Source: a virus
Lineage: Duplodnaviria; Heunggongvirae; Uroviricota; Caudoviricetes
Strand: one strand, 5' to 3'
Length of the DNA stretch: 64,000 bases
IMG/VR virus record: IMGVR_UViG_3300045988_003641
Coordinates: 1-64,000 of that record
Part shown: positions 1 through 64,000 of the stretch, piece by piece
Layout of the letters: every line of letters starts with the position of its first letter
How positions within the stretch are numbered: the stretch's first letter is position 1
Made by a program: the position numbers and the translations under genes
Notes under the pieces: generated by a model
The model's database searches: none
Told to the model about the DNA's origin: nothing
The model's input: only the letters and a program-made list of their open reading frames with translations

Positions 1-63
1 GCAGAAGACGGCATACGAGATGTAGCTCCGTCTCGTGGGCTCGGAGATGTGTATAAGAGACAG
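1..63. other. Illumina Nextera-type sequencing adapter (P7 flow-cell segment + 8-nt index GTAGCTCC + transposase mosaic end); not biological
   Basis: Matches GCAGAAGACGGCATACGAGAT-[index]-GTCTCGTGGGCTCGGAGATGTGTATAAGAGACAG from memory of the Nextera i7 adapter. Confidence 0.9.
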
Positions 64-188
64 CCCCAAAAGTCAAGAGAAAAATTTGTAGCGGATTGAA
101 AAATAATTCTTGATTTGCGTTCTGTTTTGTGGTAGTCGTGCGCACCCGTTTCATTACAGTTTTGCCAAAAATATTTTTAAAATTTTTA

Positions 189-248
189 TTGACTCTTTGA
201 ACGTGGTTATCTAATATTTACATCAACGGGGAGGGAATGACCTTCCCC
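189..248 (+). promoter_or_regulatory. Early cassette type A: sigma70-like promoter (TTGACT-17-TAATAT) + GGGGAGGG/CCTTCCCC hairpin + conserved leader
   Basis: -35 at 189-194, 17-nt spacer, -10 at 212-217; hairpin 228-248; leader CACTAAATAAA..CCTAAACTGGAGATTCAAAAATG. Confidence 0.7.
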
Positions 249-280
249 ACTAAATAAAATCCTAAACTGGAGATTCAAAA

Positions 281-469
281 ATGGCATCAAGAAAAATTAA
301 AGTTGGCGATGAGGTTAACATTAAGCACGAATACTCTTACAAAATGCTAACTATACGCTCTTATAAGGTTTATCAGGTGGAAGCTATCCACAAAGATAAT
401 ACTTTTTCCTTAAAAGGGTATAGCGAACGTTTCCCTGCTGAACTCTTTGAGAAATGGAGCGTGAAATAA
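281..469 (+). CDS. hypothetical early protein
   Basis: ORF 62 aa behind cassette leader/RBS GGAGATTCAAAAATG. Confidence 0.6.
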   Translation: MASRKIKVGDEVNIKHEYSYKMLTIRSYKVYQVEAIHKDNTFSLKGYSERFPAELFEKWSVK

Positions 470-675
470 TGCTTTACAGTCGTGAATTGATGGTTACAAC
501 TAACGTTAACACAAATGCAAAACGTTTTTACATGCAAATTTGTGGCGTATGGTCTAGAATATCAGAAGCTGACTATTGCAACTATGTAGAAACAGCTATA
601 AACTCTAATTGCTACCTTACAAGAAATACTAAAAAATTTACGAGACAGACAGCAATTTACTACTACGATAAATAA
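469..675 (+). CDS. hypothetical early protein
   Basis: ORF; start probably ATG 469 overlapping upstream stop (TAATG), GGAG 9 nt upstream; track start 454. Confidence 0.5.
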   Translation: MLYSRELMVTTNVNTNAKRFYMQICGVWSRISEADYCNYVETAINSNCYLTRNTKKFTRQTAIYYYDK

Positions 676-682
676 AAAGTAC

Positions 683-718
683 TTTACAAGGGGCTTATAG
701 TTCGATAAAGTAAGCCCC
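683..718 (+). promoter_or_regulatory. Early cassette type B: TTTACA-17-TAAAGT promoter-like element with GGGGCTTA/TAAGCCCC hairpin
   Basis: Recurring about 50-bp element; 8-bp stem; no T-tract so not a simple terminator. Confidence 0.55.
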
Positions 719-765
719 AGATAAAGAGCTTTACCAAATTAACCCTTAAACTAGGAGATTCAAAA

Positions 766-1149
766 ATGGCATATCGTGCACCTAAATTCATCAACAAAGA
801 CAACTTTCGCAACACACTGGAGAAGTCACTTGATGAAAATTTTAAAGGTAACATTATCGTTGTTCACGCATTCAATTTTAAGTATGATGTAAACGGGAAT
901 AGAATCAACCATTACACGGCAACCATGTTAGATGGTACACTTTCAAGTGAAAAAGCCGTACTAAATGCACTGGCAGGACGTGGAAAGGTATTAGTAAGAT
1001 GTGATAAGAGACGTTATCAGGGCGGTGCATATGGTTATGATGATGCTGTTTACCATCTTGAAAATATGGGCTATCAAGTAGAAAAAGCTGGAGCATCACA
1101 AATCATCGGCAGTGATGGTTATGTAACTATCTTCAAAATTAACAAATAA
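766..1149 (+). CDS. hypothetical early protein
   Basis: ORF 127 aa behind cassette leader. Confidence 0.6.
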   Translation: MAYRAPKFINKDNFRNTLEKSLDENFKGNIIVVHAFNFKYDVNGNRINHYTATMLDGTLSSEKAVLNALAGRGKVLVRCDKRRYQGGAYGYDDAVYHLENMGYQVEKAGASQIIGSDGYVTIFKINK

Positions 1150-1154
1150 AGTAC

Positions 1155-1190
1155 TTTACAAGGGGCTTATAGTTCGATAAAGTAAGCCCC
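1155..1190 (+). promoter_or_regulatory. Early cassette type B
   Basis: Near-identical copy of the 683-718 element. Confidence 0.55.
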
Positions 1191-1220
1191 AGATAAAAAG
1201 CTTTACTACTCAATCCTAAA

Positions 1221-1529
1221 TTGGAGAACTTAAAAATGGCTATTATCAAAAACGTTGTAATTACTGCAAAGACTCGTGATGACGCTCGCGTTATGGCTAA
1301 AAAGTTATGCGGTAAAGTGGTTGACAACGGAAAACAATCTGCTGTAAGGTGGGGTGTGAAGGTTGATAAACAGTTGAAGTTAAAAAATTCACCGATAAAC
1401 CTTTTTACATGTGTAAACACTATCGGGAAGACAAATGTATACACGAAAAAGGCATACATTAGACGCGTAGCATTAACATCCCCCATTCGTACAATGAGAA
1501 GTTATGCAAAGCTGAAAATTAACAAATAA
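1221..1529 (+). CDS. hypothetical early protein
   Basis: ORF 102 aa behind cassette leader. Confidence 0.6.
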   Translation: MENLKMAIIKNVVITAKTRDDARVMAKKLCGKVVDNGKQSAVRWGVKVDKQLKLKNSPINLFTCVNTIGKTNVYTKKAYIRRVALTSPIRTMRSYAKLKINK

Positions 1530-1534
1530 AGTAC

Positions 1535-1570
1535 TTTACAGGGGGCTTAAAAGCTGATACCTTAAGCCCC
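1535..1570 (+). promoter_or_regulatory. Early cassette type B (variant stem GGGGCTTAA/TTAAGCCCC)
   Basis: Covarying stem, same flanks. Confidence 0.5.
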
Positions 1571-1614
1571 AGATAAAGAGCTTTACCACTAAATCCTAAA
1601 CTGGAGATTCAAAA

Positions 1615-2127
1615 ATGAAAACTGTAGACGCTACCTTTGAAGTTGTAAAAGAAAAATTCACTATTATTTATGAAGCTGTCAATTGCTTTGAAGCAAGCCA
1701 TAATCTTGATAATTGGGAATTTACAGATGACCATCAAGGCGGTGTGACGATTAAAAATCCTAACTGTCAGCGTAATGAATTTAAATATGCAATCCCTTTA
1801 CATTACAGCCTTAAACAGCTTTCAAGTGACTATGCAAAACAAGGCCGGGCAAATCCATCAAAAGAGGCTTACATCAGCTTACAGAAAGAACTAGAAAGAG
1901 ATTTAGAGGCTTCAGAATATAACATTGCCGCGAAAGTTGTAGATGCAAATGGCAGCACTGTTTTAGAAAGTTTTTATATTGGTTACGCTTTCGATTGGTG
2001 CTACAGTGACGGCGATGATTTAGAGGATAGACTAAAAGAAGAGGTGAACAACGCAGACGCAGAATCTGAAGTATTAGAACGTTTGGAATCGTTGAAAGAC
2101 TCAGTGATGAATATCTTTAAGAACTAA
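1615..2127 (+). CDS. hypothetical early protein (acidic C-terminus)
   Basis: ORF 170 aa behind cassette leader. Confidence 0.6.
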   Translation: MKTVDATFEVVKEKFTIIYEAVNCFEASHNLDNWEFTDDHQGGVTIKNPNCQRNEFKYAIPLHYSLKQLSSDYAKQGRANPSKEAYISLQKELERDLEASEYNIAAKVVDANGSTVLESFYIGYAFDWCYSDGDDLEDRLKEEVNNADAESEVLERLESLKDSVMNIFKN

Positions 2128-2136
2128 ATAGATTCC

Positions 2137-2170
2137 TTTACACGGGGTTATCAAGCTGGTAGGATAGCCC
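2137..2170 (+). promoter_or_regulatory. Early cassette type B (variant)
   Basis: TTTACA + GGGGTTATC/GATAGCCCC hairpin + AGATAAAGAG flank. Confidence 0.45.
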
Positions 2171-2219
2171 CAGATAAAGAGATTTATCAAATAAAGCCCT
2201 TAAACTAGGAGATTCTAAA

Positions 2220-2516
2220 ATGAAATTATCAAATAAAGTCCGTGAAAATTTAAGCAAGTTACTTAATAAAATTGATTTCATTGAAACATCAAGAAATAGT
2301 CATGATGTTATGGAATGGTTACACGGAAAAATCAAAGGCCGTCGTGTAGTGATTTGCTTATGGAACAGTTGCAGGGAGTATAAAAAACCTGTATTGCAAG
2401 TCAATATTTATGATGATACTTTTAAAAGTCCTGTAAAATCTAAAAGCGATTTATTAGAATCCTATGAGATAACTGTAAATGGCAAAGTATCACGTAAAGA
2501 GGAAACACCATGTTAA
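2220..2516 (+). CDS. hypothetical early protein
   Basis: ORF 98 aa behind cassette leader. Confidence 0.6.
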   Translation: MKLSNKVRENLSKLLNKIDFIETSRNSHDVMEWLHGKIKGRRVVICLWNSCREYKKPVLQVNIYDDTFKSPVKSKSDLLESYEITVNGKVSRKEETPC

Positions 2517-2842
2517 TGACTGGTATCACTGCAATCATTGCCATTTTCGCTCTATATAAGGCATATAAAGCCTATAATCTAGCAAATAAGGCAACCACCC
2601 AGCAGGTTAGCAATAGCCTTGTAGAAAGCTTTCTAGGGCGTTTAAGTGATGAGCAAATAAAGCGGCTAGAGATGAGCTTCAGATATAAAGCGAAAACCTA
2701 TCAGATAAGTGACATCTTCAAAGATAATTTTCAGTTAGTGGATGATTATAATTCTCTGATAAATGCTTTAAATGTCAGTGACTTAAAAGACTACTACGCT
2801 GTAATTGTTCAAGAATTGAGCAAACGAAAACAAAACTGTTGA
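2510..2842 (+). CDS. hypothetical early protein, N-terminal hydrophobic segment
   Basis: ORF 110 aa, start overlaps upstream stop (ATGTTAATG); likely TM helix ITAIIAIFALY. Confidence 0.55.
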   Translation: MLMTGITAIIAIFALYKAYKAYNLANKATTQQVSNSLVESFLGRLSDEQIKRLEMSFRYKAKTYQISDIFKDNFQLVDDYNSLINALNVSDLKDYYAVIVQELSKRKQNC

Positions 2843-2898
2843 CACTGGTTTTTAGATAGATTAAATTACACATCAACGGGGAGGGAATGACCTTCCCC
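2839..2898 (+). promoter_or_regulatory. Early cassette type A (TTGACA-17-TAAATT + hairpin)
   Basis: -35 2839-2844, -10 2862-2867, hairpin 2878-2898. Confidence 0.7.
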
Positions 2899-2932
2899 AC
2901 TAAATAAAGCCCTTAAACTAGGAGATTCAAAA

Positions 2933-3091
2933 ATGTTTTGTGCAGGTGATAAAGTTGTCTGGAATGATATAGATGACGGTTTATGTACGAAAGTTGTTGT
3001 TATCTTAGAAATTGATTATATCACTGGTGTTGCAACTGTAGCAGATAATGATATAATCTTTGATGTCTTAATTAGTGAACTGTCAAAATAA
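2933..3091 (+). CDS. small hypothetical early protein (52 aa), not in supplied ORF track
   Basis: ATG directly behind cassette leader CTAGGAGATTCAAAAATG; 52 sense codons to TAA. Confidence 0.5.
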   Translation: MFCAGDKVVWNDIDDGLCTKVVVILEIDYITGVATVADNDIIFDVLISELSK

Positions 3092-3117
3092 AATCCTTAA
3101 ACTAGGAGATTCTGAAA

Positions 3118-3390
3118 ATGTATACTACTAACAACGGTCGCACTTTAAACGTAACCCTGCGTCACTATGTGAATGGTGTGATGCACTTTGATGATTTACA
3201 AGCTGAGCAACACATCTTAAATTGGCAAGTTGCAGGACTCCAAAAAACTGCTACAGGATACGGGAAAAAGATTCCAACCAGTTGGAAAGTATACTACGCA
3301 GGACGTTTACGCAGAATTTATCAAGATGTGCAAAGCAATAGCGCATCGAGTTACATTATAGTAAAAGGCAAAAAACTGCATTTAATGTAA
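3118..3390 (+). CDS. hypothetical early protein
   Basis: ORF 90 aa behind leader CTAGGAGATTCTGAAAATG. Confidence 0.6.
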   Translation: MYTTNNGRTLNVTLRHYVNGVMHFDDLQAEQHILNWQVAGLQKTATGYGKKIPTSWKVYYAGRLRRIYQDVQSNSASSYIIVKGKKLHLM

Positions 3391-3395
3391 AGTAC

Positions 3396-3430
3396 TTTAC
3401 AAGGGGCTTATAGTTCGATAAAGTAAGCCC
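3396..3430 (+). promoter_or_regulatory. Early cassette type B
   Basis: Copy of the 683-718 element. Confidence 0.55.
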
Positions 3431-3461
3431 CAGATAAAGAGCTTTACTACTCAATCCTAAA

Positions 3462-3881
3462 TTGGAGAACTTAAAAATGGCTATTAATAACCGTGAATTA
3501 TCAATTTTAAAAGCACGTTTGACCGTTAACCGGATTAATGTTATCACGTCATCAGCACCAGATGAAACACTACAAAACATTATTGGGAAGATTCAAAGTG
3601 TTATCTTAGACGTTGAAAGCGTAAAAAACTCATTGACTGACGTTGCAGCAGGTATCACGCTAGATGGTGCACAACATGAAATGGCCGACATGTTAGGCAA
3701 ATCTAAGGTAATGAATAAAGAGTTAGATTTGAAAATGTTCCGATTTGCTGTTAAAGTGTGGTTATCTGTCGAGTATGATGCTAACTTTGCAATCGCTGAC
3801 TTTTTCGCCACTTGGTTGCAGCGTAATTTGGCAAATCACGATTTCCGTAATATCTGCGATGCAATTTATGCAGAACTATAA
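3462..3881 (+). CDS. hypothetical early protein
   Basis: ORF 139 aa behind cassette leader. Confidence 0.6.
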   Translation: MENLKMAINNRELSILKARLTVNRINVITSSAPDETLQNIIGKIQSVILDVESVKNSLTDVAAGITLDGAQHEMADMLGKSKVMNKELDLKMFRFAVKVWLSVEYDANFAIADFFATWLQRNLANHDFRNICDAIYAEL

Positions 3882-3891
3882 AAAATTTTTG

Positions 3892-3951
3892 TTGACACTG
3901 GTTTTTAGATAGATTAAATTACACATCAACGGGGAGGGAATGACCTTCCCC
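3892..3951 (+). promoter_or_regulatory. Early cassette type A
   Basis: TTGACA 3892-3897, TAAATT 3915-3920, hairpin 3931-3951. Confidence 0.7.
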
Positions 3952-3984
3952 ACTAAATAAAGTCCTAAACTGGAGATTCAAAAA

Positions 3985-4188
3985 ATGGCTATTATTAATG
4001 GTTTAACCATTGAAACTACACACATCAAAGATATCAAAGTTGGTGATATAGTCCTTTCCCACGGCGTAGAAAAAACTGTCACTGCAAAGGATATCAAAGA
4101 GGATTCTTTCATGGGTAGGACTCTCTTCGGTGATTCTTATTGCTTAGGCTATCTTGCAGTTTTAAAAGTTGTCAAAAATAACAAATAA
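3985..4188 (+). CDS. hypothetical early protein
   Basis: ORF 67 aa behind cassette leader. Confidence 0.55.
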   Translation: MAIINGLTIETTHIKDIKVGDIVLSHGVEKTVTAKDIKEDSFMGRTLFGDSYCLGYLAVLKVVKNNK

Positions 4189-4193
4189 AGTAC

Positions 4194-4229
4194 TTTACAA
4201 GGGGCTTAAAAGTTGATAACTTAAGCCCC
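4194..4229 (+). promoter_or_regulatory. Early cassette type B (variant stem)
   Basis: GGGGCTTAA/TTAAGCCCC hairpin with conserved flanks. Confidence 0.5.
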
Positions 4230-4274
4230 AGATAAAGAACTTTACCACTAAATCCTAAACTGGAGATTCTAAAA

Positions 4275-4451
4275 ATGATGAACTACTTTAACATTCCCGA
4301 TACCTGTAGATTATTGACACAAGAAGAAAATTTGGGTAAACCTTTCATTTACCACATGCCAGATAACACGGCAAAAACTTATAGTTACAATGTTAACCGT
4401 TTCACCGCATACGCTGCAAAGAACGGCTATAGGTTGGTTACTCAAAAGTAA
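4275..4451 (+). CDS. small hypothetical early protein (58 aa), not in supplied ORF track
   Basis: ATG behind leader CTGGAGATTCTAAAAATG; open to TAA at 4449-4451. Confidence 0.5.
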   Translation: MMNYFNIPDTCRLLTQEENLGKPFIYHMPDNTAKTYSYNVNRFTAYAAKNGYRLVTQK

Positions 4452-4527
4452 TGCTGGTTACAACTGCTGGCGAGATTCCTACAGTTGCAGTCAAACTAGT
4501 TTTCTCAAAGAAAGTTAAATAAAGCAC

Positions 4528-4562
4528 TTTACAAGGGGTTTATAGTTCGATAAAGTAAGCCC
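4528..4562 (+). promoter_or_regulatory. Early cassette type B
   Basis: GGGGTTTA/TAAGCCCC hairpin with conserved flanks. Confidence 0.5.
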
Positions 4563-4609
4563 CAGATAAAGAGCTTTACCACTCAATCCTTAAACTAGGA
4601 GATTCAAAA

Positions 4610-5152
4610 ATGAAATGTTATCACGGAACTACTCAAGAAAATTTCCTCAACCTGATTAATAACGGTGATAAACCATCAGGCGCATGGAATTGTTCGGATA
4701 TGGACGGCAATTTTTACGTGTATCCAGAAAATAAAATCTATGGCGACGATGATGAAGAGATAACATCGGAGGGCATTCAGCAAGCTCTAGGGAACGCCAC
4801 TATTACGGCGGCCTTCCAGATGAAAACCCAAAATATTGTTATCTTAGAACTCGATATTCCAGATGATGAGCTAAATGATGATTATTCTTGTGATAATATG
4901 TCGAGTGTAGCAAGTTTTACAGAGTACTTTGATGTAAACTGGATTAAAAAGGTCTATACAACAGAGTTTAACGCTATGTATTCGCCTTTTTGTCTTCCTT
5001 CACTGGATAACCCAAATATGAACTATCTTGATGAGACATTAGAACTACTTGCTAAAAGTGTTCAACAGTCGGACAGTATTCAGGTTTTTTGTGACATCAT
5101 AGATACACTGACAGGAAACATTGCAGAAGAGGATTTAAAGAGCTTTTTCTAA
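4610..5152 (+). CDS. hypothetical early protein (acidic)
   Basis: ORF 180 aa behind cassette leader. Confidence 0.6.
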   Translation: MKCYHGTTQENFLNLINNGDKPSGAWNCSDMDGNFYVYPENKIYGDDDEEITSEGIQQALGNATITAAFQMKTQNIVILELDIPDDELNDDYSCDNMSSVASFTEYFDVNWIKKVYTTEFNAMYSPFCLPSLDNPNMNYLDETLELLAKSVQQSDSIQVFCDIIDTLTGNIAEEDLKSFF

Positions 5153-5185
5153 AAACCTATGCAATCACCTTATAAACACTAATCA

Positions 5186-5204
5186 GCCCCTTGTAGGGGC
5201 TTTT
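5186..5204 (+). terminator. putative rho-independent terminator
   Basis: GCCCCT-tgt-AGGGGC hairpin followed by TTTT. Confidence 0.5.
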
Positions 5205-5218
5205 AGAGGGCTTAAATC

Positions 5219-5452
5219 ATGCTTACAACCATTTATCTCATCCTCTCAATTTGTAATGGCCATTCATGTGACTTTAAAGGGCTTGAAGAGTTTACAGGAA
5301 GTAAAGAAAATGCTATTCAAGTTTGCCAGATAGCAAGGCAAGACTATCCCGCCAGTGATGATATACAATGTTACTTTAAGACAGAAGATGACGACGGAAT
5401 CTATTTCGACAGTGTTGACGGTCAATATGAAATTATCATTGAAAAAGACTAG
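5219..5452 (+). CDS. hypothetical early protein
   Basis: ORF 77 aa with AGAGGG RBS. Confidence 0.5.
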   Translation: MLTTIYLILSICNGHSCDFKGLEEFTGSKENAIQVCQIARQDYPASDDIQCYFKTEDDDGIYFDSVDGQYEIIIEKD

Positions 5453-5509
5453 ACAAGCCTGATAAAAGTCTGTAAATTGTCAATCAACGGGGAGGGAATG
5501 ACCTTCCCC
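5450..5509 (+). promoter_or_regulatory. Early cassette type A (TAGACA-17-TAAATT + hairpin); promoter overlaps 3' end of upstream CDS
   Basis: -10 5473-5478, hairpin 5489-5509. Confidence 0.6.
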
Positions 5510-5543
5510 ACTAAATAAAACCCTTAAACTAGGAGATTCAAAA

Positions 5544-5885
5544 ATGGCTTATGTAACCGTAATTACCGATAAAGCTGGCGCATCTTGGTCAACTCAAGTA
5601 AGTGATAAGATGTCACCTATGCAGTGCCTAAAATACTTTGAACAGTGGAACAAAGGCGAGGACACAAGCCCCTTTCAAGTGATGCAGATTATCCATGTAG
5701 ATAACGAAGGGAATAAAACGGTTTTAAATAGTGAATACTACGCAAGCCGTTTTGAAACGAGAAGTAAAACAATGAAGCTTTTACGTGAATCCGGTTATGC
5801 CCATATCGCCGCGTTAATCTGGGATGACCTGCTAAAAAGTCAGCGTATCAGCTATGTAAAGCCTGAAAAAATATTCATCAGTTAA
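5544..5885 (+). CDS. hypothetical early protein
   Basis: ORF 113 aa behind cassette leader. Confidence 0.6.
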   Translation: MAYVTVITDKAGASWSTQVSDKMSPMQCLKYFEQWNKGEDTSPFQVMQIIHVDNEGNKTVLNSEYYASRFETRSKTMKLLRESGYAHIAALIWDDLLKSQRISYVKPEKIFIS

Positions 5886-5917
5886 TCAATAACTTACAAA
5901 AAACTTTTAAAAAAGTG

Positions 5918-5946
5918 TTGACAATACCCCTTGACATTGGTAACTT
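5918..5946 (+). promoter_or_regulatory. sigma70-like promoter with tandem TTGACA boxes
   Basis: AAAAAGTGTTGACA...TTGACA; -35 5918-5923, 17-nt spacer, -10 TAACTT 5941-5946. Confidence 0.45.
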
Positions 5947-6014
5947 TGTTCGAGGGGGCTTATCTAAAAGGGATTCACTTAAAAGATTCTTTATAGATAA
6001 GCTCAAAAAATTAC

Positions 6015-6073
6015 TTGCAATCAACTATCAAAACAAGTAAATTACTAATCAACGGGAAGGCAATAACCTCCCC
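6015..6073 (+). promoter_or_regulatory. Early cassette type A variant (TTGCAA-17-TAAATT + GGGAAGG/CCTCCCC hairpin)
   Basis: Covarying hairpin arms, same leader. Confidence 0.6.
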
Positions 6074-6105
6074 ACTAAATAAAGTCCTAAACTGGAGATT
6101 CTAAA

Positions 6106-6636
6106 ATGAACAAATTTCAAGCTATCAACTTCATTCGTTCAAATGCTGTAATGTCTAAGCCTGTAAAAGATACATACGAATTCCGTTGTAATGGGGTACA
6201 TTTCGCAACAATCACCAAATCAGAAAACGGGGCTTATTACGTTCATCGTCGTAATGTTTCCACTGTTGTAGTCTCTCACTTTATGCAAGCTGTAGCGGAA
6301 TTATTACCGTTATTCTTAGAGATTTACTTAGATGAGTGTAAAAACGTTCACAACCACGTTAAAAACCTTTTAAACGGTTATAAAATGGCTTATGAACGTT
6401 CTATCAAGTCCTTAAACAAGTTCTATAAAGCCCCTGAAAACTCTGTTGCTTCAGCCTATGGCGTAGGCGGTTGGACTGTTAGTCTCTTCGAAGTGGAAGA
6501 AATCGAGCTTTACGACCATCGACCTAACGGTTACTCTAAGACTCTCGGTGAAGGTTTAACGTTCAATATCAAGAACTTAGAAAAAACTTTAAAAGATATT
6601 GAAAAAGATATTGACGAGACAATAAAAAGTCTGTAA
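6106..6636 (+). CDS. hypothetical early protein
   Basis: ORF 176 aa behind cassette leader. Confidence 0.6.
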   Translation: MNKFQAINFIRSNAVMSKPVKDTYEFRCNGVHFATITKSENGAYYVHRRNVSTVVVSHFMQAVAELLPLFLEIYLDECKNVHNHVKNLLNGYKMAYERSIKSLNKFYKAPENSVASAYGVGGWTVSLFEVEEIELYDHRPNGYSKTLGEGLTFNIKNLEKTLKDIEKDIDETIKSL

Positions 6637-6670
6637 ATTGTCAATCAACGGGGAGGGAATGACCTTCCCC
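6611..6670 (+). promoter_or_regulatory. Early cassette type A (TTGACG-17-TAAATT + hairpin); overlaps 3' end of upstream CDS
   Basis: -35 6611-6616, -10 6634-6639, hairpin 6650-6670. Confidence 0.65.
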
Positions 6671-6702
6671 ACTAAATAAAGTCCTAAACTGGAGTTATCA
6701 AG

Positions 6703-6966
6703 ATGGAAAACGTAGAATTAACCACACTTTTACAAATTGCAACTGACAAAGAAGATGTAGCACTGTTTCACCGTATCGAAAGCGATTTATTCAATGGTGA
6801 AATCATCAAAGAGTCTTACGAAGTTGTCGGATTCAAAGATGGTAAAGCGTTTGGCTTTTTTGACCTCGACAAAGGCAACGCTGTCACAAAGTATGATGTC
6901 GTATCTTGTGAGATTCTTACAAAATACAACGAAAAAAGGCTTGCAACATACGCCAATATGCAGTAA
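6703..6966 (+). CDS. hypothetical early protein
   Basis: ORF 87 aa behind cassette leader. Confidence 0.6.
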   Translation: MENVELTTLLQIATDKEDVALFHRIESDLFNGEIIKESYEVVGFKDGKAFGFFDLDKGNAVTKYDVVSCEILTKYNEKRLATYANMQ

Positions 6967-6997
6967 ATTACTAATCAACGGGAGGCGATAACCTCCC
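6941..6997 (+). promoter_or_regulatory. Early cassette type A variant (TTGCAA-17-TAAATT + GGGAGG/CCTCCC hairpin)
   Basis: -35 6941-6946, -10 6964-6969, hairpin 6980-6997. Confidence 0.6.
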
Positions 6998-7032
6998 TAC
7001 TAAATAAAACCCTTAAACTAGGAGATTCAAAA

Positions 7033-7281
7033 ATGGCAACTATCCGCGCTACTGTCAATGCCTATGGCTGTTATACTCTGGACGTTAAATTCGATATTGG
7101 TGGAACTGATGAGTGTTTTTCATTAGTGAAGACAGTTATCAAACAAGTTATTCCAGATTATAACCCTACTGATGACTTCTGGAAAGATGCTGTAAAAGAG
7201 GCATTAAACGACGAGCATCACTATCATTACTGGGGTGACTTGATTGTTTCCCTGTACTACAATAAACAAGGTTACAACTAA
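7033..7281 (+). CDS. hypothetical early protein
   Basis: ORF 82 aa behind cassette leader; last gene of plus-strand early block. Confidence 0.6.
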   Translation: MATIRATVNAYGCYTLDVKFDIGGTDECFSLVKTVIKQVIPDYNPTDDFWKDAVKEALNDEHHYHYWGDLIVSLYYNKQGYN

Positions 7282-7320
7282 TCGACGCAACGGGGCTAAA
7301 TAGCCCCAGATACCTGAACA

Positions 7321-7370
7321 GCCCCTATTTAGTATGGATTCGATAGAATCTATCTCATAGGGGCTTTTTT
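7321..7370 (+). terminator. rho-independent terminator closing the early plus-strand block
   Basis: GCCCCTAT...ATAGGGGC stem followed by TTTTTT. Confidence 0.6.
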
Positions 7371-8963
7371 ACGTCTATCGAATCCTTATACAATCTCTTT
7401 CCATCACCTTTCCAGAATCTATCTCATACCTTAAAAGCAATAACTCTATAGTCTACTCTATAACCTCTTATCAAATCAACTTAAATAAAAGCCCATAACC
7501 CGAAAGGGAAGGGCAACCGTTTAAACGCTCTATAAAGCTCTATAACAGCCTTATCAACCTAACTTAAGGGATTGCATTAACTCACCCTTAAAAGCTCTTT
7601 ACAGGGCTTTATAGAGGCTTAAAAGAATCTTATAAGGGTGTAAGCTTTATTACCTCGTTAGCTATCTTGTGAACTACTAAAAAGGGCTTGTTAGTGTCTT
7701 AAAAGTATGTTATAGGGGCTTAAAAGTTACGTAAAAGAGGCTATAAAGTTACGTAAATACTAGCCCCCTTAACATTTTCTTAACATTTTCTTAACAATTT
7801 CTTAACAATCCCTACATAGTTATTCTTTTAAGGCACTTGTTAGCAACTTGTTAGCACCTTGTTAAATCTCTGTTAATACCACGTAAAAGCCTTGTAAGAG
7901 TCTTTGACATAGCCTTAAAAGCTCCTGTAAAGCCCTATAAAGAGTTATCTGTACAGTTGGGGTGTAACTACTAGGAAGAGACTTAAAAGAGCTTATAAAG
8001 AGCTATAGAGAGCTTTTAAGAGGTATGTTTAGAGAATCACTAAGAAAGGAAAGGAACGATAAGGAAGAAGTAGTGACCATGTTAACAGCTTGTTAAAAAG
8101 ATTAAATACTTGTTAGAAACTTGTTAATTATCTTAACAAGATAACTCTTAAAAATTAACTTGTTAGCTCTTGTTAGTCATCTGTTAAGATTCTGTAAAGC
8201 CTATGTATCAACTGTTAAGAAACTGTTAAGCCCTTGTTAGTTCTGTTAAGAATCTGTTAAGACCTTTGAAGAGTTGTTAAGAGCTTGAGAGAGCTGTTAA
8301 GAGATTGTTAAGGATATTTTAAAATTTTGCAAAGTACTTGTAAGGGAGCTGTTAAGGGCTACCAAGCAGATATACATCTTCTACAGATATTTTTCAGTTC
8401 CTTCAAAGACCCTAAAAAATGACTTGATAGTCCTATTTTATAAAAATTTTAAAATTCTGAATAATTACCTAGACAGTCTTTTAAAAATACAGGTAATAAC
8501 AGGCTTATAAGATACCTTGTTAGTACCGTGTTAGACCTTGTGAGATAAGGTCTGTAAAGATATTCCTGTTAAGTTTGTTAAAACAGTCTATATAGAGGCT
8601 TAGTAATACCTAGTGAACACCTATAGAGGGTATCATAGGTAACATAGGGATTAAGAGGTGTATAGGAGCTTCTAAGAGGGTATAGAGAGATGGTTAAGGT
8701 GATTGTATAGGTTGTTTAGAAGGCTTGTTAGAAGAGTGTTTAGAAGGGCTATTTAGAAGGGTTATACAGAGGGCTATTAAGACCACTAGATAGTTACTAA
8801 GATACTATATAGTACTATATAACTATATAGAGAGTAAGATTAAGAAGGTTGTTAAGAAGGATAGATATTTTATTCACATATGATGGTGACCAAGAGGTTG
8901 GGACAACCGATAAAATTTTATAAAAATTAAAAAGCCCCCAATTAAGGAGGCTCTTAAGATATT
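7371..8963. repeat. 1.6 kb ORF-free tract with dense short repeats: 30 or more TGTTA(A/G) copies in both orientations, plus TTAGAAGG x4, ACTATATA x3, AAGTTACGTAAA x2
   Basis: No ORF of 60 aa or more on either strand; motif spacing 10-12 bp in the 8100-8360 core. Confidence 0.7.
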
Positions 8964-9587
8964 TTAAATCAGTGTTTCCAGAACTGTCTTCAGTGATGAC
9001 TTGGTTGTCTGATAAAAATGAGTAAATCCATTGTTGTTATCGAATATCTGCATCATGATATCATCACCCTTGATTGGGTAAACTCGGATATCATAGTGAA
9101 AACCATTAAAGACACAAGAGCCATTACAGAATGCACTAAAGTCATCAACTGAGATATACTCTTCATGTCCTGTGATTTTTATACAAACGCCTTTACTCGG
9201 TCTCTTAGGGTTGATATCTTCCATCACAGACATACTCTGTCCACCAAGAGATACCATAGTGACCACTTTACGGTTCTTCTGTTTAAAGTACATCTTAACT
9301 TTCTGCAAAGTGTCTTCATAGAATGGATAAGACTTCTCTACAAAGATTCCTTCAAGTGGCTCTTTACCATTTTCAACTTCTCGGTTATGCCGTACTGCAA
9401 AGATAATTTGTTCGAACCAGTCAAGATTTTCTTCGGAGAGTGCTTCCCGAACATCCTTCCAGTCAAGTACTAAGTAGTTACCTTCAACTTCTTTTAAGTT
9501 ATCTTTTTCCATATCTATCACACCATTATCGTAAAACTTGATATTCTGGTACTGCGAATTTATTACTATTATTCTTGATGAGGTCAT
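8964..9587 (-). CDS. hypothetical protein
   Basis: ORF 207 aa; alternative start at 9512 would remove 62-nt overlap with upstream gene. Confidence 0.5.
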   Translation of the reverse strand: MTSSRIIVINSQYQNIKFYDNGVIDMEKDNLKEVEGNYLVLDWKDVREALSEENLDWFEQIIFAVRHNREVENGKEPLEGIFVEKSYPFYEDTLQKVKMYFKQKNRKVVTMVSLGGQSMSVMEDINPKRPSKGVCIKITGHEEYISVDDFSAFCNGSCVFNGFHYDIRVYPIKGDDIMMQIFDNNNGFTHFYQTTKSSLKTVLETLI

Positions 9588-9990
9588 CCTCTGAAACTAA
9601 AAATGTAATACCACATAAGTGTCTGTAACGACTATCATACTCGAATATCTTAAACAGATATTTACCATCATGATAAACCTGTTGCACTTCACCTTCTGCA
9701 ACAATCTCGCCTGTAATAAAATTTTTTAGTTTATACACATTACCAACCTTAGGTACTGTTTTCATCTCAGGCTCTTTTAGTGCTACACCTATTTTTACAT
9801 CACCGAGTAAATGAGAACTCTCAAAAGCTACGTGTTTCATATAGGCTTCTGAGCATTCCCAAATAAAACAATGTACAAGAACCTTAGCAGCATGTCTTGA
9901 GCAGTTCAACTTATCACAAATTTCTGTGTACATCTCATCTTTAGTAGAATTGTCAAGCATTGCTCTTTGCACTACTTCTTTAATTTTCAT
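9526..9990 (-). CDS. hypothetical protein
   Basis: ORF 154 aa. Confidence 0.55.
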   Translation of the reverse strand: MKIKEVVQRAMLDNSTKDEMYTEICDKLNCSRHAAKVLVHCFIWECSEAYMKHVAFESSHLLGDVKIGVALKEPEMKTVPKVGNVYKLKNFITGEIVAEGEVQQVYHDGKYLFKIFEYDSRYRHLCGITFLVSEDDLIKNNSNKFAVPEYQVLR

Positions 9991-10408
9991 AAGCTCTCCG
10001 AATAACCCTATTAAGCATCTCTAAAGTCAGCTTTCCAGATTCTAAATGTGGCATAACAAGCTTTAAAGCTTTTTCAACATCATGCACAACATCTATTATA
10101 CCTTCCGCGTAGGCTTCTACAAGGATATCTTTTACATTTTGTGATTTACCTTTTTGTGGTATCACTAGACGCATATCAAACTCATTTGCTTGAGGATGGT
10201 TCTTACCACGCCAGAAACCGTCCTTATCAAAGCTTATAAAGTTATCCTCATTAAAATTAATACCACAAACCTTAAACTTATCTAAAACTATGCAGTTGAG
10301 AGGGTAATCATCACTTGCATCATTCATTCCAAGAAACTTAACAGTAGTTATATACCTCTGTGTCTTTGCATCTACAACGTCAAGCTCTTTACCTATAAGT
10401 TCTTTCAT
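9980..10408 (-). CDS. hypothetical protein
   Basis: ORF 142 aa, operon-style overlap with neighbour. Confidence 0.55.
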   Translation of the reverse strand: MKELIGKELDVVDAKTQRYITTVKFLGMNDASDDYPLNCIVLDKFKVCGINFNEDNFISFDKDGFWRGKNHPQANEFDMRLVIPQKGKSQNVKDILVEAYAEGIIDVVHDVEKALKLVMPHLESGKLTLEMLNRVIRRAYEN

Positions 10409-10461
10409 TTCGCTACCTTCTAAGTTCCTACAAAGGGGCTATCAAGTAACCCCTCAAGTTA

Positions 10462-10686
10462 TTACTCAGATTTTTCAGTCTTCTTATCAGATTTCTTACT
10501 AGTCTTCTTCTCAGCTTTCTGTTCAGGCTCCTTCTCAGAAGTTGCCTTAATAACCATATCAAGAAGCTCTGATAAGTCACTCTTCAGAAGTGTTACAGGC
10601 TGCTCGTTGTAGAAGTTTTTGTCAAGATAAACTTTGAATTCTTCTATAGAAGGAAATCCAAAAATTGGTACAGGTGTCTTAATCAT
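10462..10686 (-). CDS. hypothetical protein with Lys/Glu-rich C-terminal tail
   Basis: ORF 74 aa. Confidence 0.45.
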   Translation of the reverse strand: MIKTPVPIFGFPSIEEFKVYLDKNFYNEQPVTLLKSDLSELLDMVIKATSEKEPEQKAEKKTSKKSDKKTEKSE

Positions 10687-10762
10687 TACTTAGTCTCTCC
10701 ATAGGCATCTTTTAAGATTGCCTTGTTAATCATTTCAGCGATTGCAAAACGAACACATACAG

Positions 10763-11296
10763 CTATAATTGTAGGTTGCATTCTTTACTTACCTCTTCAA
10801 GTTTAACCTCAGAATCCTTAAGTCGTTTCTTATGAACTCTGAACCTCATTAGTGAAATGATGATACCAGCTAAAGGAACAGCATACAAGTACCAAACATC
10901 ATGTACCTTTGCAGTAATCTGTGTAATGGTCAAGTCTTGAGCTATACAACTGATTGCTGATACTGTCAGTAACATTGCTAAGAAGAACGCCAGTACCATA
11001 ACAATACTTAGGCAGCCTCTGGCATGGTGTTCATGCTTAATACACTTGTTCTTTTCGTCAACAACCCTGTTGTAGTCGTTTGTAAAGTCTCTGTAGAAAG
11101 CTTTCAAGTACTCTTGACTGTAGCCCTCAAAGCAACCTGTACCGTACCAATAATCACCACCAAAATGTGCTATGATACCGGTATCTCCATTCGGTTTGGT
11201 TACTCTTAGTGAAGTATGATGACCAGTCTTCTGATAATCTATCTTGTATCTTTCTTCGTAAATCATTTCCCAACCCCTCTCAATCGTTTGTTCCAC
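10763..11296 (-). CDS. putative membrane protein (two hydrophobic helices)
   Basis: ORF 177 aa with segments LSIVMVLAFFLAMLLTVSAI and YLYAVPLAGIIISL. Confidence 0.5.
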   Translation of the reverse strand: MEQTIERGWEMIYEERYKIDYQKTGHHTSLRVTKPNGDTGIIAHFGGDYWYGTGCFEGYSQEYLKAFYRDFTNDYNRVVDEKNKCIKHEHHARGCLSIVMVLAFFLAMLLTVSAISCIAQDLTITQITAKVHDVWYLYAVPLAGIIISLMRFRVHKKRLKDSEVKLEEVSKECNLQL

Positions 11297-11481
11297 TCAA
11301 GGTCAACAAGCCTTTGCAGGACTTTACCTCTAGGTGTTACACCTTTTAAATCTGCATCGTAGCAACGGTAAAAGTCACCTTCAGCGTGTTTACCGTAGCA
11401 TTTTCTGATATTCTGGCTCCTACGATACTGCTCTAACAGGGACAGTTTGTAGTAGTCTTCAACTGTAGTTAGTTTTTTCAT
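11263..11481 (-). CDS. hypothetical protein
   Basis: ORF 72 aa. Confidence 0.4.
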   Translation of the reverse strand: MKKLTTVEDYYKLSLLEQYRRSQNIRKCYGKHAEGDFYRCYDADLKGVTPRGKVLQRLVDLEWNKRLRGVGK

Positions 11482-11564
11482 TCTTTTACCATGTCTCTTA
11501 TCTAGAAACTAAAAAGGGAACTACCTCTCGATAGCTCCCATCATAATCAGTGTTGTATACTCGG

Positions 11565-12146
11565 TCAAGAGTATTTTTTAGGCAGCAATGCACTGCGCTT
11601 GTTACTCTCTTCACTCAATAGTGCAATGAAATCATCACTTTTACCTTTCCACGGGCTGAATGAAGGGATATGTTCGCGGATAGCCTCAATCACTGTTTTA
11701 AGTGCTGTGTTCTTCATCCACCAATCAGAATCTGCTGATGCTACCACGTAGTATCCACCGTCATCAGTTAAAATTGGCTCTGAAATACATGGTGAAATCA
11801 AAGTGGTGATGATTGAACCGTTGTTCATGTAGTATGTGCGCTTCATAACCTTTTCAAGAAGCTTGTGAAGGTCACCAAACAGTGTTACAAGTTCTTTGTG
11901 GTCGATGTCTTTTTCGAGGCTTGCTCGGTACTTCAATAGTGCGGCATCAACCTCTCTGTCATTGAACTTGAAATATTGAACTTCTTCAACAAGGCAAACA
12001 CTGATGTTGTTAACATTCATAGTCAACTTACAAACTTTTACAGGAGAGTTGATATTTGGTTGAAAAAGTGCAATACACCCTTCAATATTTCCAAAATGCT
12101 GTACCAGTGTTACTTGTGGAGTGATATTCTGTTGCTCTTCGGACAT
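11565..12146 (-). CDS. hypothetical protein
   Basis: ORF 193 aa. Confidence 0.55.
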   Translation of the reverse strand: MSEEQQNITPQVTLVQHFGNIEGCIALFQPNINSPVKVCKLTMNVNNISVCLVEEVQYFKFNDREVDAALLKYRASLEKDIDHKELVTLFGDLHKLLEKVMKRTYYMNNGSIITTLISPCISEPILTDDGGYYVVASADSDWWMKNTALKTVIEAIREHIPSFSPWKGKSDDFIALLSEESNKRSALLPKKYS

Positions 12147-12490
12147 TACAGGTTCCTCATTAAATACTTTTTAAGTTGTGTGTTTGGTTTCTCAAAAACT
12201 TCTATAGAAGATATCTTTACAGATTCACCACGCATACCAGTATGTTTGAATATATAGTACTCTAACATCCCTATGTACTTTGCTGGCAAGTCATACTTGA
12301 CATACACCGTTACAGAATCTTCAAACTCAACAACCTTTGTACCATCTTTGTAGTTAAACTCTTTAGGATGGTTGTAGTTGTCTATATCGTACATTAAAAA
12401 GAGTCTTTTCCGTTGCATATCAAGCTTATTGGTTAAAGACTCTTTGATATCTGAGAAGTTTTTGTACACTGTGACATGGAGCTTACTCAT
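12146..12490 (-). CDS. hypothetical protein
   Basis: ORF 114 aa. Confidence 0.55.
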   Translation of the reverse strand: MSKLHVTVYKNFSDIKESLTNKLDMQRKRLFLMYDIDNYNHPKEFNYKDGTKVVEFEDSVTVYVKYDLPAKYIGMLEYYIFKHTGMRGESVKISSIEVFEKPNTQLKKYLMRNL

Positions 12491-12776
12491 CGTTAAACTC
12501 TCTGACGAAGAAATAGTTGACTTTATTATTACCTACCATAAGGTCAAAGCAGGTGTTCTCAAAAGGCTTGTTGTAGGCATCATATGAAGTGTACGTATCA
12601 GCTACTTGCTTAGTAGTGAGCTTTTTACTTGATGGATTTAAGAGGCCACCATACAGTTTCTTGATAGCCTCTTCTACAACAGACCAGATGATTTCGTCAG
12701 TAATTTCTTCGTACAGGTCAAGTTCACGCTCTAGTGAGAAGTCACAAATTGGGAAAATAACCTGTACTTTACTCAT
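12483..12776 (-). CDS. hypothetical protein
   Basis: ORF 97 aa, 8-nt overlap with neighbour. Confidence 0.55.
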   Translation of the reverse strand: MSKVQVIFPICDFSLERELDLYEEITDEIIWSVVEEAIKKLYGGLLNPSSKKLTTKQVADTYTSYDAYNKPFENTCFDLMVGNNKVNYFFVREFNDE

Positions 12777-13171
12777 TAACGAATAACCTGTGAGACTTGA
12801 ATTGCTTCAGTTACTGATAAGTCACCCACTTTCTCTTCTTTGATAAAAGTGAAGGTGAGTTCAACAGGCTCTTGCTCTTCTTGCTCAACAGGAACACCAT
12901 TAAGCTCATCAAAGATTGATTGAGTTGTCCAGTCTTCTCCACCATCTGGGTAGTGGATGGCATAAAGAGGAAACTCTAAATTATACCAAGCAAAAACAGG
13001 GCAACCATCTACATCATCTCGGCATCTGTGGAGATATGTGTTTGTACCTTCAAAATGCAAATGTAGATTACCATTCTTCTCAAAGAGAATAGCATCTTGC
13101 AGGTCTAATTCCTCATTTTCGCTGTAACGGCTGACATCAACTTTAACGTGAATATGACTGTTATTATTCAT
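12776..13171 (-). CDS. hypothetical protein
   Basis: ORF 131 aa. Confidence 0.55.
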   Translation of the reverse strand: MNNNSHIHVKVDVSRYSENEELDLQDAILFEKNGNLHLHFEGTNTYLHRCRDDVDGCPVFAWYNLEFPLYAIHYPDGGEDWTTQSIFDELNGVPVEQEEQEPVELTFTFIKEEKVGDLSVTEAIQVSQVIR

Positions 13172-13562
13172 AAAAACCTCTCTCTGCTTGTTCGATTTTC
13201 GCTTTTAGAACTTCACACCGTTCAATGTGATATCTGGCTTCATTCTCATGTGTCGCCAAAGTTCTTTCAAGAATGGTTTTATAGTAACCTGCAAGCTGCT
13301 CTCTTGTCAATGGGTTCTCTGAAATAATATCGAGACCACTTTCACCCAGAGTATTAAACTGCCCATGTTCATTTACATGATAAGTCTCAAACTTGAATAA
13401 ACCGTTATTAGCAGCCTCAATAGGTGAGAGTTCAACCAACTCAACGGTGAACATTGTATGCACCCTATCACCAACTGTAACAATGTTACTTCCAATGATG
13501 CGTACAAGCGAACCATTACGAGTGTACTTAAAAGTCCCAAAGTCACTAGCCCAAAGCTTCAT
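13164..13562 (-). CDS. hypothetical protein
   Basis: ORF 132 aa with AAGGAG-type RBS. Confidence 0.55.
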   Translation of the reverse strand: MKLWASDFGTFKYTRNGSLVRIIGSNIVTVGDRVHTMFTVELVELSPIEAANNGLFKFETYHVNEHGQFNTLGESGLDIISENPLTREQLAGYYKTILERTLATHENEARYHIERCEVLKAKIEQAERGFYE

Positions 13563-13576
13563 AGTTTTCTCCTTAG

Positions 13577-13603
13577 AAAATAAAAAAGGCTCCCGAAGGA
13601 GCC
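13577..13603 (-). terminator. rho-independent terminator (minus strand) downstream of endolysin gene
   Basis: GGCTCC-cgaa-GGAGCC hairpin followed by T-tract on minus strand. Confidence 0.6.
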
Positions 13604-13613
13604 TATGAAGATA

Positions 13614-14078
13614 TTACTTTGGATATACGCTGTCAAGATAAATATCAGCTTCCATTCTACGTCTGTTTTTCAGACCGTTTGAAGTGACCTTCTTACCTTT
13701 GACTGTAACCTTGTTCCACCACTGCATAGCTTCTGCACAACCTACCTTATTACCAGCATTGTGGCGCTTGATAAATGTAGAATCCTGCATAGCTGTGATA
13801 CCGATGTTGTATGTTTCACTTACAAGTGCATCGAACTCATTCTGAGAAGTTGGAACCTTGATAGATTTGTTCACTGCTGCGACAAACTTTTCAACATCTG
13901 CAAGAAGATACTGTTCAGCCTGTTCAGCAGTAATTTTCATACCCATCTTAACAGGTTTTCCGTCAATACGGATTGTACCATACCCGATTGTTGGGATTCC
14001 GGCAGAGTCTTCGTAAGCCTCTAACTTCAGACCTTCAAAGAACTTAATAGCTTCTAAACCTTTTCTTGAGAGTTGCAT
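13614..14078 (-). CDS. endolysin, T4-lysozyme-like (GH24 muramidase)
   Basis: N-terminal FEGLKLEAYEDSAGIPTIGYG reproduces the Glu-8aa-Asp-5aa-Thr catalytic spacing of T4 lysozyme. Confidence 0.85.
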   Translation of the reverse strand: MQLSRKGLEAIKFFEGLKLEAYEDSAGIPTIGYGTIRIDGKPVKMGMKITAEQAEQYLLADVEKFVAAVNKSIKVPTSQNEFDALVSETYNIGITAMQDSTFIKRHNAGNKVGCAEAMQWWNKVTVKGKKVTSNGLKNRRRMEADIYLDSVYPK

Positions 14079-15211
14079 TATGCCTCCCCTGCTGGGTTAA
14101 CTGTAACTGTTGCCGCATTAGATGTTACAGAGCCACCTGCACCAGTAACTACACAAGTGTAGCTTCCTGCATCAGCAGCAGTTGCACCTTCTTTGGTGTA
14201 AGTTGCAGTAGTTGCGTCTAGGATGTTTTCCTCACCCTTCTTCCACTGATAACCTGTTGCACCAGTAGCCACAACATTCAGCGTTAAGGTCTCACCTTCG
14301 GTGATTTCTTGATTGGTTGGCTGCTGAGTGATAACTGGCAAAGCATTTACCGTGATTGTTGCAGGGTTAGAAGTAACAGAACCTCCAGCACCAGTTACAA
14401 CACAAGTATATGAGCCTGCATCTGCTGGCAGTGCACCAGACTTGCTATAGGTAGCGTTTGTAGCTGAAGGGATGTCAGAGCCATCTTTCTTCCACTGGTA
14501 ACCTGTTGCACCTGTTGCAGTCACTGATAGACTGATGTTTCCACCTTCATTAATGGTCTGGCTAGAAGGTTGCTGTGTAATCACAGGCAGTGCGTTAACA
14601 GTAACCGTTGCTGCATCTGAGGTGACACTTGTTCCACCCTCTCCAGATACAACACAAGTGTATGAACCAGCATCAGAAGGTGCTACGGATTGTTTTGTGT
14701 AAGTTGCAGAAGTGGCACTGGAGATGTCCTCACCATCCTTCTTCCACTGATATCCAGTGGCGTTAGTTGCTAGAACACTTAAAGTAAGTGTGCCACCCTC
14801 ATTGACTGTTTGGCCTGTTGGTTGCTGAGTAATTACTGGTGGCTTAATAGCATCCTTCAGCTTAGCATTCAACATTGAGAACGGCTTAACTCTTGCCAGC
14901 CATTCACAATACACTGTGTCAACGTCTTTACCATTGATGATTGCATACTGTAAATCCATGAAGAAATCAGCAGTCCTCATCTGTGCACCAACACTGTAAA
15001 GGAGTTCATCACTAAAAGGAACTTTGTAGTCTGGTTTGTAGTCAAACTTCGCAACCTCTGCAATATCAGCTTCAGGCCAATATGAGCTATAGGTGAGTGG
15101 TAAAATAGCTTCTTGATATGTTCTAAAATCATATCTCTTACCAGCCTTTACATTTGCAACGAAGCCCTTTACAAATTCTTTGAAGTCTGGGTAAGTCTTT
15201 GCTTTAATCAT
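14078..15211 (-). CDS. protein with N-terminal domain plus three tandem Ig-like repeats
   Basis: Three about 90-aa repeats PVITQQP...ATGATGYQWKKDG...AGSYTCVV; N-domain paralogous to 15208-15579. Confidence 0.7.
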   Translation of the reverse strand: MIKAKTYPDFKEFVKGFVANVKAGKRYDFRTYQEAILPLTYSSYWPEADIAEVAKFDYKPDYKVPFSDELLYSVGAQMRTADFFMDLQYAIINGKDVDTVYCEWLARVKPFSMLNAKLKDAIKPPVITQQPTGQTVNEGGTLTLSVLATNATGYQWKKDGEDISSATSATYTKQSVAPSDAGSYTCVVSGEGGTSVTSDAATVTVNALPVITQQPSSQTINEGGNISLSVTATGATGYQWKKDGSDIPSATNATYSKSGALPADAGSYTCVVTGAGGSVTSNPATITVNALPVITQQPTNQEITEGETLTLNVVATGATGYQWKKGEENILDATTATYTKEGATAADAGSYTCVVTGAGGSVTSNAATVTVNPAGEA

Positions 15212-15579
15212 TTCTTTTTAGCCTCTAAACGTGCGTTTAATCTAAAATAGCCTTTGTGTTGTGGAGACACATCACCAACAACGATACCTTCAACCTTATA
15301 ACCTTTACCGATTACATACTGGATATCCATAAGAAATGTACCAAGTCCGACAATGTGGAACATTGGGTACAATAACTTATCTGAATCTGGGAGATTAATA
15401 TCTGGGATGTAGGTAGGTTGTTTACTAGTGGGTGTGATATCTTCTTCAGGCCATTTGCTAAGTCTCCATGTTAAAGGTGATGCAATAACATCATTAAGAT
15501 TATATCTCTCACCTTTCTCCACAGAATTAATATAGGATTGTAGGAAGCAATAAAAGTCTTTTGCACTCTTAGCCTTCAT
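15208..15579 (-). CDS. hypothetical protein, paralog of the N-terminal domain of the Ig-repeat protein
   Basis: Shares FMDLQY core and flanks with N-terminus of 14078-15211. Confidence 0.6.
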   Translation of the reverse strand: MKAKSAKDFYCFLQSYINSVEKGERYNLNDVIASPLTWRLSKWPEEDITPTSKQPTYIPDINLPDSDKLLYPMFHIVGLGTFLMDIQYVIGKGYKVEGIVVGDVSPQHKGYFRLNARLEAKKK

Positions 15580-15626
15580 TAAATATCCTTATAAATAGAT
15601 AAAGGGGCATTAGCCCCTGTTTATAC

Positions 15627-16217
15627 TTAAGCTTTGGTCTTAAGTAGGTTTTTAAGCTTTTTGAGATTCATGCTCTCGTCAAACTTAAAACCAAATCCAT
15701 TGACATAATCAATGAACTCGGATTTCTTGCTAAGTGATAATGCGTAACTCATATCAAAGTTATTACTTGTTTCTGCGTCTGGACTAGAGTTCACATCAAA
15801 TGAAATCTCTGTAGGCTCTTGCTTGCTACTTCTCATATTGTCAATCAATAGACAGGTATAGTTCGCTGGATAGAAGTTAACACTCCCATCAACATACCCA
15901 TACTTATTATTATGAATAAGGTTTGAAAATACCTTAAGAAATGTTTCTGAGTCGTGGCATACAAGTTTGAATTGACTGCATTCCCCAAGAGCCACTAAAG
16001 AGTAAGGGCTTTCACTATCAATGTCATAGTTTGGATTTGATGTTGTAACCGTCACACGCATCAAGTTATTAGCGATAGTCTTCTGCTTGAAAGAATTTGG
16101 GACATAGTGAAGACCTCTATCACACTGATTAACTAACTCTTTAAGTAGGTCGTTTGCATATGGTGAATTAATTGATACAGAGCCATCACTATTATAATTA
16201 AAACTTACTGTTAACAT
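15627..16217 (-). CDS. hypothetical protein
   Basis: ORF 196 aa. Confidence 0.55.
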   Translation of the reverse strand: MLTVSFNYNSDGSVSINSPYANDLLKELVNQCDRGLHYVPNSFKQKTIANNLMRVTVTTSNPNYDIDSESPYSLVALGECSQFKLVCHDSETFLKVFSNLIHNNKYGYVDGSVNFYPANYTCLLIDNMRSSKQEPTEISFDVNSSPDAETSNNFDMSYALSLSKKSEFIDYVNGFGFKFDESMNLKKLKNLLKTKA

Positions 16218-16444
16218 TTTTCAGTTCTCCTGCGATTTATGATTTTGCTGCAATAGAGAAACGAAGTAAACTCACTGGAAGAAACCATTAAGTGTTGTTC
16301 ACTAGATTGAGCCATTGCCCTGAAATACATTCCAGTCAAAGCATCGTAGTGACTATTCTTTCCAATTGAGGTTATATAGCCATGACTCTTTGCAGTTTTA
16401 TATAAATCTATAATATCTGCGATTTCTAATTGGGAACTACACAT
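16211..16444 (-). CDS. hypothetical protein
   Basis: ORF 77 aa. Confidence 0.45.
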   Translation of the reverse strand: MCSSQLEIADIIDLYKTAKSHGYITSIGKNSHYDALTGMYFRAMAQSSEQHLMVSSSEFTSFLYCSKIINRRRTEKC

Positions 16445-16608
16445 AGATAATCCTCTTGTCTTCTGTAATTTTGAAAGAACAGGTACAGACCAATTTCAGA
16501 GGATGAATAGTAGAGTAACTCTACCCTTTTTGATTCCTTACAGTGATTGGTATTTTTACCTTTCTTCGGGTTGTTTGATTTTCTCATTAAGTCTCCTTTG
16601 TAGAACAA
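16426..16608 (-). CDS. hypothetical protein
   Basis: ORF 60 aa, first gene of minus cluster. Confidence 0.35.
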   Translation of the reverse strand: MFYKGDLMRKSNNPKKGKNTNHCKESKRVELLYYSSSEIGLYLFFQNYRRQEDYLCVVPN

Positions 16609-16684
16609 GGCAGACCTACAGCTTTAAGTAAGATGGTACAGTAATCCATACAACAAGTCAAGAACTATTGCAAGTTAAAAAAGT

Positions 16685-16727
16685 TGTTGACAAAGTACTT
16701 GACAAGGTGTAGGCTTATAAATACTTA
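16685..16727 (+). promoter_or_regulatory. conserved tandem-TTGACA element with candidate promoter in divergent intergenic region
   Basis: GTTGACAAAGTACTTGACAAGGTG, near-identical copy at 59415-59440. Confidence 0.45.
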
Positions 16728-16836
16728 GAAGATAACTTAAAAGGTTCCTCTAAAAAGGCTATTTAAACAGATATCTTTCTGGATATCTATCTTTTATCTT
16801 AAAAGCCTTTTAAGAGGTCTTATAAGAGGCATACCA

Positions 16837-17208
16837 ATGAAAAACAGAACAAACAAAGGCCAGTTTAAAAAAGGCCAGTCTGGAAACCCATCTGGAAGAC
16901 CAAAAGGCTCTCGTAACAAAAGCTCACTTGTAAAAGCTCAACTGACCATTGATAATTCTGCTGAGTTTGCTGCAAAGTTGTTTGAGGCGGTTGTTACAAG
17001 GGATGCTGCTAAGCTTGCAGAGTTCGGTTTGACGACTGACGATGTAAACCTGAAGTCGATGATGGAGGCTGGTAAAACCATCATGACTCACTCAGCAGGT
17101 GAGATGAAAGCGATTGCAGCAGACACTAAGAAGACCCCTGATAATGGTGGTCAGTCTCAGACAGATAACAAACCAACGTTCTCTGCTGTAGCGACTCTCA
17201 AAAAATAA
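16837..17208 (+). CDS. hypothetical basic protein with GNPSGRPKG motif
   Basis: ORF 123 aa; N-terminal KGQFKKGQSGNPSGRPKGSRNK. Confidence 0.55.
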   Translation: MKNRTNKGQFKKGQSGNPSGRPKGSRNKSSLVKAQLTIDNSAEFAAKLFEAVVTRDAAKLAEFGLTTDDVNLKSMMEAGKTIMTHSAGEMKAIAADTKKTPDNGGQSQTDNKPTFSAVATLKK

Positions 17209-17220
17209 TTTTAAAAGGTG

Positions 17221-17256
17221 TTGACAGACTCTACAAAGTTGCTCTAAAGTCTGTCA
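17221..17256 (+). promoter_or_regulatory. promoter (TTGACA-18-TAAAGT) embedded in 9-bp inverted repeat, candidate operator
   Basis: TGACAGACT at 17222-17230 and AGTCTGTCA at 17248-17256 bracket the -35/-10. Confidence 0.45.
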
Positions 17257-17289
17257 CATCAACAAACAAATGAGAGAAGAGAGTAAAAT

Positions 17290-24265: not shown

Positions 24266-24357
24266 GAAGATTAACCCTAAAAGGTAAGGGAGCAGTTTGC
24301 TAAACTGCCAGTAGCTGAGAAATCGGTGTACCAGTTCAAGTCTGGTATCTTCCTCCA
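24266..24357 (+). tRNA. tRNA-Ser (anticodon GCU), class II
   Basis: 92 nt; acceptor GGAAGAT/ATCTTCC, stem GCAGT/ACTGC, loop TTGCTAA. Confidence 0.6.
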
Positions 24358-24361
24358 ATTT

Positions 24362-24436
24362 GAATCCGTGACAGAAATGGCTATGTGCCTGTCTGCAAAA
24401 CAGGTTTATAAGGGTTCGAGTCCCTTCGGATTCTCC
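24362..24436 (+). tRNA. tRNA-Cys (anticodon GCA)
   Basis: Acceptor GAATCCG/CGGATTC, stem CCTGT/ACAGG, loop CTGCAAA. Confidence 0.6.
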
Positions 24437-24473
24437 AAGTTATTTTACTCTCTCTCAATTAAAATAATAATAA

Positions 24474-24533
24474 TGCCCTGCTATAAGTATTCTTCCTTTC
24501 GCTACCGAAGAGTATTTTTAGACAGGGCTTTTT
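24474..24533 (+). terminator. rho-independent terminator after tRNA array
   Basis: GCCCTG...CAGGGC extended hairpin followed by TTTTTT. Confidence 0.6.
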
Positions 24534-24599
24534 TACAGAGTTATACTTTATAGGAAGACTTATACAGTATGTCTCTGACGTACATTGTGGTTTCTCCTT

Positions 24600-24624
24600 G
24601 ACGGTCTCTGTGCCGTCTTTTTTA
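24600..24624 (+). terminator. second rho-independent terminator
   Basis: GACGG-tctctgtg-CCGTC followed by TTTTTT. Confidence 0.55.
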
Positions 24625-24659
24625 AGGGGAAACATGGTTAATTATTTGGAGAAAACATA

Positions 24660-24860
24660 ATGAGTGAGACCGTTTACAAAGAACTTTATGAAGCTAATAA
24701 AAAGCTAGAATTTATGCAGAATACTATCATGGCAATTGCAGACAGATTGTCTGTAGCAACAGGTATTGATATTAAAGAAGCATCTATGGATGCACTTCTT
24801 GATGCTGTTGATGCAAAGTTCGAAGTTAAGAAAGAAGAGACTGCTACAGACTCTGAATAA
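24660..24860 (+). CDS. hypothetical protein upstream of terminase
   Basis: ORF 66 aa. Confidence 0.45.
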   Translation: MSETVYKELYEANKKLEFMQNTIMAIADRLSVATGIDIKEASMDALLDAVDAKFEVKKEETATDSE

Positions 24861-24881
24861 TTCTATTTGCGGAGGTGCTTA

Positions 24882-26483
24882 ATGGACTTAAATGCTGTTA
24901 AGCAGAAGCGAGTGGAAGATGTTAGGAAAGTCCTAGCTGGAGAGTTGGGGCTTTCTGATGAAGTAAAAGAAATTATTAAATCATTCGGTAAAGACCCCTC
25001 TAAATTCCTTCCAACTCAAATTCTGACTTTATTAAGATACACACCAGACCAAGTTCGCCTTATCTTTAAATTGATGACTGATAAGAACTATGTAGCCCCT
25101 CAGCCGGGTTCTCAAGAGGTCTTTTTAAATACTAATGCTGACTTGGTACTCTATGGTGGTGCTGCTGGTGCTGGTAAGACTGCCGCATTGTTAATGGACT
25201 CTTTAAGATTTATTGAAGACCCTAACTATAATGCTGTATATTTCCGTCGAAATACAACACAGTTACAAGGTGGTTTATGGCCTGCTGCAAAGAAACTATT
25301 TGGTAAGTTTGGTGGAATTCCTCACGAGCAGAAGATGACTATCACATTCCCTTCTGGGGCAACTATCAAGTTTACCTATCTAGAACTTGAAAAGCACGCT
25401 GAAGGTCATCAGGGTATTGAATACTCAGCTATTTACTTTGACGAAGGCACACACTTCTCTGCTTCACAGATTTCATACCTACAAACCCGTCTACGTTCTG
25501 GTGCTGAAGGCGATTCATACATGAAGATTTCCATGAACCCAGACAGAGACCACTTTATTTACGATTGGGTAGAGCCATTCTTAGATGAAGAAGGCTACCC
25601 AGACCCTGAAAAATGTGGTCGTATTCGTTGGTATGTGATGAACGATGGTGTGATGGTTTCTGATTGGGAGAGAGACAAGATTCTTGAAATGTTCCCCCTT
25701 GAGATTCCTCAAACATACACCTTTATTTCTGGTACGATTGATGATAACCCAATCCTTGACTTCTTAGAGCCTAAGTACCGTGGTAAGTTGGAAAACAACA
25801 CTCCTGTAAACGTTGCAAGACTTCGTTTCGGTAACTGGAAGGCTCGTGCAGAAGGTTCAAACTATTGGCAAAGACAATGGTGTGAAATTGTTGATTCACT
25901 CCCAGAAGATGTATTTGATGTTAGAGCATGGGACTTAGCAGCAACTTTACCATCTGAGATTAACCCTAATCCAGACTGGACAGCAGGTGTTAAGATGGGT
26001 AAATCTAAAAAAGACGGTTGCTATTATATCATTGATGTAGTAAGATTTAGAGATAGACCCTCTGGAGTCGAAACACAAATTAATTTGACTGCTGAAAGTG
26101 ACGGTAAGCGAACTGGTATTTTTATCCCTCAAGACCCAGGCGCTGCTGGTAAATCCTACGCAACATCCCTCATCAGGAAACTTGCCGAGAAAGGTTATCG
26201 AGCAAGAGCCAAACCAACAAATAAAGATAAAGTTACCCGCTTTGCGGGATTTTCTGCTGCTTCTGAAGCTGGACTTGTAAAAGTCTTGAGAGGTAGTTGG
26301 AATGAAGCTTACTTTCAAGAACTTGAAGGCTTTTGTGGTGACGGTAAAACTAAAGATGACCAAGTGGATGCTACCAGTGATGCTTTCAACAGTCTTAACG
26401 AAGTTAAATTATTCAAGCCACCATCAATGGGTGCTCACACAGATTTAGTGAGAGGAAACCCATATGAGGGGCTTAGACGTTGA
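24882..26483 (+). CDS. terminase large subunit
   Basis: Walker A VLYGGAAGAGKTAA; about 530 aa; start moved to ATG 24882 behind GGAGGTG. Confidence 0.85.
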   Translation: MDLNAVKQKRVEDVRKVLAGELGLSDEVKEIIKSFGKDPSKFLPTQILTLLRYTPDQVRLIFKLMTDKNYVAPQPGSQEVFLNTNADLVLYGGAAGAGKTAALLMDSLRFIEDPNYNAVYFRRNTTQLQGGLWPAAKKLFGKFGGIPHEQKMTITFPSGATIKFTYLELEKHAEGHQGIEYSAIYFDEGTHFSASQISYLQTRLRSGAEGDSYMKISMNPDRDHFIYDWVEPFLDEEGYPDPEKCGRIRWYVMNDGVMVSDWERDKILEMFPLEIPQTYTFISGTIDDNPILDFLEPKYRGKLENNTPVNVARLRFGNWKARAEGSNYWQRQWCEIVDSLPEDVFDVRAWDLAATLPSEINPNPDWTAGVKMGKSKKDGCYYIIDVVRFRDRPSGVETQINLTAESDGKRTGIFIPQDPGAAGKSYATSLIRKLAEKGYRARAKPTNKDKVTRFAGFSAASEAGLVKVLRGSWNEAYFQELEGFCGDGKTKDDQVDATSDAFNSLNEVKLFKPPSMGAHTDLVRGNPYEGLRR

Positions 26484-26499
26484 TAGCTAGGTGAGAAGA

Positions 26500-27966
26500 A
26501 TGGCAGATATTACAGAAACACAAGAAAGCTTACCACCATTTAGAATGGGTGAAGTAGGTTCTTTGGGTCTGAAGGTTAAGAATGGAAGAATCTATGAAGA
26601 ACCTCGTCAGGCACTAAGGTTCCCTGAAAGTATTAAAACTTTCCAATTAATGATGCGTGACCCTGCTGTAGCAGCATCTGTAAATATTATTAAGATGTTT
26701 GTCAGAAAAGTCAACTGGAGATTCGTACCTCCAAAGGGAAAAGAGCAAGACCCTAAAATGCTTGAAAGAGCAGACTTCTTTAATTCTTTAATGGATGACA
26801 TGGAGCATGATTGGGCAGATTTTATTAATTCTGTAATGTCATTCTGCACTTATGGGTTCTGTGTTAACGAGAAAGTTTATAAGAAGCGACAGGGTAAAAA
26901 AGGAAAGTACCAGTCAAAATTTGATGATGGTCTAATTGGATGGGCTAAATTACCAATCAGAAACCAATCAACACTTGATAAGTGGTATTTTGACGAAGAC
27001 TTTAGAAAAGTTACTGGTGTTAGACAGAATCTGAGAAATGTTTCACATATTGCTGGAGCAATTAATCTCGGAGAAAGGCCACTAACAAGAAAACTTCCAC
27101 GAGCTAAATTCATGCTGTTTAAGTATGATGATGAATATGGAAACCCAGAAGGTCGTTCACCATTACTTAATGCCTATGTACCGTGGAAGTATAAAGTTCA
27201 GATTGAAGAGTACGAAGCCGTTGGTGTTTCAAGAGACTTGGTAGGTATGCCAAAGATTGGTTTACCACCAGATTATCTGGATGAAAATGCAGAACCTGAA
27301 AAGAAAGCTTTCGTACAATACTGCAAAACTGTTGTTAACGATATGATTGCTAATGATAGAGCAGGTTTAATCTGGCCTAGATATATCGACCCAGATACTA
27401 AAGAGGATATTTTCGAGTTCTCATTAGTTTCTAGACAGGGTGCTAAAGCATACGATACAGGTTCTATTATTGACAGATATTCCAAGCAGATTATGATGGC
27501 ATTTATGTCAGATGTTCTTGCTATGGGTCAGTCAAAATATGGTTCATTCTCTCTTGCAGATTCTAAGACAAGCTTACTAGCAATGTCAGTGGATATTCTG
27601 CTGAAGCAAATTAAGAACGTAATTAACCGTGATTTAGTTGCACAGACTTATGCTCTTAATATGTGGGACGATGAAGAACATGTACAAATCACTTATGATG
27701 ATATCGAAACTCCAGACCTTGAAGCAATTGGTTCTTATATCCAGAAGACTGTTGCAGTAGGTGCTTTGGAAGTTGACAAAGAGCTATCTAACAAGCTTAG
27801 AGAGCATATTGGTCTTCCTCCTGCTGATGAGTCTCAACCAGTATCTGAAAAGCTTTCTCCAAATAGTCAAAGCCGTTCAGGAGATGGTTATAAGACCGCT
27901 GGAGAAGGTACTGCAAAGACACCTTCAGCGAAAGACCCAAGCACAGCAAATAAGGCAAATAAATAA
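26500..27966 (+). CDS. portal protein (putative)
   Basis: About 490 aa directly after TerL; acidic/basic C-terminal tail; function by position and size. Confidence 0.6.
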   Translation: MADITETQESLPPFRMGEVGSLGLKVKNGRIYEEPRQALRFPESIKTFQLMMRDPAVAASVNIIKMFVRKVNWRFVPPKGKEQDPKMLERADFFNSLMDDMEHDWADFINSVMSFCTYGFCVNEKVYKKRQGKKGKYQSKFDDGLIGWAKLPIRNQSTLDKWYFDEDFRKVTGVRQNLRNVSHIAGAINLGERPLTRKLPRAKFMLFKYDDEYGNPEGRSPLLNAYVPWKYKVQIEEYEAVGVSRDLVGMPKIGLPPDYLDENAEPEKKAFVQYCKTVVNDMIANDRAGLIWPRYIDPDTKEDIFEFSLVSRQGAKAYDTGSIIDRYSKQIMMAFMSDVLAMGQSKYGSFSLADSKTSLLAMSVDILLKQIKNVINRDLVAQTYALNMWDDEEHVQITYDDIETPDLEAIGSYIQKTVAVGALEVDKELSNKLREHIGLPPADESQPVSEKLSPNSQSRSGDGYKTAGEGTAKTPSAKDPSTANKANK

Positions 27967-28466
27967 TGGCTGAAGTTATCTCTATTTCAAATGCTACACG
28001 AGTGCATTCGTATAGAGGTGTTCTTATTATCACTGACAAATTATCTGTAGGGGCTGGCTCAAGGGTCAGCCTTTCAGGTTATGTAAGTGATGGTGGAACC
28101 TCTGACGTTTTCACTATTTGTAGGTTACTTGATTCTCCAATGAGTGGAAAACCGTTTATTTCAGGAAATTGTAGTGAAATTGTTAAAATTCCATTTGACA
28201 GTTCATGCCTTTTGGGTGTAAAGTTATATAACTGCGAGAATAAACGTATCAATGTTAATAGCATTGAAGCCGCTTTCATTACCCTCGACACTGCATTTCA
28301 ATCTCCAATGACAGTTAATAAAGAAACAAACAGACTTGAATACATTTTTTCACAAAATGATTACAAAGTACTTGTCAAAGGCAAAGTATATGATATGATT
28401 GTAAATGTGGTAGATGAATCTGGTAACCATTCAACAGTCCTTAAACAAAAAGTAAGGTTTAATTAA
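27966..28466 (+). CDS. hypothetical head-module protein
   Basis: ORF 166 aa. Confidence 0.5.
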   Translation: MAEVISISNATRVHSYRGVLIITDKLSVGAGSRVSLSGYVSDGGTSDVFTICRLLDSPMSGKPFISGNCSEIVKIPFDSSCLLGVKLYNCENKRINVNSIEAAFITLDTAFQSPMTVNKETNRLEYIFSQNDYKVLVKGKVYDMIVNVVDESGNHSTVLKQKVRFN

Positions 28467-28798
28467 TGGGAACATTAACTATTGATGGTAAGAATAAAAT
28501 CCTCGCCACGCTAACCCCAACGACTATTATTTTACACAATGTAGACCCAACGGCAGACCCTACAGCAAATAAGGTTACTCAGCCAGTGGCTATTTATTTT
28601 TCTGAACCGGATAATGGCTTAATTGCCTCAGAAGATACAGTTAATATTACTGTTCCAGCTTCTGCAACGGTCTCACACTATAGCTTGTGGGATGCTAACG
28701 ATAAATGCGTGGCAACTGGTGCTCTTAGCAAACCTCAATTCTTTGCTGAAGAAGGTATCTATGTTATCTCTTCAGTCTCTGTAGATTTAAACAAATAG
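28466..28798 (+). CDS. hypothetical head-module protein
   Basis: ORF 110 aa. Confidence 0.5.
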   Translation: MGTLTIDGKNKILATLTPTTIILHNVDPTADPTANKVTQPVAIYFSEPDNGLIASEDTVNITVPASATVSHYSLWDANDKCVATGALSKPQFFAEEGIYVISSVSVDLNK

Positions 28799-28809
28799 GG
28801 TGAGTAAAA

Positions 28810-30156
28810 ATGAGTTCGAATATCTTCAGACTTGCTGATAGATTATTCAACCAACCTTTACTAGCCACTGAATCATTAGCTCACTCAGCAGCAACTTATG
28901 TGAATAACAGATTGCTGGGTGATGTCCAAGCAGCAGTAAACTTTGATAAACCCAAAGGTGAAGCAAGAAGTCTTTTAAAAGTAAAAGATGACATTGCTAT
29001 TATTCCTATTATGGGTGGTTTAACCCATCGTATGACATTCATTGATGCAATGTGTACAGGTGGATTAAGCTCTTATGAAGGTTTGCGTAGAGGCTTTGAC
29101 GAAGCTTTAGCAGATGAGTCAATCAAGACTATTGTTCTGCACATCGATTCTGGTGGTGGTGAAGCTTCAGGTTGCTTTGAATTAGCACGTCACATTATGG
29201 CTTCAAGAGGCCAAAAGAAAATTATTGCTTATGTAGATGAGTTCGCTTGTTCCGCTGCATACGCTCTTGCATCTTCTGCTGAAGAAATTATTGCATCACC
29301 AGATGCAGATGTTGGTTCTATTGGTGTAATTATGGTTCATCAGGAATTAACTAAGGCATTTGAAAAGAATGGCGTAACAATTAACGTCATCAAAGCTGGT
29401 GAGTTTAAAGGTATGGGTTCACCATTCCAAGCACTCTCAGAAGAAAGCAAAGAAAGACTTCAAAAGAGAATTAATGATACCTACGCAACCTTTACAGGTT
29501 TTGTAGCCGAATCTCGTAATCTCTCTGAAGAAGCTGTAAAGAATACTGAGGCGAATGTTTATTCTGCTCAGGAAGCTCTTGAACTTGGTTTAATTAACTC
29601 AATCATGTCTCAAGATGATTTCTTAAATTACTTACAAGGTTCTGAAGAGGCTCCTGTAAGTTTAAACGTTAACAATTCAGGTGAAGAAATGACTGAACAA
29701 GAAAAGCAAGAACTAGAAGCTTTGCGTCTTCAGGTTGCTCAAATGAAAGCTAAAGAACAGGAAGCTGCTTTGTCAGATTTGACTAATAAGATTTCTGCTT
29801 CTGCTGAAGCTTTTGGATTTGATGCAAAAGAAGCTGCAACGACTATTTTAGGTGCTGGTCTTGACAACCCTCTGAGTGTTCTGTTTATGAATGCTATGGA
29901 AGGTGCTAACCAGAAACTTAATGAAACTATCGCGTCCCATGCTTCTGCAATGGAAGAAAAAGAATCAGAAATTACCAAGCTGAAAGAAACTGCTGGTGCT
30001 GTTCTTGAACATTCCAATGCTATGGAAGAAATGGGTAATGACGGCGAAGCTGATTTGGTTGAAGAAGAAAAAGAACCAGCTAAGAATGCTTCCGAAGACA
30101 CCGCTGAACAACGCAAACTGGCTCTCCAGAATGCTCTAAAATCTCTTATTAAATAA
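28810..30156 (+). CDS. prohead protease (S49/ClpP-like) fused to scaffold-like coiled-coil C-terminal domain
   Basis: TIVLHIDSGGGEASG and VDEFACSAAYALASSA segments typical of S49 peptidases; C-terminal half Glu/Ala/Lys-rich. Confidence 0.7.
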   Translation: MSSNIFRLADRLFNQPLLATESLAHSAATYVNNRLLGDVQAAVNFDKPKGEARSLLKVKDDIAIIPIMGGLTHRMTFIDAMCTGGLSSYEGLRRGFDEALADESIKTIVLHIDSGGGEASGCFELARHIMASRGQKKIIAYVDEFACSAAYALASSAEEIIASPDADVGSIGVIMVHQELTKAFEKNGVTINVIKAGEFKGMGSPFQALSEESKERLQKRINDTYATFTGFVAESRNLSEEAVKNTEANVYSAQEALELGLINSIMSQDDFLNYLQGSEEAPVSLNVNNSGEEMTEQEKQELEALRLQVAQMKAKEQEAALSDLTNKISASAEAFGFDAKEAATTILGAGLDNPLSVLFMNAMEGANQKLNETIASHASAMEEKESEITKLKETAGAVLEHSNAMEEMGNDGEADLVEEEKEPAKNASEDTAEQRKLALQNALKSLIK

Positions 30157-30167
30157 GGAACACAATA

Positions 30168-30545
30168 ATGGCATATCAAGGTTTTACTAAGTTAGGTAAC
30201 AGAGAACCTCTGAATGATATCATTCTTTGGGAACAGGTTACCCCAACAGGCCACTCTCGTAAAGAGTATACTCCAAAAGCTTCTACAGAATACCGTGTAG
30301 GTGAAGTTCTGAAAGCAGATGGCTCTAAAGTTGCAGCAGGAGAAGAAGCTCAGGCTGATTCTGTATGTATCGTTAACTTTTATGCAGACCTGCAACTGTC
30401 TTACCACGGTCAGTTGAAAGTGGTTGGTATTTACCGCGACGCAGAACTGAAAGACATGCTTACTCTTGAGTCAGATGTTGATGCTGATGAAGTCAAGAAA
30501 GCACTGGCTGCTAAAGGTATTGATTTCGTACCAACTGGCCTGTAA
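30168..30545 (+). CDS. putative head decoration protein
   Basis: 125 aa between protease and capsid genes; call by position. Confidence 0.4.
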   Translation: MAYQGFTKLGNREPLNDIILWEQVTPTGHSRKEYTPKASTEYRVGEVLKADGSKVAAGEEAQADSVCIVNFYADLQLSYHGQLKVVGIYRDAELKDMLTLESDVDADEVKKALAAKGIDFVPTGL

Positions 30546-30578
30546 TAACAATAATAAGACATTCTGGAGAATTTTACA

Positions 30579-31685
30579 ATGTTGACTAATTCTGAAAAAA
30601 GCAGATTTTTCCTTGCTGACCTGACTGGTGAAGTCCAGTCTATCCCAAATACTTATGGGTATATTTCCAACTTAGGTCTGTTCCGTTCAGCACCAATCAC
30701 CCAAACTACTTTCCTTATGGACTTGACTGATTGGGATGTTAGCTTGCTTGATGCGGTAGACCGTGATAGCCGTAAAGCAGAGACTAGCGCACCTGAGCGT
30801 GTTCGTCAAATCAGCTTCCCAATGATGTACTTCAAAGAAGTTGAAAGCATCACTCCTGATGAAATTCAGGGTGTACGTCAGCCAGGCACTGCAAACGAAC
30901 TGACTACTGAAGCTGTAGTACGTGCTAAGAAGCTGATGAAGATTCGTACCAAGTTCGATATTACTCGTGAGTTCCTGTTTATGCAAGCTCTGAAGGGTAA
31001 AGTTGTTGATGCTCGTGGTACGCTGTATGCTGACCTGTACAAGCAGTTCAACGTTGAGAAGAAGACTGTTCACTTCGACCTTGACAACCCTAATGCTGAC
31101 ATCGACGCTTCTATTGAAGAACTGCGTATGCACATGGAAGACGAAGCGAAGACTGGCACTGTAATCAACGGTGAAGAAATTCACGTAGTTGTTGACCGTG
31201 TGTTCTTCAGCAAACTGACTAAACACCCTAAGATTCGTGACGCTTATCTTGCACAGCAGACTCCGCTGGCTTGGCAACAGATTACTGGTTCTCTGAGAAC
31301 TGGTGGTACTGACGGCGTTCAGGCTCATATGAACACTTTCTACTACGGTGGTGTTAAGTTTGTCCAGTACAACGGTAAGTTCAAAGACAAGCGTGGCAAG
31401 GTTCACACTCTGGTGAGCATTGATAGCGTAGCAGACACTGTTGGTGTTGGTCATGCTTTCCCTAACGTTTCTATGCTGGGTGAAGCAAACAACATCTTCG
31501 AAGTGGCTTATGGCCCATGTCCTAAGATGGGTTATGCAAATACACTTGGTCAGGAACTGTACGTATTCGAATACGAAAAAGACCGTGACGAAGGTATTGA
31601 CTTTGAAGCTCACTCTTACATGCTGCCATACTGTACTCGTCCTCAGTTGCTGGTAGATGTTCGCGCTGACGCCAAAGGTGGCTGA
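30579..31685 (+). CDS. major capsid protein
   Basis: 368 aa after protease/scaffold; call by synteny and size. Confidence 0.7.
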   Translation: MLTNSEKSRFFLADLTGEVQSIPNTYGYISNLGLFRSAPITQTTFLMDLTDWDVSLLDAVDRDSRKAETSAPERVRQISFPMMYFKEVESITPDEIQGVRQPGTANELTTEAVVRAKKLMKIRTKFDITREFLFMQALKGKVVDARGTLYADLYKQFNVEKKTVHFDLDNPNADIDASIEELRMHMEDEAKTGTVINGEEIHVVVDRVFFSKLTKHPKIRDAYLAQQTPLAWQQITGSLRTGGTDGVQAHMNTFYYGGVKFVQYNGKFKDKRGKVHTLVSIDSVADTVGVGHAFPNVSMLGEANNIFEVAYGPCPKMGYANTLGQELYVFEYEKDRDEGIDFEAHSYMLPYCTRPQLLVDVRADAKGG

Positions 31686-31705
31686 TAAATTTAGGAGGGT
31701 TATGA

Positions 31706-32155
31706 ATGTGTTATACAGGCGACCCAGCCAATAACCCTCTTGATAGAGTAAGAATCCTCTGCACAGACACTAATAATGATGAAATCCTTATTGAGCAGTC
31801 TGTGCTAGAGTGGTTCTATCTAGAATCTGGAAAGGATGAAAAGAAAGCAGCCATCAAAGCTCTTAAATATTTACTCTTTCAAGTAGCCAAGATGGGAGAT
31901 GAGAAGGTTGGTGGTGTTTATTTACGTAACTCTTCCAGATTCAAATCTCTGAAAGCTGTTTATGACGACCTTGTTAAAAGCTCTGTTTCAGGACTACCCT
32001 ATGCAGGTGGTATTAATCAGTGTGATATTGACATGCGTCGTCAGAATCCTTGCTCTGTCAAGAAATACACAGAATATGGTGATGCTGCCAGATACGAAGG
32101 CAGAGATTACTGCAACCGTGTTAATGGCGTATTTATTATCGAGCGAGATGAATAA
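31706..32155 (+). CDS. hypothetical head completion / connector protein
   Basis: ORF 149 aa. Confidence 0.45.
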   Translation: MCYTGDPANNPLDRVRILCTDTNNDEILIEQSVLEWFYLESGKDEKKAAIKALKYLLFQVAKMGDEKVGGVYLRNSSRFKSLKAVYDDLVKSSVSGLPYAGGINQCDIDMRRQNPCSVKKYTEYGDAARYEGRDYCNRVNGVFIIERDE

Positions 32156-32637
32156 TGGTTAAAAGGGTTATTCACCCCGCGAGAGCAAAATTAGTCGGGG
32201 CTATGAAGAACTTGCAAACGGCTAATGCTCAAGTTGGGTATTTTCAAGAACAAGGTCAACATAGCTCTGGTTTTTCTTATCCTGCTTTAATGTATTTACA
32301 AGAAGTTATTGGGGTTCCTTCAGCTTCTGGTAAAGTATATCGTAGGTTGTTTGAAATCACTATGATGCTAAACAAACAGACCTTGTTAGAGCAGACTAAG
32401 AAGAATCTATATAAGCAACTTAGCAGTCTCAACACAGACCCTTCAAATACCTTAGAAGCATTTGCAAAGAATACTCAAAAGGTAATTAAAAGGGGTTTTG
32501 GTAATTCTGCTATCCTCCCTCCTAACGCACCTTCCACAGTCAAGAAAAAAGGCTTTAACGCACCTCTTGTTGAGACAGGTGACTTAAGAGATAACCTTGC
32601 TTATAAAATTTCTACTAAGAAGGGTATTAAAAAATGA
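32155..32637 (+). CDS. hypothetical head-tail joining protein
   Basis: ORF 160 aa. Confidence 0.45.
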   Translation: MVKRVIHPARAKLVGAMKNLQTANAQVGYFQEQGQHSSGFSYPALMYLQEVIGVPSASGKVYRRLFEITMMLNKQTLLEQTKKNLYKQLSSLNTDPSNTLEAFAKNTQKVIKRGFGNSAILPPNAPSTVKKKGFNAPLVETGDLRDNLAYKISTKKGIKK

Positions 32638-33035
32638 GACTCTTAAACAGACACAGCTTTGTAGTAAAGCGTAAAGTCTCTGAAGATGGTTATTATAATG
32701 ATGATGGTGATTGGGTAGCTTCACAAGATATTGTAGAGGTTAACTGTAAAGGTAATATTCAGCCATATATCAAAGGTTCTGTAAAGAATGGTACACAGAT
32801 TGCTTTACCGGAAGGTATTAGGCTTACCGATACAAGAATCCTGTATACCACATATAAGCTTAGAACTTCAGATGATGTAGAGTGGAATGAGTCTGACATT
32901 GTTATGATTGATGGTCATGAGTATGAAGTATTTATGACTATGGATTGGTCACAGCAATTAGCCCATACATCCCATTATGAATATATCATTATTAGAAGGG
33001 ATAAAATGAATGCAGTTAGAAACAGCAGAACTTGA
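32634..33035 (+). CDS. hypothetical head-tail joining protein
   Basis: ORF 133 aa. Confidence 0.45.
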   Translation: MRLLNRHSFVVKRKVSEDGYYNDDGDWVASQDIVEVNCKGNIQPYIKGSVKNGTQIALPEGIRLTDTRILYTTYKLRTSDDVEWNESDIVMIDGHEYEVFMTMDWSQQLAHTSHYEYIIIRRDKMNAVRNSRT

Positions 33036-33609
33036 AAAAGGTCTAGTTAGAACCTTAGTGGATGTTATTGGTCACAGATTAGCTCGTGATAAAAATAATA
33101 GACCAAACGTAATTAGAGCTTACCCTTCTGATAACTCAAATGACAAAGGTTTAAAACCTGACCAGCCATTTATTACCGTATATTGTCAAGATGCTGCAAC
33201 ACCTTATGGTTGGGTTCTTGATAAGTTTGTTGAAGATGATGTAGCTTGTTACAGAATCGCTTTTCAGATTCCTGTATTGATTACGGTAAATGGTAAAGGT
33301 GCTCACAGTATTATGCTTGAGCTTAAACAAAGATTAGAGATGAGTTCAGTCAGAGATTTAATCCTTGAAGAAACAGGAGCTACAGTATTAGACACTGGAG
33401 CAATCCCTAACGATTACACTTATCTCAATACAGATTTCGAAAATTCTGCGCCTCTTGTTGTAACTCTTGTAAAAAACTCAGTCCTGAAAGATGAACGTGG
33501 AAGTATTATTGAGCGTGTCATTGTTGATGGTGAGTTGGTTTATGAAGAAGGGCAAGAGCCACCAGAATATACTATCCATCTAGATGTAGACTCCAAAGGG
33601 GTAAAATAA
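33010..33609 (+). CDS. hypothetical tail completion protein
   Basis: ORF 199 aa. Confidence 0.45.
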   Translation: MQLETAELEKGLVRTLVDVIGHRLARDKNNRPNVIRAYPSDNSNDKGLKPDQPFITVYCQDAATPYGWVLDKFVEDDVACYRIAFQIPVLITVNGKGAHSIMLELKQRLEMSSVRDLILEETGATVLDTGAIPNDYTYLNTDFENSAPLVVTLVKNSVLKDERGSIIERVIVDGELVYEEGQEPPEYTIHLDVDSKGVK

Positions 33610-34962
33610 ATGTGGAATCCAATTGTTAATGTAGATATTACATTGAACACCGCAGGAACTACAAGAGAAGGTTTTGGTTTGCCACTATTCTTAGCTTCAA
33701 CAGATAACTTTGAAGAAAGAGTGCGTGGTTATACTTCCTTAACTGAAGTTGCTGAAGATTTCGATGAGAATACTGCTGCATATAAGGCTGCTAAACAACT
33801 TTGGAGTCAGACTCCTAAAGTAACTCAGCTTTATATTGGTAGACGCGCTATGCAGTACACTGTATCAATTCCTGATGAGGTTACTGAGAGCACGGACTAC
33901 TCAATTACTGTAGCTGTCGGTGGGGGAATGTCACAACCATTCCAGTACACCTCACAAGGTGAAGATACTGCCGAGAATGTATTACAACAGTTTAAAACAC
34001 AGATTGAAGCTGACCAATCAATTAAAGATAAAGTTTCAGTCAATGTTACTGGTAGCAACGGTTCTGCCACAATGGTCATCTCCAAAGCTGGTGACAATGA
34101 TTTCGTGAAGGTAACCACTACAGCACAAACTGTGTCTATTGCAAGCACAACTGCTGATACAGCGTCAACTGCTCTGGCAGCTATTGAAGCTTATTCTACC
34201 GACTGGTATTTCATTGCAGCAGAAGACAGAACTCAACAGTTTGTTTTGGCAATGGCTTCTGAGATTCAGGCTCGTAAGAAAATCTTCTTCACAGCTAACT
34301 CTGATGTAGCAGCACTGCAAGGTACAGAATTAAATAGTGCAAATGATGTTCCAGCACAGCTTGCTAAGAGTATGTATACTCGCACAGTTTGCTTGTGGCA
34401 TCACACAGCGGCAGAAGATTATCCAGAGATGGCATATATTGCTTATGGCGCTCCATACGATGCAGGGTCAATTGCTTGGGGTAATGCTCAGTTGACTGGT
34501 GTAGCTGCTTCTTTACAGCCAGCTAATAAGAGACCTCTGACAAGCATTCAGAAGTCAGCTTTAGATGTACGTCACTGTAACTTTATCGACCTTGATGGTG
34601 GTGTTCCAGTGGTTCGTAGAGGGATTACTTCTGGTGGGGAATGGATTGATATCGTCCGTGGTGTTGACTGGTTAGAATCAGACCTGAAAACTTCTCTGAG
34701 AGACTTGCTAATTAACCAGAAGGGTGGTAAGATTACTTATGATGATACTGGTATTACCCGTATTCGTCAAGTCATTGAAACCTCTCTACAAAGAGCAGTC
34801 AACAGAAACTTCCTGTCATCTTACACAGTTAATGTTCCTAAAGCCTCTCAAGTTGCTTTGGCAGACAAGAAAGCTCGTATCCTGAAAGATGTTACCTTCG
34901 CAGGTATCTTAGCAGGGGCTATCTTGGATGTTGACTTGAAAGGTACAGTGGCTTACGAATAA
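33610..34962 (+). CDS. tail sheath protein
   Basis: 450 aa immediately before 148-aa tube-sized gene, chaperone pair and tape measure. Confidence 0.65.
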   Translation: MWNPIVNVDITLNTAGTTREGFGLPLFLASTDNFEERVRGYTSLTEVAEDFDENTAAYKAAKQLWSQTPKVTQLYIGRRAMQYTVSIPDEVTESTDYSITVAVGGGMSQPFQYTSQGEDTAENVLQQFKTQIEADQSIKDKVSVNVTGSNGSATMVISKAGDNDFVKVTTTAQTVSIASTTADTASTALAAIEAYSTDWYFIAAEDRTQQFVLAMASEIQARKKIFFTANSDVAALQGTELNSANDVPAQLAKSMYTRTVCLWHHTAAEDYPEMAYIAYGAPYDAGSIAWGNAQLTGVAASLQPANKRPLTSIQKSALDVRHCNFIDLDGGVPVVRRGITSGGEWIDIVRGVDWLESDLKTSLRDLLINQKGGKITYDDTGITRIRQVIETSLQRAVNRNFLSSYTVNVPKASQVALADKKARILKDVTFAGILAGAILDVDLKGTVAYE

Positions 34963-34977
34963 TAGAGGTAAATTGGA

Positions 34978-35424
34978 ATGGCTATGTATCAGCAATATTC
35001 CCCTAAAGACGTTGTATGTAGCTGGAATGGTATTGCCATTGAAGGCTTTGCCCCAGACTCATTTTTACGTCTACAGAGAACATCACCACTTATCACACCA
35101 GTTGTAGGTGCAGGTGGTCAGGTTGCTCTGACAAGAAATGCAGACAAGACAGGTACTATTGAGATTGAGCTAATGCAGACTTCTCTCTCTAACCAGATGC
35201 TTTCTGCAATTCAAGCTAAACAAGACAACATGGAACTTGAAGAAGATATCTCTTCTAACTTCGTAATCTACGACCCATCAGGCTCTGTTCTGGCAACTGG
35301 TATTAATGCTTGGTTGCAGGAATTACCACAGATTGAACTTGGGCGTGACCAGAACTCTAAAACTTGGATTTTTGGTTGTGAGAAGCTAGACTACACTTCT
35401 ACAATTCCAGCGTCAAGTGTTTAA
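34978..35424 (+). CDS. tail tube protein
   Basis: 148 aa after sheath, followed by strong terminator. Confidence 0.6.
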   Translation: MAMYQQYSPKDVVCSWNGIAIEGFAPDSFLRLQRTSPLITPVVGAGGQVALTRNADKTGTIEIELMQTSLSNQMLSAIQAKQDNMELEEDISSNFVIYDPSGSVLATGINAWLQELPQIELGRDQNSKTWIFGCEKLDYTSTIPASSV

Positions 35425-35436
35425 TAAATCCTATAA

Positions 35437-35468
35437 GGGGGAGACTTTAAAAGGTCTTCCCCTTTTTT
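35437..35468 (+). terminator. rho-independent terminator after sheath/tube genes
   Basis: 9-bp stem GGGGGAGAC/GTCTTCCCC followed by TTTTTT. Confidence 0.65.
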
Positions 35469-35497
35469 GTTTCTTTTAAAAGTATTAAGGAATCACA

Positions 35498-35896
35498 ATG
35501 AAAACAGAATCTAAAGTAATTAATGGTAAGAAAGTAAATATCGTTCTGCTTGGGGCAAGAGATGGGATTAAGATGTCTATGAAGCTGGGTAAAATTGTTG
35601 TTCCAACATTTGCACAGATGCTATCAAGTCTGACTGATAAAGATAAGAAAGAAGCTCCAATGGTTCCATTTAAAGACCTTGTTGAAGCTTGTTTTGACAG
35701 AATTGAAGAAATTAACCTTGAAGAAATGGCTACCCTGTTATTTCAAGGGGCAACTGTTGATGACTTCCCACTCAATATTGATACATACTTCCAAGCAAAC
35801 TACGGTGAGTTTATTGATTACTTAGCATTTGCGCTGGAGGCAAACTTCGGAAGTTTTTTCGAAGCAAGCATTTTCAAAAGCCTAACTTCTCAGTAA
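35498..35896 (+). CDS. tail assembly chaperone (gpG/E-like)
   Basis: 132 aa between tube and tape measure; slippery site near 3' end. Confidence 0.6.
   Translation: MKTESKVINGKKVNIVLLGARDGIKMSMKLGKIVVPTFAQMLSSLTDKDKKEAPMVPFKDLVEACFDRIEEINLEEMATLLFQGATVDDFPLNIDTYFQANYGEFIDYLAFALEANFGSFFEASIFKSLTSQ
35854..35860 (+). other. candidate -1 programmed ribosomal frameshift site (T TTT TTC)
   Basis: Heptamer in 0-frame of 35498-35896; -1 frame runs without stop into 35899-36138. Confidence 0.55.
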
Positions 35897-35898
35897 AC

Positions 35899-36137
35899 AT
35901 GGGTAATACTCTACAGACACCACTAACTGATGCTGCTGTAGAGGCAACCTATGAAGAAGCAGACGAGATGAAATTTGTGCTTGCTATTTATGGTATGGAA
36001 GGGTGTAAAGAAACACTTGACCAACTCTTTGCTATGACATTCTCTGATTTATTATCATTGAGACAATTTCTTGAAATTCAGAGGTCGTATAAAGAGGAAA
36101 TTGCTTACAACGAACTTAGAAGAGCAGGAAAAATGTA

Positions 36138-36138
<1 letters not shown>
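35899..36138 (+). CDS. tail assembly chaperone extension (GT/E'-like), probably made as frameshift fusion
   Basis: 79-aa ORF in -1 frame relative to upstream chaperone. Confidence 0.5.
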
Positions 36139-44208
<8,070 letters not shown>

Positions 44209-44210
44209 TA

Positions 44211-45383
44211 ATGGCAGTAGGTGAAATTCAAATTAGTGCCTTGCCTCAAGCATCCTTACCAATTGACCTTAGTGATATCTTCCATCTTAAGCAGGGTATT
44301 GAGGATAAGAGGTGTACTCTTGAGCAATTACTTGCTCCACACGCAAGCCTAAGAAATAACCCTCATGGTGTTACTAAAACACAAATTGGTTTAGATAATG
44401 TTATTAATGCTCTTCAGTTAGTCGCTGCAAATAACTTATCAGATATTGTTAATGTAGCTGAGGCAAGAGCAAATCTACAGATTATGTCTTCAGAAGAGGT
44501 TAATAACCTTGTCCAGCAACATATCAAGGACAAGAGTAACCCACACAATACAACTAAGGCACAGGTTGGTTTAAGTAATGTTCAGAACTGGACAACATCT
44601 AATCTGTATAACGAAGATGCAGATAAGTATGCTACAGCAAGAGCATTAAATAACTTGTACAAGGCTGTTCAGGCTTCTTATCCAGTAGGTACTATCCATC
44701 TTTCTATGAACTCTGCAAACCCTTCCACATACTTAATTTGTGGAGGTACTTGGGAGTTAGTTTCAAAAGGCAGGGCATTGGTTGGCTATGACTCTGATAC
44801 AAGACCAGCAGGTTCTATATTTGGCGCTTCAACTGTCACTTTGTCAGTTAATAACATACCTCAGCACTCCCACTCTGTGTCTCTTAGCGGTGGTGGTCAC
44901 ACTCATAATGCAACTGTGTCAATTTCAGCTTTTGATTATGGGACTAAGACTACAAACTCTTTTGACTATGGGACAAAAGCTACTAACACAACTGGTAACC
45001 ATACACACAGTGTGTCAGGTAACACTAGCACCAATGGTACTCACAACCATGATGTGTATCCTAGAGCAAATGATGGCTCTGGTAATGCTGTGGCTGACTC
45101 TGATGGTGGTGGTCCAAGAAGGACATCAAGGACTTCTAGTGATGGTGCGCACTCACACAGCTTTAACGTCACATCTGGTGCATCAGGTGACCACAGCCAC
45201 ACGGTTGGTATTGGTGCTCACAGTCATACAGTTGGTATTGGTTCACATACGCATAGTGGCACTGTAACAGTTTCTTCTTCTGAACATACACATAGTGGCA
45301 ATACAAATAGTGTTGGTGGAGGTCAGGCAGTTAATATTGAACAGCCATCCTTCGTACTGTATGTATGGCAGAGAACAGCTTAA
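44211..45383 (+). CDS. tail fiber protein with His-rich (HxH repeat) C-terminal domain
   Basis: C-terminus has HSHS, GGHTHN, NHTHS, GAHSHS, DHSHT, AHSHT, SHTHS, EHTHS repeats and FDYGTK motif, ends WQRTA. Confidence 0.7.
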   Translation: MAVGEIQISALPQASLPIDLSDIFHLKQGIEDKRCTLEQLLAPHASLRNNPHGVTKTQIGLDNVINALQLVAANNLSDIVNVAEARANLQIMSSEEVNNLVQQHIKDKSNPHNTTKAQVGLSNVQNWTTSNLYNEDADKYATARALNNLYKAVQASYPVGTIHLSMNSANPSTYLICGGTWELVSKGRALVGYDSDTRPAGSIFGASTVTLSVNNIPQHSHSVSLSGGGHTHNATVSISAFDYGTKTTNSFDYGTKATNTTGNHTHSVSGNTSTNGTHNHDVYPRANDGSGNAVADSDGGGPRRTSRTSSDGAHSHSFNVTSGASGDHSHTVGIGAHSHTVGIGSHTHSGTVTVSSSEHTHSGNTNSVGGGQAVNIEQPSFVLYVWQRTA

Positions 45384-45429
45384 TTTCTTTACAGGGGCTT
45401 TATAGCCCCTTTTAAGAGGAAAATTTATA

Positions 45430-47778
45430 ATGGCAGATTACAAATTGAGTGAGCTAAACTCAATCGACACAATCCGTTCAGATGACCTTCTTCATGTCAG
45501 AGTTAAAAAGAGACCTAAAATGCTGGGTGATGAAGACCGTCGAATGACCTATCAAGATTTCTTAGCATCTTTTAAGCTTGAAAGATTTGTTCAGATTGCT
45601 GGTAGCACTATGACGGGTGACTTAGGAATTGTTAAGCTACTTTACGGTGGCAAGGCTGTATTCGACCCCACAGGCTCTTCTGAGATTACTGTTGGTGATA
45701 TTTTAAAGACTTTTAAAATCAACGCAAACGACCTTAAACTAACTATTGCAGACGCTTCAAGGTCGGCAACTGTTTATCATACTTTGAATAAGCCAAGCCC
45801 TAATGAACTTGGGATGAGAACTAATGAAGAGAATGACGCAAGGTATGCAAGACTAGCCGTGAATAATACCTTTAGAGGTACTCAAGCTATCCTCTCTGAC
45901 AATGGAGCGCTCATTATTAAAAATATCACTCAAGGTGCTCCACTCTATCTTCGTGGTCAAGATGCAGATGGTACTAACAGATGGTATCTAGGTAATGATA
46001 ATAGGGGTACAAATAATCTTGTATTGAAGAATGTAAAGTCTGACGTTTCAATTGCTATTTTAGAGAATTTGGTGAAAGTCAACAGAACTCTTCAAATTGC
46101 TGGCCAAGTTCAGCCTTCAAGTTTTGCTAACTTAGATGCTAGGTATTTTACCCAGACAGCAGCTAATCAGAGATTTGCGCAGTTAGCTGGTAATAACACT
46201 TTTACTGGTACTAACACTTTCTCTAATTTTGTTGCTAAGAAGAATGCTGAAGCCATCACTCTGCGAAATGTGGACACTGCTCCCTCTTTATATATCCGAG
46301 CAAGAAAGTCAGATGGGAATTATAAGTGGTATATTGGTAATGACGGTGATGAGAACATTTTAAAAATCTATAACTATCTAACAGAAACACAAGTCTCACT
46401 AGGTAACACTATTGCCATGAGCAAAACAGTTCGAATTGATGGTCAAGTACAACCTTCTGATTGGACTAACATTGATTCTAGATATATTCCGGCAGCCACT
46501 TTGAGTAATCTCCCTAAACTTAATGTTGCTAATACTTTCACAAATGTGCAGACTATTGTATCAGATAATGAAGGTTTAGTATTAAGGAGCTTAACACAGG
46601 GACAGCCACAATATATCCGTGGTGTTGATACTGCGAATGTATCTAGGTGGTGGCTGGGCGTAGGAACTGCTAATTCTAACGTGGTAACCTTGAGCAACAG
46701 CTTTTCAGGCACTCAAATTTCCCTAGAGCCAACATTGGTTAGTATGAATAAGAATCTGTATATTAATGGGCAGGTTCAACCAAAAAATTGGTCTAACTTA
46801 GATGCTAGATACTTTGTTAAGACTCAGTTATTAAATCAATCTTTGATGACTGCATCTGTAGATAATCTTGAAAACCCTTCAGCATTTAATCTTGGGTATT
46901 CAGGTTTTGTCAGAAACAACAATGTGACTAGTGGTCTGAAAGAGTTGGCAATTCATGTTGCTCACTCTAGTAAGACTGCTGCACACGCAAGGGGTATCTC
47001 TTTTGTATACGGTTCAAACGGTTTGGCAACATTCACCTATGCCTATGACAAAAATGGTGACTATGCCGGAGAGGCACAGATTTACACAACTGATTTTAAA
47101 CCAACCCCTTCAGAGATTGGTGCATATACTAAAGCAGAAACTGACCAGAAATTTGCAACAGCAATTAGTGACTCTACAGACCTTAATAAAATCTATCCAG
47201 TAGGTATTGTAACTTGGTTTAACAGTGATGTTGACCCTAATACAGCACTACCTGGGTTAACTTGGACGTATCTTAACAATGGTGTTGGTAGGACTATCAG
47301 GATTGCAGCAGCAGATGGTTCAGATGTTGCTACAACAGGTGGTTCAGACTCTGTGGTGTTATCTGTTGGTAACTTACCGTCACACACCCATAGTTTCTCT
47401 GCTACCACTTCATCTTTTGATTATGGTACGAAGAACACTAATAGTACTGGTGCTCACACCCACTCAGTTAGTGGTACTGCTGCATCTGCTGGGCAACACG
47501 CACACAGAATTTCACAGGGTGACAACGCTAACGTTCCATCAGGTAGAGTTGCATCTTCGAACTCTGCTCAGACCCATGTTGGTTGGACTGAAAATGATGG
47601 TGCTCACACCCACTCAGTTAGTGGTACTGCTGCATCTGCTGGTGGACATGCTCACTCTGTAGGTATTGGTGCTCACAGCCACACAGTTAGTGGTAACACT
47701 GGTGGTACAGGCTCTGGTTCAGCATTTAGTGTTACTAACCAGTTCTACAAGTTAATGGCTTGGGTAAGAACTGCTTAA
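45430..47778 (+). CDS. long tail fiber protein with His-rich (HxH repeat) C-terminal domain
   Basis: 782 aa; C-terminus shares FDYGTK, AHTHSVSGTAASAG x2, GAHSHTVSG with 44211-45383, ends WVRTA. Confidence 0.7.
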   Translation: MADYKLSELNSIDTIRSDDLLHVRVKKRPKMLGDEDRRMTYQDFLASFKLERFVQIAGSTMTGDLGIVKLLYGGKAVFDPTGSSEITVGDILKTFKINANDLKLTIADASRSATVYHTLNKPSPNELGMRTNEENDARYARLAVNNTFRGTQAILSDNGALIIKNITQGAPLYLRGQDADGTNRWYLGNDNRGTNNLVLKNVKSDVSIAILENLVKVNRTLQIAGQVQPSSFANLDARYFTQTAANQRFAQLAGNNTFTGTNTFSNFVAKKNAEAITLRNVDTAPSLYIRARKSDGNYKWYIGNDGDENILKIYNYLTETQVSLGNTIAMSKTVRIDGQVQPSDWTNIDSRYIPAATLSNLPKLNVANTFTNVQTIVSDNEGLVLRSLTQGQPQYIRGVDTANVSRWWLGVGTANSNVVTLSNSFSGTQISLEPTLVSMNKNLYINGQVQPKNWSNLDARYFVKTQLLNQSLMTASVDNLENPSAFNLGYSGFVRNNNVTSGLKELAIHVAHSSKTAAHARGISFVYGSNGLATFTYAYDKNGDYAGEAQIYTTDFKPTPSEIGAYTKAETDQKFATAISDSTDLNKIYPVGIVTWFNSDVDPNTALPGLTWTYLNNGVGRTIRIAAADGSDVATTGGSDSVVLSVGNLPSHTHSFSATTSSFDYGTKNTNSTGAHTHSVSGTAASAGQHAHRISQGDNANVPSGRVASSNSAQTHVGWTENDGAHTHSVSGTAASAGGHAHSVGIGAHSHTVSGNTGGTGSGSAFSVTNQFYKLMAWVRTA

Positions 47779-47857
47779 TCCCTTGTTAACTGATTGTTAA
47801 GATGGTGTTAATATTCTTTATGGGTATTCTCACCATCTTGGCTGATGAGGTGATTAA

Positions 47858-48052
47858 ATGCCTACAATCCTAGCAATTCTTCTAAAAAATCTAGGTAGCT
47901 TCTTCTGGAAACTCATTTTATCCCTTCTAAGTGAATACATGATTGAGAAAGTGTTCTTTAAGCTTGCAAGATATCTTGCGAGTAAAACAGACACACCTAT
48001 TGATGATGAGTTCGTAGATAACTTAGAAAAAGCTTTTAAGGGGGAGAAATAA
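47858..48052 (+). CDS. small hydrophobic protein (possible holin-like)
   Basis: 64 aa, N-terminal hydrophobic stretch. Confidence 0.35.
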   Translation: MPTILAILLKNLGSFFWKLILSLLSEYMIEKVFFKLARYLASKTDTPIDDEFVDNLEKAFKGEK

Positions 48053-48424
48053 ATGAAGTGGCTAGAGGAAGCTTTTAAAAATAATATTGGTGCAATTGTA
48101 GTTGGTATTTTTAGTGTTATTGGGATGTATACCACCATGCAAGTTTCAAGTGGTAAACAAGAAGTGTCTGTCACAACAAAGTTACAGCAGCTAGATAATT
48201 ATTCAAAAAGTAACTATTCAGCTATTCATGATTTACAGTCTGACATGAGATTGATTCAGCTAGGGATGGAGAACCAGAAAGTTCAGTTAGAGAATGTTAA
48301 GGGCGAAAACGCAAAACTTACCAAAACTCTTGATAAATTCTCTGACAGTGTAAATAATCTGGCTCAATCAGTATCAGCCCTCCAAGCTATTACTGAGAAG
48401 AACACAAAGAATACTGAAAAATAA
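48053..48424 (+). CDS. membrane-anchored coiled-coil protein
   Basis: 123 aa; N-terminal TM IGAIVVGIFSVIGMY then heptad-like region. Confidence 0.45.
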   Translation: MKWLEEAFKNNIGAIVVGIFSVIGMYTTMQVSSGKQEVSVTTKLQQLDNYSKSNYSAIHDLQSDMRLIQLGMENQKVQLENVKGENAKLTKTLDKFSDSVNNLAQSVSALQAITEKNTKNTEK

Positions 48425-48431
48425 AATTTAA

Positions 48432-48457
48432 GGCTCCCGTAAAAAGGAGCCTTTTTT
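48432..48457. terminator. bidirectional rho-independent terminator between convergent units
   Basis: GGCTCC-cgtaaaaa-GGAGCC followed by TTTTTT; A/T-rich on opposite strand. Confidence 0.65.
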
Positions 48458-48460
48458 GTT

Positions 48461-49360
48461 TTACTTACCTACTGACAGAGGTGCTTCAATCTTCCCTGCA
48501 TGTTGGTAGTTGTTAATGCCACCAATAAAATCACTTGCAGTGAGATGTTTTAGGTCACTTAAAGTGTTAAGTGGGATACCAATCTCAAAAGTTGGTGCAT
48601 GGAACTCTTCATTGTTCATCAGTTCATAAACCTGCTTCATATGGTTCTGATAAATCTGAGTATCTCCAAAGACACCTATCAAATATCGTGGAGTGTATCC
48701 AGTCATCTTACAAAGGACTTCCAGAATAAAACCATAAGATGCAATGTTAAACGGAAGCCCTAAAAAGGTGTCTACAGAACGCTGATACCATTGTAAGTCA
48801 ACTTCACCCTCGTTGGTGATATAAATCTGAAACAGAACATGACAAGGTGCTAAAGCCATTGAGTTTGCTGCAATATCTGCTGCATTCCAAGCGTTAACAA
48901 GCATGTAACGGTCTGTGATATCACCCTTCATCTTCGCTACTAAGGTCTCTAACTGGTCTACAACACAACCATCATGACCCTCAAAGTTTCTCCACTGAAC
49001 CCCGTAGATTCTACCACCTGCATCCTCTAACCAGTCTTGTTCAGAGGAATAATTAGAGCTTAACCAGCGTTTAAAATCATCTGACCAGATAGTCCAGCGT
49101 TCCCCATCATTTTCACCCCAAGTACGGTAACGAAGTTCACCAAGTTTATTCTCACCATTCAGGAACCATAAAGCTTCCCCAATAACTTGCCGTGTAAACA
49201 CCTGTTTAGATGTTAAGAGTGGGAAACCAGTTCGCATATCAAAACGAAACTGTGGTGGAGCAAATGCAGAGATAACCTCTCCAGTTCGTGTAGTACGCAG
49301 TTCACCAACGGATAAAACATGGTTCAGGATATTTTTGTAACTCAAATCAGCTTGTGACAT
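48461..49360 (-). CDS. thyA: thymidylate synthase
   Basis: 299 aa with active-site LAPCHVLFQ motif. Confidence 0.85.
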   Translation of the reverse strand: MSQADLSYKNILNHVLSVGELRTTRTGEVISAFAPPQFRFDMRTGFPLLTSKQVFTRQVIGEALWFLNGENKLGELRYRTWGENDGERWTIWSDDFKRWLSSNYSSEQDWLEDAGGRIYGVQWRNFEGHDGCVVDQLETLVAKMKGDITDRYMLVNAWNAADIAANSMALAPCHVLFQIYITNEGEVDLQWYQRSVDTFLGLPFNIASYGFILEVLCKMTGYTPRYLIGVFGDTQIYQNHMKQVYELMNNEEFHAPTFEIGIPLNTLSDLKHLTASDFIGGINNYQHAGKIEAPLSVGK

Positions 49361-49361
49361 A

Positions 49362-49907
49362 TCAAAAGTGTCCTTTTACTTGTGGAACATAAATTTCAAA
49401 GGTTGCTTTACCATCATCCGATGGCCTTGACTGTACCTTTGCAAATACACGGCTATCATACAGCTTCTCAAAGAAGTTTTCAAAAGGTAAATGCACAGTG
49501 GCCTCTTCAGTAACTTTATGGAAGACTGTATGGAACACCACACCAGCATACGGTAAAGCATTGACAAGGACACCTGCACCACCAATTACAAAGACATCTT
49601 CATCAATAGAGCTATCAAGATACTTCAAAAATGCTCCAAATGACTCTTTACTGGCTTTAGCATACATTACATCATCTTTGCCAAAGTCTATGCCTAAGTA
49701 TGGTACAGAATTTGTTAAGATTAGGTTTGCACGTTCTGGTAGAGGTTTACTACCCAGAGTCTTAAAAGTCTCATTACCCATCACTACTAAGTTATTTTTA
49801 GTGAGTCTCTTAAACTCTTGCATGTCCTGTTTATGTCGAGGCCACGGCATACCAGTTGGAGTACCAAACTCACCATTTTCACCACTTGCAAAGATTAATT
49901 TAATCAT
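49362..49907 (-). CDS. dihydrofolate reductase
   Basis: 181 aa; N-terminus IKLIFASGENGEFGTPTGMPW...VVMGNETFKTLG matches DHFR fold signature. Confidence 0.8.
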   Translation of the reverse strand: MIKLIFASGENGEFGTPTGMPWPRHKQDMQEFKRLTKNNLVVMGNETFKTLGSKPLPERANLILTNSVPYLGIDFGKDDVMYAKASKESFGAFLKYLDSSIDEDVFVIGGAGVLVNALPYAGVVFHTVFHKVTEEATVHLPFENFFEKLYDSRVFAKVQSRPSDDGKATFEIYVPQVKGHF

Positions 49908-50164
49908 TTTGTAAATCCTTTCTTAATGAACCAGTTGATAACACTCTTCACAACTTTACTACGATGGTAGATAAAATGTGGAGAGGGTTGGTATGAACCA
50001 TAAGCCCAGAAAGCGATAATTTCATTACACACTGTGCATCGGGTACTTTCTTCAGCAATATGACCGTTAACTATTTCACTTACCTCACCTTGTAAGTCTG
50101 TACACCCACAATGTGGACAACGGATAGGTGTTCCATCAGACTCATAGCAGTGTTCAATTTTCAT
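49904..50164 (-). CDS. small zinc-ribbon protein
   Basis: CPHCGC...CTVCNE pairs. Confidence 0.5.
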   Translation of the reverse strand: MKIEHCYESDGTPIRCPHCGCTDLQGEVSEIVNGHIAEESTRCTVCNEIIAFWAYGSYQPSPHFIYHRSKVVKSVINWFIKKGFTK

Positions 50165-50680
50165 CTATTTAACCTCAAAAACTGGTTCAAGAACCAATAT
50201 AAAGTCTACACAGTCATCTTCTTCATCCAGAATACCATCAAAGTTCTTAGGTACAAAGTCGAAGAGACTCATAGAATATCGGTCAGAAGTAACCCTGATA
50301 GTGTTCCCTAGATTCTCTACAGTTAATATTGTACGGCTTTCTGTTACCTCACTTAGAAGATTACTCACAAAGTCATCTAAGAAGTGTTTCATCAGTGACT
50401 TGAAGCCTTTAGGGTAATCTGTACCAGAGTATGTTTCAATCTGAGGAACAAGCTTAACATTTATACTAGTCTTTGTTAAGAACGTTTTAGAGAACATGCT
50501 ATCAGGTAGCTTACAAACAGTCTTTCCAGTACCTTCATGTTCAATCTCAACAAAACCAGCTTCGTCGCCACATGTAACTATTTTAAAAGATGCTTCATTC
50601 TCATACTGTGAAGCCATAAACTTTTTAAGCATCTCTTTAAGGAAATCTGCATGAGCATCTTGTAAGTAGACATCAATCAT
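50165..50680 (-). CDS. hypothetical protein
   Basis: ORF 171 aa. Confidence 0.55.
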   Translation of the reverse strand: MIDVYLQDAHADFLKEMLKKFMASQYENEASFKIVTCGDEAGFVEIEHEGTGKTVCKLPDSMFSKTFLTKTSINVKLVPQIETYSGTDYPKGFKSLMKHFLDDFVSNLLSEVTESRTILTVENLGNTIRVTSDRYSMSLFDFVPKNFDGILDEEDDCVDFILVLEPVFEVK

Positions 50681-50693
50681 AGTTAATCACCTA

Positions 50694-51053
50694 TTATGGG
50701 AACAGACACTTAATGTCATCGTTTTTGAAAACGAAACTTGTGTAGTTGTGACCATCAACATCCAACCAAACAGCCTGAACATCTACACCATCAATATTCT
50801 GGTAAAGCTCTTTAATGAAGTGGTCTTTCACAAACTGACTGCTAGTGGTTTCCAGCTTGATGTTTGAGATTGCTGAACCTACAGCCATATAACCCATGAC
50901 ACGTTTCTTCTCAGTATGCTTAATCTTACCATCTTTGTAAGCCATAATGAGATTGGAGAGAATCTTCACACCATAATACTTTTCAAGGTGAGTAGGTACA
51001 CCGTAAAAGCCTAATGCGAAGTTTTCAGAGTGGATAATGTTTTCACGTTTCAT
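50694..51053 (-). CDS. hypothetical protein
   Basis: ORF 119 aa. Confidence 0.55.
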   Translation of the reverse strand: MKRENIIHSENFALGFYGVPTHLEKYYGVKILSNLIMAYKDGKIKHTEKKRVMGYMAVGSAISNIKLETTSSQFVKDHFIKELYQNIDGVDVQAVWLDVDGHNYTSFVFKNDDIKCLFP

Positions 51054-51054
51054 A

Positions 51055-51384
51055 TTAATCTGCCAACCTTAAATTAAAATTAACACCAAATTTTTCACAT
51101 ACTTCCAACATATACTCAAGGGAGACATTACCAGTGAGATGAATTATGTTGGACACACGAGCCTGAGAGATACCACAAATTTTAGCAACTTGCTCTTGAG
51201 AAAGACCTCTGGATTTAATCTCTCTCTTAAAACGATGTGCAACGAAGTCTCTCATTTCGTCTACATCCATTGGACAAATATAACTCTCCATTTCAGCCTC
51301 TCTATCAGCCTCCCAATCATCTTGTGGGGCATAAGGGTCAAAAACCTCATTCATCTTTCTTCTTCCGTTTGCGTGAAGTATCAA
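51055..51384 (-). CDS. helix-turn-helix DNA-binding protein (XRE-like)
   Basis: LSQEQVAKICGISQARVSNI HTH segment; alternative start 51354. Confidence 0.65.
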   Translation of the reverse strand: MILHANGRRKMNEVFDPYAPQDDWEADREAEMESYICPMDVDEMRDFVAHRFKREIKSRGLSQEQVAKICGISQARVSNIIHLTGNVSLEYMLEVCEKFGVNFNLRLAD

Positions 51385-51559
51385 TTAATGAGTCTATGTT
51401 AGTAGCCCTGACCTTTTCACGTTCATCGTTAAGATAATCATCAAGAGCCTTTTCAATCTGTGAATCATCTTGACAGATAACTGTAAAGACTGTAAAGCCG
51501 TCTGTATCGTCAATTATCTTACCATAACCGCTTCTGGGATGTAACTTTTTAAGAGCCAT
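51347..51559 (-). CDS. hypothetical protein
   Basis: ORF 70 aa. Confidence 0.4.
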   Translation of the reverse strand: MALKKLHPRSGYGKIIDDTDGFTVFTVICQDDSQIEKALDDYLNDEREKVRATNIDSLIDTSRKRKKKDE

Positions 51560-51560
51560 A

Positions 51561-51944
51561 TCAAATACCTGTGCAGCTTCTGTTTTCTAAGAAATACTCA
51601 ACACCATACATAGCTTTTTGCATCAAATCTTCTTTAAACTGAATACGATGATTAAGCATAGCCTGTACATCAATATCATCATGGTGCTTCTCTTTAATAT
51701 TTGCAGATTGCAGGAAATACTCTGCAAGAACACGATACTGATAGTCAGTTACCTTGTCAGTCATCTCTGTTAAAGACTCTTCAGAGATTGGTTTAAGTAA
51801 CTCACCATTAGCCAAAGCAACACCTTTAACAATCTGACAAGTGTCTTCTGGAACACCTGATAAGTCCACATTTGGAAGTTCTGTTGCATTGACTGGTAAA
51901 TTCATTGCCATAACCATTGCAGCAGCTAATAAAATCTTTTTCAT
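51561..51944 (-). CDS. secreted/periplasmic protein with signal peptide
   Basis: N-terminus MKKILLAAAMVMAMNLPVNA. Confidence 0.55.
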   Translation of the reverse strand: MKKILLAAAMVMAMNLPVNATELPNVDLSGVPEDTCQIVKGVALANGELLKPISEESLTEMTDKVTDYQYRVLAEYFLQSANIKEKHHDDIDVQAMLNHRIQFKEDLMQKAMYGVEYFLENRSCTGI

Positions 51945-51999
51945 AATGACCTCAAAGTTATATTGAATTTTGTATTACATTGAGTATAAAAATAAGCTA

Positions 52000-52430
52000 T
52001 AACACCTGACTTGTCAACAGACTTTATAGCTTATTTGGCAGATTTTTTATAAGGCTACTGCCATCCTTCCATACCACACCTCACCCAACCATACCATGCC
52101 TTACCAGACCGCACCTTGCCTCATTAAAAGACCCTCTTAAAAGACCTTTTAAAAAGGTAAGTCTCATTTTAATGTAGCTGAGACTAACTACCCGCACCGA
52201 ACCTCACCTGACCTGACCGCGCCATACCTAACCGCGCCTTACCACACCTCACTTAAAAACCCTATGAGATACTCTATCGAATATAATTTAAAGACTCTTA
52301 AGTGATGTAATCGAATTTTTATGTAGCTCCGATTAACTACCCGCACTTTACCAAACCTCACCCTACCCTACCAGACCTTACCTAACCGCGCCGTACCTCA
52401 TTAAAAGACCCTCTTAAAGACCTTTTAAAA
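52000..52430. repeat. intergenic repeat modules: CA-rich ACC(N) tracts flanking conserved palindromic core
   Basis: Core ACCTTTTAAAAAGGTAAGTCTCATTTTAATGTAGCTGAGACTAACTACCC at 52140-52192; variant 52320-52345; similar modules at 53575-53890. Confidence 0.65.
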
Positions 52431-52449
52431 AGGAGCCTCCGAAGAGGCT
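52421..52449 (-). terminator. rho-independent terminator (minus strand)
   Basis: AGCCTC-ttcg-GAGGCT hairpin followed by TTTTT on minus strand. Confidence 0.55.
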
Positions 52450-52460
52450 ACCTAGTCAAC

Positions 52461-52901
52461 TTAGAAAGGTTTTCTACGTTGCTTGTTAATGTTAGCTTTC
52501 ATAGCAGCTAAATGGTTTTGCTGTTCAATTAGTCGTGAACGTTCTTGATGGCTAAGTACCATAGTGTTCACATTCTCAATCGCTTGAGTGGCTTGCTTTA
52601 AAGCACGACCAATCTTACCAGACATTTTACGTTTTGCAATAGTTGCTTGATGCTTAGGTTCAACCACACGATAACCAACACCCATTGAAGCAACCAGATA
52701 AATCTTCTCTTCTTTAAGAAGCTTCTCAATAAACTTCTCAAGTCGATTTAAGCGTGTAAGTGCGTAAGCTTTCATTTCATCTTCGTACTTAACAATGTCA
52801 CCTTGATAAGTTGGCTTCACAATACCTAAGAAGGTATCCATCTCAGAGTGTGATACAGTGTCACCGTAACTAAACTTTGCTGCTAATGCTTTTGTATTCA
52901 T
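52461..52901 (-). CDS. hypothetical protein
   Basis: ORF 146 aa. Confidence 0.55.
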   Translation of the reverse strand: MNTKALAAKFSYGDTVSHSEMDTFLGIVKPTYQGDIVKYEDEMKAYALTRLNRLEKFIEKLLKEEKIYLVASMGVGYRVVEPKHQATIAKRKMSGKIGRALKQATQAIENVNTMVLSHQERSRLIEQQNHLAAMKANINKQRRKPF

Positions 52902-52903
52902 AA

Positions 52904-53509
<606 letters not shown>

Positions 53510-53574
53510 TTAGTTGATTGTTAAGTTGTTTGTAAAGAACCCTCAACAGAAGACTCTTTAGAAACTTGGTAGAT

Positions 53575-53890
53575 TTTTAACGTGGATACTACCATCCACC
53601 CATACCGTGCCACACCACACCGGACCGTACCATGCCCAACCCTACTACACCAGACCTTATTAAAAGACCCTCTCCAAAGACCTTTTAAAAAGGTAAGTCT
53701 CATTTTAATGTAGCTGAGACTAACTACCCATACATTACCGCACCATATTATACCCTACCCCACCATACTTCACTGCACCGAGCCACGCATTACATCACTT
53801 AAAAAACCTTTTCAAAGACTCTTAAGTGATGCTGGTGAGTACCCGTTGGTTTATGCTGCTCAGTATACTCACCAAATTTTCTATGTCAAC
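53575..53890. repeat. second copy of CA-rich / palindromic-core intergenic module
   Basis: Shares GACCTTTTAAAAAGGTAAGTCTCATTTTAATGTAGCTGAGACTAACTACCC with 52140-52192. Confidence 0.65.
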
Positions 53891-53895
53891 AACTT

Positions 53896-55032
53896 TTATT
53901 CGTAGTCTCGAATAACGAGACCAACAGGGAACTGTAAAGAACCCTTACGAGTCATCTTCTGGAACTGAACCGTTAAAGGTTTCCCGATAAACTCTTCAGG
54001 ATGCTCAGCAAGATACTGTTTCTTCTCGTGTGTAGTTTTCCATGAAACATCTACAAAGACGTTAGGAAGAGTCTCTACAACGAACTTACCATGACCACGC
54101 TTATCAGTCTTTACACCAGTCACTTTAAACTCTTCAGTGTGCATCTTCTTGTGCTTAATCAAGAAGTATGAACGGTGACCACACTCATAGAAAGATTCTT
54201 CAGAGATTGAACGGTACATTGCACCTTCAAACTTAGCTTCAACCCACTTATCATGAGCTTCATCAAACTCTTCCCAAGAATTTACACGGATAGTCTGTAC
54301 AGGAACAACTCTACAGGTATCCCCAAGCTCAACAATAGGTGAGTTATCAATAACTTCACGACGCTCAGGCCAAGATTTTGAATTGTCACAGATATCATAC
54401 CAGTAGAATTTAAGAAGGTGACGGTCTGGATTGTCAGCATTCTTAATCATAGATACAATATCTTCTAAGTCCCAACCATGAGCATAAATCTCTCCGTCAA
54501 AGTCTTCAACTTGCGGATGTAATTTAAGCAACAAAAGCAAATCTGGGATTAGTTCTGTTGGAACGTTGTAAACAGTATTCTCACGAGAATAAGCTGTGAA
54601 ACTGACTGAATCAGCATCTCTTGAGATTCTACAACGTACACCATCAAGTTTTGGTTGAGCATCAGCAGGGAACTTCAGATACTTTGCATGACTAACCTTT
54701 GCAGCATCATGAGCAAGCTGTACACCTACCTTCTCAGTATTCTGTGCAGACTCTTTTGTGTAAGCATAACCTTTACGGTCAACTTGCTTTTTATACTTAG
54801 CAGCAACTTCAAAGAGAGCTTGCTGTTCAGCGTTACGCTCATTCTTTTTACCGATGTTCTTAGGCTCTGCTGTATACTCTTCAAACATCATCTTGCCATT
54901 CTCTTTACCATAGGTTGTAATAACTTTGTCACCTACAGCAACACATGACCAGACGTTGAAGGAACCATCTTTATTTTGTTTGTACAGAATTGTCATTTTT
55001 AACCTCTGAGTGATACCAAGTATTGCAAGCAT
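53896..55032 (-). CDS. ATP-dependent DNA ligase
   Basis: KxDG adenylation motif PKLDGVRCRI; 378 aa. Confidence 0.8.
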   Translation of the reverse strand: MLAILGITQRLKMTILYKQNKDGSFNVWSCVAVGDKVITTYGKENGKMMFEEYTAEPKNIGKKNERNAEQQALFEVAAKYKKQVDRKGYAYTKESAQNTEKVGVQLAHDAAKVSHAKYLKFPADAQPKLDGVRCRISRDADSVSFTAYSRENTVYNVPTELIPDLLLLLKLHPQVEDFDGEIYAHGWDLEDIVSMIKNADNPDRHLLKFYWYDICDNSKSWPERREVIDNSPIVELGDTCRVVPVQTIRVNSWEEFDEAHDKWVEAKFEGAMYRSISEESFYECGHRSYFLIKHKKMHTEEFKVTGVKTDKRGHGKFVVETLPNVFVDVSWKTTHEKKQYLAEHPEEFIGKPLTVQFQKMTRKGSLQFPVGLVIRDYE

Positions 55033-55189
55033 TACATGCGTAAAGCTCTAAGTCATTTTTATCTGGTTTGTGGAAACAGTTTGACCCACAACGACACCGG
55101 AATAGCTTACCATCAACACGAAGAATGAATGTTTCAAGCTCACCATCTTCTGTAAGAACTGCGTTCTTAAATTTATCTTCTACAGTCAT
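54971..55189 (-). CDS. small Cys-rich protein
   Basis: CRCGSNC...CNACN. Confidence 0.45.
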   Translation of the reverse strand: MTVEDKFKNAVLTEDGELETFILRVDGKLFRCRCGSNCFHKPDKNDLELYACNACNTWYHSEVKNDNSVQTK

Positions 55190-55392
55190 TTTCTCTTACC
55201 ACCAATCTCTACGTCGATAACTTGAACATCGCCAGCAACATCAAACTTATGAATGATGCTTTCCACAGTGTAAGTCCAACCCTCAATGCGAACCAACTCA
55301 CCTTCTCGTGGGACGATTGGATTACGTTGAGCTACGGTTGTAGTGGAGTGAACAACATCATAACAATAGATGTAGTTTACTAAGACTTCCAT
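55186..55392 (-). CDS. hypothetical protein
   Basis: Track ORF extends to 55491 and overlaps upstream gene by 89 nt; internal ATG with GAGGT RBS chosen. Confidence 0.4.
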   Translation of the reverse strand: MEVLVNYIYCYDVVHSTTTVAQRNPIVPREGELVRIEGWTYTVESIIHKFDVAGDVQVIDVEIGGKRK

Positions 55393-55402
55393 CGTGAAAA
55401 CC

Positions 55403-55672
55403 TCACTCAATAACCGTAGTGTGTGATTGACCATTTTTGCCATAGCTATAAGATGTTGTTGTTTGGGAGTTTGGACATCTGACAACAACAATATCTCTGC
55501 TTATAGCATCACCATGTAACTTGTATACTCTGCAATCTTGCATCTCTGGTGGGAGACTGTAAGAAGCATTTTTATCTTCATAAGAAGGGTTGCAGCCAGA
55601 TAGAAAAACAACACCAAGCGCAATTACTGCTTTCCACATAATACTTCCCCAGAGACTGTACATTTTCTTCAT
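55403..55672 (-). CDS. small lipoprotein (lipobox LSGC)
   Basis: N-terminal signal peptide ending VVFLSGC. Confidence 0.55.
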   Translation of the reverse strand: MKKMYSLWGSIMWKAVIALGVVFLSGCNPSYEDKNASYSLPPEMQDCRVYKLHGDAISRDIVVVRCPNSQTTTSYSYGKNGQSHTTVIE

Positions 55673-55902
55673 AGCAACTCCAGAATATCAATACGTTCAC
55701 CTTTGAGTACTCCAGTACGGTCTTTTGCAATCTTACCGTCAACAATAAGAATGTGTGCAGACCTTAAAGTGTCGCTGTTAAAGGCTTTTACGAACTTGCT
55801 AGGCATCACTACAATACACATCTCCTGAATCAACTCTGGAGTATAGCAATTGTCGTGAAGTTGCTGAATAACGTCTGCAAGTGTCATTTTTGATGTCTCC
55901 AA
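55669..55902 (-). CDS. hypothetical protein
   Basis: ORF 77 aa. Confidence 0.45.
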   Translation of the reverse strand: METSKMTLADVIQQLHDNCYTPELIQEMCIVVMPSKFVKAFNSDTLRSAHILIVDGKIAKDRTGVLKGERIDILELL

Positions 55903-56093
55903 TATTCAATATCTACAAGTTCTTGTGCAATGCTTTTAAGGTTACTTTTGAGGAAAACTTTCTCACCACCAGACAGGGAAGTGTTATCAATGAGTCTATT
56001 CATTCTCTCAAACAACTTCTGCTTACGGTTCTTGATAGTTTCCTTTGAAGCACCTTTCATCATCGCTGCATGGGTTCTTCCACGGTGACTCAT
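55884..56093 (-). CDS. hypothetical protein
   Basis: ORF 69 aa. Confidence 0.4.
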   Translation of the reverse strand: MSHRGRTHAAMMKGASKETIKNRKQKLFERMNRLIDNTSLSGGEKVFLKSNLKSIAQELVDIEYWRHQK

Positions 56094-56144
56094 AAGCCCT
56101 CCTATATAAGATATAGTATAAGGTACTCTTCCATGAGCACCTTG

Positions 56145-56660
56145 TCAACTTAGTTTTGCAAACTCTCCGTGGAGTTTTACAGCAGCTTCACAGTAAGCTT
56201 TATGGGCTTCTTCTTCCGTTGTGTATGTTCCTATATGTATAGTCTTACCATTATGGTTAATCTGGGCTACCCACTTACCAGACTTGCTTCTACTTGTGCC
56301 TTTTAAGTTTTTTGATGTTCTAGGTTGTCTCCTATTAGACATGTTCTGTTCTTTTGTGGCCTCTCTTAAATTGTTCCAAGCGTTATTCAAGCCATCTCCA
56401 TCTTTGTGGTCAATGTGTTTATCAGGCCACTTGCCTGTCATCCAGAACCAAGCAATTCGGTGATTACCTGTCCTGTATCCTAAAATCTGTGTGTGCATAT
56501 ACACACCAGACCTTGTGCGCTTAATTGCTCCGGCTTGGCTTCCAATAACCACCCTACTACTATGTGGAGGTCTACCAATCCATGTTAAGACCCCTGTTTC
56601 GGGGTCATAATCTAACCAAGACTTTAACTGTTCATGTGTGAATCCACAATCTCTCATCAA
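56145..56660 (-). CDS. HNH homing endonuclease with AP2-like DNA-binding domain
   Basis: HIDHKDGDGLNNAWNNL HNH core; C-terminal GKWVAQINHNGKTIHIGTYTTEEEAHKAY. Confidence 0.75.
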   Translation of the reverse strand: MMRDCGFTHEQLKSWLDYDPETGVLTWIGRPPHSSRVVIGSQAGAIKRTRSGVYMHTQILGYRTGNHRIAWFWMTGKWPDKHIDHKDGDGLNNAWNNLREATKEQNMSNRRQPRTSKNLKGTSRSKSGKWVAQINHNGKTIHIGTYTTEEEAHKAYCEAAVKLHGEFAKLS

Positions 56661-59386
56661 TGTACCTCATACCAGCTCTTACCAACCTTACCTGTGCCAG
56701 TTACAAGCGTCTCACTCTTCAAACCTAAATTCTTAGATGCCTGACCATACATCCAGTCAGTTATGGCTTTAACTTCTTGAGTCATACTTTCTGGGCATTC
56801 CCAACTGTTTTCATCGTGGTATGCCAGCAAAAGCCTAGCACCGATTGCTGGTTTTCGTCCATTTAATTTTGTCAATCCTTCTTCACATGCTCTTCTACAA
56901 GCAAGATTAATTGCCTCATTTTGAATCTGAGCCTCTGAACCCATGAGCAAATAATTCAATAACTTATGTGGAGATTTACACCACAACCAAGCTCCAGCAA
57001 CCTTTACAAAACCACCTTTAGAGATTGCAGCAGTCTTACCAAATACCTCTTCAAGTGCCTTTTTAGTTGCTTTGTAGTCAGCTTCCAAGTCATCTAGCAG
57101 CTTTTTAATTTTAGGCAAACGAATAAAGTAAGTCTGTTTAGTCAGCGCACCTTCCTGAGTAGTTGCAGCTTTAATCGTCTTAGCAAACTTCTCATCACCT
57201 GCACCGAACAGCAGTGCATAGATACCATTCTTAGCTTTCTTACGACCCTTGCTAATCTCATGAAGAAGATTCTCATCCTGAGTAGCTCGACAAGTCAAGA
57301 TGTCCTGCTCATCGTTCAAGTTAAAGTAAATACTGTTCAGTGTATGTGCATCAGTCCCTGAATAGACAACGTACAGGTCATTCTCAGAGTCATAGCGAAG
57401 GTACTTATCAATCTCTGGGTTGAGGTACTCATCAAAGTGTTTACAGTAATAGCGTCCATCTTCTTGACGAATGAACTCAATTTCTTCTTTACCTTGCGTT
57501 ACCGCTTTGGTGAAGTCTTTATCACCCATAAAGTTACAAAGAAGAACTAGCTGGGCTGAGTTCATGTCTACAGAGACAACGTTAGTACCTTCCTCACAAA
57601 TCCACACTGCCCTCATTGGTTCCCCATAGACAGCAGCACCAGACGGTACGTTTACAATACCATACTGTGTCATACGTCCAGTTGAAGTACCAAACACCAT
57701 TGCACCAGCACTAAGGCGACCATCAGGACGAATCTGGTTCAACCAACCTTTTTCATCATCCTTTGAGTTCTCAATAGTTCTGCGTCGGTGCATCAAAGTG
57801 TAGTATTTAGCAATCTTCTGTCCAAGCTCACCTTCAATCGTATCGTAAGATGATTCAGTAAGTTTTGGTGAAGTACGGATTAAGCAAGGCTCAAGCAAAT
57901 CTGTGTACTTCTTCACAGACCAGTTATGCTCAATGTACTGGACGCCTTCGTGTTCAACATAACTCAAACCACACCGCTCAACCATTTCCTGCCACTTAGG
58001 ATGCTTTGTAATCATCTTTTTATTGTCTTTGAAACGACAAACTTTGACAGGGCGACCATCAGAGTCTTTCTTGTAGTTCCAGTCATCTGGAATCCAACCA
58101 ACTGATTTCAAGTAGTCTTTAACAACTGCTACCTGAGTCATACGAGAAACTTCAAACTCAATTGGTGTATATGGTGCATCAATCAAACCTGTGTAGCGAC
58201 TTGACTCAAGTTCAAAGTGGTTAACAACGTGGCTGTTATAGTACTTCACAGTTTTGACTGTTTTTACTGGCTTCCAGTCTTTGCATTTCTTACCAATCTT
58301 TGCGTTCAACTCATTGCAAATTGCACGAGCATCCTTCATTGCTACAAAGCCTTCCTTGTACTCTTCACCAGTTACAGAGTTGGTTGGTGTATAGCAATTC
58401 CTTTTTTCAATGTTAAAAATCTTTGTAGTTGGCTTACCAAATGGTTTGATTTCGTATGTCTGCATCTCGCCATTACGTACCTGCTGACGATACTTTGTCT
58501 TAGGGTACTTGGTAATTCTTTTCAGTCCATCTGCATGACCAAATGTTTCAACATACTCATTCCAAGCTTTTGCAAACTCTTCTCCAGTGACTTTACCTTT
58601 GGTCTTAATAGTTGGAGGTAGATGTGGTTCAACCTCTGAAGCAAGCTCATTAGTCAACTTGTCAAGTTCCTTTACATGGAACTCCATAAGCTCTTTATCA
58701 GCTTTCCAACCATTGATAGCTTGTTGACTCATCCAGAAAGATGTTTCTTTAGCTCGCATGTAGGTTTCATAAGTGTCTATGCCACACTTCTTAAGCTTGA
58801 GATACTCATTATCAAGTGCCCGTTTAGTTTTGGCGTTAATACGGATATCTTCTACAACACGAGTGAAGATTTCTGCATTCCACACACCCCAATGTTCAAT
58901 CTCTGGTTTACGAACACCAACACGAGCACCCCATGCAGCCAAGCCATGAGCACCTTTATAACCCTTTGGAGTTGGTCTATCCATCCACTGAACACGAGAC
59001 TGGATAAGAGAATCCTGAAAGAAATTACTCCACGGCTTACACTTTGGATTATCAAAGTTCCATAAATCCGGTGCAATGTGATTGAAAACCCACCAGTCAT
59101 AACCTAGACCATTATGAATGCAAAGACGTTTTGCCTTTAACGCAAACTCAATACCTTCACGTAAGCCACCCTTAATGTACTTGGTATACTTGTGACCGAG
59201 GATAGGCTCATCTGTAAAGACCCATACAGGTGGCTCTTCATCGTCAGATTTATAGTCTGCGAAAGCCATTACGTGCACTTTAGTGAACTCAAGGAGTAAA
59301 CCATCAGTTTCTGTATCACCAACTAAATGTAAGTTTTTAAAATCTACGTTTTCCATTTTTACTCCCTCTAAAATCATTAACCTCAT
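56657..59386 (-). CDS. DNA polymerase, family A, with 3'-5' exonuclease domain
   Basis: Exo I VGDTETDGL; motif A VVSVDMNSAQLV; motif B KNGIYALLFGAG; motif C YHDE; 909 aa. Confidence 0.85.
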   Translation of the reverse strand: MRLMILEGVKMENVDFKNLHLVGDTETDGLLLEFTKVHVMAFADYKSDDEEPPVWVFTDEPILGHKYTKYIKGGLREGIEFALKAKRLCIHNGLGYDWWVFNHIAPDLWNFDNPKCKPWSNFFQDSLIQSRVQWMDRPTPKGYKGAHGLAAWGARVGVRKPEIEHWGVWNAEIFTRVVEDIRINAKTKRALDNEYLKLKKCGIDTYETYMRAKETSFWMSQQAINGWKADKELMEFHVKELDKLTNELASEVEPHLPPTIKTKGKVTGEEFAKAWNEYVETFGHADGLKRITKYPKTKYRQQVRNGEMQTYEIKPFGKPTTKIFNIEKRNCYTPTNSVTGEEYKEGFVAMKDARAICNELNAKIGKKCKDWKPVKTVKTVKYYNSHVVNHFELESSRYTGLIDAPYTPIEFEVSRMTQVAVVKDYLKSVGWIPDDWNYKKDSDGRPVKVCRFKDNKKMITKHPKWQEMVERCGLSYVEHEGVQYIEHNWSVKKYTDLLEPCLIRTSPKLTESSYDTIEGELGQKIAKYYTLMHRRRTIENSKDDEKGWLNQIRPDGRLSAGAMVFGTSTGRMTQYGIVNVPSGAAVYGEPMRAVWICEEGTNVVSVDMNSAQLVLLCNFMGDKDFTKAVTQGKEEIEFIRQEDGRYYCKHFDEYLNPEIDKYLRYDSENDLYVVYSGTDAHTLNSIYFNLNDEQDILTCRATQDENLLHEISKGRKKAKNGIYALLFGAGDEKFAKTIKAATTQEGALTKQTYFIRLPKIKKLLDDLEADYKATKKALEEVFGKTAAISKGGFVKVAGAWLWCKSPHKLLNYLLMGSEAQIQNEAINLACRRACEEGLTKLNGRKPAIGARLLLAYHDENSWECPESMTQEVKAITDWMYGQASKNLGLKSETLVTGTGKVGKSWYEVH

Positions 59387-59414
59387 ACATTACTGCAAAA
59401 AATTATAAAAAGCA

Positions 59415-59446
59415 AGTTGACAATGCACTTGACAAGGTGTTAATCT
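59415..59446 (+). promoter_or_regulatory. conserved tandem-TTGACA element with candidate promoter
   Basis: GTTGACAATGCACTTGACAAGGTG; TTGACA-18-TAATCT. Confidence 0.45.
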
Positions 59447-59613
59447 TTGCGAAGTGGGTTTTTACTTAAAAGGTTACTTAACAGTTTAACTATACAGATA
59501 CTTTAAATCTCTTAAAAGATTATTTAATAGCTTTTAAAAAGCTTTAAAGTATAACGTATAGAATACGTTAAGATAAAAGATTAAAACTTAATAGTTACTT
59601 AAAAGAGGCTTAC

Positions 59614-60036
59614 ATGCAGAAAATGTTTGTTCACCCAGACATAGCTGACTTTGTTAGAGCTTTGCAGAAGTTGGAAGAACTTGACATTGCTGCTCAACGG
59701 GAATATGCTCACCATCACAGGAGAATGGTTGATATACAACATGAAATAGAGTTGTCTGAAAACTATGAAGATGACTTAAAATGCTCTGTATTTGAGCATA
59801 TGAAAGATGTTGCTACAGCAAGACGTAAAGCTAAAGACACAGTTGCTTTACTGGATTCTCTTAAAAAGAGGTTGCAAAGTGGTACAGACCTGTGTAATCT
59901 AGCGTCACTGATTAACGATGTTGAAACTTCTTGGGATAGGCACTATTATCCACGTTCTGAAAAGACACTTGACTTTTCTTCATCAGAAAACTTAAAATGT
60001 TCTAGAAAGAAACTTAACCAACTGAGAGAGAAATAA
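59614..60036 (+). CDS. hypothetical protein
   Basis: ORF 140 aa. Confidence 0.55.
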   Translation: MQKMFVHPDIADFVRALQKLEELDIAAQREYAHHHRRMVDIQHEIELSENYEDDLKCSVFEHMKDVATARRKAKDTVALLDSLKKRLQSGTDLCNLASLINDVETSWDRHYYPRSEKTLDFSSSENLKCSRKKLNQLREK

Positions 60037-60037
60037 T

Positions 60038-60850
60038 ATGAATATCAATGTGGAACAGATGCTTGAAGAGAAAGGTGTTGATGAAGCATTCTTAATCAAT
60101 GCCGTAGAAAGCATGGCTATGATTCTTCGTGGAAATAACTACACAGAACAGTTTATGCCTGCAAGCTACAACTTACCTGAAGACAAGTCTGATAGTAGTG
60201 CTTTTGCAGAGCAGGTTAATATGATGCTGTGTGACAAAACGCTTGCTTTAGCATCTATCGTTGTAGGTGTCGATGCTCTTGCAGAGTTCATTTTTTATGA
60301 GATGCAGAAAAATGACTATATTGCCATGACATCTGAAGAAAAAGACTCGCTGCTGCTCTTAGATAATGATGAGCTAGTTGGCCTGTTAATTTCTTCAACG
60401 AGTGCTGTTATGGCTGCTCTTGAGAAGCGTATGAATGAGAAGTTGTCACGGTATGAAAAACTTGATTGGGGCGTAGAAGAATTAAACCCACGAATCAAAG
60501 AGATTATCCAGCAAACCAAAGCTTCTTTGGAAGAAGCTGTGAAAGATGATTATGTAGCTGGCATAGAACCACTACAGGTGAAAGTTGCATTGATGATGCC
60601 AGCTATCTCTACGATGATGAATATCGTTGCATTAATCCAGCTTTCACAGATGATGGGTACAACCATCGAGTTCATTGAGAGTATGACTGGTGGTGTCAGT
60701 ATGCAAGCAATCAATGATGTTTTGGTGAGCATTGGAGCTTCAATCATTGAAGAGAAACTGCGCATTAACTTTGGTGACGATTTTGTGAAGCAAATCGCAG
60801 CTATGGCTGAAAAAGAACACTCACAGATTACCACTGAACAACTGCACTGA
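60038..60850 (+). CDS. hypothetical protein
   Basis: ORF 270 aa. Confidence 0.55.
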   Translation: MNINVEQMLEEKGVDEAFLINAVESMAMILRGNNYTEQFMPASYNLPEDKSDSSAFAEQVNMMLCDKTLALASIVVGVDALAEFIFYEMQKNDYIAMTSEEKDSLLLLDNDELVGLLISSTSAVMAALEKRMNEKLSRYEKLDWGVEELNPRIKEIIQQTKASLEEAVKDDYVAGIEPLQVKVALMMPAISTMMNIVALIQLSQMMGTTIEFIESMTGGVSMQAINDVLVSIGASIIEEKLRINFGDDFVKQIAAMAEKEHSQITTEQLH

Positions 60851-60911
60851 GTTTTTATAAATATTACAAGCCTCCTTAGTTGGGGGCTTTTTAGTAATTA
60901 AGGGAGATAGA

Positions 60912-61655
60912 ATGAGTAATATTATCGCATTTACTGGAAAGGCACGCTCTGGAAAAGACACCTCATGTTCTATTGTGAAGAACATCTTAGAGGATGAGTA
61001 CGGCTACAATGTTGCTGTAATGGCCTTTGCAGACAACCTTAAAATGTCTGCATCAAAGATATTTGACCTGACTTGGAATGACCTGTATGGTGAAACTAAA
61101 GAGACTCCACAGGTATTTGACTTATCATATCCTGAACTGATGTTTAAAGTTACGGAAGCTATGGAGTTCACCTTCAGAGATGAACGTTACCATATGGACT
61201 TCAAGCTTATGTCAGAGTTAACCGGACGATTAATCATGGAGCTTAAGAAGGTTGCTAAACCTACCCTATTAACACGTCTGGGATTTAGTAAAAAGTATAA
61301 ATTCTCATCAAGACAAATTCAACAGATTTGGGGTACTGAAGTTGTCCGTAAAGTAATGGGCGACAAGTTCTGGTCTAAAGACCTTGAAAAAAGAATGGTT
61401 AGATTCCATGAAATGTGCTCACTTAGAAATCAATATGGTTTTGTCTTAATCAGTGATTTAAGATTTGACTCTGAAGCTGAATGGCTGAGTAGATTTGCAC
61501 ACCAAACTATTGAAGTAAAAAGAGACAATGTGGACAAAGTTTCATCACATGTTTCAGAAAATGGGATTTCTACAAAATATGAGCGTGACATTATTCATAA
61601 TAATGGTACTCTTGCAGACCTTGAGAACAAGCTAAGAGCCATCATTAAAGTTTAA
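60912..61655 (+). CDS. deoxynucleoside monophosphate kinase-like P-loop protein
   Basis: N-terminal IIAFTGKARSGKDT resembles T4 gp1 dNMP kinase P-loop. Confidence 0.6.
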   Translation: MSNIIAFTGKARSGKDTSCSIVKNILEDEYGYNVAVMAFADNLKMSASKIFDLTWNDLYGETKETPQVFDLSYPELMFKVTEAMEFTFRDERYHMDFKLMSELTGRLIMELKKVAKPTLLTRLGFSKKYKFSSRQIQQIWGTEVVRKVMGDKFWSKDLEKRMVRFHEMCSLRNQYGFVLISDLRFDSEAEWLSRFAHQTIEVKRDNVDKVSSHVSENGISTKYERDIIHNNGTLADLENKLRAIIKV

Positions 61656-61663
61656 AAGAGAGA

Positions 61664-61864
61664 ATGAAGATGAGAGTAAAAGACAATTTTAAAGTTATTG
61701 ACCACCGTTTAGTGGAACTCTCATCTCTTTCCAATGAGGTAATGATTGAACGTCTTAAGAGAGTTGAATCACGAAGGAAAGAGATTGCAGATGAAATTCA
61801 TGAACTGGACAAGATTGAAAATGGATTGAAGGCAGAACTACAACGAAGAGGTGCTAATGTCTAA
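61664..61864 (+). CDS. hypothetical coiled-coil protein
   Basis: ORF 66 aa. Confidence 0.45.
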   Translation: MKMRVKDNFKVIDHRLVELSSLSNEVMIERLKRVESRRKEIADEIHELDKIENGLKAELQRRGANV

Positions 61865-63842
61865 AGGTCGTAAATTGAAAGAGGCTGGTCAGTTTGTTGG
61901 TCATTGCGCATGTCCACGTTGTGGTTCATCAGATGCTGGTTCAATCTATCATCATGACGATGATTCTTATTCAATGACTTGCTTTAGTTGTAACAAAGGT
62001 TTCCCAGAGTGGGATTTTGATAAAGGACAAATTGTGAGCACTTATTCTACTGGTTCAGACAATAAAAACCGTACTTTCCGTGGAATGGATTTAGACGATG
62101 TAAAAGAAAACCTAGAAGCAATGGACTTGAAAGATAGGAAGATTCCTGCAAAAGTCCTTGAACGCTTAGGTATCAAGGTTGACATTGACAGTGATGGTGA
62201 AATTGACGCGCATTTCTATCCAACTTACAAACGTAATGAAGATGGTAAGCTAGAGCACGTTGGCTACCGTGTTCGTCACCGTTACCCAGAAGACCATCCA
62301 AAAGAACACCTACGAGGTAAGTTAAAAGACTTTTCTGGTGGTGTTGGAGACATTAAAGGTGAACTGGCAATGTTCGGTTCATGGATTGCTCCAGAAGGTG
62401 GTAACCGTCTATTCATCTGGGAAGGTGAGATGGAATGTGCGACAGCAATCTATATGACTTCTCTTGCGATTAAGGATAAATCTCGTCGTAAGAATTACTG
62501 TCACGTATCTGTTCCATCAGGTGCAAACATCAAGTCTATCAAAGATAACTATCAGTACATTACATCATTTGATGAGATTTACTTGTGCTTTGATAACGAT
62601 GAAGCAGGTGCTAAAGCCACTAAAGATGCTGCTGGTATCCTACCTATTGAGAAGGTTCGTTTATTCCAGTATCCAGAAGGCGTAAAAGACCTTAACGAGT
62701 GGTGGACAAAGTTCTATAAAGAGAAAGACACAGTTCTGGAAGGATTTAAGCAGCGTATCTACAATGCACCTCGTTACTGTCCTGCTGGTATCAAGAACTT
62801 TGCAGATGGTTTTGAGGCAATGAAGAATCGTGGTCAGATTCCATTGATTCCTTTCCCAGAATCTTTCGGAGATTTGAACAGGCTGACTTATGGTGGTTAC
62901 GGTTTAGGTGAGATTACAACTATTGCAGCACCATCTTCAGTAGGTAAGTCAGCTTACACTCGTGAGATGATTTATTCAGCTTGGAAAGAAACTGATTATA
63001 ATATCGGTGTAATTCCTGTAGAAGATACTTACGAAGAACTTATGGAAATGCTCTGTGCAATCCACCTGAGCAAGCAGATTTCTGAGATTCCTTATGATGA
63101 ACGGGATTGGGATGAATTAAAAGGAGCACACGCAGAACTATCTAAAGGCCGTCGTATCCATATCGTTGACCATCAAGGGGCAATTGACCAAGATAACCTG
63201 CTAGAGTTTGTTGACTATCTTGTTAACAGTTTAGACTGTAAGATTATCATTCTTGACCCTATCACGTTAGCCCTGTCACGTTCTGATACGGATGAAGAAG
63301 AAGTTTTGTCTGAGCTATTGCGTCGTTGCAAACGCTACCAGTATGCGCAGGTAAACGTATGTCACGTTCGTAAGAGTGCAGGTGGTCAGAAAGCTAACTC
63401 TGAAGGTGGAGATATCTCTGAAGAGGATATTAAAGGTTCTGGTGCGTATTTCCAGATTTCTATGAACAACATTCTGTTAATGCGTAACAAGGTTGACCCA
63501 GACCCTGTTAAGAAAAACTTGACAAAAATCAAGTTAACTAAGTGTCGTCGTCATGGTAAGTCAACAGGTATTGCTGGTCATACTTGGTACAATCCAGATA
63601 CAGGACGTCTTATCAAAGCTTCTGGATGTGGTGTTGATATTGATGGTGCAGCAGAAAATATTCGCCAGCAGTTTGGTATTGGTGAAGCTGAAGACCATTA
63701 CGATGACTCTTTGCCACATTATGAGGACGAAGTGTTTGACCGTGAGACTGGTGAAGTCTATACTGAAGAGCAGCGTCAAAGCTCAACGATTCCACCTGTA
63801 TTAAGTGAGGATGCAGATGACTGCCCGTTCGAAACTGAGTGA
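61857..63842 (+). CDS. DNA primase-helicase (T7 gp4-like)
   Basis: N-terminal zinc ribbon CPRCGS...CFSCNKG, TOPRIM-like DNDEAG, Walker A SSVGKSAYT. Confidence 0.8.
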   Translation: MSKGRKLKEAGQFVGHCACPRCGSSDAGSIYHHDDDSYSMTCFSCNKGFPEWDFDKGQIVSTYSTGSDNKNRTFRGMDLDDVKENLEAMDLKDRKIPAKVLERLGIKVDIDSDGEIDAHFYPTYKRNEDGKLEHVGYRVRHRYPEDHPKEHLRGKLKDFSGGVGDIKGELAMFGSWIAPEGGNRLFIWEGEMECATAIYMTSLAIKDKSRRKNYCHVSVPSGANIKSIKDNYQYITSFDEIYLCFDNDEAGAKATKDAAGILPIEKVRLFQYPEGVKDLNEWWTKFYKEKDTVLEGFKQRIYNAPRYCPAGIKNFADGFEAMKNRGQIPLIPFPESFGDLNRLTYGGYGLGEITTIAAPSSVGKSAYTREMIYSAWKETDYNIGVIPVEDTYEELMEMLCAIHLSKQISEIPYDERDWDELKGAHAELSKGRRIHIVDHQGAIDQDNLLEFVDYLVNSLDCKIIILDPITLALSRSDTDEEEVLSELLRRCKRYQYAQVNVCHVRKSAGGQKANSEGGDISEEDIKGSGAYFQISMNNILLMRNKVDPDPVKKNLTKIKLTKCRRHGKSTGIAGHTWYNPDTGRLIKASGCGVDIDGAAENIRQQFGIGEAEDHYDDSLPHYEDEVFDRETGEVYTEEQRQSSTIPPVLSEDADDCPFETE

Positions 63843-64000
63843 TAGTTATAAAAGAGAGGGGTTCACACCATTCTTTGAAGAAAAAAGTTTAAATAAATTT
63901 CAGGAAGAGTGTTTGACAAAGATTGATAGGTTCTATAGAATGCTCCACATGAAATGCGATGGAGAAGTTGAAATAGAACAACAGTTCCATCAAAGTATGA

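Follow-up and report, generated by a model that had tools for sequence, protein, structure and literature searches.

Most small lipoproteins encoded by phages of Gram-negative hosts are o-spanins, and the known ones that are not act in superinfection exclusion (Llp, Cor) or in serum resistance (Bor of lambda). Phage T4 carries two small, early, exported proteins, Spackle (Sp), helical and soluble in the periplasm, and Imm, which resides in the inner membrane; they hit tail lysozyme activity or DNA entry, and not the receptor. The lipoprotein Llp of phage T5 matches the profile phrog_1119 (“Cor superinfection exclusion protein”) at 1e-19, and its gene directly adjoins oad/pb5, the gene of the receptor-binding protein (T5 record; PMC9586334). 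Llp also served as the model for the original prediction at the locus described here, where a small lipoprotein and a secreted protein, both encoded among replication genes, were put forward as candidate superinfection-exclusion factors. We analyzed the two genes within the window, that is, the whole 64-kb stretch of phage DNA, with most attention to the lipoprotein.

Genomic context of the lipoprotein gene

By its sequence, the window can be assigned to Felixounavirus (Felix O1-like virulent myoviruses). For the region 51000-57000, 260 phage records gave matches with identities of 80-99%; almost all of these are Felixounavirus, with Escherichia, Salmonella, Shigella and Citrobacter as hosts. 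Read along the minus strand, the DNA polymerase gene is followed by an endonuclease gene, several small genes including that of the lipoprotein, the ligase gene, two further genes and the ORF of the secreted protein, after which come genes for a Cro/CI-type regulator, DHFR and thymidylate synthase (Table 1). The location of both ORFs among replication genes was thus correctly recognized, since they sit in a co-directional DNA polymerase/ligase/DHFR/thymidylate synthase block. At the gp89 locus, immediately downstream of the lipoprotein gene, the phrog_4427 alignment spans residues 34-101 of a longer ORF. No Rfam family matched within 50000-57000.

The lipoprotein gene is an ordinary component of such a genome: some 200 genomes deposited earlier contain it, annotated as a “hypothetical protein”. 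DUF4884 had been catalogued before, and the annotators of phage Sf17 had noted the lipoprotein profile in their orthologue (PROSITE profile PS51257).

Table 1. Features of the two exported-protein loci and their surroundings (positions in the window).
Feature	Position	Strand	Remarks
DNA polymerase	56657-59386	-	
HNH/AP2 homing endonuclease	56145-56660	-	
Upstream gene, FO1a gp92 homologue	55669..55887	-	phrog_4230; cytoplasmic, without transmembrane segment
Lipoprotein precursor ORF	55403..55672	-	89 aa; stop codon 55403-55405; DUF4884 / phrog_902 member
Signal peptide, residues 1-26	55595..55672	-	
Lipobox L24-S25-G26-C27	55592..55603	-	PS00013 match; Cys27 = predicted lipidated first mature residue
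Alternative internal start Met12	55637..55639	-	start of most relatives (MWKAV..., 78 aa)
Mature domain, 63 aa, predicted pI 6.1	55406..55594	-	Cys47, Cys66, VVRCPNSQTTT motif
Downstream gene, FO1a gp89 homologue	55186..55392	-	68 aa, phrog_4427; begins 10 nt past the lipoprotein stop
ATP-dependent DNA ligase	53896-55032	-	
Terminator-like hairpin and T-run	52434..52449	-	after preceding gene (52461-52901); consensus match only
Sigma-70-like match, TTGACA-17-TATTTT	51989..52017	-	45 nt upstream of secreted-protein gene; consensus match only
Secreted (periplasmic) protein precursor	51561..51944	-	127 aa; FO1a gp86 homologue, phrog_4332
Signal peptide of secreted protein, residues 1-20	51885-51944	-	

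Signal peptide and translation starts

Signal peptides of both ORFs were called by rule-based checks together with conservation. The rule used for lipoproteins (PS00013) asks for a positively charged n-region, an uncharged hydrophobic h-region and the pattern [LVI][ASTVI][GAS]C, with the Cys at position 15-35. The N-terminus of the lipoprotein precursor, MKKMYSLWGSIMWKAVIALGVVFLSGC followed by NPSY, fits PS00013 with the segment IALGVVFLSGC, Cys27 and a Lys (K2/K3) within the first seven residues. The signal peptide ending in LSGC that had been read from the sequence is therefore upheld, both by these rules and by the conservation of the lipobox Cys in homologues. The ORF is the sole convincing lipoprotein ORF within the 64-kb window.

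Translation could begin at either of two codons, and the 63-aa mature protein is identical from both. The first ATG overlaps the stop codon of the upstream gene (ATGA) and has GGAG 6-9 nt 5’ of it; GGGGAAG precedes Met12, from which the product also passes the lipoprotein rule (Cys16, K3). In phages SME50 and DE17 the gene is a 237-nt CDS, and some orthologues carry a GVG-type N-terminal extension, MNNKVKSCVKAMV.... In FO1a, Mushroom and Andreotti, a 48-aa gene, gp91, lies between gp92 and the lipoprotein gene. Alignment of the DNA with FO1a and LMP34 revealed that, in the window and in LMP34, a deletion in gp91 joins its first 10 codons (MKKMYSLWGS) to the lipoprotein ORF, and this fusion accounts for the extra N-terminus relative to most orthologues. 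The fused N-terminus (about 10-11 residues) is peculiar to the sub-lineage of the window. In LMP34 the lipoprotein is annotated as a hypothetical protein, with 100% identity. In Andreotti the gene starts with GTG and is intact, although it was left unannotated; the gap in the annotation thus does not amount to gene loss.

The lipobox pattern is not in itself beyond chance. Two ORFs of 60 aa or more in the window are PS00013-positive, whereas mononucleotide shuffles contain 0.53 on average, and 47% of the shuffled windows yielded at least one match; the other ORF of the window with the pattern, at 23513-23758, is clearly spurious. The reality of the gene hence rests on conservation, which we describe below. 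The idea that the ORF merely presents a lipobox-like pattern in non-coding DNA or in an alternative frame would suit the frequency of the pattern in shuffled windows and the spurious example at 23513-23758, but it is at odds with 1185 related cluster representatives, an invariant triad of Cys residues, a dN/dS of 0.08 with dS values up to 0.7, and translational coupling to the upstream gene. We regard its probability as practically nil: as judged from sequence conservation, which refutes a chance origin, the ORF is a genuine gene.

Distribution and conservation of the family

The precursor matched phrog_902 (“unknown function”) with an E-value of 7e-17, and its mature part alone did so with 1e-10. 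In precomputed tables, all homologues carry the label PF16225:DUF4884; despite these labels, DUF4884 in the local Pfam-A matched neither the lipoprotein nor any of 66 homologues, and the local scan of these 66 gave LPAM_1 (lipid attachment site) in 15 and otherwise noise. Searches of NCBIfam and PADLOC returned sub-threshold matches only, those of the homologues being driven by the signal peptide, and sequence searches of the PDB with the single sequence and with a profile returned nothing for the lipoprotein. Membership in DUF4884 gives no clue to the mechanism, as the family has no assigned function, and our search of the literature on DUF4884/phrog_902, on Felixounavirus lipoproteins and on lipoprotein-based exclusion in lytic phages found no characterization.

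The family is large and crosses many phage groups. In a profile search of 1.84 billion representatives, 1185 (counted as clusters at 50% identity) scored E<=1e-3 and 631 reached E<=1e-10; almost all are 75-110 aa long. Using tblastn against GenBank phages, we found the family in 586 records, among them Felixounavirus, Mooglevirus, Vibrio phages of about 114 kb, Certrevirus (Vequintavirinae), the jumbo genera Asteriusvirus and Eneladusvirus, and phages of Klebsiella and Acinetobacter; the hosts include Vibrio, Escherichia, Salmonella, Acinetobacter, Erwinia and Klebsiella. Matches in BFVD came from phages of Yersinia, Aeromonas (Aeh1, phiAS5), Vibrio (JSF10) and Acinetobacter (ME3), several of them named “Lipoprotein”. 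A DUF4884 protein is also listed in a T1-like phage (PMC12210894). A cellular one is known in Bacteroides thetaiotaomicron (BT_3183; PMC8931616), and the domain is thus not intrinsically a device for phage exclusion. The subfamily with the VVRCPNSQT motif appears, from its sequence distribution, to be associated with virulent phages, as no relative was found in a scan of 185,579 species genomes. Matches in IMG/VR came almost only from Ounavirinae, and thereby added no new gene contexts.

Conservation within the family is concentrated on a few residues. C27, C47 and C66 are invariant in both of our homologue alignments (66 and 150 sequences), and P41 and P67 are conserved at >=90% in both, as are V64 in the 66-sequence alignment and G78 in the 150-sequence alignment. 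The common family motif is VVRCPNS.T, and the feature of membership, ..VV[RYH]CP.., is present in the lipoprotein; the overall consensus reads C-x(~12)-Y-x-L-P-x-E-L-x-D-C-K-I-Y-x(~12)-VVRCPNS-x-T-x-T-x-Y-x-x-G-K. A strict lipobox was found in 175 of the 209 family proteins collected, and on inspection most others have a relaxed one.

Judged from substitution patterns, the gene is under strong purifying selection. The pooled dN/dS of the mature part across nine Ounavirinae loci is 0.08, and the comparison with FO1a alone gave a dN of 0.041 and a dS of 0.70; for comparison, the ligase has a dN/dS of 0.11, and the values of several small genes nearby lie at 0.17-0.31.

Predicted structure of the mature domain

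The AF2 model of the mature part (pLDDT 70, pTM 0.46) is a five-stranded beta domain, with strands at 4-7, 22-27, 35-39, 44-51 and 54-61 in mature numbering. The two invariant Cys of the domain are placed at the base of the hairpin formed by strands 22-27 and 35-39. Since a Cys pair occupies this position in a periplasmic protein, a Cys47-Cys66 disulfide is probable in the modelled fold. The surface of the beta hairpin is rich in Ser, Thr and Tyr. A fold search of the PDB with the model matched no entry; because confidence in the model is moderate, this is weak negative evidence.

Comparison with Llp and Cor

In the mechanism of the Llp/Cor type, the lipoprotein would bind, from within the periplasm, to the outer-membrane receptor that its own phage uses and so put this receptor out of reach, thereby blocking superinfection and sparing progeny from being lost on cell debris. 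There are outward resemblances: the mature proteins are of close size (63 aa against 62 aa for Llp), each has a Cys pair (Cys11-Cys58 in Llp; PMC9586334), and the operon of the lipoprotein is likely expressed earlier than the late genes. A first hhalign comparison even matched the lipoprotein to T5 Llp with 85% probability, in an alignment that consisted of the signal peptide plus nine residues. After the signal peptides were trimmed, the probability for the mature domain against mature Llp was 1.1% (HMM, 3 bits), and we rejected the 85% match as a signal-peptide artefact. There is a short local resemblance between PKDIKCEAYYM in Llp and LP.EL.DCKIY.M in the family, and one member, from a jumbo phage, had a weak match to phrog_1119 (E=0.008) with its signal peptide included; however, none of 48 mature family sequences matched phrog_1119 at E<=1, and all 48 matched phrog_902. 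The PDB gave neither a fold nor a sequence match, and the FhuA-Llp structure, which is within the PDB set searched, did not match the predicted fold of the lipoprotein. With no sequence or profile signal in the mature domain and no fold match, we rejected membership in the Llp/Cor family.

Gene context and distribution point in the same direction. While llp abuts pb5, the lipoprotein gene lies between the genes of DNA polymerase and ligase and is unpaired, the tail-fibre genes being about 7 kb off, beyond thymidylate synthase. For phages of the Felix O1 type, the reported receptor is LPS and not a protein (PMC8594841). Mature T5 Llp could be detected in no more than 34 records, every one of them at least 90% identical, which is what one would expect of a protein that binds a specific receptor, whereas the lipoprotein family is conserved, under purifying selection, across phages of Vibrio, Aeromonas, Acinetobacter, Erwinia, Klebsiella and E. 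coli that have different receptors. The analogy with T5 Llp, in which the lipoprotein would block the receptor after infection, thus fails on mature-domain similarity, on a fold match in the PDB, on adjacency to a receptor-binding or tail-fibre gene, on a protein receptor and on distribution. We consider it unlikely that the lipoprotein acts by plugging the phage’s own receptor.

An unlikely role in lysis

The prevalence of o-spanins among phage lipoproteins makes it natural to ask whether the protein could be a lysis component, either an outer-membrane spanin subunit (Rz1-like) or a regulator of lysis timing; its small size and predicted sorting to the outer membrane would agree with this. 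The genus has spanins of its own, though. Mushroom, a Felixounavirus annotated with care, encodes an overlapping i-/o-spanin pair near rIIB (CPT_Mushroom123/124), and separate spanin genes are given in a Felixounavirus genome paper (PMC12210895); as the genus has this separate pair, we do not take the lipoprotein for the spanin. Moreover, the genes that flank it encode small soluble proteins and provide no membrane-spanning partner, its location among replication genes is far from holin and endolysin, the prediction gives a folded beta domain clamped by a disulfide and not a Pro-rich extended chain, and there are viable lytic isolates without the gene. A role as spanin or in lysis is largely refuted by these observations, and we consider it very improbable.

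An accessory gene

Phages phiWec172 and SEP1 lack both gp91 and the lipoprotein gene; only 9 nt separate the gp92 homologue from the gp89 homologue in them. The coverage pattern likewise points to the absence of both genes in ESCO45, REP10, fKMPT1 and D1-2. In addition, two metagenomic copies of the lipoprotein gene are frameshifted (P0012, P0013). An all-against-all BLAST of the flanking proteins from seven diverse contexts gave no conserved neighbour; in all seven, the lipoprotein gene was among small early-type genes. On the sequences compared, the gene is a stand-alone accessory cassette in the replication-gene operon, dispensable within the genus, and its natural loss implies that any benefit is conditional.

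The secreted protein

The second ORF of the original prediction was said to encode a classical cleavable signal peptide, and this reading holds. Its N-terminus, MKKILLAAAMVMAMNLPVNA followed by TELP, has a positive n-region, a hydrophobic core of 11 residues and V-x-A at -3/-1; the rule-based split is MKK, ILLAAAMVMAM and NLPVNA before T, which agrees with the n-h-c rule (VNA before TE). The 34%-identical Mooglevirus homologue, Michonne gp048, keeps the signal peptide (ending in SFSAAA before MK) and both conserved Cys. The mature part is of 107 aa and acidic (pI 4.6), with two conserved Cys; from these features, the product would be a Sec-exported, disulfide-capable periplasmic protein.

We found the gene in 259 phage records, all of Ounavirinae type, with 215 of them at >=90% identity, while a set of 5.8 billion proteins contained only four clusters. 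Among close relatives, dN is 0.003-0.007 and dS 0.11-0.24. Neither Pfam nor NCBIfam nor PADLOC gave a match for the secreted protein, and PDB sequence searches gave noise. As far as these records go, it is a core gene confined to Ounavirinae.

The terminator-like hairpin behind the preceding gene suggests that the secreted-protein gene starts a new transcription unit. A sigma-70-like match also lies upstream of it (Table 1), and the region contains no more matches of this kind than shuffled sequence would. The two genes, 3.5 kb apart, are probably in separate transcription units. One is core and the other accessory, and nothing ties their functions together.

Proposed function of the lipoprotein

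We propose that the precursor would be exported by the Sec pathway, receive its lipid on Cys27 and be cut by signal peptidase II, and that the mature lipoprotein would be tethered at the periplasmic face of a membrane. According to the +2 rule in enterobacteria, Asn at this position (not Asp) predicts Lol transfer to the outer membrane; the Felixounavirus lipoprotein, whose residue +2 is Asn and not Asp, is for this reason probably anchored in the inner leaflet of the outer membrane through Lol-dependent transfer. Across the family, the residue is Asp in 57 proteins, Glu in 26, Asn and Ser in 21 each and Thr in 18, and Asp is found in many homologues from phages of E. coli, Erwinia and Enterobacter. 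Sorting may hence differ between members, and the anchoring membrane may not be critical; this variability fits awkwardly with a single membrane-specific target.

In our model, the small beta domain, clamped by the Cys47-Cys66 disulfide, would bind a conserved component of the envelope. Such a target seems the most likely given that the phages of the family have unrelated receptors and hosts, and that the gene has no partner gene and no link to tail fibres. The benefit would be protection of the envelope of the infected cell, so that entry of a secondary phage genome is excluded or lysis from without is prevented. We tentatively favour this reading, that of an envelope-anchored factor which acts on a conserved envelope component and protects the infected cell (exclusion or lysis from without), and give it, by analogy, a probability of about 40%. 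“Protection or exclusion” was picked mainly by the precedent of other phage envelope proteins, and on the same analogy a role of the lipoprotein in excluding other phages is plausible.

The same features could also be read as host takeover and not exclusion, with the lipoprotein, tethered to a membrane in the periplasm, inhibiting or modulating a conserved enzyme or machine of the host envelope, such as a peptidoglycan hydrolase, a periplasmic nuclease or protease, envelope-stress sensors, or Lol/Lpt/Bam/Tol-Pal, and the envelope being stabilized or infection optimized as a result. The breadth of the family over hosts, its strong purifying selection, the stand-alone gene in early-type clusters and the Ser/Thr/Tyr-rich hairpin surface of the model would all agree with it; yet Pfam, NCBIfam, PADLOC and PDB show no similarity to known families of periplasmic inhibitors, and natural isolates dispense with the gene. 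We see it as the closest competitor of the protection reading, possible if on the doubtful side.

Beyond the window, DUF4884 proteins might constitute widespread, receptor-independent envelope factors, each a small lipoprotein clamped by a disulfide, that virulent phages of many Gram-negative hosts direct against one conserved periplasmic or membrane target. This is a speculative generalization, which we would not expect to hold in full; the target could be a step of genome entry common to incoming phages, or a host envelope machine.

Discussion

If this generalization were true, DUF4884 would stand for a mechanism of superinfection exclusion or host takeover that is new and apart from those of Llp/Cor, Imm and Spackle. 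The domain is found in genera that serve, or have been suggested, for phage therapy and biocontrol (Felix O1-like, T5-like, rV5-like, T1-like and jumbo phages). Should its target be a conserved envelope component, the family would embody a common strategy by which lytic phages guard or reshape the envelope of Gram-negative cells; should one phage exclude another by this means, the compatibility of phages in cocktails could be affected. The existence of natural isolates with and without the gene, together with the large size of the family, makes it a reasonable experimental target.

Within DUF4884/phrog_902, the protein of the window shares the lipobox Cys, the two further invariant Cys and VVRCPNS.T, and structurally nothing sets it apart. 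With T5 Llp and Cor of T1, phi80 and N15 (phrog_1119), it shares that a virulent phage encodes it, that it is a small lipoprotein with a single Cys pair and a mature size near 62 aa, that its synthesis likely precedes that of the late proteins, and that it is periplasmic and membrane-tethered (PMC9586334). However, Llp goes with a TonB-dependent transporter as receptor, while the phage of the window is of a type reported to use LPS, and the family is broad across hosts whereas Llp is receptor-restricted. With Rz1-type o-spanins it shares a small size and an SPII signal; in contrast to them, its gene has no i-spanin partner and is outside the lysis region, and its product is predicted to be folded. 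The plasmid entry-exclusion proteins TrbK and EexN are also small lipoproteins (~60-70 aa), which block incoming DNA. Two members of the family gave faint NCBIfam matches to them (E=0.02-0.05); these matches give no evidence of kinship, as they cover approximately residues 4-40, in essence the signal peptide only, and are far under the curated cut-offs. Finally, Sp and Imm of T4 differ in that neither is a lipoprotein and that no search revealed homology to the window protein; as small exported early proteins that act at a generic step of secondary infection, they would nevertheless provide the functional analogy that we prefer.

Arrangement of the lipoprotein locus

The 48-aa gene gp91 of phage FO1a is deleted in the window at the lipoprotein ORF, and the first 11 codons of this ORF (window 55640-55672) derive from the start of FO1a gp91 (compare positions 4838-5006 of L007, one of the comparison loci). 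Across the genus we found three natural configurations: gp92-gp91-lipoprotein-gp89, gp92-fused lipoprotein-gp89, and gp92-gp89. In phage Andreotti the lipoprotein gene is intact and begins with GTG (about 6150-6310 of the Andreotti locus, minus strand), and the GenBank record leaves it unannotated; the annotation gap there therefore does not represent gene loss.

All lipoprotein homologues carry PF16225 (DUF4884) as a precomputed label. Using hmmscan with a local 2025 Pfam-A, a DUF4884 match was obtained in none of the 66 family members, even at E<=1.

Two GenBank records whose titles give unrelated hosts also contain near-identical Felixounavirus sequence: MG065668.1 ("Campylobacter phage A126") and a "Staphylococcus" entry. 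Identity to the secreted protein is 99%, and mislabelling or contamination is the probable explanation.

Neighbouring genes and a second lipobox match

The homing endonuclease ORF (table below) is a mobile insertion: Andreotti, FO1a, Mushroom and LMP34 have it, whereas SME50, DE17 and Sf17 lack it at that position. The Cys-rich ORF overlaps the 5' end of the ligase gene, and some records name it "DNA ligase"; tblastn detected it in only 6 of the 9 compared loci. The N-terminus of the second ORF matching the PROSITE lipobox pattern is charged and weakly hydrophobic, and the match looks like a chance occurrence in an alternative frame.

Features in the window (all on the minus strand)
Feature	Window position	Strand	Details
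ORF matching PROSITE lipobox pattern	23513-23758	-	GTG start, MLVRLVVKLFRRTVVSPAATSFSC
Strong sigma-70-like site	52017..51989	-	10/12; in intergenic region 51945-52460
Strong sigma-70-like site	53889..53862	-	11/12; in intergenic region 53507-53895
Cys-rich ORF, zinc-ribbon-like	54971-55189	-	72 aa; CRCGSNC...CNACN; phrog_5768 match
HNH/AP2-type homing endonuclease ORF	56145-56660	-	between DNA polymerase and small-gene cluster

Repeat-bearing intergenic regions

The two-gene block at 52461-53506 sits between two intergenic regions (51945-52460 and 53507-53895) that have in common GGT-rich direct repeats of 107-140 nt, one repeat unit being found in four copies. Each region also contains a strong sigma-70-like site. 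A search of window 50000-57000 gave no Rfam match for these regions, and the Andreotti record annotates a "repeat_region" at the place equivalent to the repeats. Promoter or regulatory arrays are one possible reading of these two regions, and origin-like iterons another.

Follow-up and report, generated by a model that had tools for sequence, protein, structure and literature searches.

Directly behind the DNA polymerase gene (pol) of a phage lies an open reading frame with a nuclease signature, and the question is whether this is a mobile homing endonuclease gene and, if so, which sequence it would recognize. The locus is 56145..56660 of the window (the whole 64,000-nt stretch analysed here), where the original prediction had placed an HNH-AP2 homing endonuclease gene. 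The window comes from a Felix O1-like myovirus of the genus Felixounavirus: the 5-kb region around the gene matches 265 phage records, with Felixounavirus LF110P4 and Escherichia phage Andreotti as best matches at 97% identity, and one IMG/VR contig (L009) is identical from pol through the HNH gene to the gene that follows it. The HNH gene is already known: dozens of felixounavirus records in GenBank give it as a homing endonuclease. We put the probability that it is a free-standing HNH-AP2 homing endonuclease gene, lodged between the pol stop codon and a control region led by TTGACA, at about 80%.

Both the HNH-AP2 ORF and its position abutting the 3' end of pol were borne out. The polymerase is of family A, and all genes around the ORF, namely pol, the HNH ORF, a run of small genes and an ATP-dependent DNA ligase gene (Pfam), lie on the minus strand (Table 1), a point that the original prediction did not include. 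The small genes between the HNH gene and the ligase gene are conserved and have no assigned function (phrog_5180, phrog_4230, phrog_902, phrog_4427 and phrog_5768). The announced overlap with the pol stop exists, and its length of 4 nt holds only for a TTG start at 56660, which gives 171 aa in the program's ORF list. This TTG is a less likely start than the next codon, ATG at 56657-56655. Phage Andreotti has the ATG form, a 513-nt CDS with 1 nt in common with pol, and as this is the start given in the annotations of close relatives, the likeliest overlap is 1 nt (TGATG), A56657 being shared by the pol stop (TGA, 56659-56657) and the HNH start. The coding strand reads …TGG TAT GAG GTA CAT TGA TGA GAG… across this junction, and its GAGG Shine-Dalgarno sequence is kept in all carriers of the window's allele (allele A). 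A sigma-70 and terminator scan of 55800-57000 gave nothing convincing as a promoter of the HNH gene itself; the gene is probably read from the pol transcript by translational coupling, through TGATG and the GAGG 7 nt upstream. The TTGACA…TATACT pair that follows the HNH gene has a 22-nt spacer, so that the scan did not score it, and it is unique in the window; for these two reasons we call it a conserved control region and not a proven promoter.

Table 1. Features at and around the 3' end of pol, in window coordinates.
Feature	Position	Strand	Basis
Family A DNA polymerase gene (pol), 909 aa	56657..59386	-	Pfam DNA_pol_A
Hyperdivergent 3' tract of pol	56660..57000	-	79-82% identity to HNH-less relatives
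Last 27 nt of pol, travelling with HNH allele A	56660..56686	-	Mismatch map, window against L024
GAGG Shine-Dalgarno sequence of the HNH ATG	56665..56668	-	7 nt upstream of the ATG; inside the last pol codons (E-V)
HNH-AP2 endonuclease gene, 170 aa plus TGA stop	56145..56657	-	ORF list, Pfam, phrog_99, Andreotti homologue, dN/dS
N-terminal region, residues 1-65, motif YDPETGV(L/F)TW	56463..56657	-	Alignment of alleles A-D
HNH_3 (His-Me finger) nuclease domain, residues 66-106	56340..56462	-	Pfam; phmmer against PDB 1U3E
AP2 DNA-binding domain, residues 122-164	56166..56294	-	Pfam AP2; PDB sequence matches
Conserved intergenic segment: TTGACA (56148-56143) first, then TATACT and the next gene's RBS	56094..56148	-	Junction alignments
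Downstream gene, Felix O1 gp93-like, phrog_5180, function unassigned	55884..56093	-	Directly after pol in some HNH-less relatives

Farther downstream, gene content of the small-ORF cluster at 55190-55900 varies among close relatives (counterparts in L001-L007): gp90/gp91-like ORFs are present or absent, with an indel of ~124 nt relative to the best matches, and in EcF-vB and L028 pol is immediately followed by an additional ORF of 72 aa. In the ligase region (53896-55189, minus strand), the 5' end of the 378-aa ligase ORF is overlapped by a 72-aa ORF (54971-55189), which some GenBank records also label 'DNA ligase'.

The predicted protein combines two Pfam domains that both score above the curated cut-offs: HNH_3 (PF13392; E 6.8e-14, 51.7 bits against a cut-off of 24.8) and AP2 (PF00847; E 1.6e-9, 38.4 bits against 33.3). 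It also matches phrog_99, 'HNH endonuclease', at E 3.7e-63. Residues D83-H84, N96 and N105 line up with D74-H75, N87 and N96 of I-HmuI (phmmer, PDB 1U3E) and supply the Asp followed by the general-base His, the structural Asn and the metal-binding Asn of the HNH family; in the alignment, D-H and the Asn of NLR are invariant across all five alleles found at this site. The AP2 part matches plant AP2/ERF structures in the PDB by sequence (WRI1, E 1.2e-7), and it is the sole confident part of a single-sequence AlphaFold2 model whose mean pLDDT is 51: strands 121-123, 129-135 and 138-145 and helix 148-164 (pLDDT 77-90) form the three-stranded sheet packed on a helix that, with the profile score, characterizes the AP2 family. 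With this single-sequence input, residues 32-118, a span that takes in the HNH domain and its expected beta-beta-alpha-metal fold, have pLDDT below 50, and the N-terminal region is of low confidence. The latter has no Pfam match and carries a motif common to all alleles at the pol-3' site (Table 1); it is presumed to be an extra DNA-contact region. Homologues of the protein occur in more than 1,800 phage records at E <1e-10, including T5-like, T4-like, T7-like and Ralstonia phages, and are mostly annotated as HNH or homing endonucleases.

None of the six allele-A loci has a broken reading frame, and dN/dS is 0.07-0.10 against allele-A copies diverged by up to 16% in nucleotides (in the control comparisons, the ungapped L006, L003 and L016 were left out as out of frame); the ORF is therefore a real gene. 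A chance reading frame, or a pseudogene in decay, has next to no probability. The ORF list was purely mechanical, which is all that could be said for that idea, and it is refuted by two independent Pfam domains above their gathering cut-offs, by the number of homologues and by intactness in the six loci at a dN/dS below 0.1.

The gene is patchy among felixounaviruses. Some part of it is matched in 156 of the 265 related records and at least 80% of it, that is, the window's own allele, in 50, and the site is empty in about 40% of them. An evenly spaced sample of 51 felixounaviruses, drawn from matches to pol-3'/HNH/downstream, showed the window's allele in ~10, a different HNH gene in its place in ~19 and pol followed directly by the downstream region in ~22, the empty-site records spanning ~570-990 nt compared with 1277. 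The loci collected (36 from Felixounavirus and 2 from Erwinia phages, classed by the first ORF after pol) divide within Felixounavirus into 6 with allele A, 15 with other HNH-AP2 lineages and 15 with no HNH gene. Four other lineages thus occupy the site (B, C, C2 and D, the last being Felix O1 gp94); the five are 38-56% identical in amino acids, and their last ~23 codons (~70 nt) are almost identical. The original prediction had named the same gene in all relatives as a finding that would speak against it, and the survey fails to refute it: the gene is missing from the empty-site felixounaviruses and from Erwinia-phage outgroups, other relatives have one of the four lineages in its stead, and a single allele stands beside unrelated pol 3' haplotypes. 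That Felixounavirus genomes differ at their HNH regions has been described (PMC9951933), and six HNH homing endonuclease homologues have been reported for Felix O1 itself (PMC3185647). Within the 64-kb window, which covers part of a genome of roughly 86 kb, a tblastn search with the protein and a five-allele HMM run against 359 six-frame ORFs found no paralogue besides the gene itself. An apparent ectopic copy in L038 (Shigella phage vB_SflM_004, MK295205.1) was set aside as most likely an assembly artefact and not biology; it consists of 11 collinear HNH-gene fragments of 17-124 nt, mostly 90-100% identical, spread over 3.3 kb (682-3969) and interleaved with the thymidylate synthase and holin region.

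Empty and occupied sites can be compared to the nucleotide. Every HNH-less Felixounavirus reads …GTWCAC TAA TTAGTR TTGACAAGGTGCTC… at the site, and the Erwinia-phage outgroups L031 and L035, also empty here, read …GTTCAC TAA CRG TTGACA…. As it is uniform in the HNH-less felixounaviruses and shared in kind by these outgroups, the empty state is most simply taken as ancestral. The occupied site reads …GTACAT TGA TG…[HNH]…AAACTAAGT TGA CAAGGTGCTC…, so that ~510 nt stand in place of a spacer of 5-6 nt, and both neighbouring genes are intact; pol is complete at occupied and empty sites alike. The HNH gene is free-standing: it has an ORF of its own, bounded by the pol stop on one side and the control region on the other, outside any intron or intein. 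At the right edge of the insertion, the HNH stop codon falls inside the TTGACA that opens the control region, a segment unchanged at empty sites. The last ~70 nt of the gene (56145-56214) are 93-100% identical in records with other alleles, including B and D, in which the remainder of the gene has only ~50% nucleotide identity to that of the window. This stretch has probably served as a right-hand homology arm for allele replacement, and it may be constrained as well through the abutting control region. In L031 and L035 (phiEa21-4/phiEa104 type), an HNH-AP2 homologue of 34-36% identity lies at 1971-2432 on the same strand and ends 69 nt before the polymerase start, so that HNH-AP2 genes flank pol on different sides in different genera.

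The polymerase gene next to the site has an unusual pattern of divergence. The HNH-less phages NBEco005, EcF-vB and ECML-1 are 94-100% identical to the window in pol, fall to the values given in Table 1 over its last ~340 nt and are back at 99% immediately downstream of the HNH site. Compared with the HNH-less haplotype h1, dS of the window is 1.0-1.5 in this 3' tract versus 0.14-0.21 in a control segment of pol. Across 34 loci, the mean pairwise difference along pol is mostly 5-10%, rises to 14-19% at 57660-56960 and reaches 21-27% in the last 300 nt. One multiple alignment grouped the last 340 nt of 36 loci into 11 haplotypes, 61-93% identical to one another. Against this background, the window and Salmonella phage Si3 (L024) are 97.5% identical in allele A compared with 81% in the adjacent 340 nt of pol (dS 1.7). 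The block of high identity (97-100%) runs from 56686, 27 nt inside pol, to 56009, ~650 nt downstream, and its left edge is sharp, identity upstream dropping to 75-80%. Allele A stands beside four pol haplotypes (h2, h3, h5 and h7), of which h5 and h7 occur also without any HNH gene, and differences between HNH-bearing and HNH-less siblings of h5 and h7 are clustered in the last 19 nt of pol. Taken together, the identity block, the haplotypes, the h5 and h7 siblings and the diversity gradient show that the HNH gene and a few dozen flanking bases have been exchanged between otherwise divergent backgrounds. Break-induced gene conversion would be expected to leave such a pattern of lateral movement with co-conversion of the flanks.

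A second mobile element probably adds to the raised diversity at 56960-57660. Some relatives have a group I intron in pol at 57213/57214 (minus strand; codons KKAKNGIYAL|LFGAGDEKF), where the pol of the window has none, and diversity at 57000-57660 may owe more to this intron site than to the HNH gene. In REP8 (L006, 3903-4186) and L036 (4611-4894), the insertion is an ORF-less one of 268 nt (Rfam Intron_gpI, 284 nt, 62 bits); Si3, L023 and L025-L027 have a version of 801-805 nt with a 160-aa ORF similar to endonuclease VII. The Felix O1 genome paper reports no introns (PMC3185647).

In principle, ordinary homologous recombination among mosaic phages might also produce this patchiness, with no homing driven by an endonuclease. 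One explanation of this kind takes patchiness as a by-product of mosaic recombination and the protein as an inactive relic, or as an AP2-type regulator of the adjacent promoter and not a nuclease. A regulatory link is conceivable, given that the HNH stop codon falls within the TTGACA that leads the downstream control region and that AP2 is a transcription-factor domain in plants (the PDB matches), and a 'regulatory role' has been loosely claimed, without data, for Felixounavirus HNH genes (PMC9951933). We nevertheless hold this explanation to be very improbable: the catalytic D-H and Asn are conserved in all five lineages and purifying selection acts across the whole protein, the control region is identical at empty sites and hence independent of the HNH-AP2 protein, and the peak of diversity falls exactly at the site, which points to break-induced exchange.

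If the gene is a homing endonuclease gene, its target can be narrowed. The original prediction had looked to conserved polymerase sequence; the comparative data favour the junction over a conserved motif inside the gene. Because allele A tolerates four upstream haplotypes, and two of the four recur in genomes with an empty site, we infer that the target comprises the spacer and the last ~27 nt of pol and does not lie deeper in pol. On the same grounds we did not adopt, as our main reading, a target inside the divergent 340-nt tract: h2, h3, h5 and h7 all occur with allele A, and the HNH-less siblings of two of these differ from their HNH-bearing counterparts by a cluster of changes in the last 19 nt. 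The comparison of genomes supports the free-standing homing endonuclease gene of the original prediction; cleavage of polymerase sequence, enzymatic activity, nick or double-strand cut and target position we infer from the sequences. We know of no defined target for the HNH-AP2 enzymes of this phage group, nor of biochemical cleavage by any Felixounavirus HNH protein.

The mechanism that we propose would begin with a mixed infection in which a relative brings an empty site (…GTWCAC TAA TTAGTR TTGACA…). The AP2 domain and the N-terminal region would bind the empty junction of pol stop, spacer and TTGACA, and the His-Me finger (D83/H84/N96/N105) would make a nick or cut close by. In the recombinational repair that follows, the HNH-bearing genome would serve as template, and the gene and a short flanking stretch would be copied into the recipient. 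The carrier genome would be spared, because the insertion interrupts the site and alters the final pol codons (CAC TAA to CAT TGA, CTT to TAT).

Purifying selection of this strength, held over a dS of ~1, goes beyond what a simple 'homing cycle' leads one to expect of a gene that is purely selfish, and could mean that the protein also benefits the phage. A descendant of a homing endonuclease might accordingly be kept mainly for that benefit, for example by cutting or nicking the pol region of co-infecting felixounaviruses, in interference competition or marker exclusion rather than self-spread. The dN/dS of 0.07-0.10 would fit such a role, as would the tight coupling of translation to an essential gene and the presence of five lineages together at one site, which competition might give; an intron-encoded endonuclease has been reported to give a phage a competitive advantage (PMC11620839). 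Even so, we regard retention mainly for phage benefit as unlikely: some 40% of the relatives do well with no gene at the site, and the same cutting would also drive homing, which makes phage benefit more an addition to the homing endonuclease reading than an alternative to it.

A more speculative extension of that reading, which we offer tentatively and think less likely than not, is that the pol-3' site is a multi-allelic battleground in which the five HNH-AP2 lineages compete, each potentially cutting the pol 3' or junction haplotypes that accompany its rivals or the empty site. If so, rounds of cutting and repair would account for the dS of at least 1 and the 11 or more haplotypes in the last ~340 nt of pol, an essential gene otherwise 94-100% conserved, and the locus would be a natural system in which to measure how far homing endonucleases drive the local sequence evolution of such a gene and set where its recombination boundaries fall. 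Apart from this, the HNH gene flags the 3' end of pol as a recombination hot spot, which calls for caution when pol serves as a phylogenetic marker for Ounavirinae. Empty, occupied and allele-swapped sites occur as a natural series, with which the specificity of an HNH-AP2 enzyme could readily be mapped by experiment. The mild interest of the locus is evolutionary only: five HNH-AP2 lineages, perhaps in competition, occupy a single site, and it coincides with a place where the divergence of an essential gene peaks locally.

Among known systems, the mobE gene (HNH type) and the seg genes of T4 offer the classical parallel. They are free-standing and intergenic, stand beside essential genes of nucleotide metabolism or replication, are patchy among relatives and have flanking DNA that is co-converted (PMC2790892). 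They differ from the window gene in their DNA-binding modules, show no detectable sequence kinship with it beyond the HNH motif, and have had cleavage and homing proven by experiment. I-HmuI, from an intron in the SPO1 DNA polymerase gene, resembles the window protein in its HNH_3-type His-Me finger, the order D-H…N…N and the association with a phage DNA polymerase; the sequence match itself is weak (E 0.05) and covers only ~40 residues. I-HmuI is an intron-encoded nicking enzyme, and its C-terminal domain is a helix-turn-helix, not AP2.

Closer in architecture are the 'IPA-HNH' homing endonuclease genes of ICP1 and other phages, which like the window gene join an N-terminal HNH to a C-terminal AP2 domain, are free-standing and often stand by DNA polymerase genes. 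The ICP1 IPA-HNH domains are too divergent for Pfam HNH_3, whereas the window protein matches that profile directly. HNH-AP2 homing endonucleases are a family described by Magnani et al. (2004), as cited in PMC10448857; the genes of one HNH-AP2 group are reported there as enriched beside DNA polymerase genes, which about 29% of them adjoin, and at boundaries of genetic exchange. The nearest counterparts are other felixounaviruses. The gp94 type of Felix O1 (FO1a, AEO97512.1) and the XTG1, REP8 and phiSUSP1 types have the same site and the same HNH-AP2 architecture, at 38-56% amino acid identity, and their last ~70 nt and right junction are nearly identical to those of the window. They differ in how they begin, gp94 overlapping pol by 19 nt and the other alleles starting 6-13 nt after its stop, and gp94-type and other alleles are linked to pol 3' haplotypes other than that of the window. 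Andreotti andreotti_47 (QHR70864.1, annotated 'homing endonuclease') and the HNH gene of Salmonella phage Si3, both annotated by similarity and not from experiments, are 97-99% identical to the window gene and share its position, its strand and its 1-nt overlap with the pol stop, with no difference of substance.
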